64,000 bases of DNA from NCBI GenBank assembly GCA_945893185.1, contig CAMDDW010000002.1, forward strand, positions 66,597 to 130,596, read 5' to 3'. The notes beneath the pieces were generated by a model. That model searched no databases and was not told where the DNA came from. It saw only the letters and a program-made list of their open reading frames with translations. Each line of letters opens with the position of its first letter. Position 1 is the first letter of the stretch. Shown here in pieces: positions 1 to 64,000 of the stretch. The stretch is from Akkermansia muciniphila (GTDB lineage Bacteria; Verrucomicrobiota; Verrucomicrobiia; Limisphaerales; UBA9464). The translations under genes were made by a program, and so were the position numbers.

Positions 1-211
1 CCAAGAGAATTCCTACGGCCCGCTTATTGCGTTCGGACAAGAGCCGAATGTCTTGGACAACGCGTCGCACCCATTCTGGTTTGGCGTGACTCATGTTGAG
101 CCTCAGAACGTTGGCCCCTGCGAGAATGAGTCGCTCCAGCATCTCTGGCGAATCGGTGGCCGGTCCTAGGGTGGCGATGATTTTGGTTTTCCTTAAACCG
201 TAGATGCTCAT
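1..211 (-). CDS. pyk: pyruvate kinase, N-terminal fragment (gene runs off the left edge)
   Basis: Not in the ORF track. Manual minus-strand translation from ATG at 211-209 gives MSIYGLRKTKIIATLGPATDSPEMLERLILAGANVLRLNMSHAKPEWVRRVVQDIRLLSE. This is the conserved pyruvate kinase N-terminus (KTKIIxTLGPA ... GxNVxRLNxSH). Confidence 0.8.
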   Translation of the reverse strand, partial: MSIYGLRKTKIIATLGPATDSPEMLERLILAGANVLRLNMSHAKPEWVRRVVQDIRLLSERNKRAVGILL

Positions 212-318
212 GGGTCTTCTGTTGTGAGTTTGTCTGGCCGGAGCATCACTCTATCTAGGGCTGGGTCAACGGCGCTTGGCAAAGGGACCGATTGATTGGA
301 CTCTGGAGTTCGGACCTG

Positions 319-1326
319 ATGTCTTCTGCTTACTTGCAATTGTTGGACGCGACGATCGCCCACCTGGAAACCTTGAAAGGCCAAGGTGTCGGTTGGGTCC
401 CGGTGGGTCGTGACTCGCTCCTGTCCATCGTTAGCTCGTCCCTCACCCCTCTTTCATCGGTCGCCCGGCGCGATATAGCCAAATCGGTGAGGCCCGCCAT
501 TCAGAATTCTCAGAGCCCTTCTATTCTTTCCGAGAATTTGGCCTCTGCGTCTCCTCAACCTTTGGTCGTTCCTCCCGCTGTTCCTTCGGAGGCAGCGATG
601 TCGCGGTGGTCCCAGGCCGTTGCGGTGATTCCTCCAGCTTCGTCGAGTTCTAAAACCTCGTTCGTGGCGGTGCCTTTGCCTGCTCCGTTGCCTCCGGAGG
701 CCCGTGCCGCTGCGATGGCCGAGCTTCGGTCCCAAATCCTCGCCTGTTCCCGTTGCTCTCATTTAGCTGCCTCTCGTCAGTCGGTTGTCTTTGGCATGGG
801 TGACTTCCATGCCAAGATCTTGTTTGTCGGCGAGGCGCCAGGAGTTGAAGAGGACCTCAGTGGTGAACCTTTTGCGGGTCCTGCTGGAGAACTGCTGACT
901 AAAATTCTCTCGGCGATGGGTTTGGGCCGGGATTCAGTTTTTATAACCAACCTCCTCAAATGTCGCCCGGATACCCCCGGTGATTCAGCGGGTAATCGCA
1001 AACCCAAGCCTGACGAGGTGTCGACGTGTATTCCTTGGCTTGAACGGCAAATCGACTTGGTTCAGCCCCGAGTCGTGGTGGCTTTAGGAGCGAGTGCGGT
1101 CGAAGGACTCTTGGGTAAGGGAACGGCTGGAATTAGCCAACTGAGGGGCTCTTGGCAGAACTATCGCGGCTTACCCCTGATGCCAACGTATCATCCAGCG
1201 TACCTGCTTCGAAATCTGGCCCTCTCAGAAAAACGGAAAGTTTGGGAAGACATGCTTCAGGTGATGGAGCGGGCGGGCTATCCGGTCTCGACGAAGCAAC
1301 GCGGATTTTTTCTGACCAAAGATTAG
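319..1326 (+). CDS. uracil-DNA glycosylase, family 4, with a long Ser/Pro/Ala-rich N-terminal extension
   Basis: The C-terminal 190 aa carry family-4 UDG motifs: CSRCxxL, ILFVGEAPGxEED, PFxGxAGxLL, FITNxxKCRP, HPAYLLRN. The ORF opens at TTG 292; the first ATG is at 319. Confidence 0.8.
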   Translation: MSSAYLQLLDATIAHLETLKGQGVGWVPVGRDSLLSIVSSSLTPLSSVARRDIAKSVRPAIQNSQSPSILSENLASASPQPLVVPPAVPSEAAMSRWSQAVAVIPPASSSSKTSFVAVPLPAPLPPEARAAAMAELRSQILACSRCSHLAASRQSVVFGMGDFHAKILFVGEAPGVEEDLSGEPFAGPAGELLTKILSAMGLGRDSVFITNLLKCRPDTPGDSAGNRKPKPDEVSTCIPWLERQIDLVQPRVVVALGASAVEGLLGKGTAGISQLRGSWQNYRGLPLMPTYHPAYLLRNLALSEKRKVWEDMLQVMERAGYPVSTKQRGFFLTKD

Positions 1327-1380
1327 TTTTCAGACTTCTACTGGTCTTTAAACAGCCCTTGGCTGGTCTCTTTTTATGGA

Positions 1381-1662
1381 TCAACGGTCATCGATAACCA
1401 ATTGGGTCTCGGCGGCTTGAATCCAGGACCAGTCCCGATCAGTCAACCCACCTTTTTCATGCGTCATCAGCTTCAAGGTCACTCGATTCCAACGGATATC
1501 GATGTCTGGATGGTGGTTCCGTTGCTCTGCCAGACTGGCAACCCGGTTGACCCAGAGCATCGCGGCTCGAAAATCGGTAAACTCTTCAGTTCGGACCAAA
1601 CGACCGCCTTCCATGGTCCATTCTCGGATTTTGGCGGTTCCATCGCTGCCCATCGTTTCCAT
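1381..1662 (-). CDS. 4a-hydroxytetrahydrobiopterin (pterin-4-alpha-carbinolamine) dehydratase
   Basis: 93 aa. FxxAxxWVNRVAxLAEQxNHHPDIxIxWNxVxLxLxTH is the PCD/DCoH signature. Confidence 0.75.
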   Translation of the reverse strand: METMGSDGTAKIREWTMEGGRLVRTEEFTDFRAAMLWVNRVASLAEQRNHHPDIDIRWNRVTLKLMTHEKGGLTDRDWSWIQAAETQLVIDDR

Positions 1663-1935
1663 TCGAGACCAACGGTACGAACGGTTTCTTCCGGTTCAAG
1701 CTTCGCGAACAGGAAGTTCTTCGCAGAACTTTGGGAACAACGGTCCAAAGGAGTGCCGATAGGAGCCCAACAACCCCTGTTGGAGCCTTCGGCCCGGGTT
1801 GTTCCCAAAACAGTTCACCGTCAGAAAGTCTTTTTTCAGCCCTGTTTGACGGGGTTTGCTCCGGTTGTAAGGATTGTTCACTGTCCTTACTAAGGACTTT
1901 CTCTTTGAAGACTCTCCACTGATAGTAAGCAGATC

Positions 1936-3051
1936 ATGAAACTAACGATCGCCAAAGATCAGCTGCTCGTTGGCCTTCAGGCCGTACAGAACATCGTGGG
2001 GTCGCGATCAACGCTCCCCATCTTGTCCAATGTTCTGTTGGAGACCGGTGATGGGCGCCTCTCGCTAACCGCCACCGATCTGGATGTGACGATCACCTGT
2101 TCGGTAGCCGCCACCGTAGAGCGGCCTGGTAGGGCAACGCTGCCCGTGAAAAAGCTGGTAGACATAACGCGCGAGCTGACTTCTACGGAGATCGAGATCG
2201 AGATTGACGAGAAGTCGACGGCTTCGATCCGAGCTGGAAGCTCGTTTTTCAAGGTCAACGGTCTCGCGGCCGAGGAATTCCCACCGTTGCCGGTTTTCGC
2301 TCAGAACCGCACGGTGATCATCCCTCAGGACAAACTCAAAGGAATGCTCCGCAAAACGAGTTTTGCGGTCTCCACCGACGAGAGCCGTTTTGTTCTTAAC
2401 GGGATTTATATCAGCCTCAAGGAAAACAAGCTGATCTTGGTCGCCACCGATGGACGTCGGCTAGCGTTGTGCGAAGAGGAATTTGAAATTTCAGCCGACA
2501 ACCAGGCTGATTTCATCCTCCCTACTAAAGCGATCAACGAACTGACCCGATTGCTCCAGGGTGGCGGTAACGTGGAGGTGAAGTTCACCGAAAACCAAGC
2601 TTCGTTCGCGACGCAACCGACCACCGAAGGCGCCGTCTCAGCGATCTTAGTGACCAAGTTAGTGGATGGAGTGTATCCGAACTATCGCCAAGTGATTCCT
2701 GCCGAACCGTTGGAACGGGTGCCGCTCAATCGGGAAGAATTTCTCAAGTCACTCCGTTTGGCTGAGATCATGACAACCGATAAGCAGAATTCGGTGAAGT
2801 TGACCTTCAGCCGCAATCAGTTGGCCATTACCGCCAATGCCCCTGAAGTGGGTGAAGCCCGTCAAACGGTGGCCATTAAGTATCAAGGCAAAGATTTCGC
2901 GATCGCTTTCAACCCGGGCTACTTGATGGATCCTTTGAAAGCTTTGGACACCGACGAGATTTATTTCGAACTCATCGATGAACTCAGCCCTGGCGTTCTG
3001 AAGACCAACGAGCCCTTCCTGTACGTAATTATGCCGATGCGCATGAGCTGA
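1936..3051 (+). CDS. dnaN: DNA polymerase III subunit beta (sliding clamp)
   Basis: 371 aa. MKLTIAKDQLLVGLQAVQNIVGSRSTLPILSNVLLE ... LSLTATDLDV ... LVATDGRRLA ... PVLKT..PFLYVIMPMR is typical full-length DnaN. Confidence 0.95.
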   Translation: MKLTIAKDQLLVGLQAVQNIVGSRSTLPILSNVLLETGDGRLSLTATDLDVTITCSVAATVERPGRATLPVKKLVDITRELTSTEIEIEIDEKSTASIRAGSSFFKVNGLAAEEFPPLPVFAQNRTVIIPQDKLKGMLRKTSFAVSTDESRFVLNGIYISLKENKLILVATDGRRLALCEEEFEISADNQADFILPTKAINELTRLLQGGGNVEVKFTENQASFATQPTTEGAVSAILVTKLVDGVYPNYRQVIPAEPLERVPLNREEFLKSLRLAEIMTTDKQNSVKLTFSRNQLAITANAPEVGEARQTVAIKYQGKDFAIAFNPGYLMDPLKALDTDEIYFELIDELSPGVLKTNEPFLYVIMPMRMS

Positions 3052-3140
3052 AGGTTGGAGATGGTCAAAAGATAAACAGGCCCCAAGCGGCAATCCCAGG
3101 TTGCGCAGGACGGATCCGATGAGGTTGACTCGGATCCGTC

Positions 3141-4025
3141 ATGAAGAGCGCGTTTCGTCCCTTTCTCTGGATTGCACTGGTGGCCGCCTGGGTCACCACG
3201 GGTTGCTCCACTCAAACCGCAGCCGTCGGCACCGGTTCTCATTTCCGGGGTCCGGTGGGCATCCAACTCTACAGTCTCAGGGCCCAGTTCACCCGCAACG
3301 TCCCCCAGACCATAGGAACGGTGAAAGGTTTTGGCATTCACGAGGTCGAGTTGGCAGGCAACAACAACCTTAAGAATCCGACCTATCGCCTAATGCTAGA
3401 ACAGGCTGGCTTGAAGCCTATCGCCGGGCATTTCCCTATGGATCGCATCACCGGAGATACCGAGGCAGTGGCCAAGGAATGTCAGGAATTGGGGATCAGG
3501 TATGTCGGCGCTGCCTGGATTAAGGGCAAAGGAGAGTTCGATATCGAGGCAGCCCACAAGGCGGCTGCCGATTTCAACATGGCCGGTAAAGCGCTGGCAG
3601 CCCATGGCATCAAGGTATTCTACCACTGCCATGGTTATGAATTCAAACATCGGAATAGTTCTGGTCTGAAGCCGATGGACATTCTTATTCGGGAAACTGA
3701 CTCGCGCTACGTGGCGTTCGAAATGGACGTCCTATGGGTCCAATATCCCGGTGAAGATCCCGCAGCCTGGCTGGCCAAGTATCCCGGTCGCTGGGAGTTG
3801 ATGCACTTGAAAGACTTGAAGAAGGGCGTGCCAACGGGTTTCCACAATGGAGGAACCGATCCCAACAACGACGTGGCACTGGGCACTGGTCAAATGGACT
3901 GGGCTAAGATCTTGAAGGCCGCCCAGAAGTCGGGCGTGAAGCACTACTTCATCGAGGATGAATCGGCCTCCAGCGTGGAGCAAATCCCCCAGTCGTTGAA
4001 GTTCCTCGAGAGCGTCCGCTGGTAA
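3141..4025 (+). CDS. sugar phosphate isomerase/epimerase (xylose isomerase-like TIM barrel), probable lipoprotein
   Basis: Lipobox-like leader (..VTTGCS). The TIM-barrel pattern is GIQLYSLR ... HEVELAG ... FYHCHGYEF ... VAFEMDVLW ... MHLKD ... HYFIEDES. Confidence 0.65.
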   Translation: MKSAFRPFLWIALVAAWVTTGCSTQTAAVGTGSHFRGPVGIQLYSLRAQFTRNVPQTIGTVKGFGIHEVELAGNNNLKNPTYRLMLEQAGLKPIAGHFPMDRITGDTEAVAKECQELGIRYVGAAWIKGKGEFDIEAAHKAAADFNMAGKALAAHGIKVFYHCHGYEFKHRNSSGLKPMDILIRETDSRYVAFEMDVLWVQYPGEDPAAWLAKYPGRWELMHLKDLKKGVPTGFHNGGTDPNNDVALGTGQMDWAKILKAAQKSGVKHYFIEDESASSVEQIPQSLKFLESVRW

Positions 4026-4216
4026 CTCGATTCCAACTCCGAAGGGAGCAAAGTCGGGCGTTCCGATGAGACTCTAGAGACCGAGCCGAGTTTAAGAAGA
4101 CAGCCCACGTCGCCGGTTTCAGACAAAACCAGCGATGCCTTCGGTTGGGCTCGGTTCTACCCCGGCGCGGCAATCGGCCCGGGGTTTCTTCAGTCGATGG
4201 AGCAATCGAGCGGGGA

Positions 4217-6220
4217 CTATTCAGGCTTGGGCATCTTGGAACCGAGTCGGATGTATTCCCAGAGCGCGCGAATAGTTTTGGGTCCATCGCCTTCGAGCAC
4301 ATCGGCCAGGGCACTCTTGCCCTCTTCATCAAAGTAAGCGGGCATCTTGGAGTTGGGGTCCAAAGAAACAGGATTGCGCAACCAGCGGCGATAGAAGTCG
4401 GGCTGCAAACGTTCAAAAGAGCGAGCTAAGTTAATGCCCGGAGCCTCGAAGACTTGGGTCGCTCCGAAGTCGCCAACGCTGTGACAGGAAATACAGGCGA
4501 AGCCTCCAGAGGTTCCAATCAGCTTGTGGCCCACTTTGGCCAACTCAGCGTCGGGAGCATCATCATCAGGAGTCACCGGAGGCAATCCATGGGCGGTGGC
4601 CAAGCCTAGGCCCAGGAGCGCGGCATGAGTGGGGAAAGCCGGCATCCGGGATTCAAGCCACGGGCGGGGTTTCCAGGACTCCGATCCACCGATGAAGCGG
4701 CTGGCCCACTCGGGCTTGAGCTTGCCACCCAGGAGCTCCCAGGCAGGAAAGCCTTCGAATTTCCCGTGGCATTCCCGGCAATTCAGGGATACCGATTGGC
4801 GTTCCAAGAAATCGGCAGCGGTGTGTCGGGTGAGGGAAGAGCGGTCTGTTCGACCAAAGGCCGCCAGCGCCTGGCGATCGGCCGAGGAGAGCGTATAGCG
4901 GGGTGCTGTTGATTCGGCGGCGGGTGAGGCAGCCAGGCAACCGGCCGACCAGGCTTCGGGCTTGAGAGTGGCCAGCGCCGGAGCTTTGTAGGTGTTGGGA
5001 AGGTCCAGGGTGTGACAGTTGAGGCAGCCGGAGTTTTGGACCAGGTTCTTGCCCTTGAGGATCAGGGCTTCATCGGAGGGGATGGAACGTTCCGAGGGTT
5101 TTTCAGCGGCCGATTCGAGGTACGCGGCCAGCTGGGAGGCTTCGTCGGAGGAGAGCTTGAAGTCGGGCATCCCGATCCACGTGAAGTGTTCCGAGGGCTT
5201 CCGGAGGAAGGCGACCAGAGCCCCCGGCTTGAATTTGGCCAGGACTTGCTTTTGGGAGATCTTGGCCGGGTTGGCCTTGGAGTCTTCTGGAGCCACGTGG
5301 CAGGCGACGCAGTGGAGTTTCTCATACAGGGACTTGCCGGCTTCGATGAGGTCGGCCGTGGAAGAAGCGCTGGGTGTGAGAGGGGTGGCTGCCTTGAGGG
5401 AACCTAAGAAAGCAGCAATGGCGTCGGAGTGAGTGGCAGTTTCTGCTCCGTGGAAGAGCGCGGGCATGGGAGAGCCGGGTCGAAGGGATTCCGGGTTCGC
5501 GATCCATTGAGCCAGCCACGTCGAGTGCCGCCGGGATCCAATTCCACTGAAGGTCGGAGCGTCGGCTGTCAGATCGGGCATGCCGCCCTGGGTGGTGTGA
5601 CAGTGCGAGCACCGGAGTTCAGCAAACAAATCGCGGCCTCGTCGCAGTTGGTTGGCGGAGGTGATGTCTGCACTGGTAGAGTGGCTGAGGGAACCCACGG
5701 GGATGGGATTGAAGGGAACCTCTTTGCCGGACCAATACACTCGCACCAGGGCTTCACCGGACTTGGGAGCCGAGTATTCGGTGAGGATTTTGTTGGCCCC
5801 TTTGTTGAGTCGGACCTTCGAGCTCTCGGTCCAAGCTGGGCTTTTGCCGTCGGCATCGAGGACCACCGCATCATTAATGGAAACCTTGAGGTGCCCGGTG
5901 AAAAGCCCATGGAAGAAGTACTCGCCGCGAAGGTCGACGGACAGCTCTCCAGACCACGCTGAGGTGAAGGGCCCCTGAACCAAGAAGGGGGTCGCGGGTT
6001 CGCCCGAAGGCACGAATAAGGCGATGCCGTCGGCAGTACGGTGATCGGATGAGGTTCCTGATCGCAGTGTTTGGGCCAGACCGGCAGCAGCTTCGGCAGC
6101 CATCAGGCCATGAGGGCTGAGGAGCCCAAGGCAGATGGCGGAGAGGTGCACCACGCTGCGAATGAAGAGGCAATAGGAACCCACGGCCGTAGCGTAGAGA
6201 TTGGCCCATTGGAGGGTCAA
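4217..6220 (-). CDS. exported multiheme c-type cytochrome with N-terminal PA14-like domain
   Basis: Five CxxCH motifs (CSHCH, CVACH, CLNCH, CRECH, CISCH). The N-terminal segment WSGELSVDLRGEYFFHGLFTGHLKVSINDAVVLD ... VRLNKGANKILTEY ... VRVYW resembles PA14. Hydrophobic leader present. Confidence 0.65.
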   Translation of the reverse strand: MTLQWANLYATAVGSYCLFIRSVVHLSAICLGLLSPHGLMAAEAAAGLAQTLRSGTSSDHRTADGIALFVPSGEPATPFLVQGPFTSAWSGELSVDLRGEYFFHGLFTGHLKVSINDAVVLDADGKSPAWTESSKVRLNKGANKILTEYSAPKSGEALVRVYWSGKEVPFNPIPVGSLSHSTSADITSANQLRRGRDLFAELRCSHCHTTQGGMPDLTADAPTFSGIGSRRHSTWLAQWIANPESLRPGSPMPALFHGAETATHSDAIAAFLGSLKAATPLTPSASSTADLIEAGKSLYEKLHCVACHVAPEDSKANPAKISQKQVLAKFKPGALVAFLRKPSEHFTWIGMPDFKLSSDEASQLAAYLESAAEKPSERSIPSDEALILKGKNLVQNSGCLNCHTLDLPNTYKAPALATLKPEAWSAGCLAASPAAESTAPRYTLSSADRQALAAFGRTDRSSLTRHTAADFLERQSVSLNCRECHGKFEGFPAWELLGGKLKPEWASRFIGGSESWKPRPWLESRMPAFPTHAALLGLGLATAHGLPPVTPDDDAPDAELAKVGHKLIGTSGGFACISCHSVGDFGATQVFEAPGINLARSFERLQPDFYRRWLRNPVSLDPNSKMPAYFDEEGKSALADVLEGDGPKTIRALWEYIRLGSKMPKPE

Positions 6221-6274
6221 GCGAGCCTCCCTTCGGATGAAAGGTATAAGAAATTAAAACCAGCTCATGAGGCA

Positions 6275-6688
6275 TCAATCGGGTCGAGCGGTGTCGCCGA
6301 TAAGGGGGGCGCCTTCAATGATGTCAGCGGCGGCCGTTGTCGGATTGCTCCATCGGGACAACCGGATTCGGCCCACGCGATTGGAGGAACGGTACACTTC
6401 CAGAAAGGAGCCGGTGGTTGGCAGAGTGCTGAAGGAGTAATCTAGGACAACAAACTGCAGGCGCTCATTGACCAGAACCACGGAGCCAACACTCCCATCT
6501 AAAGGGCGTATGACGGCAGGGAAATCAGGAGCAGGCATGAGCATCAACGCTCGGGAAGAGGCAGAGCATCCGCAGAGGGTTAACAAACCGCCGAAAACAG
6601 CGGGCCCGAAGGCCACGACCCATATTGGGCGACGTAACCAATCCAACAGGGGGGGCTGCATGGCGGACAGACAAGCATGCCTAGCCAT
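6275..6688 (-). CDS. hypothetical lipoprotein
   Basis: 137 aa with hydrophobic leader and lipobox LTLCGC|S. It lies immediately upstream, on the same strand, of the multiheme cytochrome gene. No recognisable domain. Confidence 0.4.
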   Translation of the reverse strand: MARHACLSAMQPPLLDWLRRPIWVVAFGPAVFGGLLTLCGCSASSRALMLMPAPDFPAVIRPLDGSVGSVVLVNERLQFVVLDYSFSTLPTTGSFLEVYRSSNRVGRIRLSRWSNPTTAAADIIEGAPLIGDTARPD

Positions 6689-6769
6689 CAGGTCAATCGT
6701 CAGGAATGTCCAAATTCGGTCCTGACGCGAGGGATTGCTCCCCAGGGGCCGGCAGTTATGCTGCTGGGT

Positions 6770-6979
6770 ATGGACTGGCAGAAATTAGCGGCTCTGAGCG
6801 TGGTGGGAATCACGTTGGGGTTGTTCTTCTGGGCTCAGTGGGCACCGCGAAGGTGGCGGCGTCAGCTGGGGAGCCGAGGGGGCGGGTGTGGCTGCTCAGG
6901 AGGCGCTTCGTCCCCGCGGGGACCGGGATTGATCGTGCAAGGTCGGCGCGGAGAGCGTCCTCAGGTAATTCTCCGATGA
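6770..6979 (+). CDS. small membrane protein with Cys/Gly motif (FeoB-associated Cys-rich protein-like architecture)
   Basis: Starting from the internal ATG, the product is MDWQKLAALSVVGITLGLFFWAQW (one TM), a basic stretch, then GGGCGCSGG. Its stop overlaps the next start (ATGA at 6976-6979). Confidence 0.35.
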   Translation: MDWQKLAALSVVGITLGLFFWAQWAPRRWRRQLGSRGGGCGCSGGASSPRGPGLIVQGRRGERPQVILR

Positions 6980-7749
6980 GAGTCATGCTTTCTTCATTGC
7001 AGGCAAAGAGCCGGGTTCCCGGGTTGGTCTTGGCCATCCTCTGGATTCTTGTCGTCTGGACGGGTGTGTTGTCGGTCGCTGGCGCTGATGAGACGGCGGA
7101 GTCCCAGGGACGAGAGTTGGCCCAACGGTTGCGGACGTTGGCTCCCGAAGACCCCTCGACCAATCAGGCGGTCTTGAGGATCCGCAATCGGGAGGGTCGC
7201 CGTCAGATTCCGGTGACTGTGGTCACTCAACCCGGTAAGGGGCGCTGGACTGTTGAATATCAAGTGGGAGGCCAGGGTGCGAAGGGCGCTGGGGAGATTT
7301 CAAGGATCCACTACAATGCTGAGGGCCCTCCAACCTATGAAGCGAGGGTCGAAGAGTCTGGGAAACCACCATCGAAGGACGTTCTAGTGTCCGGTGATAA
7401 TGCGATCGCAAAGAGTGACTTTTTACTTCATGAATTGGGTATGGAATTTCTTCATTGGCCAGAACAGCGCGTTAGTGGTCGCGAATTGAGCAATGGTAGG
7501 TGGTGTCAAGTGCTTGAAAGCGTCTCGAAAAACCCCGAGGGACCTGCTTCGGTCAAGTCCTGGATCGATGAAAAGCTCGGAGTGGTCCTGAGTGCCGAGG
7601 TTTATGACGCGCGCAAGGTTCGGCTCAAGCACTTCTCGATCACGCAGTTCCGGGAGCAGGCCGACCGATGGACGTGCAGTGTCAGCATGGTCGACGACGT
7701 CCGCGGGACCAAAACCCAGCTGGCGTTTGACGGCCCGGTTCCTCGATGA
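6976..7749 (+). CDS. LolA-like outer membrane lipoprotein-sorting family protein (secreted)
   Basis: Signal peptide MRVMLSSLQAKSRVPGLVLAILWILVVWTGVLSVAGA. The C-terminal pattern (FLHWPEQRVSGRELSNGRWCQVLESV ... SWIDEKLGVVLSAEVYDARKVRLKHF) resembles the LolA_like fold family. The upstream part of ORF 6706-7749 is discounted. Confidence 0.5.
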   Translation: MRVMLSSLQAKSRVPGLVLAILWILVVWTGVLSVAGADETAESQGRELAQRLRTLAPEDPSTNQAVLRIRNREGRRQIPVTVVTQPGKGRWTVEYQVGGQGAKGAGEISRIHYNAEGPPTYEARVEESGKPPSKDVLVSGDNAIAKSDFLLHELGMEFLHWPEQRVSGRELSNGRWCQVLESVSKNPEGPASVKSWIDEKLGVVLSAEVYDARKVRLKHFSITQFREQADRWTCSVSMVDDVRGTKTQLAFDGPVPR

Positions 7750-7792
7750 CGCTTGGAGCAAATCGAGGGCGGAGAGCTTAGGCGGTGAAAAG

Positions 7793-9265
7793 TCAGGACA
7801 CCGACGAAGAATTGGGCAAGGGGTGGTGAAGCTTCGGGTTGGAGGTGTTGGCGGCTTCAAGGGCCTCACCGACCAGTTGGGCTAGCGAGAGGTTCGAGGC
7901 CATGGAGTTTTCAGCCTTCCGAACCGCATCCAGAGCCTGAGTCACCGGCTGGCGCCCGGCATCCTCAGCGGTAGAAATATCCCGTCCATGCGCCGTTCGG
8001 ATGGCGAGTAGGATGGATTGAAGGGAAATTTCGGTCAGGGGTTTAGCTGGAACGAAGGCGGCTTCGGCCCCTGAGGTTTCGTGCAAAAGACCGGAGGAGG
8101 CCAGCGAACCGAGCAGGGATGCGGCGAGTTTAGGAGGGATTCCCAACTGGTTTGCCAGAGACGACTCAGCCGGAGGGCGCTCGCCCCGTTGGAAGCACAT
8201 CCCAATGGCGGTCATCAAACGTAAGGCGGCGAACTCGCGCCCGTTTTGGTGGATCGACTCGGCTTGACGGTCTTGAAGGTAAGCGCCTCGATTTTGGTAG
8301 ACGTAGGCCACTTGCGATCCAAAGAGCAGGATCAACCAGGAAAAATAGAGTCCGAGGAGGAACAGGGGCACAGCACCCAGGGAACCATAGATCTTGGAGT
8401 AGGTGACTACGCGGGTATTGTAGAGCGCTCCCAGTTGGGAGTTACCCCACCAGAGAGTGGCGGCAACCGCTGCTCCAACGGCAGCCGATCGCGGATCGAC
8501 CCGAGTATTGGGCATCAACAAGTAGAAAAGGCCAAAGGCAATGGTCAGCGTGATGATGGGGAGAAGGGCGGTGTTGAGCATGCCCAAGAGGGGCAGTTTC
8601 TGCATCCATTCAACCTGTTCGAAAGTAGCCTGGACATAACTGGAGGTGGTGACCAAGGCCAGGATGGCCGGCCCGAGCGTCAGAACACCCCAGTAGAGGA
8701 GAATGCTGTTCCACCAGGACCGAGAGCGGGTGACACCCCAGATGTCGTTGAAGGCAGCTTCGATGGTCCGCATCATTGAGATGGCGGCAAAGATCAGACC
8801 GATCATCGCAGTGATGCCGATCGTGCCGAATGGGATGTTTGAGACGATTTTGACGATTTCGGTGACCACGGCCTCCCGCGAAACGTCGGCTCCTTGTTGA
8901 CCCGATAATCCCAACGTCGGAGCCACATTTTGGACAAGCTGAGAAATCCAATGATCAATGGCATTCTTGGCGTTAGAGATCTGGAAGATCGCCAGCATGC
9001 TGATTGACACCGCCAACAAAGGCACTAAGGCCATTAAAGTGGTGTAGGCCAGGGCCGATGCGCGGACCTGGCAACGGTTCTTCCCGAAGAATCGCATCAC
9101 TAAAGCCCAGAAATAAGTAAACTTCTGGAACGCGGACAGGGCCTCGGGATCAGGATGGGCAGGAACACCGTCGCGGAAAGTGGCGGCGACATCAGCCTGG
9201 ATCCGTTGGAGACGCGAGGGCTTCGGCACGGGAGGACGGTACTCGGACTCCGTCCGTCTCGGCAA
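7793..9265 (-). CDS. YihY/BrkB family membrane protein with C-terminal winged-helix-like domain
   Basis: CQVRASALAYTTLMALVPLLAVSISM plus a multi-TM core typical of YihY. The last 150 aa are soluble and Rrf2/wHTH-like (FAALRLMTAIGMCFQRGERPPAESSLANQLGIPPKLAASLLGSLASSGLL). Confidence 0.7.
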   Translation of the reverse strand: MPRRTESEYRPPVPKPSRLQRIQADVAATFRDGVPAHPDPEALSAFQKFTYFWALVMRFFGKNRCQVRASALAYTTLMALVPLLAVSISMLAIFQISNAKNAIDHWISQLVQNVAPTLGLSGQQGADVSREAVVTEIVKIVSNIPFGTIGITAMIGLIFAAISMMRTIEAAFNDIWGVTRSRSWWNSILLYWGVLTLGPAILALVTTSSYVQATFEQVEWMQKLPLLGMLNTALLPIITLTIAFGLFYLLMPNTRVDPRSAAVGAAVAATLWWGNSQLGALYNTRVVTYSKIYGSLGAVPLFLLGLYFSWLILLFGSQVAYVYQNRGAYLQDRQAESIHQNGREFAALRLMTAIGMCFQRGERPPAESSLANQLGIPPKLAASLLGSLASSGLLHETSGAEAAFVPAKPLTEISLQSILLAIRTAHGRDISTAEDAGRQPVTQALDAVRKAENSMASNLSLAQLVGEALEAANTSNPKLHHPLPNSSSVS

Positions 9266-9492
9266 CCTTCCAAACCAAGAGACCCTGAACAGACGCGATA
9301 GGTTGAGTTCATTCCTCGGGAGGTGCCTGGGGTTCGGAAAGGAGTTTGAGACCAGGGCTGTAGCCGGAACGATTCAGTCGGCTGGGAAGTGGGTGAGTGG
9401 TAGAGGGTCAAGAGGGCCGCAACGATCGAGCAATGAACCTTTTTCGGAAATAAACCAGACACGCTCGACCCATCCCGCTGAATCTCGCCGCT

Positions 9493-11481
9493 TTATAGGT
9501 CTCCGCAGCACTGATTGTGGGCCCCAGGGGCATCTAAGTGTTCCTCCGAGCAAGAGGCGTTGGACTCCGACTCCGCTTTGGATGGGGCTGCCATCATTCG
9601 TTTGAGGAAGAGACTCAAGACCGAGACATCGGCAGGGGTGACCCCGCTGATGCGGCCAGCCTGACCTAAGGAGGTGGGCCTAATCGACTGGAGCTTTGAT
9701 CGGGCCTCGATCCGTAGGCTGGGTACTTGTCGATAGTCTAAAGTCGTCGGGATGCCTTGATTCTCCCAAAGACGCAGTCGTTGGACTTCAGCCTCTTGGC
9801 GATCTATGTAACCGGCATACTTGAGAGTGATTTGGACCTGTAGAGTGACTTCGTCGGGCAGATCGGTTCTGAGACCGGGCAATGTGCTGTACTCCACTTC
9901 GGGCCGCTTGAGGAGGTCAGACAGGAGGTCCTGACCATGCCGGGTCGTTTGAAGCCGACGGACTTCTTCCTGAATTGAGAGAAGTTTGGAGGAGAATTGA
10001 TCAAAGTGGCGCTGAGGTAGCAAACCGATGTCCCGACCGATCGGGCTCAGGCGTTGGTCGGCGTTGTCTTGACGCAGGAGGAGGCGGTATTCGGCTCGGC
10101 TGGTGAACATCCGGTAAGGTTCCAAGGTGCCTTTGGTGACGAGATCGTCGATGAGAACCCCAATGTAGGCCTGATCTCGTCGGAGGACGATCGGGTCCTT
10201 GGCTTGGACTCGTCGGGCCGCATTGATGCCGGCCAGGATTCCTTGGGCTGCGGCTTCCTCGTAACCGGATGTGCCATTAATTTGGCCTGCTAGGAAGAGA
10301 TTCTGGCAGCAGCGGGTTTCTAAGCTGGGAGAGAGTTGGGTGGGATCAGAGAAGTCGTATTCGACCGCGTAGGCGGGCCGGAGGATTTCTGCCTGTTCGC
10401 AACCAACGATGGAATGGACCATTTCCACCTGAACTTCAAAGGGAAGGCAGGTCGAGAACCCGTTGACGTAGATTTCATCGGTGGCGATCCCCTCTGGTTC
10501 CAAGAAGATCTGATGTTTCGGTTTGTCGGCGAACCGGACGAATTTGTCCTCAATGCTCGGACAATAACGGGGTCCAACGCCCTCAATCACTCCTGAGTAC
10601 ATCGGGGACTTGTGCAAATTCTGCAGGATGATCTCCCGGGTGCGATCGGTGGTATGGGTGATGTAGCAGGGTTCTTGACCGCCATGTCGTGCTAAGATGG
10701 ATCCCGCAGGGTAGGGCCCAGGAGGAAGCGTGGAACTTCCAGTGCGATGTTCCACGTGGAACAATGGATCGTTCCAGAGGTCTTCCTTCCAATAAGTGAA
10801 CCAGGGAACCGGTTCATCCCCATATTGGGGCTCAGTTCGGGTGAAATCGATGGATTGACGGACCAATCGAGGGGGAGTTCCGGTCTTCAGTCGGCCTAAG
10901 CGGAGGCCCACCTCAGCCAAGGATCCCGAAAGGCCGGTGGCCGCCGATTCACCCGCACGACCGCCGGATTGCTGATTGGCCCCAATGTGCATGAGACCTC
11001 GCAGGAATGTCCCGGTAGTAACCACGACAGTTTCAGCGTGGAATTGAACCTCCAAGGCGGTTTCGACCCCATAGACGCGACCCTCTCGATGGAGCAAACG
11101 GACCGTTTGGCCTTGTTTGCAGTCTAAAAGGGGCTGGCGTTCACAGACCCACTTCAAACGAAACTGATAGGCCTTCTTGTCGCATTGCGCCCTAGGAGCC
11201 CATACCGAGGGACCCTTCTTCGTATTAAGCATTCGGAATTGGAGACCGCAGAGGTCGGTCGTCTTCCCCATCTCACCACCGAGAGCGTCTATTTCTCGGG
11301 CGAGGTGACCTTTGGCAAGCCCTCCAACGGCGGGATTGCAGGACATTTGCCCGATGGTGTCCAAATTGATGGTCAACAGGAGGGTTTTGCAGCCCATCCG
11401 CGAGGCAGCCAAGGCCGCTTCCACTCCAGCATGGCCAGCTCCCACCACAATGACATCATACCGCTTAGGATAGACGAACAT
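9493..11481 (-). CDS. mnmG: tRNA uridine 5-carboxymethylaminomethyl modification enzyme MnmG (GidA)
   Basis: YDVIVVGAGHAGVEAALAASRMG, GQMSCNPAVGGLAKGHLAREIDALGG, GPRYCPSIEDK, LFLAGQINGTSGYEEAAAQG. Full length, with a short Cys-containing C-terminal tail. Confidence 0.95.
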   Translation of the reverse strand: MFVYPKRYDVIVVGAGHAGVEAALAASRMGCKTLLLTINLDTIGQMSCNPAVGGLAKGHLAREIDALGGEMGKTTDLCGLQFRMLNTKKGPSVWAPRAQCDKKAYQFRLKWVCERQPLLDCKQGQTVRLLHREGRVYGVETALEVQFHAETVVVTTGTFLRGLMHIGANQQSGGRAGESAATGLSGSLAEVGLRLGRLKTGTPPRLVRQSIDFTRTEPQYGDEPVPWFTYWKEDLWNDPLFHVEHRTGSSTLPPGPYPAGSILARHGGQEPCYITHTTDRTREIILQNLHKSPMYSGVIEGVGPRYCPSIEDKFVRFADKPKHQIFLEPEGIATDEIYVNGFSTCLPFEVQVEMVHSIVGCEQAEILRPAYAVEYDFSDPTQLSPSLETRCCQNLFLAGQINGTSGYEEAAAQGILAGINAARRVQAKDPIVLRRDQAYIGVLIDDLVTKGTLEPYRMFTSRAEYRLLLRQDNADQRLSPIGRDIGLLPQRHFDQFSSKLLSIQEEVRRLQTTRHGQDLLSDLLKRPEVEYSTLPGLRTDLPDEVTLQVQITLKYAGYIDRQEAEVQRLRLWENQGIPTTLDYRQVPSLRIEARSKLQSIRPTSLGQAGRISGVTPADVSVLSLFLKRMMAAPSKAESESNASCSEEHLDAPGAHNQCCGDL

Positions 11482-11920
11482 CCCGGGAGGGTAGTGATTT
11501 CTTCCTAATCAGCAATCTTAGGGCGAGGCAGTCCTTCGATTCTAATGTTCCACGTGGAACAGTGCGAAGAAGCGAAGTTGAGGCGGACACTCGGGTAAAA
11601 GCTAAAACCTTGATTATGACGAGAAATCACCACAAAACAGGGTTAAATGAATAAAAATAACGATAACGAAACAAATTTCACAGAAAATCCGAGATGAAAA
11701 ATCTTAGAACAACGGCAGAGCAGAAGGTAGTCCGTCCCTGATTCCAAAGGTCGCTCTGCAACCGGCAGCAGGAATTTGTGGTTAAGAGAAGCCGTCGAAA
11801 GGGTCCATTAACGGAATTGGAGCTCGGGTCGGATTCAAGAAATTCAAACCGTTAATTTAGATCTTGCCATTAAGGGTTAGATACGATCTATTCCCCCTGA
11901 AATACTCATACAAGAACTCT

Positions 11921-12220
11921 ATGAAACTGATCCTCGCTGTTGCGGTTCTGGCCGCCATGTCCACCGCAACCTTCGCCAAGGAAGTGACCCTAACGGGCGA
12001 AGGCAAGTGCCTGAAGTGCGCCCTCAAGAAGGCCGACAAGTGCCAGAACGTCGTCGAAGTCAAAGAGGGCGACCATACCACCACCTACAAGTTGACCGGT
12101 GATGTCTCCAAGGGTTTCCACAAGGAAATCTGCAGCGAGACCAAGAAGGTTAAAGTGACCGGAACCTTGGACAAGGAACACAGTGAGTTGGCCGTGACCA
12201 AGATCGAGGCCGTCAAGTAA
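11921..12220 (+). CDS. small secreted Cys-containing protein of unknown function
   Basis: Signal peptide MKLILAVAVLAAMSTATFA|KE. The mature part of about 80 aa is Lys-rich with GKCLKCALKKADKCQ ... HKEIC. A strong intrinsic terminator follows. Confidence 0.5.
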   Translation: MKLILAVAVLAAMSTATFAKEVTLTGEGKCLKCALKKADKCQNVVEVKEGDHTTTYKLTGDVSKGFHKEICSETKKVKVTGTLDKEHSELAVTKIEAVK

Positions 12221-12263
12221 TAGACCTTTAAGAAGGGGCTGGCCGTAATTCCAGCTCGAAGAC

Positions 12264-12291
12264 AAACCCGCCTGATTCAGGCGGGTTTTTT
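12264..12291 (+). terminator. rho-independent terminator
   Basis: AAACCCGCC-tgattca-GGCGGGTTT (9-bp perfect stem) followed by a T-run, 44 nt after the stop at 12220. Confidence 0.75.
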
Positions 12292-12323
12292 ATTGTGCGC
12301 CCGGCAGGGTTATTGAGCGCCCT

Positions 12324-12400
12324 GTTGGGCTCATGTTGGGCTCATGTTGGGCTCAGGTTGGGCTCAGGTTGGGCTCATGTTGGGCTCATGTTGGGCTCAG
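12324..12400. repeat. 11-bp tandem repeat, 7 copies (GTTGGGCTCAK)
   Basis: Read directly. The copies end T,T,G,G,T,T,G at the last position and are otherwise identical. Confidence 0.95.
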
Positions 12401-12505
12401 TTTCCAACACCGCTTAAGGAGCATTGCACCGAAAAGGGAGCGATTTTGTCTCTATCAGCGCAGTTTGTCAGCGCTCAAAAAGGGCCCAAAAACGGGCTAA
12501 AAATA

Positions 12506-12579
12506 TGGTTGGCCAACATGGATTCGAACCATGACTAAGGGCGTCAAAGGCCCCTGTGCTACCATTACACCATCGGCCA
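12506..12579 (-). tRNA. tRNA-Gln (anticodon UUG), CCA encoded
   Basis: Manual cloverleaf on the minus strand: TGGCCGA TG GTGT AATGGTA GCAC A GGGGC CTTTGAC GCCCT TAGT CATGG TTCGAAT CCATG TTGGCCA A CCA. All stems pair, the anticodon loop is C-U-UUG-A-C, and the U1-A72 pair is typical of bacterial tRNA-Gln. Confidence 0.85.
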
Positions 12580-12663
12580 ACAGCGGTGCGAGTCTAGGAC
12601 GGGTCCTTCCTGGCTGAAAGTGAATTCCACAGGGGACGACCGGCTCTGATCAGTTTTTACTGG

Positions 12664-13806
12664 TTGGCGACAAGGTGTCGCCAATCAGAAAACCCTGGGT
12701 TAACCTTGAATCCCATTAGTCCGTCCGACAGCCCATCTGAGGTGGTTCCGAGTTCGCCGGCTAAGCCGCCCATCATCAGGCGATGGTCCCGGTTGTCGTT
12801 GATTGCTGCCGTTTTGTCGGCGCCCGCCTTCGGGATTCTCCTCATCGTCCCCGGATGGCTGTTTCAGCGGATGATGGCGATGGATATGGACGGCTTAGGG
12901 CCGGTGGTCCTAACGCTTTTCGCAGCAGTATGGGTTGGTTTTATTGGGTCGATCTTCGGCGGGCTGGCACTGCGGCGGCTCCAAGGCTCGGATCCTGAGC
13001 GCCGCGGCCGGGCTTGGGCGGTATTCGCAACGGCCGGTATTCGGGGTCTATTGATGGCAATTGGTGGCACTCTAGGTTCCGTGGTCTTAGGCCGCGGGGG
13101 CGAAGAAGGGGGTGATCCGGAGTTTTTCAAGTCACGGTGGATTGCCGGGTTAGCTCTCACCCTCCTGTTGAGTGGGGTGTACCTTCGCTCTCGTCGTCGC
13201 GGCGTTCAGAAACCTCGACGGGGACGCGGTTGGTGGGCCTTCGCCGGGGGATTACTGCTGCACCTAGCCCTCATAGCAGCCCTGCCGTTTTCCATGTTCC
13301 AGGCGTGGGTCACATTCCACCCGGAAATCGTCCGAGGAGGCGGTCAGCACCGGCGTTATGAAGGTCCGCAGGAACCCGGCCTTTTTGCGCAGCGTCAATT
13401 GCGCCTAAAACCAGTGGCCGGGAAGCCAACGACGGTGGTTCTCAGGTTCTGGGAAAATGGGAAGCCTCGTGAGTTGGGGCGGCGGGTGGTCAAAGACGCC
13501 TCCGCCTTGGAATGGCGGCTGATCGAGGGCTCCGGTTCGACTCAAGGACTTAGTCTGCGCTGGAGCAAACCAGCCATCACGCCCGCTGAAACGTGGCCAC
13601 TGGCCTTGCCGGCCGGAGTTGAACTCACGCCGGTGCTCGAACCGCAGAGCCTGACGTTGAATCCGGGAACGAAGACCAACGTGTGGATCTTCCAGAATTT
13701 CGATCAACCGCTTGTGACCCCGGCCATCGCCAGTCCGGATTGGGCGGTCGAAGTCCTTCTGGAATCGGGATCCCAATCCCCGGGAAGAATCTTTCAAAAA
13801 GATTAG
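12664..13806 (+). CDS. hypothetical multi-pass membrane protein
   Basis: Several hydrophobic segments in the first 220 aa, then a soluble C-terminal region. No recognisable motif. Start uncertain: the ORF opens at TTG 12664 and a GTG at 12742 is an alternative. Confidence 0.4.
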   Translation: MATRCRQSENPGLTLNPISPSDSPSEVVPSSPAKPPIIRRWSRLSLIAAVLSAPAFGILLIVPGWLFQRMMAMDMDGLGPVVLTLFAAVWVGFIGSIFGGLALRRLQGSDPERRGRAWAVFATAGIRGLLMAIGGTLGSVVLGRGGEEGGDPEFFKSRWIAGLALTLLLSGVYLRSRRRGVQKPRRGRGWWAFAGGLLLHLALIAALPFSMFQAWVTFHPEIVRGGGQHRRYEGPQEPGLFAQRQLRLKPVAGKPTTVVLRFWENGKPRELGRRVVKDASALEWRLIEGSGSTQGLSLRWSKPAITPAETWPLALPAGVELTPVLEPQSLTLNPGTKTNVWIFQNFDQPLVTPAIASPDWAVEVLLESGSQSPGRIFQKD

Positions 13807-13954
13807 GCAGGCCCCGAGGCGGAACGATTTGCCGATGGATCCTCGTGCCTGGCTGCACCTTCTTCAGTCAGCGCTTCGTTGAGAGCTCGCTACGGGCCTC
13901 CAATTGGCCAGAACCTCGGTGTTGCCTCGTCTTGCGAAAGAGTTCGTCGCGCTA

Positions 13955-14446
13955 TCAATGACCTCCCAATGGAGTCGTTCCGGCTGACTTGCTGGAAACC
14001 TCCTCGATGGCTTTGAGGCAATACCACTTCACGGCTCCGCTCATGGGTGGATCCAGCTCCTCGAGCGCTTCGGGAGAACACCAACGGATGTCCCGATGCT
14101 CTTCGACCGCCAGGGTGAGCGAGCCACCGATGGGACGGGCAAAATAAATCATGCCGATGTGTTCATGGGTGGCATGAATGCGGTGGATATCGAGAAACCG
14201 CGGAGCAATGAGGGCCCGGGTACCGGGTTCGGTAGTGGGCGGTCGCTCGCCGAGAAGCTCGATTTCCAGACCGCTCTCCTCACGGGCCTCCCGCAAGGCC
14301 GCCTGCTCCGGGTCCTCGTCTAATTCGATGTGCCCGCCAAGCGGCAGCCATTTGCTGAGCTTACGGTGTAGAATGACGAGCACCTTCCGGTCCTGAACGA
14401 CGAAGAGGGCGACGGTGAAATCGATGTTTTCGTGGAGATGCGGCAT
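13955..14446 (-). CDS. NUDIX hydrolase
   Basis: Nudix box GGHIELDEDPEQAALREAREESGLE (Gx5Ex7REUxEExGU). Confidence 0.8.
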   Translation of the reverse strand: MPHLHENIDFTVALFVVQDRKVLVILHRKLSKWLPLGGHIELDEDPEQAALREAREESGLEIELLGERPPTTEPGTRALIAPRFLDIHRIHATHEHIGMIYFARPIGGSLTLAVEEHRDIRWCSPEALEELDPPMSGAVKWYCLKAIEEVSSKSAGTTPLGGH

Positions 14447-14684
14447 GAATGGGTGAAAGGATGCAGAGCGAGGGCAGATATAAAAGAGCGCACAGGTTTC
14501 GGATTTATCCGTGAGCTGGGTCCCAAGAGAGGCCGTTCAAGGCCCTATCGGAGCGATTTTATCCAAAGAGCGATGGGACGGTCGAGCGCCCGGTCGATTT
14601 GCTTCCATCGTAACCAGTGGCCGATGGCTGCGGTCAGCACTCATGTCTGGGGTTTTCTTGACTCCGCAATTTACAACGATAGCC

Positions 14685-15293
14685 ATGAAACGTTTGTCTC
14701 TCGCCTCCCTGTTGGCCATTTGTGGCCTGATTCTTTCCACCGCCACCGGGTCGCTCTTGGCCCAGAACGAGGCACCGGCCGCCCAACCGGGTGCACCGGG
14801 CGCACCGGGCGCTCCCGGTGGTCGCCAAGGTCGTGGCAACTGGGATCCCGAGCAAATGCGTCAACGCATGATGGAACGCGTTCGCGAGCAACTGGCCGTG
14901 AAAGATGATTCAGAATGGAGCGTCATTGAGTCTCGCATAAAGAAAATCAGCGACTCCCGATTTGGCGCGGGTCGAGGCTTGGGCGGCCCCGGAGGCCCCG
15001 GAGGTCAAGGCGGCCCTGGCGGCCCTGGAGGTCAAGCGGGCCAAGCCGGCCAAGGCGGTCAGGGTGGTCGTCAGGGACGCGGCGGTTTTGGGCAGGCTAA
15101 CCCGGATGCAGAGGTCTTGCAGACGGCCTTGGATTCCGGTGCCTCAGCCGATGATATTAAGGTCAAGCTGACGGCTTACCGCGCAGCGGCGAAGGTGAAG
15201 GAAGGGCAACTCGAGAAGGCTCAGGATGAACTCCGCCAACTTCTCTCCGTCAAGCAAGAGGCCCGTGCGGTATTGCTCGGCTTGCTGAAGTAA
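14685..15293 (+). CDS. secreted low-complexity (Gly/Pro/Gln-rich) protein with helical C-terminus
   Basis: Signal peptide MKRLSLASLLAICGLILSTATGSLLA|QN from the internal ATG at 14685. Contains PGAPGAPGAPGG and (GGPGGPGGQ)2-GQAGQGGQGG repeats. The upstream part of ORF 14511-15293 is discounted. Confidence 0.5.
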   Translation: MKRLSLASLLAICGLILSTATGSLLAQNEAPAAQPGAPGAPGAPGGRQGRGNWDPEQMRQRMMERVREQLAVKDDSEWSVIESRIKKISDSRFGAGRGLGGPGGPGGQGGPGGPGGQAGQAGQGGQGGRQGRGGFGQANPDAEVLQTALDSGASADDIKVKLTAYRAAAKVKEGQLEKAQDELRQLLSVKQEARAVLLGLLK

Positions 15294-15436
15294 ACGACAA
15301 ATCATGCGACGACCCCGGGAGGGGCACTTGACGGAAAGCGGGGAACCAGGCTTCTCCACGTTTCCTCGGGTGCCACCTCCCGGTCTTGTTCTCGTAGGAT
15401 TCCATTCCGACAATTGCTCCGTCATTTACCCGCACC

Positions 15437-17209
15437 ATGGCCGACGCCTCGACACCCACCCAAACGCTTCTCGATCGGATGATCGCCGAGCGGCAACTTT
15501 CTGCCGCCGATGCGTTGGCGTTTGTCCAGGCTCGGTTGCTCATAGGATCTTCAACCGCGGGGGGTGAGCATGCCACCGAGCGGGATGTTCTAGAATGGCT
15601 GAGCCACGAATATGGAGTGGGGTTTCTTCCCCTGGATTCGGTCGAGGCCGATCGTGAGGTGCTGGCGCTCTTCCCGGCTCGCATTCTACTGAAGGAAGAA
15701 TTGCTGCCGCTGCGCCGCGACAACGGTTCCATCGAGATTGCCAGTTGCCGTCTTTTTGCGACGCGGGGACTGGACACGCTCCGTTCACTCACTGGCCTCC
15801 GTCTCAAATTGGTTCTGTCGCCGCGGGAGGCGCTCCAGCGGGAGATGAAGAAAAACCTCGGAGTCGGAGCCGACACCATCGGCGCACTCGACGAGGAGAA
15901 ATCGGTCCAAGTCGTCGATGAAAACACCGAGGATTCCAACCTCGACGCCGGAGCCGAGGATGAAGCGTCGATCATTCGCTTCGTCAACCAAGTCCTTAAG
16001 GATGCCATTGAACTGCGCGCCTCCGACATCCATCTAGAACCCTTCGAGCACGAATTCCGCATCCGGTACCGCATAGACGGCGAGTTGCAGGAAATTCCGC
16101 TCCCGGCTCAGCTCAAGCAGTTCCAACCGGCCATCGTTTCGCGTGTCAAAATCCTCAGTCATCTGAACATCGCCGAGAAGCGCTTGCCTCAGGATGGGCG
16201 TATCAAGGTTCGGATCGAAGACACCGAGGTAGACATTCGTGTCTCGGTAATTCCGATGCTTCATGGCGAGGCGGTTGTCATGCGTCTTCTGCGACAGAAC
16301 TCGACCCTGAGGGGTCTGGCCCATATCGGTCTTGGAGACCGCGAGTTGGAGCGTTTTCAGAAGGTGCTAAATTTGCCACACGGCATAGTGCTGGTGACAG
16401 GCCCGACCGGCAGCGGCAAGACCTCGACTCTTTACACTGCCCTCAACGAGATCAACGACGAGGTCCGCAAGATCATCACGATCGAGGACCCTGTTGAATA
16501 TCAGCTCCGGGGCGTGAACCAGATCCAGGTTTCGGAGAAGGCCGGACTTACCTTTGCTCGTGGGTTGAGGTCGATCCTCCGCCACGATCCAGATGTCGTG
16601 CTCATCGGTGAAATCCGAGATCGAGAGACAGCGCAAATCGCGGTGCAGGCCTCACTGACCGGCCATTTGGTTTTCTCTACCCTGCACACCAACGATGCAC
16701 CCGGCGCTCTGACCCGCTTGGTAGATATGGGGGTCGAGCCGTACCTCGTGGCGTCGTCTCTCGAAGCCGTTCTAGCCCAGCGGTTGGTTCGAGTCTTGTG
16801 TCCTCATTGCAAGGTTCCCGACACCTCGGCTCATGCGAAATCCTTCCGATCCCGCATGGGCATTGCTCCAGAGGTCGAACTCTTTAAGGCCGTCGGATGC
16901 CGCGAATGCCGGCAAACTGGATTCTTCGGACGTCATGCCATCTTTGAATGGATGGACACCGATGAGAATATCCGTCGGCTGATTCTGGAAAATGGCTCAA
17001 CCGACCAAATTCGTTCGGCAGCCCGAACCTCCGGCATGCGAACATTGGCCGAGGACGGTTGGCGCTTGGTGGCTCAGGGTATCACCACCGTTGAAGAGGT
17101 CTTGAGCGTCACGACCGACAAGGAAACACCGCGATTTCAGGCTCCGGCCGATTCATGCGAAGCCACGGACCGAGCCCGAGTATCTGGGTCATCGGGTTCA
17201 CGAACCTGA
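15437..17209 (+). CDS. gspE: type II secretion / type IV pilus assembly ATPase (GspE/PilB family)
   Basis: N-terminal T2SSE_N-like domain, Walker A VTGPTGSGKTST, ITIEDPVEY, Asp/His boxes, and the tetracysteine motif CPHC...CRECRQTG. Confidence 0.9.
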   Translation: MADASTPTQTLLDRMIAERQLSAADALAFVQARLLIGSSTAGGEHATERDVLEWLSHEYGVGFLPLDSVEADREVLALFPARILLKEELLPLRRDNGSIEIASCRLFATRGLDTLRSLTGLRLKLVLSPREALQREMKKNLGVGADTIGALDEEKSVQVVDENTEDSNLDAGAEDEASIIRFVNQVLKDAIELRASDIHLEPFEHEFRIRYRIDGELQEIPLPAQLKQFQPAIVSRVKILSHLNIAEKRLPQDGRIKVRIEDTEVDIRVSVIPMLHGEAVVMRLLRQNSTLRGLAHIGLGDRELERFQKVLNLPHGIVLVTGPTGSGKTSTLYTALNEINDEVRKIITIEDPVEYQLRGVNQIQVSEKAGLTFARGLRSILRHDPDVVLIGEIRDRETAQIAVQASLTGHLVFSTLHTNDAPGALTRLVDMGVEPYLVASSLEAVLAQRLVRVLCPHCKVPDTSAHAKSFRSRMGIAPEVELFKAVGCRECRQTGFFGRHAIFEWMDTDENIRRLILENGSTDQIRSAARTSGMRTLAEDGWRLVAQGITTVEEVLSVTTDKETPRFQAPADSCEATDRARVSGSSGSRT

Positions 17210-17212
17210 CCC

Positions 17213-18472
17213 ATGCCGACCTTCACCTACCGAGCACTGCAAGCCAATGGGCAGATGGCCGATGGCATCGCTGATGCGGCCACCCGTTCTGAAGCCTTGC
17301 GAGTCATCGAGACTCGAGGCCTGCGTCCGGTCAGCGTCACCGAAGCCGGAGGAAGCGGAAATCGAACGGTCAAATCTGGCAAGGATTCGGCCGCCGGAAC
17401 CCAGGGTCTGGGCCGGTTGTCTTTTGGTGGTTCCAAGGTGAGCTCGGAAGAATTAGAGAATTTCACCCGGCTGCTCTCCAGCCTTCTCGCGGCCGGGGTG
17501 CCGTTGAGCCGGGCGCTGACCATCCTCGGTAAGGAGGCTTCGTCGCCGGTGGCCTCGGCGAAGTGGCGAGAAATCCACGGACTGGTAGTGGATGGCATGT
17601 CCCTGGCCAACGCCATGGCCCGATCCCCAGAAACCTTCCCGAAGGTTTACACGGCGATGGTCGAGGCCGGTGAGGCCGGTGGATTTCTTGACGTTGTCCT
17701 GGCGCAAATCGCTGACTTCCAGTCCCGGGAAAAGGAGCTCCGCTCAAAGGTGCTCACGGCAATGATCTACCCAGCGGTTCTGCTGCTGATGGCCGCGGTG
17801 GTGCTGAGCGTGCTGCTGGTCTTTTTCATTCCTAAATTCCAGAAAGTCTTCGCCAGCGTGAAGGGCGGCTTGCCCCTCATTACCCAGATCATTATCGCCA
17901 CCAGCGACATCCTACGTTCTTACGGGGTGTTGGTGTTGATCGGGTTGGTACTCGGTAGTTTCTTTTTGAAAACCTGGATCGTCTCGCCAGCAGGCCGGCG
18001 CATTTGGGAAGGGCTGACTTTGAAGGCGCCGGTCGTGGGTCCGCTCAGTGCCCGATTTGCTATGGCGCGTTTTTGCCGAATGCTGGGAACCTTAATTGGG
18101 GCGGATGTCCAATTGGTTCAGGCACTAAATGTGGCCCGTCGTTCGATCGGCAACCAAATCCTGGTCGATGCCGTGGCTCGTTCGATCGACCAGGTGCAGC
18201 AGGGTGGACGTCTCGGCCAAAGTTTGGCGGAGTGCCCCACCCTCTTCAGTGGGGCCGTAATGGAGATGATCTCGGTGGCGGAAGAGAGTGGGCGACTGGA
18301 TGTCGAACTCATCCGCATCGCCAACGTCACGGAGAGTGAATTAGACCGACGTCTTAAAACTGCGGTGGCCTTGGCCGAGCCGCTGATACTCTTTCTGATC
18401 GCCGGTTTTATCGGCTTCATCTTTATCGGTATGCTGCTTCCGGTTTTCTCGCTGCAAGACTACATCAAGTAA
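17213..18472 (+). CDS. gspF: type II secretion platform protein (GspF/PilC family)
   Basis: 419 aa with two T2SSF repeats (LSSLLAAGVPLSRAL ..., CRMLGTLIGADVQLVQAL ...) and three TM segments. Starts 3 nt after gspE. Confidence 0.9.
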   Translation: MPTFTYRALQANGQMADGIADAATRSEALRVIETRGLRPVSVTEAGGSGNRTVKSGKDSAAGTQGLGRLSFGGSKVSSEELENFTRLLSSLLAAGVPLSRALTILGKEASSPVASAKWREIHGLVVDGMSLANAMARSPETFPKVYTAMVEAGEAGGFLDVVLAQIADFQSREKELRSKVLTAMIYPAVLLLMAAVVLSVLLVFFIPKFQKVFASVKGGLPLITQIIIATSDILRSYGVLVLIGLVLGSFFLKTWIVSPAGRRIWEGLTLKAPVVGPLSARFAMARFCRMLGTLIGADVQLVQALNVARRSIGNQILVDAVARSIDQVQQGGRLGQSLAECPTLFSGAVMEMISVAEESGRLDVELIRIANVTESELDRRLKTAVALAEPLILFLIAGFIGFIFIGMLLPVFSLQDYIK

Positions 18473-18486
18473 TTCCTTCTGACCTC

Positions 18487-18942
18487 ATGAACCTGAACCT
18501 CTCCCTTCGTCCCCAGGCAGGAGCCTTTGCCGGCAAGACACGTCGTCGCCACCGTGGTTTCACGCTGGTCGAGATGCTGTTAGTCATCACCATCATCGGT
18601 ATTTTGGCCGCCCTCGTGGTCCCCAAGATGATGGGTCGCAGCGAACAGGCCCGGCAGTCGGCGGCCCGAGCGGATATCGCCTCAATCAAGACAGCCTTGG
18701 ACGCCTACGAGGTAGACAATGGCTCCTACCCCAAGACCTTGGCTGACCTCCTCCAGGCGCCACGGCAGGCCCGCAACTGGCGCGGACCTTATCTCGACAA
18801 AATCCCTCAGGATCCCTGGGGCAACGAATATCTGTACGCTCAACCGGGACGACAAAATGCCACCTTCTTCGATCTGTCCTCCATCGGGCCGGACGGCAAG
18901 GCGGGAACCGAGGATGACTTTGGCAACTGGACGGCCAAATAA
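18487..18942 (+). CDS. gspG: major pseudopilin GspG
   Basis: Prepilin site G|FTLVEMLLVITIIGILAA, then ARADIASIKTALDAYEVDNGSYP ... WRGPYL ... PQDPWGNEYLY ... GPDGKAGTEDD, typical of GspG. Confidence 0.9.
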   Translation: MNLNLSLRPQAGAFAGKTRRRHRGFTLVEMLLVITIIGILAALVVPKMMGRSEQARQSAARADIASIKTALDAYEVDNGSYPKTLADLLQAPRQARNWRGPYLDKIPQDPWGNEYLYAQPGRQNATFFDLSSIGPDGKAGTEDDFGNWTAK

Positions 18943-19516
18943 AAGTCACAGCCCGAAGAATTCGCGGCGGCATGGCTTCACCTTGATCGAAATGATCTTA
19001 GTGATGGCCCTGTTGGTGGTGGCTGTCTCCATGGTGTCTCCGCGCCTGTCGGGATTCATCCGCGGCCGAGCCTTGGAGTCCGAGGCCCGTCGGGTTCTGG
19101 CCCTGACGCATGCGGCCCGGAGTCGGGCTATTTCTGAGAGCATGCCTGTCTTGTTGTGGCTCGACGCCACCGTGGGTCGCTATGGTGTCGAGCGCGAGAC
19201 CCGTGGTCAAAATGGCGATCCGTTGTCTCAAGAGTTCACCGTCGATGACAATCTCCGGATCGCCTTTGATCAGGCCCAGCGCCTTATTGGTCAGACTTTG
19301 ACGGGCACTCGCACCACGGGTCTGCTGCCAGGAGTCTCCACCTCCCCTAAGCCCGCCACGGCACGGACAGAACCGTCGATCCGGTTCCTGCCGGATGGAA
19401 CCCTCGATGAGGACAGTCCCAATGCCATCCGCATCGAGGACTCGGAGGGGTCCGTGCTGTGGCTCGTTGAAGGGTCCGACCGCCGTCATTATGAAATTCG
19501 CACCGGTCTCCAATAA
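18914..19516 (+). CDS. minor pseudopilin, GspH/FimT-like
   Basis: Prepilin motif RRHG|FTLIEMILVMALLVVAV followed by PRLSGFIRGRALESEARRVLALTHAARSRAI. The start is inferred at ATG 18914, overlapping the gspG end. Confidence 0.6.
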   Translation: MTLATGRPNKSHSPKNSRRHGFTLIEMILVMALLVVAVSMVSPRLSGFIRGRALESEARRVLALTHAARSRAISESMPVLLWLDATVGRYGVERETRGQNGDPLSQEFTVDDNLRIAFDQAQRLIGQTLTGTRTTGLLPGVSTSPKPATARTEPSIRFLPDGTLDEDSPNAIRIEDSEGSVLWLVEGSDRRHYEIRTGLQ

Positions 19517-19913
19517 CCGTCGGCGAGCGGGATACACCCTGGCGGAGACGCTGGCGGCCCTCCTCTTTTTGGCCATCGTTATCCCCGCCGTGGTCGAGGC
19601 CCTGCATGTGGCGAGTCGAGCCGGCACAGCGTCTATTCGGCGGGCTGTGGCCGCCCGCATTGCTGAACGGATGCTCACCGAGGCGACCCTTTACACCAAT
19701 AGCAGTGCCACGCAAAGCGGGACTCAGGTCGAGGGAACGGTGGACTACCGGTGGACGGTGACCCGCGAGAACTGGGTGCAAAGCAGCTTGCCGTTATTGA
19801 CGGCCGAGGTGCGCTTCCTGACGCAGGGACAGGAGTCCTCGGTCCGGTTTTCCACGTTGGATCACCCCGTCGATGCGATCCCTGGCAGCAGCAGCAGTAC
19901 CGCCACCCGATGA
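19491..19913 (+). CDS. minor pseudopilin, GspI-like
   Basis: MKFAPVSNNRRRAG|YTLAETLAALLFLAIVIPAV. About 140 aa. Overlaps the preceding gene. Confidence 0.55.
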   Translation: MKFAPVSNNRRRAGYTLAETLAALLFLAIVIPAVVEALHVASRAGTASIRRAVAARIAERMLTEATLYTNSSATQSGTQVEGTVDYRWTVTRENWVQSSLPLLTAEVRFLTQGQESSVRFSTLDHPVDAIPGSSSSTATR

Positions 19914-20614
19914 TCACCCGAGTTTCATCCGGAAGCAGGAACCCATCGGGGTTCACGTTGATCGAATTGATCCTCTCGATGGGAGCGGCAGCCCTCATCC
20001 TCATTGTCGCAAACCAAATTCTCTTCACGAGTCTTCGGCTCCGCAACACGGTTTCTGATGCGATCGAATCGGCGGCCCCGCTGGAGCTGGCGCTCGATGC
20101 CCTGCGCCAAGACATCCAGGGTGCGGTGACCCCTAAGACCAATGGACTCATCTCCGGCTCCTTCCGCGCCGGTACTCTGTCCAGTACCGTCAATGCCCAG
20201 CCCGTTTCGCTCGAGTTCAATACAACCACCGGTTCGCTGCGGGCTTCAGAGCCCTGGGGCGCGGTTCAACGCGTTTCCTACAGTCTCCGGAATTCGGTCG
20301 AAGGAGAATCGGCTTCGATGGACCTTTATCGCGGCGTGTGCCGAAATCTTCTGGCCATCACCGTGGCCGAAGTGGAGGACCAACTCCTCTTGCGCGATGT
20401 GGCTCGTCTGGATGTAGAATCCTTCGACGGCACTCAGTGGCTAGCGCAGTGGGACACCACCGATGTCTTTGGCACCACCACCAACCTTCCGGTGGCCGTC
20501 CGCATTCGTCTCCAGCGTGGGGTTTCTTGGGGTCCCGACCCGGGACTCGTCGAATTATTGGTGCCCATGAGCGCCCAGACACGCACCAACTCCACCAGCA
20601 CCGTCGGAGGCTGA
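19910..20614 (+). CDS. minor pseudopilin, GspJ-like
   Basis: MITRVSSGSRNPSG|FTLIELILSMGAAALILI. ATGA overlap with the preceding stop (19910-19913). Confidence 0.55.
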   Translation: MITRVSSGSRNPSGFTLIELILSMGAAALILIVANQILFTSLRLRNTVSDAIESAAPLELALDALRQDIQGAVTPKTNGLISGSFRAGTLSSTVNAQPVSLEFNTTTGSLRASEPWGAVQRVSYSLRNSVEGESASMDLYRGVCRNLLAITVAEVEDQLLLRDVARLDVESFDGTQWLAQWDTTDVFGTTTNLPVAVRIRLQRGVSWGPDPGLVELLVPMSAQTRTNSTSTVGG

Positions 20615-20616
20615 GC

Positions 20617-22047
20617 ATGGTACCCCCAATCCTCAGCCGGGAAATCAGGACGCGGGCGAGAATAGGCAGGCCCTGGGCTGCGCCGGATTTTCGCGCCGGA
20701 TCCCGGGCGTCGGTCTTGGTGGTGGTGCTGTGGATTACGGCGGGACTGACGGCGCTAGTTCTCTACTTCGCAGCCTCCATGGGTTTGGAGTTGCGGGCTT
20801 CGGCCAATCGAGCGGCCGACGTGGCGGCGGGCCAGGCCATTGAGGGCGCGGCGCGCTATGTGGGGTGGGCGTTGGCTCAGTTTGCCACCAACGGGATGAT
20901 GACCACTAATTCCCAGTTTGTTTGCCAGGCTTTGCCCATCGGAGAATCCCGGGTCTGGATTGTGGGCCGCAATCCGGCCGCTGCAGAATCCGGGCTCAAT
21001 CAGTTGGTTTTCAACCTTCAGGATGAGTCGGGAAGGCTCAACCTCAACCGGGCCAATTCCAATGCCCTCTCGATGTTACCCGGGATGAGCACCGAGTTGG
21101 CTGCCGCCATCGTGGATTGGAGGAGCACCAACGGCACCTTGGAGTTGGGTTATTCGAGTTTGGGCTATGAAGCCAAGCGGAGTCCGTTTGAAACGGTCGA
21201 TGAGTTGCGATGGGTCCAGGGCATTACCTTGGATCATCTCTTTGGGGACGATCGCAACCAGAATGGAATCCTGGACCCCGACGAACGCAGCCTCACCGGA
21301 TCCCTGTCTTCGACCCCAGGCCTGCTGGATACGACCACCGTCTTTAGTCGGGAGCCCAATTTTCATGCCGATGGAACCCTCCTGACCAACGTCAACACCC
21401 AGGCCCAAATCCAGGGATTGCTCGAATCATCCTTCGGCACCGGCCGCAGCCGCGAGATCCTGACCCGCTTGGGCTTCACCCAGGGCGGGGGCCCCGGGGG
21501 TGGAGGCGGAGGTGGAGGAGCCGCCGCGACTCCCAACTTCCCGAGTTTGTTGCGTTTTTATCTGACCAGTGGCCTAAGCCAAGATGACTTCGAACGCATC
21601 ACCCCAGAACTGTGTGTCACCACCAATACCTACAGCTATGGACGGGTGAACCTGAACACGGCCAACGCCACCGTCCTCACCGCACTCTTTGTCGGGGCAG
21701 GCTTGGCTCAAGAAGCCGCAGAGGGTGCCGCCTCGACACTCGTTCGGTACCGAGAACAAAATACGACGAGCCTGAACTCCATCGCTTGGATGGTGACTGC
21801 GCTCGGTCGTGATCATCAGGCCGTAACCACTTTGGCTGGCCGCGATCTCCTTACGACGAAGAGCTTCCAATATGGAGCCGACCTGGTGGCCGTAGGGCCT
21901 TTGGGCCGAGGTTATCGCCGAGTGAAGTTCATTTTTGATATGAGTGATGGAGTCCCGAAGATTCTCTACCGACAAGATCTCAGCCGATTGGGCTGGGCTT
22001 TGGGGGACCGTGTCCGTGAGGAGATCGCCCAGCAAATCGATCGCTAG
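20617..22047 (+). CDS. GspK-like minor pseudopilin
   Basis: N-terminal TM SVLVVVLWITAGLTALVLYF without Glu+5. Two helix-hairpin-helix-like segments (LNLNRANSNALSMLPGMSTELAAAIVDWR; VNLNTANATVLTALF). Contains a poly-Gly tract. Confidence 0.6.
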   Translation: MVPPILSREIRTRARIGRPWAAPDFRAGSRASVLVVVLWITAGLTALVLYFAASMGLELRASANRAADVAAGQAIEGAARYVGWALAQFATNGMMTTNSQFVCQALPIGESRVWIVGRNPAAAESGLNQLVFNLQDESGRLNLNRANSNALSMLPGMSTELAAAIVDWRSTNGTLELGYSSLGYEAKRSPFETVDELRWVQGITLDHLFGDDRNQNGILDPDERSLTGSLSSTPGLLDTTTVFSREPNFHADGTLLTNVNTQAQIQGLLESSFGTGRSREILTRLGFTQGGGPGGGGGGGGAAATPNFPSLLRFYLTSGLSQDDFERITPELCVTTNTYSYGRVNLNTANATVLTALFVGAGLAQEAAEGAASTLVRYREQNTTSLNSIAWMVTALGRDHQAVTTLAGRDLLTTKSFQYGADLVAVGPLGRGYRRVKFIFDMSDGVPKILYRQDLSRLGWALGDRVREEIAQQIDR

Positions 22048-22066
22048 ATAAAGGCCCAGACCCCCC

Positions 22067-23509
22067 ATGATGAATTTTCTGAAACTGGGTTCCCGTCCGC
22101 GCAAAGCTCCGCCCTCCGTACTGGGGCTTTCGTGGGAGGGTCGTCGCATCGAGGGCAGCCTCCTGCGCCGGACACAGAGCGGGCTGGAGAAAACGGGCGG
22201 ATTTCAGGCCGAACTGTCTCTGGATATCGATTCCGGTGATCCGGAAACGGTCGGCAAGGAGCTCCGGGCTCAACTCGACAAGGCCGGCATCCGCGAACGC
22301 AACTGTGCAGTGGCTCTGTCGGTTTCTAGCCTGCTGGTCACCCAGACAGAGATCCCGGTGATGGCCGATGCCGATGTCCTCAGCCTGTTGCAACTGGAGG
22401 CTGAGAAGGGTTTTCATGGCGATACTTCGACCCATCAGGTGGCCCACTCGCGGTGTGTCCGGGGTGAAAGTAGCCAATGGGTGACCTTGGCCGCACTGAC
22501 GCAGTCTCGTTTGGCCTCTCTGGAACGGTGGACCCGTTGTGCGCGGCTCAAGCTGGTGAGTGTCTCTGTGGCCCTGTGTGAGCTCGAGCCTCCCGAAGAC
22601 CCCGCCTCGGAGGGGGTGCTGGCGTTGCACCTCGGATCCGGGCCCGGGCCGGTGACGCTCCAGATGAGCGCGGGAGGCGGCCTGGTGGCTTTGCGGTCCT
22701 TCGAGGGCGTTACCGAAGACTTGTCGGGCCAGTCGGTTTTGCACGCCGACAGCGTAGCGCGGGAGATCCGGATCACCTTGGGTCAGCTCCCCGATCCGTG
22801 GAATGGCTCCATCCGGGATGTCCGTATTTTCGGTCCGCAAGACCTGGCCCAAACGCTGGCCACTGAGCTGTCCGCTCGATTGGCGGTTTCCGGTTTCCGG
22901 ATCCGGCTCCAGACCACCCAAGTGCCGGGCTTGGCCCAGTCCGAGGAGCTTCCGATTTCAGCTGTGGTCGCAGCCCGAGTGCTGGCCTCGCGGCCGGCGA
23001 CCCTAGAGTTTCTACCCCCGAAGCCATCGGTGCTCCAACAATTCCTGGCCCGTCACGCCCAAGGGCAGCGACGGACGGTCTGGACCGTTGCCGTCGGCTT
23101 GGGAGTCCTCGTAGCCCTTGTTTTCCTGATTCAGCAAATTCAGCTCTCGCTCTTGGAGTCCCGATGGGCGGGTCTCTCAGGCAAGGTCCGGGAACTGGAA
23201 CGTATCCAGCAGGATTTGCGACAATTCCGACCCTGGACTCCTCAGTCGGCCCGCGGCTTGGCTATTTTAGAGGTCCTTACCAGTGCCTTCCCCGAGAACG
23301 GAACAGTGACGGCCAAGGTGATCGAAATTCGAGAATCGGGCGAGGTCGTCTGTAGTGGCACGGCCACCGATAGTCCGGCCTTTTTAGCGATGACCGCCCG
23401 TCTGAGCTCCCAGCCCGGGGTCACTAAGGTTCACCACGACCAATCCCGCGGCGCTTCTCCGATGCAGTTCAACCTTACCTTCCTGTGGAATGGAGGCCTG
23501 GCTCGATGA
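22067..23509 (+). CDS. PilM-like (actin-fold) cytoplasmic domain, TM segment and PilN-like periplasmic domain; GspL-equivalent assembly protein
   Basis: The N-terminal 300 aa resemble PilM/GspL (VLGLSWEGRRIEG ... AVALSVSSLLV ... LLQLEAEKGF). A single TM follows (VWTVAVGLGVLVALVFLI), then a region of about 130 aa. The call rests partly on position in the operon. Confidence 0.5.
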   Translation: MMNFLKLGSRPRKAPPSVLGLSWEGRRIEGSLLRRTQSGLEKTGGFQAELSLDIDSGDPETVGKELRAQLDKAGIRERNCAVALSVSSLLVTQTEIPVMADADVLSLLQLEAEKGFHGDTSTHQVAHSRCVRGESSQWVTLAALTQSRLASLERWTRCARLKLVSVSVALCELEPPEDPASEGVLALHLGSGPGPVTLQMSAGGGLVALRSFEGVTEDLSGQSVLHADSVAREIRITLGQLPDPWNGSIRDVRIFGPQDLAQTLATELSARLAVSGFRIRLQTTQVPGLAQSEELPISAVVAARVLASRPATLEFLPPKPSVLQQFLARHAQGQRRTVWTVAVGLGVLVALVFLIQQIQLSLLESRWAGLSGKVRELERIQQDLRQFRPWTPQSARGLAILEVLTSAFPENGTVTAKVIEIRESGEVVCSGTATDSPAFLAMTARLSSQPGVTKVHHDQSRGASPMQFNLTFLWNGGLAR

Positions 23510-24042
23510 ATCCCACCCAACGCCAACGCCTCCTCATGATCGTGACCCTGGCCGCCGTGGGTCTCTACATCGCCGACCTAGTGTTCATCACGCCGATGGG
23601 TCGAGTCTGGTCGGAGCGCTCCGCTCGCATCGCGGTCCTGCGGCGTCAGGTGAGCGAGGGACGGGCTTTAATCCTGCGCGAGCCGGGACTTCGGGACCAA
23701 TGGAACCATTTGCGCACCAACGCCCTGCCCCAGGAACCCTCCCAAGCCGAGCAGCGTCTGCTCAGGGCCTGCGACGAATGGGCTAAGGCTTCAGGGGCTC
23801 AGATCGTGGATCGAATGCCCCAGTGGAAGGGCGACGAAGCCGCCTACCAGATGTTGCGGTGCCGACTCGAGACTTCCGGATCTCTGGCGAGTCTGAGTCA
23901 GTTTCTCCAGCGGCTTGAAGAGGGCCCTTTGGCGGTTAAGGTGGATAGTCTTCAGTTGATGAGCCGCGATCCCGCAGGTCGGCAGTTGACTCTCGGCCTC
24001 CAAATCAACGGCCTCGTGCTCAATCCCTCGTCCAAGCCATGA
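23506..24042 (+). CDS. GspM/PilO-like bitopic assembly protein
   Basis: N-terminal TM (LLMIVTLAAVGLYIADLVFI), coiled segment, small C-terminal domain. ATGA overlap with the preceding gene. Confidence 0.4.
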   Translation: MNPTQRQRLLMIVTLAAVGLYIADLVFITPMGRVWSERSARIAVLRRQVSEGRALILREPGLRDQWNHLRTNALPQEPSQAEQRLLRACDEWAKASGAQIVDRMPQWKGDEAAYQMLRCRLETSGSLASLSQFLQRLEEGPLAVKVDSLQLMSRDPAGRQLTLGLQINGLVLNPSSKP

Positions 24043-24653
24043 AGGTTCCTCCCTCAATCTGGATCGGCTCCCTGACGGCCGGGGTTCTTCTAGGGGCCCT
24101 GCTGGGTTTTGCGGCCGAGACCCATCCGACGCCGGTCAATGATTCCAAGGAAGTGGCTCGACGCGTGGCCGATCGAAACATCTTCGATCCGGAAAGGCAG
24201 CCCAGGATCCGGGGTGAATCCCGACCGACGCCCAAGCCGAAGGCGGTGGTCGCGGCCGATTCCCCCGAGTTCGGACTGGTAGGAATCATTAGCTATCCCA
24301 GAGGCACCTTTGCCTTCTTCGACGGCAACGCTTCGGAGTTTCACAAGACTCTCCAGCTCAACGCGGTCATCGCAGGCCAGACCCTGAGCACGATCACTTC
24401 TCAATCGATCACCTTGATGGCGACCAATCGTCCCCCGAATTTGCTGAAGGTGGGTCAACGGCTGCGTCAGGATTCAGAAGGTGTTTGGCAATTGGTGACA
24501 GGCCTCGGCGGTGAAGGGTTCAAGCGATTGGGCTCAGCCGGGGGAGCGACCGGGACGTCGTCGGCCTCGTCGACGACTCCGAGCGAAGATCCCCCAGGAT
24601 CCGATGAAATTTTGAAGCGGCTTTTGAAAAAACGGGAACAGGAGATGAAATGA
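24039..24653 (+). CDS. GspC/PilP-like protein
   Basis: N-terminal TM, RNIFDP motif, beta-rich segment LVGIISYPRGTFAFFDG ... VIAGQTLSTITSQSITL. ATGA overlaps on both sides. Confidence 0.4.
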   Translation: MKVPPSIWIGSLTAGVLLGALLGFAAETHPTPVNDSKEVARRVADRNIFDPERQPRIRGESRPTPKPKAVVAADSPEFGLVGIISYPRGTFAFFDGNASEFHKTLQLNAVIAGQTLSTITSQSITLMATNRPPNLLKVGQRLRQDSEGVWQLVTGLGGEGFKRLGSAGGATGTSSASSTTPSEDPPGSDEILKRLLKKREQEMK

Positions 24654-25939
24654 AGAACTTGATCACTCGAGCCTTTGGCGCTGCCTGTGCTGTGGGATGT
24701 TTGGCTGGCGGCCTGGTAGCCCAGGATGCCAGTACATCCACCAGCAATGCCCCAGCCACAAACCGAACCTATAATGCCACGCCTCAATCGGCAACGCCCC
24801 GAGGAGAGCAGAACTCAGCCGGCGGCAGCACTGCTGGGATCCAGATGAATTTCAGGAACGCTCCGTTGGAGCAGGTTCTTGAATACCTGAGCGAAGCGGC
24901 CGGTTTCATTATCGTTCTGGACGCCCCCGTGAAGGGCACCGTCAACGTGATCAGCGCCAAACCACTGAGTCAGGATGAGGCGGTAGATTTTCTAAGTTCG
25001 GCCCTCAATAAGAATGGCCTAGCGGCCATTCGGGACGGTCGAACTCTGACCATCGTTGACCGCATAGCGGCCAAGACCCGGGACATTCCGGTGAAGGTAA
25101 ATAACGATCCCCGGATGATCCCGAAGAACGATGAGATCGTGACGCAAATCATACCGATTCGATACGTCGAGGCCGATCAATTGGCCAAGGATCTCGTCTC
25201 CTTCATCTCACCCCAGGCGACCTTCGTGGCCAATGCAGCCGGCAACTCCATCGTGATGACCGACACCCAAGCCAATATCCGGCACATGGTGGAGATCATC
25301 AAAGCCATCGACTCGAGTGCCGAAGCCGAGACCGAAATCCGCGTGTTCCATCTGACCCATGCCAGCCCTTCCGATGTGGCCACGGCCCTGGCTGGGGTGT
25401 TTCCCAGCAGCAGCGGGTCGGGCAACAACAATCAGGCACCGGTCCGGTTTGGTGGAGGACCCTTTGGAGCGGGCGGTTTTGCCGCGATGATGGGCGGCGG
25501 CGGTGGAGGTGGACGAGGTGGTGGCGGCGGCGGCGGTGGTGGCGGTAATTCAGCAGCCGGACAAAATGATCGGATCCGCCGTGCATCGCAGGTCATGGCC
25601 GTACCCGACTCCAGGACTTCTTCGGTGATCGTCACTGCTTCCAAGAATTTGATGACCCAGATCGCTGGCATGGTTCGCGAATTGGATGTGGTTTCCACGC
25701 GGGACCAGCAAGTGCACGTGTTTCGTATGAACAACGGCGACCCTCAGCAGGCGGCGCAGGTGCTGCAGAACATGTTCCAGAGCACATCGGGCGGCCGGAC
25801 AGGCTCCAGCGGCAGTGCTCAGAACAGTGCGCTTATGCAGCGCCAGCAAAACAACAACCAGACCACGGGCAGTACCTCCAGTGGATCGGGTACCTTTGGG
25901 AATAGCGGCGGTGGCCGCTCCGGCGGGCAACTGTTCTGA
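24650..25939 (+). CDS. gspD: secretin N-terminal half (N0-like plus Secretin_N repeats), no pore domain
   Basis: Signal peptide. MNFRNAPLEQVLEYLSEAAGFIIVLD ... TLTIVD (N0-like). IPIRYVEADQLAKDL ... IVMTDTQANIRHMVEIIKAIDS and IRVFHLTHASPSDVATAL ... VIVTASKNLMTQIAGMVRELD (N domains). Ends after VHVFRMNNGDPQQAAQVLQNMF in a low-complexity tail. Confidence 0.75.
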   Translation: MKNLITRAFGAACAVGCLAGGLVAQDASTSTSNAPATNRTYNATPQSATPRGEQNSAGGSTAGIQMNFRNAPLEQVLEYLSEAAGFIIVLDAPVKGTVNVISAKPLSQDEAVDFLSSALNKNGLAAIRDGRTLTIVDRIAAKTRDIPVKVNNDPRMIPKNDEIVTQIIPIRYVEADQLAKDLVSFISPQATFVANAAGNSIVMTDTQANIRHMVEIIKAIDSSAEAETEIRVFHLTHASPSDVATALAGVFPSSSGSGNNNQAPVRFGGGPFGAGGFAAMMGGGGGGGRGGGGGGGGGGNSAAGQNDRIRRASQVMAVPDSRTSSVIVTASKNLMTQIAGMVRELDVVSTRDQQVHVFRMNNGDPQQAAQVLQNMFQSTSGGRTGSSGSAQNSALMQRQQNNNQTTGSTSSGSGTFGNSGGGRSGGQLF

Positions 25940-25965
25940 ACTTAAGAACCTTGAACGATTCCAGA

Positions 25966-27279
25966 ATGAAAACCAGTGGTTCTATCTTTTCGCGATTCCT
26001 TTCCATGGCCTCGGCGTTTCGCGTCTTGGCCGCAGTCCTTGGATTGTCCTTAGTCCTACCCGCCATAGCCCAGCAGCGCGGCGGTGGTGGCGGAGGCGGA
26101 GGCTTTGGCGGCGGTGGTGGTTTCGGTGGCGGCGGAGGCTTTGGTGGTGGCGGAGGCGGGGGCAATCGCGGCTCCGGATCCTCGGGTCTCTACAACAACA
26201 ACGGCACGGTGGGCAGCGCCCTGATTTCGGTCGATCCGCAGACCCACAATTTGGTGGTCATTGCTGATGCCCTGACAGCCCTGCAAATTAGCAACGTCAT
26301 CCGGAATCTCGATTCACCTAAGCCGCAGGTGCTTATTAAGGTGGTCTTCATGGAGGTTGAGAAGAAAAACGGCTCTGAACTCGGAGTCGAAGGCGCTTGG
26401 GCCAAGAACAACATTGGAAACAACATCAGCAGCGGTGGTGGTACTGTGATGGGTCTTTCAGGGGTGAACAGTATCAGCACCAACTTGAACGGCTTGGGGC
26501 AATCGATGGGAACGGCACTGACTCCGTCTTCTACAGCTACCGGCAACGGTTCCGGTGGCCTTTATTCCATCGCAGGCTCCGAGTTTCAGGCGACGCTCCG
26601 GGCTGTGGCTACATCTGGAAAAGCGCAGGTTTTATCCCGTCCGTCGATTATCGCCCGCGATGGCCAATTGGCCCGCATTGTGGTCGGTCAAAAAGTTCCC
26701 CTACCCAGCGGTGTTTCTTATTCAGGCACTGCTGGCAACACCATCCCCATTATCAATGTTACCTATGACGACGTGGGTATCATCCTGAACGTCACTCCGT
26801 TCATTGGTTCAAATGGTCAAGTCGAGATGATCGTCCAACCGCAAATCTCTTCAGTCTCACAGACTGAACGGCAGTTCTTGTCGGCCGGTATTTCGGCTCC
26901 CTACATTAATATTCGTTCAGCCGACACCGTGGTGGTCACTCCGCATGCAGAGACCGTCGTTATTGGCGGCCTCATCTCTAATAAAGAATCTCAGGCCGAG
27001 ACGAAGGTTCCCTACTTGGGCGACATCCCGATTCTGGGCAACTTGTTCAAGTCCCGCGCCAAGAGCGACACCAAGACCGAACTCCTCATCTTTCTGACGC
27101 CCTACATTCTCCAGGCACCTTCTCAGTTGGCTCAATTGACAACGAAGGAAACCCACCAAGCGTCGTTGATCACCAATTCTGTCTCAGAGATGGATCTCAA
27201 CCGATTCCTTGAAAAGGTCCCGGTCAAATCAGACGCCCCGGCCCCGGCCCCCAAGTCCAAGGGATTCTTCAAAAAGTGA
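25966..27279 (+). CDS. gspD: secretin C-terminal half (half N-domain plus secretin pore domain) with its own signal peptide
   Basis: MKTSGSIFSRFLSMASAFRVLAAVLGLSLVLPAIA|QQ, a (GGGGF)3 tract, then LISVDPQTHNLVVIADALTALQISNVIRNLDSPKPQVLIKVVFMEV and the secretin core (FQATLRAV..SGKAQVLSRPSI ... VVIGGLI ... VPYLGDIPILGNLFK ... ELLIFLTPYIL). The ORF opens at TTG 25951; the first ATG is at 25966. Confidence 0.85.
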   Translation: MKTSGSIFSRFLSMASAFRVLAAVLGLSLVLPAIAQQRGGGGGGGGFGGGGGFGGGGGFGGGGGGGNRGSGSSGLYNNNGTVGSALISVDPQTHNLVVIADALTALQISNVIRNLDSPKPQVLIKVVFMEVEKKNGSELGVEGAWAKNNIGNNISSGGGTVMGLSGVNSISTNLNGLGQSMGTALTPSSTATGNGSGGLYSIAGSEFQATLRAVATSGKAQVLSRPSIIARDGQLARIVVGQKVPLPSGVSYSGTAGNTIPIINVTYDDVGIILNVTPFIGSNGQVEMIVQPQISSVSQTERQFLSAGISAPYINIRSADTVVVTPHAETVVIGGLISNKESQAETKVPYLGDIPILGNLFKSRAKSDTKTELLIFLTPYILQAPSQLAQLTTKETHQASLITNSVSEMDLNRFLEKVPVKSDAPAPAPKSKGFFKK

Positions 27280-27466
27280 CCTGGGCCGAGGGTGGCGCTA
27301 GACTAGTTCTTTCATCGGAAGCCTGCCGGCGGTCAGCACCAAAGTGTCGTTGACGGCAAATTCACCGGCCAACAGGGTTGGGTAGCGGGAGCCTTTAGGG
27401 ATCCTGTAGTGAGCCTGCCGGGAGCCTCTACATCGGGGCCCTTCGGAGACCCAAGTCACCTTGATT

Positions 27467-28696
27467 ATGAGCAAACTCGATTCCGTTTACGCGAAACTTC
27501 AGGTCAAGACCGGGGCCAAAATGGCCCTCATCGTTCTCGACGGCCTAGGAGATCTGGCGACCCGTTCCCAGAATTGGATGACGCCCCTGGAGGCGGCCAA
27601 AACCCCGAACCTCGACGCACTGACCCAATCGGGGTGCGCCCAAGGACGGATGATTCCGGTGGCACCGGGCATTACCCCCGGATCGGGTCCCGGACATCTG
27701 GCCCTCTTCGGATACGACCCCATCGAGTGGGAGGTCGGCCGAGGTGTGATCGAGACGCTGGGTCTAGGCATCGAGCTCAAAAATGGTGACGTGGCGGCAC
27801 GCGCAAATTTCTGCACCCTCGATCCGAAGGGAATCGTCACGGACCGTCGAGCCGGTCGCATCGCGACCGAGGTTTGCGAGCGTCTGTGCGGAATCCTCTC
27901 AGCGAAGATCCAGAAGATCGGCGCGACCAAGGTCCACATTTATCCGGGCAAGGAGCATCGCTTTGTCGTGGTGTTCCGGGGTCAGGGTCTGGAAGGCCCG
28001 CTGACCGATACGGATCCCAACCGCGAGGGACTGGTTATCGCCGAGGCCAAGCCGGTGGATCCGCAAAATGCCGGCCAGAAGAAGGTCGCTAAACTCATCG
28101 CTGATTTTTACAAGCTGGCCTTGCCGCTCTTGGCAGGTGAGAAGATGGCCAACGGGTTCCTCATGCGCGGCGTCGCCCATCAGCCCGAAATTCCAACCTT
28201 CGAGCAGCGCTACGGACTGAAGGCCGCGGCCATCGCGGTTTATCCGATGTACAAGGGCCTGAGCCAGTTGGTGGGCATGGTGAAGATTGAAGGGCCAGAG
28301 ACCATCGCCCAGCAGTTCGAGCGCTACGTGAAGGAGTACGATCAGTACGACTTTTTCTTCATTCACTACAAGTATACGGACAAGGCCGGCGAAGACGGTG
28401 ATTTCGCGGCCAAGGTGAAGGCCATCGAGGACTTCGATGCCGCCTTACCCATCTTCTTGGCCAAGAAGCCCGATGTAATAGCGATCACGGGCGACCATTC
28501 CACACCGGTGGCGGTGAAGGGTCACTCGTGGCATCCGCAACCGGTGCTCATCCACTCCGAAATTAGTGGCAGCGACAAGCTGGCCCGTTTCACGGAGACA
28601 GGAGCTAATTCCGGATCCCTCGGAATCTTCGAGGCTAAGTATCTTATGCGCCTGATGCAGGCCAATGCCCGTCTGTTCGACAAGTACGGCGCCTGA
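27467..28696 (+). CDS. apgM: cofactor-independent phosphoglycerate mutase, archaeal-type (ApgM family)
   Basis: ALIVLDGLGD, TPNLDAL, PGSGPGHLALFGYDP, ITGDHSTP: alkaline-phosphatase superfamily ApgM pattern. Confidence 0.8.
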   Translation: MSKLDSVYAKLQVKTGAKMALIVLDGLGDLATRSQNWMTPLEAAKTPNLDALTQSGCAQGRMIPVAPGITPGSGPGHLALFGYDPIEWEVGRGVIETLGLGIELKNGDVAARANFCTLDPKGIVTDRRAGRIATEVCERLCGILSAKIQKIGATKVHIYPGKEHRFVVVFRGQGLEGPLTDTDPNREGLVIAEAKPVDPQNAGQKKVAKLIADFYKLALPLLAGEKMANGFLMRGVAHQPEIPTFEQRYGLKAAAIAVYPMYKGLSQLVGMVKIEGPETIAQQFERYVKEYDQYDFFFIHYKYTDKAGEDGDFAAKVKAIEDFDAALPIFLAKKPDVIAITGDHSTPVAVKGHSWHPQPVLIHSEISGSDKLARFTETGANSGSLGIFEAKYLMRLMQANARLFDKYGA

Positions 28697-28734
28697 GCGG
28701 CCGGTCCACAGGCTGCTGCGGGATACCAAGACAA

Positions 28735-28767
28735 GGGGCAGACCGATCTCGGGTTCTGTCCCTTTTT
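28735..28767 (+). terminator. probable rho-independent terminator
   Basis: GGGGCAGA-ccgatctcgggt-TCTGTCCC (8 bp including one G-T; the loop can pair further as CCGA/TCGG) followed by TTTTT, 39 nt after the apgM stop. Confidence 0.55.
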
Positions 28768-28879
28768 CGTTGAACAGAGATCTCAATCGGTTCGGGAGTA
28801 GTGACCCGGTCAAAGAACAACGAACGCAGTCTTGTGAGCGGGGCTTGATCGAGATGGATTCGGGACGCAGATTCTCCCC

Positions 28880-30331
28880 ATGCACCCGCAGTTGCCGACA
28901 CCCATCTTGGAATCCCTCAAGGCCTCCACGCGGCGGCGCTTCCTCCAGGACTGCGGGACCGGCATGGGCGCCTTGGCACTGAGCACCTTGCTCAACCCGT
29001 CACTGCGGGCCGGCACTCCCGAATCGGGCGCGGCGTTCAAGGCTCCGCACTTCGCCCCCAAGGCCAAGAACATCATTTACCTTTTCCAGTCGGGTGGCCC
29101 CTCGCACCTCGACCTCTTCGATCCCAAACCGGAGCTGACTAAGCGCAACGGCCAAAGGGTGCCGGAGGAGTTGGTGAAGAACATCCGCTTGGCTCAGATC
29201 GGCAAGGAGTCGAAGTTGCTGGCCTCTCCTTATCAGTTTGCCCGACACGGCAAATCCGGAGCCTGGATGAGTGAACTCCTGCCGCATCTGGGTTCTATTG
29301 CTGATGATGTCTGTTTCGTGAAGGGCTTCTACTCGGAGGCTTTTAATCATGATCCGGCGACTTTGTTTATGAACACCGGTGCCCAGTTGGCGGGTCGGCC
29401 GGGCATGGGTTCGTGGTTCAGCTATGGCCTGGGAAGCGAGAACAAAGACTTGCCGGCCTTCGTGGTGATGATGACGGGTGTCGGACAGCCTTTGACGAAT
29501 GCGGCCTGGGGCAGCGGCTTCCTTCCGACGGTGCATCAGGGTGTCACGTTGCGCTCGCAGGGTGATCCGGTGCTTTACGTCGGGAATCCGCCGGGCATGG
29601 ATCGCAAACGCCGTCGCCAAACATTGGATGTCCTTCGGGACCTTAACCAGACGCGGTTCGATGTTCTGCAGGATCCGGAGATCCAGACCCGTATCGCCTC
29701 CTATGAGCTTGCCTACCGCATGCAAACCAGTGTGCCCGAGGTCGTGGATATTACTGGCGAAACAGCGCGTGTCCATGAGGCCTACGGGACCACTCCCGGA
29801 CGGGCTTCGTTCGCCAACAACTGCCTATTGGCCCGTCGATTGGTCGAGCGCGGAGTCCGCTTTGTTCAACTCTACCACCGGGGCTGGGATCATCATGGCG
29901 GGCCGGACGGCAATCTCGTCTTCGATTTGAAGAAGCGTTGCGCCGAGACCGATCAGCCGTCTGTCGCCCTCATCAAAGATCTAAAGGAGCGCGGTCTTCT
30001 CGACGAAACCTTGGTCCTTTGGGGCGGGGAGTTTGGTCGGACTCCGATGATGCAAGGAGCCCTCAAGCCCGATCAGATCGGTCGGGATCATCACCCGCAT
30101 GGATACACCATTTGGATGGCTGGTGGCGGCATTAAGCCAGGCACAGTCTACGGCGGTACGGATGATTTCGGTTTTTATGCCACTGAAAACAAGGTTCATG
30201 TGCACGACTTGCATGCCACTCTTCTGCACCTCTTTGGCGTAGATCACCATAAGCTCACCTACCGATTTCAGGGGCGTGATTTCCGCCTCACTGACGTCCA
30301 TGGAGAAGTGATCCGGGGAATCTTGGCCTAG
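28880..30331 (+). CDS. DUF1501 domain protein (sulfatase-like fold) with Tat-type signal
   Basis: RRRFLQDCGTGMGALAL twin-arginine leader, and the conserved DUF1501 blocks NIIYLFQSGGPSHLDLFDPKP, WGSGFLP, LVLWGGEFGRTP, GRDHHP. Confidence 0.8.
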   Translation: MHPQLPTPILESLKASTRRRFLQDCGTGMGALALSTLLNPSLRAGTPESGAAFKAPHFAPKAKNIIYLFQSGGPSHLDLFDPKPELTKRNGQRVPEELVKNIRLAQIGKESKLLASPYQFARHGKSGAWMSELLPHLGSIADDVCFVKGFYSEAFNHDPATLFMNTGAQLAGRPGMGSWFSYGLGSENKDLPAFVVMMTGVGQPLTNAAWGSGFLPTVHQGVTLRSQGDPVLYVGNPPGMDRKRRRQTLDVLRDLNQTRFDVLQDPEIQTRIASYELAYRMQTSVPEVVDITGETARVHEAYGTTPGRASFANNCLLARRLVERGVRFVQLYHRGWDHHGGPDGNLVFDLKKRCAETDQPSVALIKDLKERGLLDETLVLWGGEFGRTPMMQGALKPDQIGRDHHPHGYTIWMAGGGIKPGTVYGGTDDFGFYATENKVHVHDLHATLLHLFGVDHHKLTYRFQGRDFRLTDVHGEVIRGILA

Positions 30332-30411
30332 TCGATGGGGAGCGAGGTTGAGAATAACTCATCGGCCCTGTGCGTTGACGCTGTCGAAAAAGTTTCCATA
30401 TTGGCAGACCG

Positions 30412-31173
30412 ATGACGTTCGACCTCACTGAGATGCTGCAGGACTGGGATTACAAGCCCGGTCAGGTGGTGGCGCGCCGCTTTCAGGGCAAGGACGGTGA
30501 GAAAATCCAACTCCGTGTAGATCTGGGAATCCTCCAGATGAATGTGTTGGGGCGTCCGGATGGCAAGAAGCCCATGGGGCGTGAGTCTTGGTTCCATTTC
30601 TACCGGAAGCGTTCTGAACAGGCCCCCACCGGCGCCGATGGCGAGAATCCAGATTTCACCCTGGGTTCGGAGGAATGCGGACGCCTCCAGCAGGAATCCA
30701 TTCAGTATCACCACCGATACATTTGTTTTTTCCAGCTCAAGGATTACGAGGCCGTAGAGCGCGACTGTGCCAGAAACCTCGAGGTTTTCAGCTTCGTGGA
30801 CCGCTTCGCCGAATCCGATGACCTCTCCTGGAGTGTGGTTCAATTCACTCCCCAGCTCACAATGATGCGCACGCGAGCCCGCGGCGAGGCCCGTCTCCAA
30901 GAGAGCGATCGGGACTCCGCAATGGTTGCCATTGAGGCAGGCATCACCGAGTTGGCTGAATTCTACCGAGATCACGAGCGCGAAGAACTCATCGAACAGA
31001 GCGGCGAGGTCTTGTCACTGCGGGGATGGCTCGACGAAATTCGTCGTAAGCCGCCGCAGAATGAGATCGAACGCCTCCGCTTCGCTCTTGCTGAGGCCAT
31101 CCGGATCGAGGACTACGAGACCGCCGCCGAAGTCCGCGATCAGCTTCGCAAACTCCAAGCTTCCGAATCATGA
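30412..31173 (+). CDS. UvrB/UvrC-motif (UVR domain) containing protein
   Basis: C-terminal LAEAIRIEDYETAAEVRDQLRKLQ is a UVR motif. The rest is unassigned. Confidence 0.5.
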   Translation: MTFDLTEMLQDWDYKPGQVVARRFQGKDGEKIQLRVDLGILQMNVLGRPDGKKPMGRESWFHFYRKRSEQAPTGADGENPDFTLGSEECGRLQQESIQYHHRYICFFQLKDYEAVERDCARNLEVFSFVDRFAESDDLSWSVVQFTPQLTMMRTRARGEARLQESDRDSAMVAIEAGITELAEFYRDHEREELIEQSGEVLSLRGWLDEIRRKPPQNEIERLRFALAEAIRIEDYETAAEVRDQLRKLQASES

Positions 31174-31616
31174 GCCTCCAACAACGCGTCAACGACGAAC
31201 TAAAATCCTCCATGCTGGCCCGCCAAGCTCTCCGAACCGGGACGCTTCGAATGCTCAAGGCGGCTCTGGGTTACGCCCAGATCGAAAAGAAAACCGAGAC
31301 ACTCTCGGATGCCGATGTGATGACGTTGATCCAACGGGAGGCCAAGAAGCGCCGGGATTCTATCGAAGAATTTGAGAAGGCCGGACGGACGGAAATGGCT
31401 GCCAACGAGAAGGCCGAATTGGAAGTGCTCAGCGAGTACTTGCCCAAGGCGTTGTCTGCCGAAGAATTGGAAAGCCTGATCCGAGAGGTCATCACCGAGG
31501 TGGGAGCCATCTCGAAGAAAGACATGGGAGCGGTCATGAAGGCTGCCCAGTCCAAGGTGGATGGCCGAGCCGACGGCAAGTCCGTCAGTGCCCTTGTATC
31601 CAGGCTTCTGCCCTAA
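31170..31616 (+). CDS. GatB/YqeY domain protein
   Basis: MSLQQRVNDELKSSMLARQALRTGTLRMLKAAL ... DADVMTLIQREAKKRRDSIEEFEKAGR ... EKAELEVLSEYLP. ATGA overlap with the preceding gene. Confidence 0.8.
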   Translation: MSLQQRVNDELKSSMLARQALRTGTLRMLKAALGYAQIEKKTETLSDADVMTLIQREAKKRRDSIEEFEKAGRTEMAANEKAELEVLSEYLPKALSAEELESLIREVITEVGAISKKDMGAVMKAAQSKVDGRADGKSVSALVSRLLP

Positions 31617-31635
31617 GGTCAGAGAGCCTCGCTGG

Positions 31636-32301
31636 ATGTCCTCATCACCTCAGTCCCCCCGAAACGCCACCGCGGCGGACTTCATCCGTGCCTTGAGTGC
31701 TTCGGCCCAGGTCGCACGCTCCGGTGGGCAAACCATCGGTGAGTTCCTCGATCAACTGGGCGAGGGCAACGCTTGGTTGATGGCTCTCATCCTCACCCTG
31801 CCATTCATTCAACCCCTGCCCACCGGGCCCATCGCCACCTTCGGGGGCCTGGCCTTTGCGGGAATAGGTTGGAGGTTAATCCGCGGTGATGAGTCGGTCT
31901 GGCTGCCGATGCGTATCCGGTCGACCCGGCCTCGGGCAATGACTTGGAACGCGTTTTCGGGCTTCGGGTGCGGATTGTTGGGGATTGTCGGTCGCGTGAG
32001 CCGCACCGAACGCATGGTTTGGCTGGTGGATGCGGTCGGTCGCAGGGGCGCTGGCTGGCTCATCCTGGTGGGCGGCCTCTTGGTGGCTCTCCCATTTCTG
32101 GTGGTTCCGCTTCAGAACTCGCTCCCGGCACTGGTCATCTTTTTCGCGTGTGTCGGACGGCTTCAGCGAGATGGCGTCATGTACCTGCTGGCTCTCCTGA
32201 GTCTGGTGGTCACTCTCATCTATTTTACGGTGATAACTTGGGTGATCTTCTTTGCAGCCGAGCAGTCTTGGATGTGGCTTCGGGCTTTCCTCAGGGGATA
32301 G
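31636..32301 (+). CDS. exopolysaccharide synthesis ExoD family membrane protein
   Basis: TIGEFLDQLGEGNAWLMALILTLPFIQPLPTGPIATFGGLAFAGIGWRL plus further TM segments, the ExoD pattern. Internal ATG at 31636 chosen. Confidence 0.6.
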   Translation: MSSSPQSPRNATAADFIRALSASAQVARSGGQTIGEFLDQLGEGNAWLMALILTLPFIQPLPTGPIATFGGLAFAGIGWRLIRGDESVWLPMRIRSTRPRAMTWNAFSGFGCGLLGIVGRVSRTERMVWLVDAVGRRGAGWLILVGGLLVALPFLVVPLQNSLPALVIFFACVGRLQRDGVMYLLALLSLVVTLIYFTVITWVIFFAAEQSWMWLRAFLRG

Positions 32302-32521
32302 AAACCCATCGGAACGATCGGTCCCCGCAAATGGACCCAGAAGCCAAAATGAAGATTAAAACCAACAAAGGGTTTCAAATGGAGGGATGAGTCGGTGGAA
32401 AGATCTGCAAAAACCGCTTGTGAAACTTTTCACTATCTCGCTAGGCTGACCAAACAGTAGTTGAGAACCTTCGCCGTCTGCGTGCCCGTGGAGCAGATCC
32501 GGTGGTTATCTATTTATTACG

Positions 32522-33433
32522 ATGGCCTGGCCTAAAGCTTTAGTTTTTCTCTTTGGCGGACTCTTCCTTCAGTTGGCAACCGTTGCTGCAGAGCATGGAA
32601 ACCCTGCCGAGGTCGCGGCCACCCATGGCTTGCCTTCGGCGGCTCCGGTCATTTTCCATATCGGACCGTTGCCAGTGACCAACTCCATGGTCCTGACTTG
32701 GATTGTGTCTCTGTTGCTGGTTTTGGCTGTGCGCTTTGGGGTACGGACCATGAAGGACGTCCCCGATGGTGCGCAGAACTTCTGGGAGTGGCTCGTCGAA
32801 AGCCTTTATGACTTCCTTGGAGGCATCATTGGAGCCGAACTGGTCCATAAGACTTTCTGGTTTTTCGCCTCGTTGTTCATTTTCATTTTGGCCACCAACT
32901 GGTTTGGGTTACTGCCGGGAGTTGGCAGCATCGGATATGGTCATCCTACGGAACACGGTTTCGATGTGACGGAACCCCTGCTACGCGGTGCTAACGCAGA
33001 TTTCAACATGACCTTCGCCATGGCGATGGTGTTCTTTATCCTTTGGACCGTCTGGGCGCTGCAGGCCAATGGGCCTGTGGGCTTCCTCAAGCATCTTTTT
33101 GGAGCCAAAGGTGGCTTGGGCGGCTTCATGGGATTCATCCTCATGGTGGTCTTCTTCGCAGTGGGTCTTCTCGAGGTGGTCTCAATCTTGTTCCGCCCCG
33201 TATCCTTGAGTTTTCGTCTCTTCGGAAATGTCTTTGCCGGCGAAAACATGTTGGAGGCCATGACTCATCTGGGCGGTGCAAAACTGGGTTGGCTGACAGC
33301 CTTGCCCTTCTACTTTATGGAGATTTTGGTGGGAGTGGTTCAGGCTCTGGTTTTCATGTTGCTGACCGCGGTCTTCACCCTCCTCATCTGTTCGCACGAT
33401 GAGGAACATGCCGAGGACGGTTCTCATCACTAA
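32522..33433 (+). CDS. atpB: F0F1 ATP synthase subunit a
   Basis: LSFRLFGNVFAGE motif (essential Arg), multi-TM. Carries an N-terminal signal-like extension. Confidence 0.9.
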   Translation: MAWPKALVFLFGGLFLQLATVAAEHGNPAEVAATHGLPSAAPVIFHIGPLPVTNSMVLTWIVSLLLVLAVRFGVRTMKDVPDGAQNFWEWLVESLYDFLGGIIGAELVHKTFWFFASLFIFILATNWFGLLPGVGSIGYGHPTEHGFDVTEPLLRGANADFNMTFAMAMVFFILWTVWALQANGPVGFLKHLFGAKGGLGGFMGFILMVVFFAVGLLEVVSILFRPVSLSFRLFGNVFAGENMLEAMTHLGGAKLGWLTALPFYFMEILVGVVQALVFMLLTAVFTLLICSHDEEHAEDGSHH

Positions 33434-33469
33434 CAATTTCGGCCCTCAGACGGTGGCAAGACTGCCGGG

Positions 33470-33724
33470 ATGGCTGGCAACAACACGACAAAGACAAACA
33501 AGACAAACAACACCATGATGATCGCAGAAATGTCCGGCAACATTCACGTCGCCGCAGCCGCCTTGGGCGCCGCCATCGGCGTCGGAATGATTGGTAAAAG
33601 CGCCGCTGAAGCGGTGGGTCGCAACCCCGGTGCCGCGACCAAGATCCTAGTCCAAGCGATCTTGAGCACGGCCTTCGCCGAAGGTATCGTGTTCTTCGCC
33701 TTGTTCCTCTGGAACGGGAAGTGA
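33470..33724 (+). CDS. atpE: F0F1 ATP synthase subunit c
   Basis: Hairpin protein with GRNPGA loop and carboxylate in AFAEGIVFFAL. Start may instead be the MMIAEM codons at 33515. Confidence 0.9.
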   Translation: MAGNNTTKTNKTNNTMMIAEMSGNIHVAAAALGAAIGVGMIGKSAAEAVGRNPGAATKILVQAILSTAFAEGIVFFALFLWNGK

Positions 33725-33799
33725 TCTTGTCGGCGCGGATCCCCATGGTTCCGCGCCTCCCCTTTTACTAGAAGTTCAGATCCCATAGTTCCTACAGAA

Positions 33800-34342
33800 A
33801 TGAGCCATCTTCTAATTCTTGCTGCATCCGATGCGGGTCCGGTCGCCGAAATTGCCAAGACCTTCGGGGCCAACGTTCCGGCGCTCATAGCCAATTCGAT
33901 CAGCTTTTTGTTGGTTGCGCTCATTCTGAAGAAATGGGCGATCGGCCCCATCCAAAAGACTTTGGAAGACCGCCGCGCGACCATCGCCCAAGGTCTTGCC
34001 GATGCCAGCCGCGCACGGGAGGATCTCGCCGTTGCCCACCGCAAGTCCCAAGAGTTGTTGGTAGAAACGGGCGCCCAGACCGGTCGGATCATTGAAGAAT
34101 CCAGAGCTGCAGCGGCACGGGTTACGGAGATCGAAACCCAAAAAGCCATTGCCGCCGCCGCCGACATCATAGCCAAAGCTCGTCATTCTAATGACGCCGA
34201 ACTGGCCCGCCTGAAGGCGGAACTCCGTCAGGAATTTGGAAGGTTGGTCGTCGAGGCCAGCATCAAGGTCACCGGAAAGATTCTGACGCTGGACGACCAA
34301 AAGCGCTTAGCTGAGGAAACCCAACGGCAAATCGCCGCCTAG
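33800..34342 (+). CDS. atpF: F0F1 ATP synthase subunit b
   Basis: N-terminal TM followed by a long charged helix; position in the operon. Confidence 0.8.
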   Translation: MSHLLILAASDAGPVAEIAKTFGANVPALIANSISFLLVALILKKWAIGPIQKTLEDRRATIAQGLADASRAREDLAVAHRKSQELLVETGAQTGRIIEESRAAAARVTEIETQKAIAAAADIIAKARHSNDAELARLKAELRQEFGRLVVEASIKVTGKILTLDDQKRLAEETQRQIAA

Positions 34343-34373
34343 GCCAACCCAATTCACAACCTAAATTTCTCGG

Positions 34374-34766
34374 ATGAAGATTGGAAAACAGGCGCGGCGT
34401 GACGGCAAGGATCTCTACCGGATTTGCCTGCTCGATGGTGTGCTGAACGAGAGCCGCGTCCGCCAGGTGATGACGCAGGTCTTGGCCAGCAAGCCCCGCA
34501 ATTATCTGGCCGCTCTGACCCACTTTCAACGGTTAGTAGAGCTCGACATCCAGAGTCGCACGGTCCGCATTGACAACGCTGTGCCCACCTCTGAATCCCA
34601 GATGGACTCCATTAAAGCCAGCCTGACCCAGAAGTATGGGGCCGGTCTAGATTTCCAGTTCTTCGTGGACCCCACTCTGATCGGTGGGCTCCGGATACAG
34701 ATTGGTAGCGATGTGTTTGATGGCACCGTGAAAACACGGTTGGCCGCTCTCGAGAACAGTTTTTAA
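34374..34766 (+). CDS. atpH: F0F1 ATP synthase subunit delta (OSCP), unusually short (130 aa)
   Basis: C-terminal OSCP pattern FFVDPTLIGGLRIQIGSDVFDGTVKTRLAALE; position between atpF and atpA. Confidence 0.75.
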   Translation: MKIGKQARRDGKDLYRICLLDGVLNESRVRQVMTQVLASKPRNYLAALTHFQRLVELDIQSRTVRIDNAVPTSESQMDSIKASLTQKYGAGLDFQFFVDPTLIGGLRIQIGSDVFDGTVKTRLAALENSF

Positions 34767-34811
34767 CGATCATTTTCAACTTTCCCACAGTCGAATAATC
34801 CCACAGACGAC

Positions 34812-36338
34812 ATGAGTTCCCTGCTCCAAGAAATTGAGGCCCAGATCAACGGTGCGAAGGCTTCGGTGACACGCCAAAACATCGGACAAATCCGCGAGAT
34901 CTCCGATGGTGTTTGCAAGATCGAAGGCCTTTCGGACTGCATGGCCAATGAGATGCTCGACTTCGGTGGAGGCATTATCGGCCTTGCCCTGAACCTCGAG
35001 GAAACCGAGGTAGGCGCAATCATCATGGGTGACTACACCAGTCTCCACGAGGGCAGCGAGGTGAAGACCACCGGCAAACTGCTATCGGTTCCTGTCGGAA
35101 AAGGACTATTGGGTCGAGTCGTGGACGTCCTCGGGCGACCGCTCGATGGCAAGGGTCCTATTGAGGCCACCGCGTTCTATCCGGTCGAGAAGATCGCCCC
35201 GGGTATCATCAAGCGGAAGTCCGTGAGCCAACCTCTCCAGACTGGAATCATGGCTGTCGACGCGATGATTCCCATTGGTCGTGGTCAACGCGAGTTGATC
35301 ATTGGTGACCGTTCCACCGGCAAGACCACGATCGGCGTGGACACGATGATCAATCAGGCCCGCATCAATCAGCAGAATGTTGGGGTTAAGGACTTCCGTC
35401 CGGTCTACAACATCTACGTCGCGATTGGCCAGAAGCAGTCCAACATCGCCCGCGTCATCGCTGAGCTCGAGAAGGCCGGCGCGATGGAGTACACGATCGT
35501 CGTGGCTGCCGCCGCCTCCGACTCGGCTGCCGACCAATATTTGGCGCCCTTCTCTGGAGCTTCTATCGGCGAGTGGTTCATGGACAACGGCATGGATGCG
35601 CTCATCATTTATGATGATCTTTCCAAGCAGGCCACGGCTTACCGTCAGGTTTCCTTGGTGTTGAAGCGCCCGTCCGGCCGCGAAGCCTATCCGGGCGACG
35701 TGTTCTACCTGCATAGCCGCCTCTTGGAGCGATCGGCCCGCGTGAACGAGAAGAGCGGCAACGGTTCGCTGACGGCCTTGCCCATTATTGAAACTCAAGC
35801 GGGCGACGTTTCGGCCTACATCCCGACCAACGTCATCTCCATCACCGATGGTCAGATTTATCTCGAGACTGACTTGTTCTATCAGGGTGTCCGCCCGGCC
35901 ATCTCGGTCGGTCTGTCGGTGAGCCGCGTTGGATCGGCCGCGCAGATCAAGGCGATGAAGCAAGTGGCCGGCAAGATCAAGCTCGACCTAGCCCAGTACC
36001 GTGAACTGGCCGCCTTCGCCCAGTTCGGATCGGACCTCGATGCCAAGACCCAGGCCACCTTGGAGCGCGGCAAGCGCATCGTAGAGCTCTTCAAGCAGAG
36101 CCAATACAAGCCGATCCCGGTCGAGTTCCAAGCGATCATCCTCTGGACCATGCAGAATGGTCTGCTGGACGACGTGGACGTCGAGAAGGTTAAGGACTTC
36201 CAAAACAAGATCACCGACTTCCTCAACACCCGGAAGCCGGCCCTCCTCGAGAAGGTTCGCACCGAGAAGGCTATCAATGACGCATTGGCCGCCGAATTGA
36301 AGGCTGCCGTCACCGAGTTCAAGCAGAGCTACCGCTAA
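34812..36338 (+). CDS. atpA: F0F1 ATP synthase subunit alpha
   Basis: GDRSTGKT Walker A, and the [38 protein letters not shown] block. Confidence 0.97.
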
Positions 36339-36371
36339 GCCGCAGCCCGACCGGAGCCCCTCCCACTCATC

Positions 36372-37256
36372 ATGCCCAGCACACGCGACATCCGGCGCCG
36401 CATCAAGTCGGTCAAGAATACGGCGCAGATTACTAAGGCGATGCAAATGGTCGCCTCGGCCAAGATGCGCAAGGCGCAGCAGGCTGCCCTTGCGGGCCGG
36501 CCGTATGCATCCTTGATGAACGAGGTGCTGGCGGCGGCTACTGCAGGGGCCGGAGAGTTCCAGCATCCTCTCACCGAAAAACGTGAGATCAAGAACCGGG
36601 CGCTAATCATCATCAGCACCGACAAGGGTCTTTGCGGTGCCTTGAATACCAACGTGTTGCGCGAGGCAGCCAAAGCGCATCTGCCCAGCACGGTTTATGT
36701 GGTGGCCGGCCGCAAGGCAGCCCAGTGGGTGGCACGACTCAAGCGCAAACTGGTCGCCGAATTTTCTTACAAAGACATCCCCGACTTCGCAGAGGCCCGG
36801 GCTATTTCTAAATTCGCCCAAGAGCTTTTTCTCAGCGGCCAGGTGGATGCAGTGGATGTAGTTTTCACCAACTATATCAACACGTTGACCCAAAAGTGTG
36901 AAGTTCGCACTCTGTTGCCTCTGGGCCGTCTCCAGAAACTGGATGCTGAAATCCGAGGCAGCGGCAACTCTGAGGAACTTCAGTCTGCTACCAGCCAAGA
37001 GTACAGCTTTGAACCGCCTGCACCGCAGTTGCTGAGCAACTTACTCCCGCACTACCTGAACTATCAGGTGTATCAAATGCTTCTGGAGGCTAAGGCTTCT
37101 GAGCACTCGGCGCGCATGGTTGCCATGAAGAGCGCCACCGACAACGCCAAGCAACTCATCAAGGACCTGACGCTCGAGTACAACAAGCTCCGTCAGGCGA
37201 ACATCACCAAGGAACTTCTCGAAATTACCAGCGCCGCCATGGCGATGGGCAACTGA
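36372..37256 (+). CDS. atpG: F0F1 ATP synthase subunit gamma
   Basis: MPSTRDIRRRIKSVKNTAQITKAMQMVASAKMRKAQ ... ITKELLEITSAA. Confidence 0.95.
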   Translation: MPSTRDIRRRIKSVKNTAQITKAMQMVASAKMRKAQQAALAGRPYASLMNEVLAAATAGAGEFQHPLTEKREIKNRALIIISTDKGLCGALNTNVLREAAKAHLPSTVYVVAGRKAAQWVARLKRKLVAEFSYKDIPDFAEARAISKFAQELFLSGQVDAVDVVFTNYINTLTQKCEVRTLLPLGRLQKLDAEIRGSGNSEELQSATSQEYSFEPPAPQLLSNLLPHYLNYQVYQMLLEAKASEHSARMVAMKSATDNAKQLIKDLTLEYNKLRQANITKELLEITSAAMAMGN

Positions 37257-38720
<1,464 letters not shown>

Positions 38721-38755
38721 CCGCTTGTCCGTCCCACGCTCAGAACCCCAACGAC

Positions 38756-39163
38756 ATGGCCACTCTCAAACTGGAAATCGCCACGCCCGAGGCCCGGATC
38801 TATTCCGAGGAGGTCGACATGGTTACCTTGCCTGGGCTCGAAGGCGAGATGGGTATCTTCCCGATGCACATCCCGCTGATGACTCAGATCACCCATGGTG
38901 AGATCATCGTCCGTAAGGGCGGCCAAGATCACTTCCTCGCCGTCGGAGAAGGTTTTGTGGAGATCACCGGTCAACGGGTGGCCATCTTGACCGATATGGC
39001 TATCCGCGTTGCAGACATCGACGAAGTTCGCGCCGAAGAAGCCCGGAAAAAGGCCGAGGCGCGGATCGCTCAGAGATTGGGAGATGAGGAAACAGCCATG
39101 GCCCAAGCGGCTCTGATGCACTCGTTGACCCAGCTGAACTTGAAGCGGCGTCAGCATCGATGA
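38756..39163 (+). CDS. atpC: F0F1 ATP synthase subunit epsilon
   Basis: LKLEIATPEARIYSEEVDMVTLPGLEGEMGIFPMHIPLMT plus a C-terminal helical hairpin. Confidence 0.9.
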   Translation: MATLKLEIATPEARIYSEEVDMVTLPGLEGEMGIFPMHIPLMTQITHGEIIVRKGGQDHFLAVGEGFVEITGQRVAILTDMAIRVADIDEVRAEEARKKAEARIAQRLGDEETAMAQAALMHSLTQLNLKRRQHR

Positions 39164-39208
39164 ACTCATCCACCGGATCGGATTCAGTAAAACCGTTGCC
39201 GCTTAAAA

Positions 39209-39230
39209 GGCCGCCACTTATCGGGCGGTC
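39209..39230 (+). terminator. weak hairpin after the atp operon (possible terminator)
   Basis: GGCCGCC-acttatcg-GGCGGTC (7 bp including one G-T) 46 nt after the atpC stop. The following T-run is poor (GTTGTG). Confidence 0.3.
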
Positions 39231-39339
39231 GTTGTGATGCCAGCACCTCTGCCGAGCGAACACCTCTCCTCAACTGGGTTGGATCGCTGCTTGGAGAGGC
39301 GAGCCTCCTGCAACTAAATCCTTCGAGCCAGTCAACCGC

Positions 39340-39639
39340 ATGCCGGGAACCATCGAATTACCGACGCCCGACGTCGATGTAGAGACGGATCCCAAGAAGG
39401 TTCGTGAGCGGAATTATACCGTCATCGTCTGGGATGATCCGGTCAACCTCATGCCCTATGTGACCCATGTTTTTCAGCAGGTTTTCGGTTGGGGGCGTGA
39501 AAAGGCACAGCGGCACATGCTCGAAGTCCATGAGCAAGGCCGCAGTGTTGTGGTTCGAGACAGCTTCGAAAAAGCGGAGTACTACGTCCACGCCCTCCAG
39601 AAGTATTGCCTCACCGCCACTTTAGAACCCGCCATGTGA
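39340..39639 (+). CDS. clpS: ATP-dependent Clp protease adaptor ClpS
   Basis: YTVIVWDDPVNLMPYVTHVFQQVFGWGREKAQRHMLEVHEQGRSVV ... EKAEYYVHALQ. Confidence 0.9.
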   Translation: MPGTIELPTPDVDVETDPKKVRERNYTVIVWDDPVNLMPYVTHVFQQVFGWGREKAQRHMLEVHEQGRSVVVRDSFEKAEYYVHALQKYCLTATLEPAM

Positions 39640-40130
39640 GACTCCACGCGAGCGACGACGAGGGGACTTCCTGGTTTCTCACACCCGGAGAGCGCAATTT
39701 GCTGCTCACGCTTTTTTCTCGTCCCATCGACCCACGCCAACCGGCACGGCTGAGTCGCACCTCCGAAGCCCTCGAGGAACAGTGCCAGTCGGATTTAGCC
39801 GGTGAGTTGGAGAAGCACCGAGCAGAGGTACGTTCCCGATTGGTGGTGCTCTTGGGCGTTGCGGCCTTGTCCAAAACGACGATCCAAACCCCCACCGAAA
39901 CTCAGGAAGATTCGGGCTGGATCCTCCGTCTCACACCCGAAGACCGTGAATCCTGTCTTCAGGCCCTGAACGAATTGCGCCTGGGGGCCTGGGAACAACT
40001 CGGGCGACCCGATCCTCCGGAGGTCTCCGACGATCTGGCTCCCGACTCACCCAATATCCTGCATTGGTGGACCCTAGAGATCGCCTCTCGTTTCCAAGGG
40101 CGGTTGATCTCCGAGGAATCCCTCGAATGA
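39636..40130 (+). CDS. hypothetical protein coupled between clpS and aat
   Basis: In-frame GTG at 39636 overlaps the clpS stop (GTGA). Its stop overlaps the aat ATG (ATGA at 40127-40130). About 164 aa, acidic, no motif I can assign with certainty; it may resemble ClpS-associated DUF2017, which I could not verify. Confidence 0.5.
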   Translation: MRLHASDDEGTSWFLTPGERNLLLTLFSRPIDPRQPARLSRTSEALEEQCQSDLAGELEKHRAEVRSRLVVLLGVAALSKTTIQTPTETQEDSGWILRLTPEDRESCLQALNELRLGAWEQLGRPDPPEVSDDLAPDSPNILHWWTLEIASRFQGRLISEESLE

Positions 40131-40801
40131 GGAATCCGCCCGGTTCCGTGGCCTTCCTATCTCCAGGAGATCGGTTGCCGGATCCGAGCCAGGCCCGGGA
40201 AGATGGATTGGTGGCAGTGGGAGGCGACTTGTCGGTGGAGCGGTTGTTAGAAGCTTATCAGAGCGGTCTTTTCCCGTGGTCGGCCAACCCGATTACCTGG
40301 TGGTCACCCGATCCTCGCGGGGTTCTTCAGGTGGGCGCAGTGCATGTTTCGCGAAGTCTGGCCCGGACATTGCGTCAAGCCCCCTACACGGTGACCTTCG
40401 ACCAGAATTTTTCTGCCGTCATTCGTGCCTGTGCCGAGGTGCCCCGAAGCGGGGCTAGTTCGACTTGGATTTCACCCCAGCTTTTGGAGGCGTACGAACA
40501 ACTGGCCCAGGCTGGACATGCCCACAGTGTGGAATGCTGGCAGGAAGGGCGGCTGGTGGGTGGGGTGTACGGGGTTAGCGTGGGAGGCTTCTTTGCCGGT
40601 GAGTCCATGTTTCACCGCGCGGATGATGCTTCGAAGGTGGCTTTGGTCCACCTGGACCGCCATTTGGCTAGCCGCGGATTCACCTTGCTGGACTGTCAGA
40701 TGGTTACCTCGGTCACCCGCTCGCTGGGAGCGATGGAAATTCCTCGGGCCGATTATTTGGAAAGGTTGTCCCGGGCTGTGGGCCAACCTTCACGGTGGTG
40801 A
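40127..40801 (+). CDS. aat: leucyl/phenylalanyl-tRNA--protein transferase
   Basis: GLFPWS ... ITWWSPDPRGVL ... HSVECWQEGRLVGGVYGVSVGGFFAGESMFHR ... ASKVALVHL ... GFTLLDCQ. Confidence 0.9.
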   Translation: MRNPPGSVAFLSPGDRLPDPSQAREDGLVAVGGDLSVERLLEAYQSGLFPWSANPITWWSPDPRGVLQVGAVHVSRSLARTLRQAPYTVTFDQNFSAVIRACAEVPRSGASSTWISPQLLEAYEQLAQAGHAHSVECWQEGRLVGGVYGVSVGGFFAGESMFHRADDASKVALVHLDRHLASRGFTLLDCQMVTSVTRSLGAMEIPRADYLERLSRAVGQPSRW

Positions 40802-40841
40802 GGTTTGAAAGACCGACGGTATCGGTCCTGACCTCTAGCCT

Positions 40842-41579
40842 TCAGGCGACCGCCACGGCTGAAGCCCGTCGGGACTTCAGCGCCAAGATCATGCTGTTGA
40901 GGATGCCACGGCCATCTTCTGTTCCGAGGATTCCTTCCACTGCTCGATCCGGGTGAGGCATGAGGCCCGCTACGTTGAAGCGCTCGTTGGCGATGCCCGC
41001 GATGTTCAGCACGGAACCATTGGGATTGGCTGCATCAGTCACGGCACCACTCGCGTCACAGTACTGCCACAGGATCTGGTGCTGGGTTTGCAATCGATCC
41101 AGCGTAGGGGCATCGGCGAAGTAGCATCCCTCGCCGTGGGCGATGGGAATGCGGAGGGGAACACCGTCGCGGCGGACTTCTGAAGTAAAGGGAGTCTCGA
41201 AGTTGGCGGTTTTCAGAAAAACCTGTTCGCAGTGAAAACGCAGGTCCCGGTTGCGGATTAGTGCACCGGGCAATAGACCCGCCTCGCAAAGTATTTGGAA
41301 GCCATTGCAAATGCCCAAGACGAGCCCGCCGTTGTCCGCGAAGCGGCTCACCGCCTGCATCACCGGACTGAAACGGGCGATGGCCCCGCAACGCAGAGCG
41401 TCCCCATAGCTAAAGCCACCGGGCACGATCACGGCATCGACTTCGCCCAACGACGTGTCCTTGTGCCAGACGAGTTTTGCTTGGCTGCCCAGCACGCGCA
41501 GTGCGTGCACACAGTCTTGATCGCAGTTGGAGGCTGGAAACTGGAGGATGGCAAATCGCATAACCGAGGCGGTCGTCAT
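40842..41579 (-). CDS. purQ: phosphoribosylformylglycinamidine synthase subunit PurQ
   Basis: [16 protein letters not shown] ... [11 protein letters not shown] ... [10 protein letters not shown] (catalytic Cys) ... MPHPDRA. ATG at 41579 overlaps the purS stop (ATGA); ATG 41561 is an alternative. Confidence 0.9.
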
Positions 41580-41821
41580 TCCACGATCTCCAGACGGTAA
41601 TCTTCGATCACCGGGTTGCTCAGGAAACGCAAGGCCGCCTCGTTGAGGGCTTTGTGGGCATCGGCGGCCGAGGTGCCCGGGGCCAAGTCGATCTCGATGT
41701 ACTTGCCCACGCGGACGCCGGTGACTCCAGCGTATCCCATGTGTTCGAGGGCGTTGGCGACGGTCTTGCCTTGCGGATCGAGGACGGCCTTTTTCGGGGT
41801 AATGACGAGCTTGGCTTTCAT
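41576..41821 (-). CDS. purS: phosphoribosylformylglycinamidine synthase subunit PurS
   Basis: MKAKLVITPKKAVLDPQGKTVANALEHMGYAGVTGVRVGKYIEIDL ... [13 protein letters not shown]. 81 aa from the internal ATG. Confidence 0.85.
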   Translation of the reverse strand: MKAKLVITPKKAVLDPQGKTVANALEHMGYAGVTGVRVGKYIEIDLAPGTSAADAHKALNEAALRFLSNPVIEDYRLEIVE

Positions 41822-42020
41822 GGCGGCGGAAGTTCCCTCGGGAAACCCGAAGGAAGGAGGAGAATGAGACAGCATCTGGATGGAGGTGAAGCAGATTTCT
41901 GGCGGCTTTGGCGGGTCCGAGCCAGCGCAGTTGGAATTGGGCGCTTGCCAGCGATTCGTCGGCCGGTAAGCTATAGGCTCTTTCCGCTGGATCATCCTGT
42001 GGAACACCCGTATCAATTTT

Positions 42021-42581
42021 ATGGCAGTTAACGCGAACGAACTCCGCAAGGGTCAAGCGATCAAGTACAATACCGACATTTGCGTCGTCCTTGAGGTCAC
42101 CCACCGGACTCCCGGCAACCTACGCGCTTTCGTACAGGGCATTTTGCGCAGCATCCGTACCGGCAAGAGCATGGATGTCCGCTTCGGCTCGGGGGAAAAG
42201 ATAGAGACGGTGCCGTTGATGACCTACAAGATGGAGTACAGCTACAAGTCCGGTGACGACTATGTATTCGTCAATCCTGAGACTTACGAAGAGGTCACGG
42301 TGACTCCTGAATTCGTCGGTGATGCCAAAAACTATCTCACTGAGAACAGCTTAGTGACCATGACCTTCGTCGAGGAGAAGGCCGTCATTATTGAAATGCC
42401 TTCGAGCGTCATTCTTACCGTGTCCAATGCGCCGGAAGGCCTCAAGGGTGACAGCGCCAACAATGTGCAGAAGACGGTGACAATGGAGACGGGTGTTGAG
42501 ATTAATGTCCCTCTGTTCATCAAGACGGGTGAGAAGATCAAGGTGGACACGCGGACCGGCAAGTACATGGAACGCGCCTGA
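42021..42581 (+). CDS. efp: elongation factor P
   Basis: MAVNANELRKGQAIKYNTDICVVLEVTHRTPGNLRAFVQ ... KGDSANNVQKTVTMETGVEINVPLFI. Confidence 0.95.
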   Translation: MAVNANELRKGQAIKYNTDICVVLEVTHRTPGNLRAFVQGILRSIRTGKSMDVRFGSGEKIETVPLMTYKMEYSYKSGDDYVFVNPETYEEVTVTPEFVGDAKNYLTENSLVTMTFVEEKAVIIEMPSSVILTVSNAPEGLKGDSANNVQKTVTMETGVEINVPLFIKTGEKIKVDTRTGKYMERA

Positions 42582-42620
42582 GGCAGTTCTCTAAGCTTTC
42601 CGACACTTTCAAGTATCCAG

Positions 42621-42659
42621 ACGCCCATCCTGCTCCGTGCAGAATGGGCGTTTGTTTTT
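42621..42659 (+). terminator. rho-independent terminator after efp
   Basis: ACGCCCAT-(15 nt)-ATGGGCGT followed by TTGTTTTT. Confidence 0.7.
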
Positions 42660-42722
42660 GGCGGCTTAAATAAAAGCGGAGCGGGTTTGAGTGGCGGAGT
42701 GGCCCGACTTAGTTGAACGCAT

Positions 42723-45700
42723 TTAGGACCAATCGCAGAGGGCGGACACCGCGGCTGCAGATCCATCGCGCAGCCAACCATCGAGCTGAGCGGGATCCTT
42801 GAGCTGTTGGCCCCGAATTCGGGGCACCACCACAAAGCGGGTATCGATCTCGCCCAAGGCACTCAGGTCGCTCCAGAGCTTCTCAAACTGGGCGACAGGA
42901 AAAACATCTTCCTGGCCGTGTCCCCAACGCTTTTTCACGTCCTTAATCGTGACATAGGTCGGCAGCCGACTGGCCATGGTGCGGATCGCAGAGGCAATCT
43001 TCGGTTCGTTCTGGGAAAGGATATCCTCCCGCGTCAATCCGAAGGCTTCCAGCAACCGGTCGAGATGGATCCAGGTCGTCATGGAGTTGTAGAAGCGCAA
43101 CCGGAACTCATCTTCCTCTCGCGGCATCGCCAACCCTTCGACCAGCCGAGGGTGGCCATTGACTCGAGCGAGGCCACCTCCCCGGTCCTCCAGCCGTCGC
43201 CCAATTAATTCGAAGGTGAGACAAGCCCCGCTGAGAATATGCTGCCCCAACAAGGACGGATCCATGGAGGCTCCGAGGGTATCGATGTTGTGGAGCAGTA
43301 AGTATTTGAGCTGGGGTCGCTCACTCAGGAGTGCGGCCAGCACGCCATTGCGAAAGAGATTGGGAACTTCGAAGAAATGGCCCACCGGATGCAGGCATTG
43401 CAGCGGCACGTTGTCGGTGTAGTCGCCGGCCTCGCCTGTAGCGAGGGCCCAGCCAATGAGGGCCGACCGGAGACTCTCGCGGACCTTCTGCTGCTGAACA
43501 TCCAGCACCTGTTGAGGCATTTCTTCCCACGCGAAGCGAAGATCGCGTTCGGTCGGGATGAGTCTGAGGCCGACGCTGCGGCCTGGTGACAGAATCAGGG
43601 GCCCGGGGTAGCCATAACCCTCTACTTGTTGAAGGAACCGCTGGGTGGGTTCGTGGGTCAGGTAGCTCGTTGTGAAAAGGTGCGGCAGGACGTGGCCCGC
43701 CAGGCGACCTGAGCGCCGGGACTTGGCCAGGTGGGTCTCGATGAAGGTCCGGTGCTGGCCGGCGAATTGGGCGAAGGGATGAAGGGCCTTGCAGGTGCCA
43801 GCACCGCCGGTCCATCGCGATCCGGCTCCCGCGGCCAAGGTCACCACGGCAACTTCACCGGCCCGCAAGGCTGCCTCACCGGCAGCGCGGACCTCGGGCG
43901 GCACCGTGGTTGAAGGGTTGTCCCAACGGAGCACATCCGTTGCATCGACGTCTTCGATCTGGCTGTCGGCCCGGAGGCGATTTTGGGCGAGTCCGATGCG
44001 ACCCTCCCGCAGGTCTGAGCGGATTTGCTCATGCTGGGCGGGATCAAAACCGTTCTCCGCCAACAACCCCTGCAATCCGCTGCGTTCGCTCTCACCGTTT
44101 CGGGAGCGAGGTAGCAGGGCATCGAAGAGAGTCTGGATCATTCCACCCAGCTCTGGCCGCGTGCGTGCGGCCATTCCCACGCGGTCGAGTTCAGTACGGC
44201 GAGCCGGGGTCAAAGAGCGGCGATCGGCGCGCAGCAGGGTGGGTACCGTGAGCGCGTAGTAATTGAGCGGCATCAGCGCCTCCTCGCCGGAGAGCAAGTC
44301 GGCCATGGTGCCGTGCTCGTTGATGGCGTAGTCGAAGACCACCGGATCCATGGCGAAGGGCAGGGCCTCCGCGAGGCTACGTTTGGTCTCTAGCATCAAA
44401 TTCAGGAGTCGATTTTGAGCCTCGGCCTTCCGCTCCGGGGCGAAGATGAAACCCATGCCGCCGCCGGACATTCCACCGAGCATCCAAAAGCCCCAGAAAT
44501 CAGCACCAAACTCGGTCTCGCACTGTTGAATCAGACGTTCGGTGAAGTGGTTGGAGGCCCAGGGAATAATTGCCTGCAGGGGCTGCCGAAAATTGCGCGT
44601 GGTGGCCTTGCCGACGGCGTGGATGTCTCCGCGTCGGAGCGCATCGATAATTTCGTCGAGCACCCCAAGCGCCTCTTGGCGTCCCGACCATTCGGAGGCG
44701 GAGCGCAGGAGGTATTTTTCGGTCACCATTTCGAGAATGGGGCCCACGTTCTGGGCCATGCCTCCGTGGACTACTACCAGTGAATCCATGAGCGCGCGGC
44801 GAGAGGACTCCGGGATTTCTTGGCGGCTGAAAACATGATGGGTTGGCATGAGGCATCCCCGGGAAATGCCCCACTCGGGATCCTCTTCGGTGGCCGCCAC
44901 GCCCGTGATGAGCTTGATGCCCGGCCAGACCCCGCCCGAGTCTTGCCATCCGCCACCGGAGCCGCCGAGCCACTCGCCCAAGAGGGCCCGTGCGAGAACG
45001 AGCCGCCGTTCCGATTCCTCAAGCGACCCGGTCAAAGAAGAGGCCTGTCCAGTAGCCCGCATACAAACGCTGATGAGCGAGCCCAGCAAATTCGTGCTGA
45101 CAGCCAACCGCGATCCCTTGGGGATGTCGTTGACGCTGGAACAGAGTTCGAGGCCGCGTCCGGGACCGACGATGCGAGCGAGCAAGTCGGCCAGCGATTG
45201 ACCAGAACCTTCGATGCCCGGCGGAACCACGCCTGCGGCGATGACGGCCGCTTTCAGCAACCCGAGATGGTCTTTGGCAAAATCGAAGACCTCGCTCAAA
45301 GCGGTGATGTCGGCGGTCGCTCCAAGATCCACCGAGGTGAGGCGGAGCAGCGGTTCATCGAGCACGCGCAGCCAGGCACTCACCGGTGGCCGCGGAGCCG
45401 CATCGCGTCCGTGGACACCGAGGTCCACTGAGATGTTGAGCACTTTGGCCCCCTCGGGGTAGTCCATGCCCAAAAAGAAGATGTCGGACCAGGCCGAGTG
45501 GGTGAGATCCATCCGCACCGGCGTGAGTTCGCGGAGAATGGGATAGGCTCCGTCTGAGGATCGCTCCAAGAGTTCTGGCCGCAGTCTCAGTGGCTGATCG
45601 GCGGGATGGCCCATGCGGAACATCCATTGATTGCCTCGCACGGTTCGCACACTGCGTCGCACCTGATCGGCGAGGGTCTGGAAAGCCAGGCGGTGGTAGG

Positions 45701-46064
45701 CGGCCGCCAGGGCCGAGGCGATGCCATCGGAGGGACCCTGCGTCTCAAGCTCTCCGAGAAAGCAGTCGATGGCCTCTTCGAAGCGGCGGTTGAGCAGATG
45801 TTCGAAGCCGGTAAACGGGATCAAACCTGCATGGCCCGAGGCGCTGAGTTTTGGAGGAAGGTGAAACCGTTGGAGGGCCGACAGAAAGAACAGGGCCCGC
45901 ACCCGCTCGTACAAATTTTGGGCCTCTCGGCGGAACCGGTCCAAGGCCGAGCAAGCGTCCAGCAGCTCAGCCAGCGTGGCCGGCCCGGACCATGCCTCTA
46001 GGGGGCGGTTCCGCACGGAGGGCTCCGGCGACGTAATGAGGTCGATGAGCGGGTGGGCGGGCAC
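42723..46064 (-). CDS. large multidomain protein: unknown N-terminal region, GHMP (fucokinase-like) sugar kinase domain and UDPGP-family nucleotide-sugar pyrophosphorylase domain
   Basis: GHMP-like elements: IPKGSRLAVSTNLLGSLISV, GGSGGGWQDSGG, LGGMSGGGMGFIF. The UDPGP-like C-terminal half has VAVVTLAAGAGSRWTG ... CKAL, LLHNIDTLGA, ACLTFELIGRRLEDRGGGLA. Start uncertain: the ORF opens at 46379 but overlaps the upstream gene with Pro/Arg-rich sequence. GTG at 46064, preceded by GAAGG, is chosen. Confidence 0.6.
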   Translation of the reverse strand: MPAHPLIDLITSPEPSVRNRPLEAWSGPATLAELLDACSALDRFRREAQNLYERVRALFFLSALQRFHLPPKLSASGHAGLIPFTGFEHLLNRRFEEAIDCFLGELETQGPSDGIASALAAAYHRLAFQTLADQVRRSVRTVRGNQWMFRMGHPADQPLRLRPELLERSSDGAYPILRELTPVRMDLTHSAWSDIFFLGMDYPEGAKVLNISVDLGVHGRDAAPRPPVSAWLRVLDEPLLRLTSVDLGATADITALSEVFDFAKDHLGLLKAAVIAAGVVPPGIEGSGQSLADLLARIVGPGRGLELCSSVNDIPKGSRLAVSTNLLGSLISVCMRATGQASSLTGSLEESERRLVLARALLGEWLGGSGGGWQDSGGVWPGIKLITGVAATEEDPEWGISRGCLMPTHHVFSRQEIPESSRRALMDSLVVVHGGMAQNVGPILEMVTEKYLLRSASEWSGRQEALGVLDEIIDALRRGDIHAVGKATTRNFRQPLQAIIPWASNHFTERLIQQCETEFGADFWGFWMLGGMSGGGMGFIFAPERKAEAQNRLLNLMLETKRSLAEALPFAMDPVVFDYAINEHGTMADLLSGEEALMPLNYYALTVPTLLRADRRSLTPARRTELDRVGMAARTRPELGGMIQTLFDALLPRSRNGESERSGLQGLLAENGFDPAQHEQIRSDLREGRIGLAQNRLRADSQIEDVDATDVLRWDNPSTTVPPEVRAAGEAALRAGEVAVVTLAAGAGSRWTGGAGTCKALHPFAQFAGQHRTFIETHLAKSRRSGRLAGHVLPHLFTTSYLTHEPTQRFLQQVEGYGYPGPLILSPGRSVGLRLIPTERDLRFAWEEMPQQVLDVQQQKVRESLRSALIGWALATGEAGDYTDNVPLQCLHPVGHFFEVPNLFRNGVLAALLSERPQLKYLLLHNIDTLGASMDPSLLGQHILSGACLTFELIGRRLEDRGGGLARVNGHPRLVEGLAMPREEDEFRLRFYNSMTTWIHLDRLLEAFGLTREDILSQNEPKIASAIRTMASRLPTYVTIKDVKKRWGHGQEDVFPVAQFEKLWSDLSALGEIDTRFVVVPRIRGQQLKDPAQLDGWLRDGSAAAVSALCDWS

Positions 46065-46141
46065 GATGACGTCACCTTCCCCGAAGGTCTTCCTATCCGT
46101 CAACGCTCCGGACCGCGGGTTTCGGCGGCCGGTCGATCCGA

Positions 46142-49100
46142 TCAATCCCGGCGGCCGAGGCCGGACAGGTAGCGAAGAAGGTCTCGGAGTTCGATTTCGC
46201 TCAGGCCGTCGACCAGGCCGGCGGGCATGATCGAGCCGGCCTGGGTCTGGGAGCGGATCTTGGAGCGGGCCAACCGCATAGGTTTCCGGGTGGCCGCATC
46301 CAGCAGCACCACCTCTTGGGGCGAGGTGCTTTCGATCCGTCCCTGGATCTCTTCGCCGTTCTGGAGTGTGAGGGTCCACGACATGAAGCCCTCTTTGACC
46401 TCCACCTGGGGTTCTAGGAGTGCACGCAGGATAAAGTCGGGCGTCTGGGCCGTGCCGAGAGCGCCCAGGTCGGGCCCCAGTCCGGGCTGGGAAGCCCCGA
46501 TGCCATGGCAGGAAGTGCAGCCGAGCTCGGCCCGCGTAAAAACCGAGCCTCCGCGCCGTGCATCACCCGAGGCTTGGACTGTCTTCAGAAATTCTTGGCG
46601 GGCGGGGCTGCTGGCCAGTCGTTCGGTGAGGGTTTGGTTGCCGGCGGTTCGACCGAGCGCCTGTGCTAATACCGGGGTGAGCTCGGGCACTTGGCGTCCG
46701 GCCTGGGCCAAAAATCCGGCCAGAGCACGGGCCGATTCTGGATGCGGTGCAACTTTTTGGAGAGCTTTGGCCAGAGCGCCGGCCGCGCCGGGTTGACGCA
46801 GGATCGGGGTCATTACGGTCTCGATCGCAGTGGTGTTGGCTTTTTGGGAAAAAACTTCGGATGCCAATCGGCAGGCAGCCCCCAGATCTCTGGCAGCGAT
46901 GGCTGCTGCTGCGACGGTCTTGAGGACGGTAGGCGCCTCAGGGCTCGCCGCGCGGAGGATTCGAGCCGTGTGTTCGGGACTGGGGAAGAGGGCCAGGCCG
47001 GCGATGGTTCCGGCACGGACTGCCTCGGGTGTCTCTCGGGATTCGAGAAGACGGACCACTTCGGATTCCAATGAGCGGATTTGCCAGCGGCCGATCAACC
47101 GGGCCGCCGCCGCCTGAACTGAAGGATGGGCCGAAGACAGGAGCGCGCCCAGGGCCGGGCCAACGTCTTGGGTGGGCTTGAGTCCGAGGTTCCGGCCCAG
47201 CGTGTCCAACTGAAGTAAGGCCCGCGCATGGGCTCCGGCATCGTAGGCAGTTCCGACCGTGTAAGTTCGAGGCGCTAGCAGCAGGGGGATGTCCTGGGGC
47301 CTGGCGGCGGCCAGCACGGACTCGATGAGCGAGGCTTGGGTGTCGGCGGGTAGGGCGACTTCTTGGATGCGCCGCAATCGGGTCGCCGCTTCGTCCACGG
47401 TGTCGGCGCTGCGATCGGCTCGGGCAAAGGCGTCGCGTCGGCGCTGGTTGTTGCCGAAGCTCAGGGAGCCTTGCGCGTAGGGGCCTTTCCACAGCGGCTT
47501 GAGGGCGTGGACGCATTGAGTAAAGGCATAGGCCACCGGGGCTTCTCCGGGTGCTCCCGTGGCATTCTCCATGGCGATGGCAGCCACTTCGACGGCGCGC
47601 GCGTCGGGCACATAGGCGCAGGCGACCACGGCTTCCAGACGGACTGTGGCTTCGGTGTCCGCCGCCAGGCGTGTCAGCACTTCCAGCGGGTCGTTCAGGC
47701 GACTGGCCCAGTGACCTGTGATCCGGGCGGCACGGGCTCGGTGGTTGGGATGCCGGGAGCGGGAGAGGCGTTCGATGAATTCTGCATGGGGAACCTCGTG
47801 CGAGGCGAGGACACCGATGCCTTCGTATATTCGATCGAGACGAGCCTCTTCGGACGGGGCGGCTTGCACCCAATTCTGGAGGCCGGCGACCACGGGTTCG
47901 GTGGGTCGATCTTTGAGGACGCGGCCAGCGAGTTGCCGGTTCCAGCGTTCGGGAGAGAGCAGTGTGTCGAAGAGAGCGGGCAGAGGAGCGTTCTCGAGGG
48001 CAGGGGCACGCAGGGCCGGACGCCCTTTGGCGGAGACGCGCCAAATGCGTCCGCGGGTCTTGTCGCGGTCGGGATGTCGGAAGCTCGTCTGGTAGTGGCC
48101 GATCAGGGAGTTGAACCAGTCGCAGAGGTACAGGGCGCCATCGGGGCCAAAGCGCACATCGACCACTCGGAAGGCGGTGTTGGTGGATTCAACCAGGGGT
48201 GGCAGTCGGTCCACCTGGAAAGTCGCCCCCCGCGGGGTGAGGCGGAATCGCTCGACGCTGTTATGAAGATACCCGCCCGCCACAAACTCTCCGCGGTGCT
48301 CGGGGAGCCAGTGACTGTTGTCGGCGATGTCGGCTCCTCCAAACTTGCGGCCTTGATTCCACAAAGGTGGATGAGCCTCGAAGTGCTCGGTGCGGATCAT
48401 CGCCTGCGTGAGGTGGGCGATGCCGTGGCCGTTGCCGGCGAAGACGAAGGGTTGGCCGGCGCGGTCGAAGGTAGTGCCGAAGGGATTGTGCGCGCCCATG
48501 GCTCCGTCCCAAAAGGCGTCGAGCCGCATGCGCCGGGGCCAGAATCGCCAGAGGCCGGCCTGATGCAGCGTCTCGTTGCCCCAAGGGGTTTCGATGCGGC
48601 TAATGGCGTGGAGGCCCTGGCTCATCATGAGTTCTCCAGCGGGGCCCCAGGTGAAGGAGTTGAGGGTCTGGTGGGTGTCGCCGGTTCCGAATCCGCTGAA
48701 GATCATGCGTCGCACGTCGGCCTTGCCATCGCCGTCGGTGTCCTTGAGGAAGAGCAGTTGGTCGGCCGCTCCCACGTAAACGCCACCATCGCCGAGCTCG
48801 AGCCCGAGGGGCATGTGGAGTTGGTCGTCGAACACAGTGGTGCGATCGGCCCGGCCGTCGTGATCGGTGTCTTCGAGTACGACGATGCGATCGCGCGGGG
48901 CCTCGCCGGGGCGAATCTGGGGATAACTGGTGGTGGTGGTGACCCAGAGTCGACCATCGCCGTCGAAGCGGATTTGGGTGGGTTTGACCACGCCGTCAGC
49001 CTCGCTGGCAAAGAGGCTTATGGAGTAACCGTCGGCCACGTTCAGTGAGGCGAGTTCTTCGGCGGGTGTCTGGGTGGCCAGGAGGGTGCCGGACAGCCAG

Positions 49101-49168
49101 AGGGCCGCGAAGGCCGCCGCCTGAAGGAGTGCTCGGTGGGAGACGGGGTGCATGCGGTGAGCAGTCAT
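46142..49168 (-). CDS. PVC-type heme-binding protein (beta-propeller 'membrane-bound dehydrogenase' domain, HEAT-like repeats, C-terminal cytochrome c)
   Basis: Signal peptide. DGYSISLFASE ... PTQIRFDGDGRLWVTTTTSYPQIRPGE ... IVVLEDTDHDGRADR ... GVYVG; a long helical repeat middle; C-terminal CTSCHGIG ... GSIMPAG. Confidence 0.75.
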   Translation of the reverse strand: MTAHRMHPVSHRALLQAAAFAALWLSGTLLATQTPAEELASLNVADGYSISLFASEADGVVKPTQIRFDGDGRLWVTTTTSYPQIRPGEAPRDRIVVLEDTDHDGRADRTTVFDDQLHMPLGLELGDGGVYVGAADQLLFLKDTDGDGKADVRRMIFSGFGTGDTHQTLNSFTWGPAGELMMSQGLHAISRIETPWGNETLHQAGLWRFWPRRMRLDAFWDGAMGAHNPFGTTFDRAGQPFVFAGNGHGIAHLTQAMIRTEHFEAHPPLWNQGRKFGGADIADNSHWLPEHRGEFVAGGYLHNSVERFRLTPRGATFQVDRLPPLVESTNTAFRVVDVRFGPDGALYLCDWFNSLIGHYQTSFRHPDRDKTRGRIWRVSAKGRPALRAPALENAPLPALFDTLLSPERWNRQLAGRVLKDRPTEPVVAGLQNWVQAAPSEEARLDRIYEGIGVLASHEVPHAEFIERLSRSRHPNHRARAARITGHWASRLNDPLEVLTRLAADTEATVRLEAVVACAYVPDARAVEVAAIAMENATGAPGEAPVAYAFTQCVHALKPLWKGPYAQGSLSFGNNQRRRDAFARADRSADTVDEAATRLRRIQEVALPADTQASLIESVLAAARPQDIPLLLAPRTYTVGTAYDAGAHARALLQLDTLGRNLGLKPTQDVGPALGALLSSAHPSVQAAAARLIGRWQIRSLESEVVRLLESRETPEAVRAGTIAGLALFPSPEHTARILRAASPEAPTVLKTVAAAAIAARDLGAACRLASEVFSQKANTTAIETVMTPILRQPGAAGALAKALQKVAPHPESARALAGFLAQAGRQVPELTPVLAQALGRTAGNQTLTERLASSPARQEFLKTVQASGDARRGGSVFTRAELGCTSCHGIGASQPGLGPDLGALGTAQTPDFILRALLEPQVEVKEGFMSWTLTLQNGEEIQGRIESTSPQEVVLLDAATRKPMRLARSKIRSQTQAGSIMPAGLVDGLSEIELRDLLRYLSGLGRRD

Positions 49169-49174
49169 GGCGGA

Positions 49175-50125
49175 TCAACGGGCGGTCTCGAGTGGGGTGA
49201 CGCGGGTCAGGAGGGTCAGGAGGGCGGCGAGGGTGTCGGTCTTCTGGTCTGCTGCCTGAAGGAGCGGGACGAATTGTTCCATTTCTTTGGGGAACCAGCG
49301 GATCTTGGGGTCGAGGTGGTCGCGGCTGCTGAGTTGCTCGGTGCGGTCGCCCGCCAGAAAAGCCCAGTTGGTGGGCCGGCTGTAGGCTTTCCACAGTGCG
49401 TTGCGTGCGATGACGGACTGTCGCAGGGCTTCCCAGGAGGGTTCGGGGAATCGGCCGGTCGGATCGGTTTGAGGGACAACGAGTCCGTGAAGCCAAGGCT
49501 TGAGGGCGTTGGCGGCCACGTGGGCTTGTCCCGATTCGGTGAGTTTGCGTCCGTCGATGGAAAGGCTCTTCTGGGATTGGGCGGCTTCGAAGACATCGAT
49601 AATGGGCAGGTTTTGGCGTCGGGCGATGTCTCGGATGCGTTGGGCGTAGGCTTCGATCGGGGGTGGATTGCTACGGGTCAGGGGAATGGGAGTGACGAGG
49701 AGGACGCGGGTTCCCAGGGCTTGGCAGTCAAGGACCCATTGATTGAGGCGTTCAGCGAAGTGTTCGAGGTGTTCGAGTCCGTCGTAGGCTTCGCCTTGGC
49801 CGAAATCGAGGACACAAACGGTGGCCTTGGCGGCGGCCACTTGTTGAAGTGGGCTGGGATAATTGACTTCGCGGAGTTGGCTGAAGACGGTGTCGCCTTC
49901 GCGGGCGAGGTTGAGGATTCGCAGGTGGTGGCCGGGGTGAGCTGCGATGAGGAGTGTTTCCCAATGAGCGCTTCGGGCCCGGGCTTCGGCGGAGCCGCCG
50001 CCGATGAGGGCGATGATGTCGTTGGTGCGCAGGGAGGGAGCGGGGGGTGGGTTTTCCGCGCCGAGGCTCCATCGCGCCCAGAGGGCTCCGCAGGCCAGGA
50101 TCCACAGGAACGGTTTCATGTGCAT
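49175..50125 (-). CDS. SGNH/GDSL-like hydrolase (secreted)
   Basis: Signal peptide MHMKPFLWILACGALWA. IIALIGGGSAE, NLAREGDT, LDFGQGEA, and homology to the N-terminal domain of the 58325-61666 paralog. Stop lies 6 nt before the downstream gene's start. Confidence 0.55.
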   Translation of the reverse strand: MHMKPFLWILACGALWARWSLGAENPPPAPSLRTNDIIALIGGGSAEARARSAHWETLLIAAHPGHHLRILNLAREGDTVFSQLREVNYPSPLQQVAAAKATVCVLDFGQGEAYDGLEHLEHFAERLNQWVLDCQALGTRVLLVTPIPLTRSNPPPIEAYAQRIRDIARRQNLPIIDVFEAAQSQKSLSIDGRKLTESGQAHVAANALKPWLHGLVVPQTDPTGRFPEPSWEALRQSVIARNALWKAYSRPTNWAFLAGDRTEQLSSRDHLDPKIRWFPKEMEQFVPLLQAADQKTDTLAALLTLLTRVTPLETAR

Positions 50126-50179
50126 TGGGGAGAGAGGGGCCCAATCAAACAGTCCGGGGCGGGCTTGGGAAGTCTCAAC

Positions 50180-50670
50180 ACGGTTTCGTGTTTCTTGGGG
50201 GGCTCTGTGGGATAGGGCCTGCGCTCGCAGGGATCGTACGGGAGGTGGGGCTTTCGCGCTGCCGCGCTGTGGGAATGGGGTGCTTCGATCCAATGCTCGC
50301 TCCGGCCCTGTCCCGCTGCAGCTTGGTTGTCTTGGTGGGGCGTGGGGTGAAGAGTTTTTGGGGAACGGGTTGGGACTTCAGGTGGTGTGCTTCATCTTGG
50401 AGGTGGCTCCGCGGGACAGGGCCTGCGCTCGCAGGGATCGTACGGGAGGTGGGGCTATCGCGCTGCCGCGCTGTGGGAATGGGGTGCTTCGATCCAATGC
50501 TCGCTCCGGCCCTATCCCGCTGCAGCCCGGGTGTCTGGGTGGGGCGAGGGGTAAAGAGCTTTTCAGGAACGGGTTGGGACTTTAGGTGGTGTGCTTCTTC
50601 TTGGGTGGCCTCGCGGCTCAGGTGTCTTGGTGGGCGCGAGGTAAAGAGCTTTTGCAGGATGGGGATCGGG
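50180..50670. repeat. tandem repeat with a unit of about 204 bp, roughly 2.4 copies, containing a 106-bp conserved core
   Basis: Core copies at 50209-50314 and 50413-50518 differ at 3 of 106 positions. The spacer part (98 bp) is more diverged, and partial copies occur at both ends. Intergenic between divergent genes. Confidence 0.9.
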
Positions 50671-50703
50671 CGGTGTACGTTGACCTCAGAAATATATTTC
50701 GCC

Positions 50704-52644
50704 ATGACCTTCTTCAACTGGCTTCTGTGTGTCGGTGTCTTGTCTTTGATGGCTGCTGCCGGGGCCGCCGATTCGATGGTGCAGGTTCCAGATCCGGCGC
50801 TGCAAAAGTCCGTGGGCTTGGGGTTGAAGGCGAACGGTGAACGCCAGCGGAGCGCTGCGGCGTCTTGGAAGGTGTTCCATGGGTTTCAGTTCAAAGACCA
50901 GGCGGCGGAGAGCGGTATTACGTTTCGACAGGTGCCGGTGGATGATGGGGCGCGGGATTATAAGGCGGTTCATTATGATCACGGCACAGCCATCGCGGCG
51001 GCGGATGTGGATGGGGACGGCCGGCCGGATTTGTTCTTTGCGAATCAGCGGAGGGGAAACCAGCTGTGGCGCAATGTGGGCGGGGGGCGCTTTGAGGACA
51101 TGACGGCGCAGGCCGGGGTGGCGATGGCGGGCAAGGTGAGCGTGGGGGCTTCGTTTGCGGACATCGATAACGACGGGCGACCGGACTTGCTGGTGACGAC
51201 GGTGCGGCAAGGTCTGGCGCTCTTTCACAATGAAGGCGGGGGTCGGTTCCGCGACATCACGTCGGAGGCGGGGGTGTCGCCGAATAAGCCGGGGCACGGG
51301 TCGGGTTCGGTGTTCTTCGATTATGACCGGGATGGGAAGGTGGATCTCTTCGTCTGCAATGTCGGGGTGTACACGCGGAATGAGAAGGGGCGCGCCGGGG
51401 AATATGTGGGTCGTTCGGATGCGTTCCAGGGCTGGCAGTTTCCGGAGCGCAGTGAGGCGAGCCCGCTCTTCCACAATCGGGGTGGAGCCCGCTTTGAGAA
51501 TGCTTCGCAGACGACGGGATTGATCCATCGGGGTTGGAGCGGCGATGCGACCTTTTGCGATCTGGATGGGGACGGATTTCCGGAACTGTACGTGCTGAGC
51601 ATGTCGGGGGAGGACCGCTATTATGTGAACCGTCAGGGAAGCCGCTTCGAGGACCGGACGGCGGCGTTTTTTCCGAAGACGCCATGGGGTTCGATGGGCG
51701 TGAAGTTCTTCGACCACAATCGCGATGGGCTGATGGATTTGATCATCACCGACATGCACTCCGACATGACGACGGCGCAGATCAATGCGGGCGATACGAA
51801 TCTGACGGTGGCCTTCGACAAGTCTAAGAGCGATGCGTGGTGCGCGGCGGAGTGGAAGCCGGAGTTGTTCCGTCGGGCCACCAATAGTGTGTTTGGTAAT
51901 GCGTTCTTCCAGAACCAGGGTTCTGGTCACGCGTTTGCAGAAGTGTCTGCGACGGTGGGGACCGAAACTTACTGGCCGTGGGGCGTGACGGTGGCCGACT
52001 TCAATGCCGACGGTGACGAGGACGTGTTCGTGACGGCCGGCATGGGCTATCCGCTGCGCTATGTGGCCAATTCGCTGCTGCTCAACGAGGGGGGCAAGCG
52101 CTTCGTGGATGCGGAGTCGGTGCTGGGCTTGGAGCCGCGCCGGGGTGATCCGATGCTGCGGGAGGCCTTCGTGCTCGATACAGCGCTGCCCGAGGAGCGT
52201 CGCCATCCGCTGGCGAAGGGTCGCACTGGCAAAGTCCAGGTGATGGGAACGGCGAGTTCGCGCTCGTCGGTGGCTCTCGATGTGGACGGCGACGGGGACC
52301 TCGACTTGGTGACCAATGAGTGGAATGACGTGCCGCAGGTGCTCATCAGCGATCTCTCCCAACGCACGACGTTGCGATTCCTGCAGGTGCGGCTGGTGGG
52401 CACGGTGTCCAATCGCGACGGACTCGGCGCGACCGTTCGGGTCCATTGCGGTTCGCGGGTGCAGACGCGCTTCCATGATGGCAAGTCGGGATACCTCGCT
52501 CAGAGCAGTTTGCCGCTCTACTTCGGGCTGGGATCGGAGACGGCCGTGGATCGCATCGAGGTGGTTTGGCCGTCGGGGCGACGGCAGACTCACTCGGGTC
52601 CGATCTCGCTCAACGGGACGCTGGAACTGGTGGAGCCAAAGTGA
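50704..52644 (+). CDS. CRTAC1-family protein (FG-GAP/VCBS repeats plus ASPIC/UnbV C-terminal domain)
   Basis: Signal peptide MTFFNWLLCVGVLSLMAAAGA. Repeated DxDGDGxxDL motifs (DVDGDGRPDLFF, DIDNDGRPDLLV, DYDRDGKVDLFV, DLDGDGFPELYV ...). C-terminal NRDGLGATVRV ... GYLAQSSLPLYFGLG ... IEVVWPSG. Confidence 0.8.
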   Translation: MTFFNWLLCVGVLSLMAAAGAADSMVQVPDPALQKSVGLGLKANGERQRSAAASWKVFHGFQFKDQAAESGITFRQVPVDDGARDYKAVHYDHGTAIAAADVDGDGRPDLFFANQRRGNQLWRNVGGGRFEDMTAQAGVAMAGKVSVGASFADIDNDGRPDLLVTTVRQGLALFHNEGGGRFRDITSEAGVSPNKPGHGSGSVFFDYDRDGKVDLFVCNVGVYTRNEKGRAGEYVGRSDAFQGWQFPERSEASPLFHNRGGARFENASQTTGLIHRGWSGDATFCDLDGDGFPELYVLSMSGEDRYYVNRQGSRFEDRTAAFFPKTPWGSMGVKFFDHNRDGLMDLIITDMHSDMTTAQINAGDTNLTVAFDKSKSDAWCAAEWKPELFRRATNSVFGNAFFQNQGSGHAFAEVSATVGTETYWPWGVTVADFNADGDEDVFVTAGMGYPLRYVANSLLLNEGGKRFVDAESVLGLEPRRGDPMLREAFVLDTALPEERRHPLAKGRTGKVQVMGTASSRSSVALDVDGDGDLDLVTNEWNDVPQVLISDLSQRTTLRFLQVRLVGTVSNRDGLGATVRVHCGSRVQTRFHDGKSGYLAQSSLPLYFGLGSETAVDRIEVVWPSGRRQTHSGPISLNGTLELVEPK

Positions 52645-53812
52645 CCGGTGGTTTGGGAGAGACTGAGGCCGGGGTGGGAGATTTCGTCCGCGTCATGGGC
52701 CGATAACCGATGCCCGAATACTCGGCGGCCTGTGGCACGTAGTCGGCGTCGAAGCGGGGCTCAGGTCCTTCGAGCCGGTTCTGGCGGGGGTCGATGACTT
52801 TCTTGGCGTCGAACACCGGGCCCAAGATCGCGCAGTTCTCCACGCGGGCTCCGGCATTAATAGCCAGTTCGTAGCGGGCAAATCCGGCAAGCCCGCCCTC
52901 GGCTCGATTGGCGTGGAAGAGGTTGGCGATGTACACGCTGTCGCCGCCCATGTCGTCGACGCCATTGCGGTTGCCGGTGAAGGTGCAGTTTTGGATGAGC
53001 GCTAGGCTTTCCCAAAAAATGGTGATGGCTCCGTTGTTGGCGAAGGGCTTTTCGCCGGAGGCCTTGGCCACTAGGTCTTCACCGGTGTTGGAGATGTTTC
53101 CTACGAAGAGGCAGTTGAGGATCTTGGCGGAGCTGCCAGCCAGAAGATCGATGGCCGGCCCGGTGCCTTGGGCTCGGTTGTTGAGAAAACGGCAACTGGC
53201 GATGAGCACTGGGGTCTCACGGAATCCCTGTTGCTGCACGGAAATGCCCGCGCCGCACGGGCGCGTAAAATTGTCGTCGATCGTGAGCTCGACGAGCCGA
53301 GGGGACGAACGTCCGAAGACCTTCACGGCCCCGCCATCGGAGTAGAAGAAGTGGTTCTTCAACACGGTCCGGTTGGGTTCCAAGGTTTGGGTTCCCTCTT
53401 TGGTTAGGAATGCATGGGCTCCGGTCAGCCGGAATCCCCGGATGAGCGTGTTGGTCGAGACGCCGTCCCCAAAATAGACCACGTGGTTCACCACCGCCGG
53501 GTGCGATGGCTCGTGGGTGGTCGACAGGGCGGGATTGGCCGCTGTGAGCGTGACCTCTCCGAGAGCCACCAGTCGGATTCCGTCATGCCGTCGGTTGAAG
53601 CCGATGAGTGCCTGGCGTTTGGATTCTGGTCGGTACAAGCCCGCGTGCACCCAGACCGTTTTCTGAACCGTGTTGGTCGCTGCCTGATCCAGCGCCGCTT
53701 GGATCTGGTCGCCGGGCCGAACATGATAACCATCGGGCTCCAGCGTGATGCCACCCCAGGCCAGCGCCGCGGATGCGGCCCAAATCGCCAGGAATGGCAG
53801 GCATCGGGTCAT
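52610..53812 (-). CDS. right-handed parallel beta-helix repeat protein (secreted)
   Basis: Signal peptide. Repeated beta-helix turns (NxxIxGFxL, CxFxxN, NCxFxGN patterns). The 3' end overlaps the convergent CRTAC1 gene by 35 nt. Confidence 0.55.
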   Translation of the reverse strand: MTRCLPFLAIWAASAALAWGGITLEPDGYHVRPGDQIQAALDQAATNTVQKTVWVHAGLYRPESKRQALIGFNRRHDGIRLVALGEVTLTAANPALSTTHEPSHPAVVNHVVYFGDGVSTNTLIRGFRLTGAHAFLTKEGTQTLEPNRTVLKNHFFYSDGGAVKVFGRSSPRLVELTIDDNFTRPCGAGISVQQQGFRETPVLIASCRFLNNRAQGTGPAIDLLAGSSAKILNCLFVGNISNTGEDLVAKASGEKPFANNGAITIFWESLALIQNCTFTGNRNGVDDMGGDSVYIANLFHANRAEGGLAGFARYELAINAGARVENCAILGPVFDAKKVIDPRQNRLEGPEPRFDADYVPQAAEYSGIGYRPMTRTKSPTPASVSPKPPVTLAPPVPASR

Positions 53813-54035
53813 GGTCTGCTAATCTCAACAGGCGGAGCCGCGGCGACAAGGCGATTTGCAACCAACAAGGGGAACCGAATGCCTCAAAACTTTTGACACC
53901 GTGTGGAATTGGCTTTGCCTGGGAACCGAATGCTCAGGTGTGCCCGGCAAGGGTGACCAGAATCAGTCTGGTTCCGGCGATGCTCTCGAACAGGCTTGGA
54001 CGTCAGCAGTGCTTGGCGGCACTCTTGCGCCCACG

Positions 54036-54968
54036 ATGTCCGAGTCTGTGCCAAAGCCTGTCACGGCCTCCACGCGCTTGGCCGCGGTGTGGGGCGCTCC
54101 CATCCGCCATTCTGCGTCGCCGGCCATGCACAATGCCGCACTGGCGGCGCTGGACTTGGATTGGCGGTACCTCGCCTGTGAAGTCGCACCCGAAGAATTG
54201 GCCGTCGCTCTCGAAGGCGCACGGGTGATGGGTTTCTGCGGCGTGAATCTCACGGTGCCCCACAAACGACTGGCTTTGGGCATGATGGATGATCTGGATG
54301 TCTCGGCCGAGGCGTGGGGAGCGGTGAACACCGTGGTTTTCGAGGCGGAGAATGCGGAAGGCGTTTGGACTCCGATCGGCCTTCTGAGGTCCTTCCCCGG
54401 TCCGGTGCGGCTGCGCGGATACAACACCGACGCCGACGCCATCCTCCGCTCCCTTCGCGAAGACCTGTTTATGGAACCCCGCGGAGCCCGCGTGTTGTTG
54501 CTCGGTGCCGGCGGTGCCGGTCGAGCGGCGGCGCTGCGGTTGGCCGATGAAGGGGTGGAGACCTTGTGGCTGCAGAACCGCACTGAATCGAAGGCGGCCG
54601 AGTTGGCTGCCGAGATCGCCGAGCGATTTCCGGCGGTCGATGTCCGCACAGGTCTGCCCGACTCCGACGTGGAGTTCATCCTCAATGCCACCTCGTCGGG
54701 CCTGAAGCCTGAAGACCCGCTGCCTCTGGATATTCAGGCCTATCCGTTGAGCCATGCCGATGCCGTGTACGACATGATCTATCGGCCTTCCGAGACCCCG
54801 TTGCTTCGGGCTGCTCAGGCCGCGGGTTGCCGCACGGCCAATGGACTCGGGATGTTGTTGTATCAAGGAGCCGCCGCCTTCGAGCTCTGGACTCAACGTC
54901 CAGCTCCGATCGAGGTGATGCGGGCTGCCTTGATCCACGAAGTTTACGGCACAGGAGAGTCACGATGA
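54036..54968 (+). CDS. aroE: shikimate dehydrogenase
   Basis: GAPIRHSASPAMHNAA ... GVNLTVPHK ... GAVNT ... GYNTD ... LLLGAGGAGRAAA ... NATSSGL ... VYDMIYRPSETPLL ... GLGMLLYQGAAAFELWT. Confidence 0.85.
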   Translation: MSESVPKPVTASTRLAAVWGAPIRHSASPAMHNAALAALDLDWRYLACEVAPEELAVALEGARVMGFCGVNLTVPHKRLALGMMDDLDVSAEAWGAVNTVVFEAENAEGVWTPIGLLRSFPGPVRLRGYNTDADAILRSLREDLFMEPRGARVLLLGAGGAGRAAALRLADEGVETLWLQNRTESKAAELAAEIAERFPAVDVRTGLPDSDVEFILNATSSGLKPEDPLPLDIQAYPLSHADAVYDMIYRPSETPLLRAAQAAGCRTANGLGMLLYQGAAAFELWTQRPAPIEVMRAALIHEVYGTGESR

Positions 54969-56080
54969 ACTGGGAAGACGAACTCTACCGGCACCACGGT
55001 CCGCTGGGGTTGCCCTTTCACTTCTGGACACTCTTCATCGGCATCTTCGGTGCCATGACCGGCAGTTTCCTCAATGTGGTTATCCACCGGATGCCCCGCG
55101 AAGAGAGCATCGTCCATCCGCCGTCCCATTGCCCGACGTGCAACCACCGGATTCCGATGTGGCAAAACATGCCCATCTTATCATGGCTGATGTTGCGCGG
55201 TCGATGTGCGTCGTGCCGGACTGCTATTTCGCCGCGCTACATCGGTGTCGAGGCCCTGACCGGGGTGCTGTTTGTCGCGGCATGGTTGTACTACGGAGAA
55301 TCGGCCCCGTGGGCGGCCGCTTCGGCGTCCATTTTGTTGGCGGGATTTGTCGCAGCCACCTTCATTGATTTCGAGCACTTCATCATCCCCGATCAAATCA
55401 CTCTGGGAGGAGTGGGGGTGGGGTTCCTACTGTCGCTGGTGGCCCCTGAGTTGCATCAGGAGACAAGTATTTTGGCCGCACTCCGAAGCAGCGCTCTGGG
55501 CATCCTGGTCGGTGGAGGCGTTGTGTATTTGGTGCTTCGGTTGGGAAAGTTTCTTTTTGGCCGGGAACGCGTCGCCCTCGAACCGGGAAGCCGCGTGATT
55601 TTCCATGATGCGGGTATCCGGTTGCCGGACCGCGAAATTTCCTTCGAGGAAGTCTTCTATCGCGAGTCCGACACAGTGGTAATGGAAGGCCGGCATTTGG
55701 AGTTGGCCGACCGCTGCTATGTGTCGGGCGAAATGCGCCTCTCGCCCAAGGCCCTGCGTATTGGCGATGAGGTATTGGATCCGGAGTCCGAACCCTACCT
55801 CGCAGCCGAGGTCGAATCGCTGACGCTGCCGCGCGAAGCGATGGGTCTGGGCGACGTTAAATTCATGGCTGCTATCGGAGCGTTTCTCGGATGGAAGGCC
55901 ACCCTCTTTAGCCTGATGTTCAGCTCGGTGCTCGGGGCGGTCGTCGGCCTCGGGTTGATTGCCCTGGGCCGTCAGCACTTGTCAGGACGGTTGCCTTACG
56001 GTCCGTATATTGCCGTCGCTGCCACGGGATGGGTTTTCGGTGGATCGGCCTTGTGGGAACGCCTCTTTGGCGTGCGCTGA
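54965..56080 (+). CDS. pilD: A24-family prepilin peptidase (PilD/GspO) with an extra insertion of about 85 aa
   Basis: N-terminal CPTC...CASC zinc-ribbon-like motif, first catalytic Asp region FIDFEHFIIPD, second GLGDVKFMAAIGAFLGW. ATGA overlap with the aroE stop. Confidence 0.85.
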   Translation: MNWEDELYRHHGPLGLPFHFWTLFIGIFGAMTGSFLNVVIHRMPREESIVHPPSHCPTCNHRIPMWQNMPILSWLMLRGRCASCRTAISPRYIGVEALTGVLFVAAWLYYGESAPWAAASASILLAGFVAATFIDFEHFIIPDQITLGGVGVGFLLSLVAPELHQETSILAALRSSALGILVGGGVVYLVLRLGKFLFGRERVALEPGSRVIFHDAGIRLPDREISFEEVFYRESDTVVMEGRHLELADRCYVSGEMRLSPKALRIGDEVLDPESEPYLAAEVESLTLPREAMGLGDVKFMAAIGAFLGWKATLFSLMFSSVLGAVVGLGLIALGRQHLSGRLPYGPYIAVAATGWVFGGSALWERLFGVR

Positions 56081-56149
56081 AGTGGGCCCGGCCAGTCGCT
56101 CGGACCTAAATCCTTCCCGCCACCGCCCGGGCGACCGTTGCCGCCTTCG

Positions 56150-57304
56150 TTACCGTCGAAATGAGGCCGCGAAATCCGATGCGTCACCAGCCACGATTTT
56201 CTTCACGAAGCGCGATCCGGCGATGAGTTCCTGAAGTTTCAGCGCATAGGCCTCGGCATCGAGGGGCAGAGTCACCGTCTGGCTCGTCAGGCCTGAATAC
56301 AGCATGGCATTGGCCAGCTCTACCGAGGCCAGTCCGTCGGGCCCGGGAGCGATGAGCGGTTTTCCATCGAGAATTGCCTCGGTGAAATTGGTCATGAGTT
56401 GGGCATGCGGTTGATCGGCGTTCTCGAACGGAATTTCCACGTTCCACGACTCCGGTTTGGCGAAGCCCGATTGCGACGTGCGGCTGAACTCGGTCATGTC
56501 GCTCAGATTGCGGATGAAGCGCAGTTTGCCGTCTTCCATTACGGCCCGGCCGCGGGTGCCGGTGATTTCGAGCCGGTTGGTTCCCGGTGACTCACCGGTG
56601 CTGGCCACGAACACGCCGGTGGCGCCTGAGGGATATTCGAGGTAGGCCGTGACGTTGTCCTCCACCTCGATGGAGTGATCGCGACCGAGGGTGACATGAG
56701 CGCGCAGCGACGAGGGCATCCCTAGCAGCCAGGCGAGGATGTCGAGGTTGTGGAGGCATTGATTGAGGAGCACACCGCCGCCCTCGCCGGCCCAGGTGGC
56801 CCGCCAGCCGCCGCTCGCGTAATACGCGTCGGTCCGGTACCAGTCGGTGTTGATCCAGTTCACCCGGACGATCCGTCCCAACTCGCCCGATTCGATGAGG
56901 TACCGCAGCTTCTGGTATCGGGGTTCCACGCGCAGTTGGAACATTCCGCCGAACACCGTCTTCGGGTTCCGCTCATGGGCGGCGATCAGCTTGAGGGCGT
57001 CGGCCTTGTGGGCAGAGATGGGCTTCTCGACCATGAGGTGCACACCGGCGTCGAGGGCGGCGATGCCCAAATCGGTGTGTTGGTAGTGTGGAGTAGCCAC
57101 CAGGACGGCCTCCACCGTACCTGAGGCGATGAGCGCGCGCGCGTCGGTCCAGGGAGCCAGCGGACGGTAGGCCTCCATCTTGGCCGGAGTCGTCGAACAC
57201 ACCGCCACCAGTTCGCAGCGAGGCACCTTGCCAGCCAGCAAGTAGGTGGCGTGGTGGCGACCGATATTGCCGAGGCCGATCAGGCCAAGACGGAGGGATT
57301 TCAT
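56150..57304 (-). CDS. Gfo/Idh/MocA family oxidoreductase
   Basis: MKSLRLGLIGLGNIGRHH Rossmann start, LMVEKPIS, and a C-terminal alpha/beta dimerisation domain. Internal ATG at 57304 chosen. Confidence 0.8.
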   Translation of the reverse strand: MKSLRLGLIGLGNIGRHHATYLLAGKVPRCELVAVCSTTPAKMEAYRPLAPWTDARALIASGTVEAVLVATPHYQHTDLGIAALDAGVHLMVEKPISAHKADALKLIAAHERNPKTVFGGMFQLRVEPRYQKLRYLIESGELGRIVRVNWINTDWYRTDAYYASGGWRATWAGEGGGVLLNQCLHNLDILAWLLGMPSSLRAHVTLGRDHSIEVEDNVTAYLEYPSGATGVFVASTGESPGTNRLEITGTRGRAVMEDGKLRFIRNLSDMTEFSRTSQSGFAKPESWNVEIPFENADQPHAQLMTNFTEAILDGKPLIAPGPDGLASVELANAMLYSGLTSQTVTLPLDAEAYALKLQELIAGSRFVKKIVAGDASDFAASFRR

Positions 57305-57353
57305 GGAGCTGGGTGACCGTGGTGGATTTGTTCGATGTGGGATCGCGCTGGCT

Positions 57354-58286
57354 TTAGTTGTTCTCGGGCAAACCCTCGGCATGCCCGAGGTTCTGGACGG
57401 GCCGGAAAATCGCCTGAACCTCCTCCAGCAGCTCCGTGTCGATGGGCTCTTCAATCCAGCGCGCCCAGTTGCGAATGTTCTCTGGGTTTGCGCTGCCCGC
57501 GATGGTGGTGGCGATGTCGGGATGCGCGCAGGAAAACTGCAGCGCCAGCTTGGCGATGTCAGATCCACGTTGGGCGCAGAGCGCGGCAGCGGCGCGGGCG
57601 GCGGCTTTCACAGTTTCTGGCTCCTTGAGCCAGGCGGGCAAGGGAGCGTTGGTGAGCAGGCGTGCGCTGAAAGGCCCGGCATTCATGGCACCGATCCCGC
57701 GGGCCTTCAGGGAGGGCACCGTCTCTTCGGCGAAGCGGGTGTTCTGGAGCGTGTATTGGTTGTAGCTGAGCACGCAGTCCACCGGAGCTTGATCGCCGAT
57801 GACGCGGAAGATCTTCTGCGGATAGCCGCTGAAGCCCACGAAGCGAACCTTTCCGGCAGCCACAGCCTTGCGGAGGGCCGGCAGCGTCTCGTCCACGATT
57901 TGTTGCATGGGGACGAACTCGATGTCGTGGCAGAGCACGATGTCGAGGTGGTCGGTACCCAAGCGATGCAAGGACACGTCGATGGATTCGGCCACACGGC
58001 GCGCCGAGAAATCAAAGTGCTGGAGATCGTAGCGGCCCAGCTTGGTGCACAGCGTGTATTGCTCGCGAGGCACGCCCTTGAGCGCGACACCGAGCAACAC
58101 CTCGCTCATGCCCCGCCCGTAAAAGGGCGAGGTGTCGATGAGGCTCAGTCCGCAGTCGAGGGCCACGCGCACGCTGCGCAGGGCCTCCTCAACGGTGACG
58201 TTGCGGAATTCCTGGCCCAGCGAACTGGCGCCAAATCCAAGGACTGGCAACGACAGTCCGGTGGTTCCGAGGGGTCGGGTTTGCAT
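57354..58286 (-). CDS. aldo/keto reductase, L-galactose/L-fucose (D-threo-aldose) 1-dehydrogenase-like
   Basis: LGFGASSLG ... LIDTSPFYGRGMSE ... TKLGRY ... FDFSARRVAESIDVSLHRLGTDHLDIVLCHDIEF ... IVDETLPAL ... From memory, it is collinear over its whole length with plant-type L-galactose dehydrogenase AKRs. Confidence 0.7.
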   Translation of the reverse strand: MQTRPLGTTGLSLPVLGFGASSLGQEFRNVTVEEALRSVRVALDCGLSLIDTSPFYGRGMSEVLLGVALKGVPREQYTLCTKLGRYDLQHFDFSARRVAESIDVSLHRLGTDHLDIVLCHDIEFVPMQQIVDETLPALRKAVAAGKVRFVGFSGYPQKIFRVIGDQAPVDCVLSYNQYTLQNTRFAEETVPSLKARGIGAMNAGPFSARLLTNAPLPAWLKEPETVKAAARAAAALCAQRGSDIAKLALQFSCAHPDIATTIAGSANPENIRNWARWIEEPIDTELLEEVQAIFRPVQNLGHAEGLPENN

Positions 58287-58324
58287 GGGGGTGATGGGAG
58301 TTTCAGACCGTCGAGATCCGAGAG

Positions 58325-61300
58325 TTACTCGTAGATATCACCGGCAGGCCGGGCCATCTTGCCCCATTTTTCCCATCCGGGAATCGGGTGTTCCTTGAGG
58401 ATTTCCTCGACCATGTAGAAGTCCGAACGTTTCTCGGTTTTGGCCCGAACCTTGGCCACTTGCTCGGCGCTGACCGGCGGCAAGTTGTTGCCAAAGGACT
58501 GGCGGACATAACTGATCACGCCGGCCGCCTCTTCGTCGGTGATCATGCCGCCTAAGCCAAGCATCGGGGGCACGCCGTTCTTCGGGCCGAAGCGCTGGCC
58601 ACCCAGCTCTAGCGGACCCCAAAGACCCTTGAGCACCACCTTGATGAGGCGCTCGTCTTCGGCCAGCCACGGATTGTTCGCCACGTTCAGCGGCGGGTAA
58701 ATGCCGGCCACGCCTGCTCCATTGGATTGATGGCAGGTGGCGCAGTGGGCGTCGCGGTGGAAGACCTCCTTGCCGAGGGCGTACTGTTTCTTCTCAACGG
58801 CGTTCAGCGTGCGGGTCGGGCCATAGACGACTTGATCGGCCGAGGGCGGGGCCGCACCGATCTTGAAGTTCCCAGCCAAGTAAGCCTTGGCATTGGGATT
58901 GTCGGCGAAGGCGTTGGGTTCGGCCTTGGCCAGCGAGGCCACCGATTGCTTCAAGGTGTTCTCGAGGATTTGTCGGGTCACCGGGCTCATCCACTTGTCG
59001 AGCGGTTGGCGCAGGCCTTCCAGCACGATGCGGGCTCCTTGATCACCGGGCAGCCAGGATGCGCCTACGATGGCTTCGAGCCGGACGCGGCCGTGCGTAT
59101 CGTTCACAGCTTGGCGGAACAAGTCCTGCGCCCCGGGGATTTGATGGGCCGTGTAGCGCAGCACGTGGGCCGCGGCCGCCCGGGCCTGATGAGAACGGGC
59201 ATTGAGGGCGGCGCGCAGCAGGCTGGCGTCGGGCTTGTTCTGGGCCCAGGTGGCCCACAGGGCTTCGCACAAGTGGCGGTCGTAGAGGGGATCCTTGCGG
59301 TCGAGCTTTGTGGCCCAGGCCTTCACGGCCGGGAGGACTTGCGAGGCCGGACGACCGCGCAGTTCGCGACGCGTCCGGTAGCGGGTGCGGTACTCGGGCG
59401 ACTTCAAGTTCTCGAGCAGCTCCGGCAGGCCGGCACCGGCCACCTTCGACGGCGTCACCAGCGGGCGCGACGGGTAGGTCACCCGGTAAATGCGGCCATG
59501 GTCGTGGTCACGCTTCGGATCGCGGGCGTTGTGCTGCATGTGCCCGATGAGGGCGTTGTGCCAGTCGAGGAAGTACAGCGAGCCATCTGGAGCGAACTCG
59601 AGGTCCACCGGGCGGAAGTTCGGATCGCTGGAGCTGATGAGGTCGCCGGCCAGGGAGCCGGTGAACCCGGATCCGTCTTCGCGCACCGCGCTGAAGTTCA
59701 GACCCAGGAACCCAATGCTGTTGCAGGTCATGAACTGACCTTGCCGGTCTTCAGGGAAATGCCGCGAGGAGACGAACTCCGAGCCCGAGGTGGGCCGAGA
59801 CCGCTTGGGCACATACTCGCCCGCGCGTTGGATTTCCACGCCGTAGGGCATTTTGGCCGAGATGGGCAGAGCCCAGTAATTCTCGCCGCTGGAGGCGTCG
59901 GACAGCACGCACTGCTCCCAGTCGTCGAAGGCGATACCCCAAGGGTTGTTCACGTCGCTCTGGATAGTGCGCTCCAGCCGGAAATTCTTCGGATCGAAGC
60001 GCCAGGCCCCACCGTCGTTCACGCGCTGCGGGCCGTAGGGCGTCTCGACTTGGCTGTGCAGGAAGCGGCCTTCGAGCAGGTAGAAGGCCCCCGAGGCGTC
60101 GGCGCTGTAGGCCGAAATCGCGTGGTGGGTGTCATGCGTGTCGAAGCCGTGCATGAGGATCTCCAGCCGGTCCGACTTGTCGTCGTGGTTGGAGTCGACC
60201 AGCAGGCAGAGGTTGGGCTCCTGCGAAAGATAAACTCCCTCGGGGGCCAGTTCGAAGCCAATGGGCAGGTGAAGGTTTCGAGCGAAGATCGTCTGTTTGT
60301 CGGCCTTTCCGTCGTGATTGGTATCTTCGAGGATGATGAGCTTGTCATCAGGCCGGGCATCACCCGGTCGGTAATGCGGGTAGCTGGGCATCACCGCGAC
60401 CCAGAGGCGTCCCTGGTTGTCGAAGGACATTTGCACCGGGTTCTTGAGATCAGGGAACTCCTTCTCGGAGGCGAAGAGCTCGACCTTGTAGCCGGGCATT
60501 ACGGTCATCTTCTCGATGGCCTTCTCGCCATCGAGGTAGTCCACCGAGCGCTTGAAATTCGTGGGCACTTCCGGCAGGGAGCGGGTCTTAGAGTCGTCTG
60601 CGGCAAGATCCTTACGCTTGCCGGCGGCGATTCCATGAACGACCTGGTCGCGCAGGGTCATCATCTCGCGGGTCTTGAGGATTTCCTCCGGATAATTCTG
60701 CGGGCCGAAGGGATCGTAGCGCTGGCCGTGCGTGTGCACGCCGTTGACCAGATTGTAGTCGTTGTTCCAGAAGAAGTCCTTGTCGAGCACCGCCTTGTGG
60801 ACGAGTTCGGGGTCGGCCTTCGAGGCCTTGGGCTGACGGCCAAAGGTGGCGTCGGCGAGCAGCACGGCCAGTTCCTGATAGCCCGACTCCGTGGGCGCGA
60901 ACCCGTTGATGGTGAGCGGCGGCTGGGCCCACTTGGCGAGGCGAGCCTTTGTGGCCGAGAAGAGGTCCACGAAGGTGAGTCCGCGCCGCTTGGCCACCGA
61001 GGCCATGGCCTTGGAATACAGGGCCAGGTTGGCGTTCTCCTGCTTGCCGTCTGGCAAATCGCGTTGGGCCGACAGGTTTTCGAAGGCGATGGGCGAGACG
61101 AGCACCAATCGAGGCGAGGCCGCGCCATTGTAGGCCTTCGACAGCGTGTGCGTGACCCAAGCGTCGAGTTCGGCCTCGAAGTTACCGACCTTGTCCGGGC
61201 CGTCGAACGACTCGTTGTACCCGAAGAAGCCGATGACCGTGTCGGCCTGCAAATGCGTGAGCCATTGGTCGGGTGTGGGATAGAATCCACGGCCGAAATG

Positions 61301-61666
61301 CGAATTTAGGTCGGGATGGAATTTCTCCGCGCCGGGAAAGGCCCATTGCGAAACGCGGCCTGGGTGCGGGCGGAATCCCGCGGTGTCACCGGGCCGGCCC
61401 ATGTTGCGTACGATGAGGTTCAGTTCGGGATAGCGCAGGTGCAGTTCGGTCTCCAGGCGGCTGAAGTACACGTCGCGCTCAGCCAGTCCGTTGCCGATGA
61501 AGACGATGCGTTCGCCGGCCGACGGTTTGGCCAGCGCCTGCGAACGGGCTGAGGTCGCGGTGACCGGCAAGGCGTTGGGCGCGTGGGCGCGCTTGTCGAC
61601 GTCGGCACCATGGAGGTTTGCGGCGGCCAGCACGGCCGCGGCGAGCAAAGCCAGGGAGGGTTTCAT
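58325..61666 (-). CDS. fusion protein: SGNH hydrolase domain plus PVC-type heme-binding dehydrogenase/HEAT/cytochrome c
   Basis: Signal peptide. IVFIGNGLAERD ... NMGRPGDT (SGNH). GYKVELFASE ... PVQMSFDNQGRLWVAVMPSYPHYRPGD ... LIILEDTNHDGKADK (propeller). Helical repeats. C-terminal CATCHQ ... PPM. Confidence 0.75.
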   Translation of the reverse strand: MKPSLALLAAAVLAAANLHGADVDKRAHAPNALPVTATSARSQALAKPSAGERIVFIGNGLAERDVYFSRLETELHLRYPELNLIVRNMGRPGDTAGFRPHPGRVSQWAFPGAEKFHPDLNSHFGRGFYPTPDQWLTHLQADTVIGFFGYNESFDGPDKVGNFEAELDAWVTHTLSKAYNGAASPRLVLVSPIAFENLSAQRDLPDGKQENANLALYSKAMASVAKRRGLTFVDLFSATKARLAKWAQPPLTINGFAPTESGYQELAVLLADATFGRQPKASKADPELVHKAVLDKDFFWNNDYNLVNGVHTHGQRYDPFGPQNYPEEILKTREMMTLRDQVVHGIAAGKRKDLAADDSKTRSLPEVPTNFKRSVDYLDGEKAIEKMTVMPGYKVELFASEKEFPDLKNPVQMSFDNQGRLWVAVMPSYPHYRPGDARPDDKLIILEDTNHDGKADKQTIFARNLHLPIGFELAPEGVYLSQEPNLCLLVDSNHDDKSDRLEILMHGFDTHDTHHAISAYSADASGAFYLLEGRFLHSQVETPYGPQRVNDGGAWRFDPKNFRLERTIQSDVNNPWGIAFDDWEQCVLSDASSGENYWALPISAKMPYGVEIQRAGEYVPKRSRPTSGSEFVSSRHFPEDRQGQFMTCNSIGFLGLNFSAVREDGSGFTGSLAGDLISSSDPNFRPVDLEFAPDGSLYFLDWHNALIGHMQHNARDPKRDHDHGRIYRVTYPSRPLVTPSKVAGAGLPELLENLKSPEYRTRYRTRRELRGRPASQVLPAVKAWATKLDRKDPLYDRHLCEALWATWAQNKPDASLLRAALNARSHQARAAAAHVLRYTAHQIPGAQDLFRQAVNDTHGRVRLEAIVGASWLPGDQGARIVLEGLRQPLDKWMSPVTRQILENTLKQSVASLAKAEPNAFADNPNAKAYLAGNFKIGAAPPSADQVVYGPTRTLNAVEKKQYALGKEVFHRDAHCATCHQSNGAGVAGIYPPLNVANNPWLAEDERLIKVVLKGLWGPLELGGQRFGPKNGVPPMLGLGGMITDEEAAGVISYVRQSFGNNLPPVSAEQVAKVRAKTEKRSDFYMVEEILKEHPIPGWEKWGKMARPAGDIYE

Positions 61667-61714
61667 TTTGGAAAAGAGGCTCGGGTGATCTTTAGAAAAA
61701 CGGCGGAGAATTGT

Positions 61715-62974
61715 TCAGTCGAGGAAGAGCGGTCGGAGGTGCCGCGAAAACAAGTTCTCGGTCACATTGCGGGCCACGAACGACTCATGCGTTTGCAGCG
61801 CCTGCAAGTAGCGGTCGCCCTTCTTGGCCGCGATCTTGAAGCCCACGTGCAGCAACTGGCGCAGGCTGGGATTGAAGCCCGGGTGCTTCGGATCATGGCG
61901 CAGGGCTCCGGTGAATTGTGCGGAATTCCATCCGGCAACTTCAGCGGCCGCGGGGAGCCGGGATCGGTCGATGTCGATGACCGTGGCGTACGGAGCACAC
62001 AGTTCGTCGATGTGCTCCAACGCGGCCCCGTACAAGTCTTTGGCCAACTCCAGCCCGTCACCGCCGGCCTCGGCCAGGCCAATGACTTCTTCGAGCCAGG
62101 TGGTGCCTGCGGTCTTCAGGTGCAAGCCAGCCCCGGTGCGGCGGATGGCTCGGGCGATGGGTCCGTAAATGGAGAACTTGTCGCTGCCCGAGTGGACGCT
62201 GAGCTTGAGCTCGGCTGGCAGGCCATAGCGTCGGATGGCTTCTGCGATAACGGCCAGGTCGTCGTTGAACTCCCGCTCGAACTGGGCCACATCACCGACA
62301 TAATCTACGCCCTTGTTGAAACGGCCGGTGAATTTCGGCGCGATGGTTTGCACCGGCACGCCGGCCTCAGCCAGCGCTGCCAGGATGACCATCAAGGCCG
62401 GCGGGGTTTGCGGCGCGTCGGTTTCATCCATGGACACTTCGGTGATGAAGCGCCCCACGCCCTTGGTTTCTGCGATGTGCCTATAAAGCGTTCCGGCCTC
62501 CTGGGTGGCCTTGAGGAACTGGGCGGTGATGTGCTGGATGTCCTCGCGAGTCGTGATGAGCGGTTCGGCGATACCCGGTACCCCTTGGGTTCCGATCAAC
62601 TCCGGGTGCCGTTGCAAGAAGGCTTCGACCGCTTCGGGGGCGGCCGGTTGACCAATGAAATCGGCCACATCGATGGTGTAGAAATCGCAGTGCGGCAAGA
62701 AGCGCCCCACCGTTTCCAAGCGGATATGATCGGCATCGAGAAAGTGCGGAGCCTTCCAGCCGAGGGCCTTCACGGCAGCATCGGCGGCAGCACGGGTGGC
62801 CGAAGGCTCGGAACCGATGATCGAGTGTTCCCGGTTGGACTTGTTCCAGACCGGAATGATTTCGACACCCTGTTCTAAGGCGAGTTGGCAGGCGCGCAGT
62901 TGGGCTTGCGCTTGGTGGGCAAATCGGTCGCCGATGCCGATAGAAAATCGGCCGAGGATAAGGGGTTGGCTCAT
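61715..62974 (-). CDS. tagaturonate/fructuronate epimerase (UxaE)-like TIM-barrel protein
   Basis: FSIGIGDRFAHQ ... IPVWNKSNREH ... FLDADHI ... SVHSGSDKFSIY ... LHLKTAGTTWLE, recalled as the UxaE family pattern. Not verified by search. Confidence 0.5.
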   Translation of the reverse strand: MSQPLILGRFSIGIGDRFAHQAQAQLRACQLALEQGVEIIPVWNKSNREHSIIGSEPSATRAAADAAVKALGWKAPHFLDADHIRLETVGRFLPHCDFYTIDVADFIGQPAAPEAVEAFLQRHPELIGTQGVPGIAEPLITTREDIQHITAQFLKATQEAGTLYRHIAETKGVGRFITEVSMDETDAPQTPPALMVILAALAEAGVPVQTIAPKFTGRFNKGVDYVGDVAQFEREFNDDLAVIAEAIRRYGLPAELKLSVHSGSDKFSIYGPIARAIRRTGAGLHLKTAGTTWLEEVIGLAEAGGDGLELAKDLYGAALEHIDELCAPYATVIDIDRSRLPAAAEVAGWNSAQFTGALRHDPKHPGFNPSLRQLLHVGFKIAAKKGDRYLQALQTHESFVARNVTENLFSRHLRPLFLD

Positions 62975-63023
62975 GGACTCTCCCGGAGGCTAACCGCGTG
63001 GCCCAGCTGGAGGCCAACCTTTC

Positions 63024-64000
63024 TCAGGCCACACTCCGTACGACTTTCTCGATGATTTGGAGTCCTTCCTCGGCCAGGGCTCGCGACAAGTTGAGCGCCG
63101 GTAACAATCGCACAATCTGGGTGCCACTGGGGATGGTAAGCACGCCAGCTTCGTGCAGCCGGTTGACCATTTGGAGGCTCGACACCGTTTCTTCCCGTTT
63201 GAAGCCGGGGATCTGGTCGAAGGGCTGCAATTCGATGCCCAGCATGAAGCCCAGTCCGCGGGCTCCCCGGACGACGCCCGGATACCGCTCGGCCAACCGG
63301 GAAATTTCGGCATGCAAGAAATCGCCGGTAGCCCGGACGTTGTTGGCCAGCTTTTCCCGTTCGATCACGTCGAGGATGCGCAGCGCCACCGCGCACCCCA
63401 GCGGATTGCCGCCGAAAGTGGTGCCATGGGTGCCGGGTCCGAGGATTTGCCCGAGTGCTACCCCATGGGCGTCGTCGCGCAACCAGAAGGCCCCGATGGG
63501 GAAGCCTCCGCCCAGCGACTTGGCCATGGAGATGCCGTCCGGAATGAACGATTCGCCCCCGGCGACCCCCTCAAGGATCCGTTGAAAACTCTGGAACCGA
63601 CCGGCGCGGAAATGTCCGCATTGCACCGCATCGACGAGCAGCAGGAGGCGCTTTTCGTCGCAGAGCTTGCGCAGGCCCAACAGGTATTCGGCCGACGCCG
63701 GGGTGATACCGCCTTCGCCCTGAATGCCCTCGATGAGAATGGCTGCCGTCGCGGGCGAAATGGCTTCGCGCGCCGCCTCCAGGTCGTTGAACGGGATGTG
63801 TCGGAATCCTTCCACCATGGGCTCGAAGCCCTTCTTCACCTTCTCCTGACCGGTGGCCGAGATACCGCCCAGCGTGCGTCCGTGGAAGGAGTTGACCGCT
63901 GTGAGAATTTCGAAGCGGCCTTCGTCGTGACCGAATTTCCGGACCGTTTTGTAGAGGCCCTCGTTGGCCTCGGCCCCGGAGTTGCAGAAAAACACTTTGC
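63024..64000 (-). CDS. argD: class-III aminotransferase, acetylornithine aminotransferase-like (5' end beyond the window)
   Basis: FFCNSGAEANEGLYK, SFHGRTLG, IEGIQGEGG, LLLVDAVQCG, HGTTFGGNPLGCAVA. Confidence 0.75.
   Translation of the reverse strand, partial: KVFFCNSGAEANEGLYKTVRKFGHDEGRFEILTAVNSFHGRTLGGISATGQEKVKKGFEPMVEGFRHIPFNDLEAAREAISPATAAILIEGIQGEGGITPASAEYLLGLRKLCDEKRLLLLVDAVQCGHFRAGRFQSFQRILEGVAGGESFIPDGISMAKSLGGGFPIGAFWLRDDAHGVALGQILGPGTHGTTFGGNPLGCAVALRILDVIEREKLANNVRATGDFLHAEISRLAERYPGVVRGARGLGFMLGIELQPFDQIPGFKREETVSSLQMVNRLHEAGVLTIPSGTQIVRLLPALNLSRALAEEGLQIIEKVVRSVA

What the first reader, a model, noticed from the sequence alone, without database searches (positions are those of the whole stretch)
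24650..27279. Secretin split into two separately exported polypeptides, broken inside the last N-domain loop
Canonical GspD/PilQ secretins are single chains. Here ORF1 (24650-25939) has a signal peptide and an N0-like domain plus Secretin_N-type modules. It stops after VHVFRMNNGDPQQAAQVLQNMFQ, the first beta-alpha half of an N domain, followed by a Ser/Gly/Asn/Gln tail. ORF2 lies 26 nt downstream in a different frame. It begins with its own credible signal peptide (MKTSGSIFSRFLSMASAFRVLAAVLGLSLVLPAIA|QQ) and a (GGGGF)3 tract. It then continues with LISVDPQTHNLVVIADALTALQISNVIRNLDSPKPQVLIKVVFMEV, the second half of an N domain that runs straight into the pore-forming secretin core. The break therefore sits exactly in the variable loop of the N domain abutting the gate. 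A hydrophobic leader in the middle of a loop is hard to explain by a simple frameshift. This suggests a genuine two-component secretin whose last N domain is reconstituted in trans.
Basis: partly seen in the sequence, partly recalled or inferred. Interest (0 to 1): 0.6.

Follow-up and report, generated by a model that had tools for sequence, protein, structure and literature searches.

The report
Naturally split type II secretin

Summary
ORF1 (24650-25939) carries a signal peptide, N0, N1, N2 and the first β-α of N3. ORF2 (25966-27279) carries its own signal peptide, a Gly/Phe tract, the β-β-α rest of N3 and the pore domain. They match GspD profile positions 1-295 and 301-600. Each N3 half scores below the Pfam threshold alone (17.7 and 16.2 bits). 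Joined, they score 33.9 bits over the whole Secretin_N profile.

It is not an error or a pseudogene. All 77 related species genomes with readable upstream sequence have the same two genes. Their relative reading frames are uniform (16/16/15), the spacer is about 26 nt, and both signal peptides are kept. Four pairs at 38-46% identity, one on a closed 6-Mb chromosome, break at the same position. Split-type secretins form one clade. The nearest fused relatives (about 40% identity, same gspE-to-C gene order) have a roughly 100-residue Gly-rich loop exactly there.

AlphaFold2 on the concatenated pair folds both N3 halves confidently (pLDDT 71-86) around a disordered linker. Reconstitution in trans is inferred, not shown.

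A split secretin is known only for rhizobial type III systems, where the break lies between domains. I rate this a new variant of a known kind.

The parts
15437..24653 (+). Upstream type II secretion genes in one direction: gspE 15437-17209, gspF 17213-18472, gspG 18487-18942, gspH/I/J about 18970-20614, gspK 20338-22047, gspL-like 22067-23509, gspM 23485-24042, gspC-like 24039-24653.
   Evidence: NCBIfam and Pfam hits. GspE scores 602 bits, GspF 339 bits and GspG 140 bits. GspH, I, J, K, M and C match more weakly, and gspL-like is assigned by position only. The same gene order is seen next to a fused gspD in L082.
24650..25939 (+). ORF1, 'GspD-N' (429 aa): the periplasmic N-module polypeptide. 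Its ATG overlaps the gspC-like stop codon (ATGA).
   Evidence: TIGR02517 positions 1-295 of 600, E = 2.7e-57. All 120 best database hits are 290-451 aa and carry only N0/Secretin_N domains.
24650..24721 (+). ORF1 signal peptide (residues 1-24, MKNLITRAFGAACAVGCLAGGLVA|QD).
   Evidence: The n/h/c regions and the A|Q[DE] cleavage site are conserved in homologues. The Cys is replaced by Trp in P0233 and P0236, so ORF1 is not a conserved lipoprotein.
24845..25039 (+). N0 domain (residues 66-130).
   Evidence: PF21305, E = 3.6e-15. Modelled with pLDDT 62-72.
25142..25318 (+). N1 domain (residues 165-223).
   Evidence: PF03958 best stretch. Modelled as β-α-β-β-α with pLDDT 72-82.
25331..25684 (+). 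N2 domain (residues 228-345), with a Gly-rich insertion of about 60 residues (254-312) in its α1-β2 loop.
   Evidence: Second Secretin_N stretch. The model has the ordered halves at pLDDT 71-83 and the loop at 34-46. GGC-type codon repeats lie at 25493-25546.
25703..25780 (+). N3a: the first half of the N3 ring-building motif (residues 352-377; β1 at 354-359, α1 at 365-376).
   Evidence: Secretin_N profile positions 1-26, 17.7 bits alone. Conservation is 0.77, as high as an intact domain. pLDDT is 71-81 in the concatenated model.
25781..25936 (+). ORF1 C-terminal Ser/Gly/Asn/Gln-rich tail (residues 378-429), ending in Phe.
   Evidence: Conservation is 0.51-0.63 and pLDDT 30-43. The last residue is Phe or Tyr in 40 of 45 homologues.
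25937..25965 (+). TGA stop of ORF1 plus the 26-nt intergenic spacer.
   Evidence: Nearly identical in five independent MAG assemblies. No promoter-like or terminator-like site is present. In relatives the spacer has a median of 26 nt.
25966..27279 (+). ORF2, 'GspD-C' (437 aa): the outer-membrane C-module polypeptide.
   Evidence: TIGR02517 positions 301-600 of 600, E = 6.1e-74. All 120 best database hits are 257-446 aa, with Secretin alone or with a partial Secretin_N match. The best solved relatives are XcpQ 5WLN and GspD 5WQ7.
25966..26070 (+). ORF2 signal peptide (residues 1-35, ...VLAAVLGLSLVLPAIA|QQR).
   Evidence: The maximum 10-residue hydropathy is 2.6. A35, Q36 and R38 are invariant in 24 homologues reaching down to 56% identity.
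26071..26190 (+). Mature N-terminal Gly/Phe-rich tract (residues 36-75, QQR(G)nF repeats).
   Evidence: The composition is conserved in all homologues. An 18-nt tandem repeat lies at 26088-26157. pLDDT is 30-34.
26191..26313 (+). YNNNGTVGSA motif (residues 76-85) and N3b, the second half of N3 (residues 86-116; β2, β3, α2).
   Evidence: Secretin_N profile positions 25-69, 16.2 bits alone. Joined to N3a, the score is 33.9 bits over positions 1-69. Conservation is 0.90 for the motif and 0.73 for N3b. pLDDT is 82-86.
26314..27141 (+). Pore-forming secretin core (residues 117-392).
   Evidence: PF00263, E = 2.1e-47. pLDDT is 67-90 outside the variable 532-609 region of the model. Foldseek matches PulD, GspD, ExeD and XcpQ with probability 1.00.
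27142..27279 (+). C-terminal region with the conserved helix ...SEx(E/D)L(D/N)RFLE..P.K, followed by the stop codon.
   Evidence: Alignment A1. Helices at 781-792 and 802-811 of the model. A role as an S domain (the C-terminal pilotin-binding domain of some secretins) was not tested.

Best explanation
What it is. This is a genuine, anciently fixed gene fission of the type II secretion secretin GspD.

How it arose (inferred from comparison). The ancestral single gene had a long, disordered Gly/Ser/Phe-rich insertion in the α1-β2 loop of N3, the ring-building motif next to the pore. Within that loop a stop codon, a short spacer, a start codon and a new Sec signal peptide became fixed.

The two products (shown from sequence).
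- GspD-N (ORF1) has a signal peptide, N0, N1, N2, β1-α1 of N3 and a disordered tail ending in Phe.
- GspD-C (ORF2) has a signal peptide, a Gly/Phe tract, β2-β3-α2 of N3, the secretin pore domain and a C-terminal helix.
- The two genes are co-transcribed at the end of the gspE-to-gspC operon.
- Each product is exported on its own through the Sec pathway.

How it most likely works (inferred).
- In the periplasm, the β1-α1 'hook' of GspD-N completes the half-domain on GspD-C by fragment complementation.
- This rebuilds a normal β-α-β-β-α N3 domain and so attaches the periplasmic N-module to the outer-membrane C-module without a peptide bond.
- The N-module would then bind GspC and form the vestibule, as in canonical systems.
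- The assembled complex would work as an ordinary secretin pore.
- Because N3 belongs to the conserved C-module and takes part in ring formation, pore assembly may depend on the N-module being present.
For: A real split rather than an artefact.
- All 120 best hits to each half are half-length with the matching domain set.
- 77 of 77 species-representative loci with upstream sequence show an ORF1-type gene directly upstream of an ORF2-type gene.
- The relative frame is uniform (16/16/15) in the 47 cleanly parsed pairs (46 loci plus the window), the spacer has a median of 26 nt, and stop codons are ordinary (TAA 29, TGA 15, TAG 3).
- The junction DNA is near-identical in five independent MAGs.
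- The split is also found on a closed 6.0-Mb chromosome (L088).

Both halves are exported.
- The ORF2 leader keeps its n/h/c organisation, with A35, Q36 and R38 invariant.
- The ORF1 leader is conserved with an A|Q[DE] cleavage site.

The halves are complementary.
- TIGR02517 positions 1-295 and 301-600.
- Secretin_N scores 17.7 bits (profile 1-26) and 16.2 bits (profile 25-69) for the separate halves, and 33.9 bits (profile 1-69, cut-off 28.2) when joined.

Both halves are under selection.
- Conservation is 0.77 for N3a and 0.73 for N3b, against 0.75 for the pore domain and 0.51-0.63 for the tail.

Structure prediction.
- The AlphaFold2 model of ORF1 plus mature ORF2 used an alignment that included 12 natural fused secretins.
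- N3a has pLDDT 71-81 and N3b 82-86, around a 98-residue linker at pLDDT 30-43.
- β1 is assigned as a paired strand.
- The model aligns with PulD over 775 columns at E = 1.6e-34.

Origin.
- The fused relatives P0267, P0274 and P0300 are collinear across the break and have a loop of about 100 residues there.
- P0300 sits in the same gspE-to-gspC-like gene order.
- 37 of the 40 short-type clusters form one clade in the neighbour-joining tree. The other three look like truncated gene calls.
- Pairs at 38-46% identity (core region) break at the same position.

The loop is flexible in canonical secretins.
- It is Gly-rich in XcpQ.
- PulD residues 288-303 could not be modelled (PMC6882859).
Against: - No experiment shows two stable products, their association or their function.
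- The structure model is of one covalent chain, not a true two-chain prediction. The tool reports no contacts, so docking is inferred from pLDDT and strand assignment.
- The paired information in the second model comes from fused relatives at 27-36% identity.
- Signal peptides were judged by hand, without SignalP.
- The neighbour-joining tree has no support values.
- Nearly all genomes are uncultured MAGs, so expression is unknown.
- No selective advantage of the split has been identified.
Confidence: 0.8

Rival explanations
1. The split is a sequencing or assembly error, or a recent inactivating frameshift, in an ordinary single-chain gspD. The Gly-codon repeats would be the error-prone site, and the second 'signal peptide' would be a chance hydrophobic stretch.
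For: A single indel between about 25906 and 25936 could join the two frames. GGC-type tandem repeats lie nearby.
Against: The same stop codon, spacer and start codon occur in five independent assemblies, and the split occurs in 77 of 77 loci. Relative frames are uniform, including 16 of 47 pairs where the two ORFs are in the same frame and are separated by a stop codon. The leader is conserved down to 38-46% identity with an invariant cleavage motif. Both halves are under purifying selection. The repeats lie 300-400 nt from the junction, and neither reading frame is broken by them.
Confidence: 0.01
2. The two genes are real, but the proteins do not rebuild N3. GspD-C would form a short, self-sufficient pore, like the Tad secretin RcpA. 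GspD-N would act as an independent periplasmic adaptor that binds GspC and contacts the pore only loosely or through another surface. The two half-domains would be vestiges or would have acquired new roles.
For: Short secretins of about 420 aa with little more than N3 and the pore domain exist and assemble; RcpA 8ODN is among the hits. The first AlphaFold2 model did not place N3a confidently. The family-specific motifs (YNNNGTVGSA, C-terminal Phe) hint at additional or alternative contacts.
Against: An isolated β1-α1 segment cannot fold on its own, yet it is as conserved as intact domains (0.77). It is retained at the same position in pairs at 38-46% identity. N3b is likewise retained rather than lost or completed. 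The joined halves score as one full Secretin_N domain and are modelled confidently once alignment depth is available. The strict adjacency of the two genes points to co-function.
Confidence: 0.12
3. A single chain is restored after transcription, either by programmed frameshifting or stop-codon read-through, or by covalent ligation of the two exported proteins in the periplasm. The functional secretin would then be single-chain after all.
For: The spacer is short. The ends are conserved: a C-terminal aromatic residue on ORF1 and an invariant Q-x-R at the mature N-terminus of ORF2.
Against: Relative frames are uniformly distributed and spacers vary from 3 to 78 nt in most loci, so no single recoding mechanism fits. 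The window's spacer has further stop codons in ORF1's frame. Read-through would place a cleavable signal peptide in the middle of the protein. No intein, sortase-like or slippery-site motif was seen, and no ligase gene is conserved next to the pair.
Confidence: 0.03

Closest known systems
Canonical single-chain T2SS secretins GspD/PulD/XcpQ (PDB 6HCG, 5WQ7, 5WLN, 5WQ8)
   Same: The domain order is the same: N0-N1-N2-N3-secretin. The operon context is the same (gspC to gspM upstream). They are the best sequence and fold matches. The N3 α1-β2 loop is also Gly-rich or disordered in them. The published bimodular description, with an N-module of N0-N2 and a C-module of N3 plus pore plus S domain (PMC10550240), nearly coincides with the two polypeptides.
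   Different: Here there are two polypeptides, each with its own signal peptide. The cut lies 25 residues inside N3, not at a domain boundary. Both N2 and N3 carry long Gly-rich tracts. Neither half alone reaches the TIGR02517 cut-off of 351 bits (194.6 and 249.6 bits).
Closest fused relatives from metagenomes (P0267, P0268, P0274, P0277, P0292, P0300; 802-855 aa)
   Same: They are collinear with ORF1 plus ORF2 across the whole length. They carry the same Gly/Ser/Phe-rich loops in N2 and N3. P0300 lies in the same gspE-to-gspC-like operon order.
   Different: They are single ORFs, with an unbroken loop of about 100 residues where this family has a stop codon, a spacer and a signal peptide. They are only 36-40% identical over the core region (37-40% to ORF2) and fall outside the split clade in the tree.
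Rhc-family T3SS 'split secretin' RhcC1 (NolW) plus RhcC2 of rhizobia and Pseudomonas syringae T3SS-2 (PMC3574062, PMC3973906)
   Same: This is the only previously described secretin encoded as separate N-terminal and C-terminal genes. Its functional significance is also stated to be unknown.
   Different: It belongs to type III, not type II, secretion. The two genes are about 13 kb apart on opposite strands in S. fredii. NolW ends after a complete N domain (SctC profile 2-142). RhcC2 has its own pil_N and BON domains plus the Secretin domain, like CpaC/RcpA (SctC profile 234-462). So that break lies between domains, and no domain has to be rebuilt from two chains.
Short Tad-type secretins RcpA/CpaC (PDB 8ODN)
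   Same: They are similar in size to ORF2 (about 420 aa) and have a pore domain with only a small periplasmic part.
   Different: RcpA has complete N-terminal domains of its own (pil_N/BON type). ORF2 has neither; it has only half of a Secretin_N domain, and a dedicated N0-N2 partner gene lies upstream.

Membership tests
Secretin superfamily (GspD/PilQ/SctC/pIV) | A C-terminal pore-forming Secretin domain (PF00263). | tested here: met
   ORF2 residues 214-382, 161.3 bits, E = 2.1e-47. Foldseek probability is 1.00 to PulD, GspD, XcpQ and InvG.
T2SS secretin GspD (TIGR02517 equivalog) | N0 plus repeated Secretin_N ring-building domains N-terminal to the pore domain. | tested here: met
   N0 (PF21305, 56 bits) and Secretin_N (87 bits) lie on ORF1. 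The last Secretin_N domain is divided between ORF1 and ORF2.
T2SS secretin GspD (TIGR02517 equivalog) | All domains on one polypeptide that scores above the curated cut-off (351.35 bits). | tested here: not met
   ORF1 scores 194.6 bits (profile 1-295) and ORF2 249.6 bits (profile 301-600). Each is below the cut-off, and they are separate ORFs in 77 of 77 loci.
T2SS secretin GspD (TIGR02517 equivalog) | Encoded with the T2SS assembly platform, ATPase and pseudopilin genes. | tested here: met
   gspE, F, G, H, I, J, K, L-like, M and C-like lie immediately upstream on the same strand.
T2SS secretin GspD (TIGR02517 equivalog) | Forms a roughly 15-mer gated outer-membrane channel that binds GspC through N0. 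| not testable with these tools
   This needs biochemistry or cryo-EM. Only a monomer model is available.
Rhc-type split T3SS secretin (RhcC1/RhcC2) | T3SS gene context, with the break between complete domains and the two genes at separate places in the cluster. | tested here: not met
   The context here is T2SS, the break is inside a domain, and the genes are adjacent. In S. fredii, NolW covers SctC profile 2-142 and RhcC2 is pil_N + BON + Secretin, 13 kb away.
Tad-type short secretin (CpaC/RcpA) | T2SS-T3SS_pil_N (PF13629) and BON domains N-terminal to the Secretin domain. | tested here: not met
   Neither domain is detected in ORF2 at E up to 0.1, whereas both are detected in RhcC2 by the same scan.
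Pseudogene or frameshift artefact | The disruption is absent from close relatives, has no conserved start codon or leader after the break, and selection is relaxed. | tested here: not met
   The split, the leader and the conservation of both halves hold across the clade.

The most novel reading that the evidence does not exclude
The fission may do more than cut a loop.

- It turns a closed, disordered Gly/Ser/Phe-rich loop at the N3 constriction into two free-ended disordered chains per protomer.
- These are ORF1's tail of about 52 residues ending in a conserved Phe, and ORF2's GGF tract of about 40 residues.
- With 15 protomers there would be about 30 such chains, and the N2 loops would add to them.
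- If they point into the channel, they could form an FG-nucleoporin-like entropic or cohesive barrier inside a bacterial secretion pore.
- Non-covalent attachment of the N-module might also let it dock and undock, so the pore could be coupled to or released from the inner-membrane machine on demand.

Nothing here tests the orientation or dynamics of these chains.
Probability: 0.1. Interest if true: 0.85.

Novelty: new variant of a known kind. Interest (0 to 1): 0.62.

Why it matters
Secretins are the common outer-membrane gate of type II and type III secretion, type IV pili and filamentous phage export. They are treated as single-chain, bimodular proteins.

- A whole bacterial clade builds the T2SS gate from two exported chains joined only through a split ring-building motif. 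That is a natural experiment on how the periplasmic N-module and the pore module are coupled, and on whether N3 must be covalently continuous for ring assembly.
- It points to a permissive split site that could be used to engineer two-piece secretins, for example to load or exchange N-modules.
- It is a clean example of gene fission inside a domain in which a new signal peptide was acquired.
- It has a practical consequence for annotation. Neither half reaches the GspD equivalog cut-off, and many copies are labelled 'hypothetical protein' or partial. T2SS inventories in Verrucomicrobiota may therefore miscount or misname this component.

Tried and rejected
Structure prediction inputs.
So true inter-chain covariation from the 45 real pairs could not be used.
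- Three MAFFT alignments that mixed ORF1-type and ORF2-type rows (A3, A4, A7) were shifted by one N domain. ORF1's N2 has the same Gly-rich loop plus β-β-α layout as the start of ORF2. I detected this by checking coordinates and discarded the alignments.

Structure prediction results.
- The first AlphaFold2 job (A6, with no depth over N3a) was inconclusive for docking, with pLDDT about 50. Its Foldseek search only confirmed the pore fold.
- Foldseek output gives no residue ranges, so it could not show N3a placement directly.

Other checks that led nowhere.
- A Shine-Dalgarno analysis, meant to infer translational coupling of ORF2, was uninformative because most genes in this operon lack such motifs.
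- The cluster look-up gave no taxonomy for the fused relatives.
- Five literature searches found no description of a split GspD. The library lacks many subscription-journal papers, so absence is not proof.

Explanations considered and rejected: an intein or ligation mechanism and programmed recoding (see the rival explanations).

Full report
**1. Observation**

- ORF1 (24650-25939, 429 aa) begins with a signal-peptide-like leader, MKNLITRAFGAACAVGCLAGGLVA|QD.
- Pfam finds an N0 domain at residues 66-130 and Secretin_N modules in ORF1.
- ORF1 ends with DQQVHVFRMNNGDPQQAAQVLQNMFQ and a 52-residue Ser/Gly/Asn/Gln tail.
- After a TGA stop and 26 nt, in another frame, ORF2 starts at the ATG at 25966 (437 aa, ending at 27279).
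- ORF2 has the leader MKTSGSIFSRFLSMASAFRVLAAVLGLSLVLPAIA|QQR, then a Gly/Phe tract, then LISVDPQTHNLVVIADALTALQISNVIRNLD, then the Secretin pore domain (PF00263, E = 2e-47).
- The curated GspD model TIGR02517 is divided cleanly: ORF1 matches positions 1-295 and ORF2 matches positions 301-600.

**2. Where the break lies**

I scanned the two N-domain fragments against Pfam, both separately and joined in silico.

| Fragment | Score (bits) | Secretin_N profile positions |
|---|---|---|
| ORF1 end alone | 17.7 | 1-26 |
| ORF2 start alone | 16.2 | 25-69 |
| Both joined | 33.9 (E = 3.8e-8) | 1-69 |

- The family cut-off is 28.2 bits, so only the joined sequence passes.
- The cut is therefore in the α1-β2 loop of the last N domain (N3).
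- In the closest solved secretin, P. aeruginosa XcpQ (5WLN, E = 2.6e-42), the same loop reads NNGGQGGEQTGGGRPSN.
- In the PulD cryo-EM structure, residues 288-303 could not be modelled (PMC6882859). By my alignment they lie just before N3 β2, at about residue 308.
- Secretins are described as bimodular, with a variable N-module (N0-N2) and a conserved C-module (N3 ring-building motif, pore, S domain) (PMC10550240).
- The two polypeptides here almost match those modules, but the N-module chain keeps the first 26 residues of N3.

**3. Context**

- Upstream on the same strand are gspE, F, G, H, I, J, K, an L-like gene, gspM and a C-like gene.
- There are ATGA start/stop overlaps at gspM/gspC-like and at gspC-like/ORF1.
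- No promoter-like or terminator-like site lies between ORF1 and ORF2.
- The downstream gene (apgM) is unrelated.

**4. Not an artefact and not a pseudogene**

- In a 5.8-billion-protein database, all 120 best hits to ORF2 are 257-446 aa with the Secretin domain, and none has N0.
- All 120 best hits to ORF1 are 290-451 aa with only N0/Secretin_N.
- A scan of one genome per species found more than 571 relatives. The best 80 loci are all Verrucomicrobiota-type MAGs (subdivision 3, Limisphaerales).
- In all 77 loci with upstream sequence, an ORF1-type gene lies directly before the ORF2-type gene.
- Among the 47 cleanly parsed pairs (46 loci plus the window), the relative reading frame is 16/16/15, which is uniform.
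- This includes 16 pairs that are in the same frame and separated only by a stop codon.
- The spacer has a median of 26 nt, and stop codons are TAA 29, TGA 15 and TAG 3.
- This is the pattern expected of two independently translated genes. It is not the pattern of a frameshift error or a recoding site.
- The junction DNA of the window is almost identical in five independently assembled MAGs from different sites.

**5. Both halves are exported and both are under selection**

- ORF2-type proteins keep a basic N-terminus, a hydrophobic core and an invariant A|Q-x-R site down to 56% identity.
- ORF1-type proteins keep MK..TR, a hydrophobic core and an A|Q[DE] site. The Cys is not conserved, so ORF1 is not a lipoprotein.
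- Conservation across 45 true locus pairs, measured as the mean fraction of the majority residue, is shown below.

| Segment | Conservation |
|---|---|
| N3a (ORF1) | 0.77 |
| Second half of N2 | 0.76 |
| N3b (ORF2) | 0.73 |
| Pore domain | 0.75 |
| ORF1 tail | 0.51-0.63 |
| Signal-peptide core | 0.37 |

An orphan β-α segment that cannot fold by itself would not be this conserved unless it has a partner.

**6. Origin**

- An exhaustive profile search against cluster representatives shows that short, leader-bearing secretins dominate the top of the list.
- The nearest full-length secretins appear at 37-40% identity (P0267, P0268, P0274, P0277, P0292, P0300).
- These fused proteins are collinear with ORF1 plus ORF2 (alignment A8).
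- They have an unbroken Gly/Ser/Phe-rich loop of about 100 residues at the site of the split.
- P0300 lies in the same gene order, gspE through a C-like gene, followed by one 826-aa gspD.
- In a neighbour-joining tree of the N3b-plus-pore region, 37 of 40 short secretins form a single clade apart from 69 fused ones. The three outliers lack a leader and look like truncated gene calls. The tree has no support values.
- Four distant or deep-branching members (P0249, P0256, P0260, P0286; 39-46% identity over the core region) each have an N0/Secretin_N gene 13-78 nt upstream.
- All four break at the same structural position. One of them lies on a closed 6.0-Mb chromosome.
- The simplest history is one ancient fission inside an already expanded disordered loop, with a new signal peptide acquired at that point.

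**7. Structure prediction**

- A first model had alignment depth only over ORF2. It gave the right secondary structure but pLDDT of about 50 for N3a.
- A second model used ORF1 plus mature ORF2 (831 aa), with 31 ORF1-type proteins and 12 natural fused secretins in a verified alignment. Its results are below.

| Region | Residues in model | pLDDT |
|---|---|---|
| N3a (β1, α1) | 354-359, 365-376 | 71-81 |
| N3b (β2, β3, α2) | 480-509 | 82-86 |
| Segment between the halves | 378-475 | 30-43 |
| N1 | 163-223 | 72-82 |
| N2, ordered halves | 228-250, 316-345 | 71-83 |

- β1 is assigned as a paired strand although it has no strand neighbour in its own chain segment.
- This supports a composite N3 domain. 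However, it is a single covalent chain with a long floppy linker, not a true two-chain prediction.

**8. Mechanism**

- Shown: two co-oriented adjacent genes, two conserved Sec-type leaders, exact complementarity of the halves, and conservation across a clade.
- Inferred: after separate export, β1-α1 of GspD-N completes the half-domain of GspD-C. This attaches the GspC-binding N-module to the pore module without a peptide bond, and the complex then works as a normal secretin.
- Not known: the stoichiometry, the order of assembly, and why the split was fixed.

**9. Comparison with what is known**

- A 'split secretin' is described only for the Rhc family of type III systems (PMC3574062, PMC3973906).
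- I mapped it in S. fredii.
- NolW/RhcC1 (233 aa) is N0 plus one complete N domain (SctC profile 2-142).
- RhcC2 (475 aa) has pil_N, BON and Secretin domains (SctC profile 234-462).
- RhcC2 lies beside a CpaD-family lipoprotein gene, 13 kb from nolW and on the other strand.
- That split lies between domains, and RhcC2 looks like a Tad-type secretin.
- The present case differs in four ways: the system is T2SS, the genes are adjacent, the break is inside a domain, and a new leader was acquired.
- Five full-text searches found no report of a split GspD. A survey of type IV filament systems discusses fission only for TadB/TadC (PMC6668835).

**10. Verdict**

- It is a new variant of a known kind.
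- The in-trans reconstitution step remains an inference that a multimer prediction or a pull-down experiment could settle.

Noticed in passing
Relatives P0328 (4695 aa), P0389 (4560), P0358 (4449), P0385 (4428), P0373 (4297), P0357 (4238) and about 20 others of 1,400-4,000 aa: Giant proteins carry a secretin pore domain at their extreme C-terminus, preceded by thousands of residues. Most of them group together in the neighbour-joining tree. Their organisms and N-terminal content were not examined.
   Followed up: no
window 25922-25936 (ORF1 C-terminus ...GGQLF); also L083, L087 and L088: ORF1-type proteins end in an aromatic residue (Phe 35 and Tyr 5 of 45 pairs) after a low-complexity tail. 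The same holds in three of the four distant or deep-branching pairs examined (GFGF*, GSRF*, GRSF*; L085 ends GGFGG*). A conserved free C-terminal Phe has no counterpart in single-chain secretins and is unexplained.
   Followed up: partly
window 26191-26220 (ORF2 residues 76-85): The motif YNNNGTVGSA, just before β2 of N3, is the most conserved stretch of the whole family (0.90). It is not present as such in the fused relatives, and it may be part of the docking surface for the ORF1 half.
   Followed up: partly
window 25409-25585 (ORF1 residues 254-312): The N2 domain has its own Gly-rich insertion of about 60 residues in the same α1-β2 loop position as the N3 break, encoded partly by GGC-type tandem repeats. 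It is predicted to be disordered. The resemblance between the N2 and N3 layouts repeatedly misled MAFFT.
   Followed up: partly
L081:19365-21368 and L081:33713-34417 (S. fredii pSF45436a): The rhizobial RhcC2 has the CpaC/RcpA domain set (pil_N + BON + Secretin) and is followed by a CpaD-family lipoprotein gene, while NolW is N0 plus one N domain. The classical 'split T3SS secretin' may therefore be an SctC N-part working with a Tad-type secretin, rather than a simple fission.
   Followed up: partly
L030, L038, L051, L056, L071, L075 (titled Bifidobacteriaceae or Bifidobacterium); L004, L076 (Akkermansia muciniphila); L036 (Dongiaceae); L054 (Ca. Sulfotelmatobacter); L068 (Ca. Limnocylindria): Genome records that carry this Verrucomicrobiota-type T2SS locus are titled with unrelated taxa. 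This probably reflects binning or labelling errors in the source assemblies.
   Followed up: no
window 22067-23509 and 24039-24653: The genes in the gspL and gspC positions have no significant Pfam match, and gspC-like has only a weak NCBIfam hit (E = 6.5e-4). They are assigned mainly by position and by synteny with L082, so they are very divergent platform components.
   Followed up: no
L087:6447-9541 and L088:6445-9497: In the deepest split-secretin lineage, a histidine kinase and a sigma-54-dependent response regulator directly follow the ORF2-type gene in both loci. This suggests dedicated regulation of that T2SS, and it is absent from the window.
   Followed up: no
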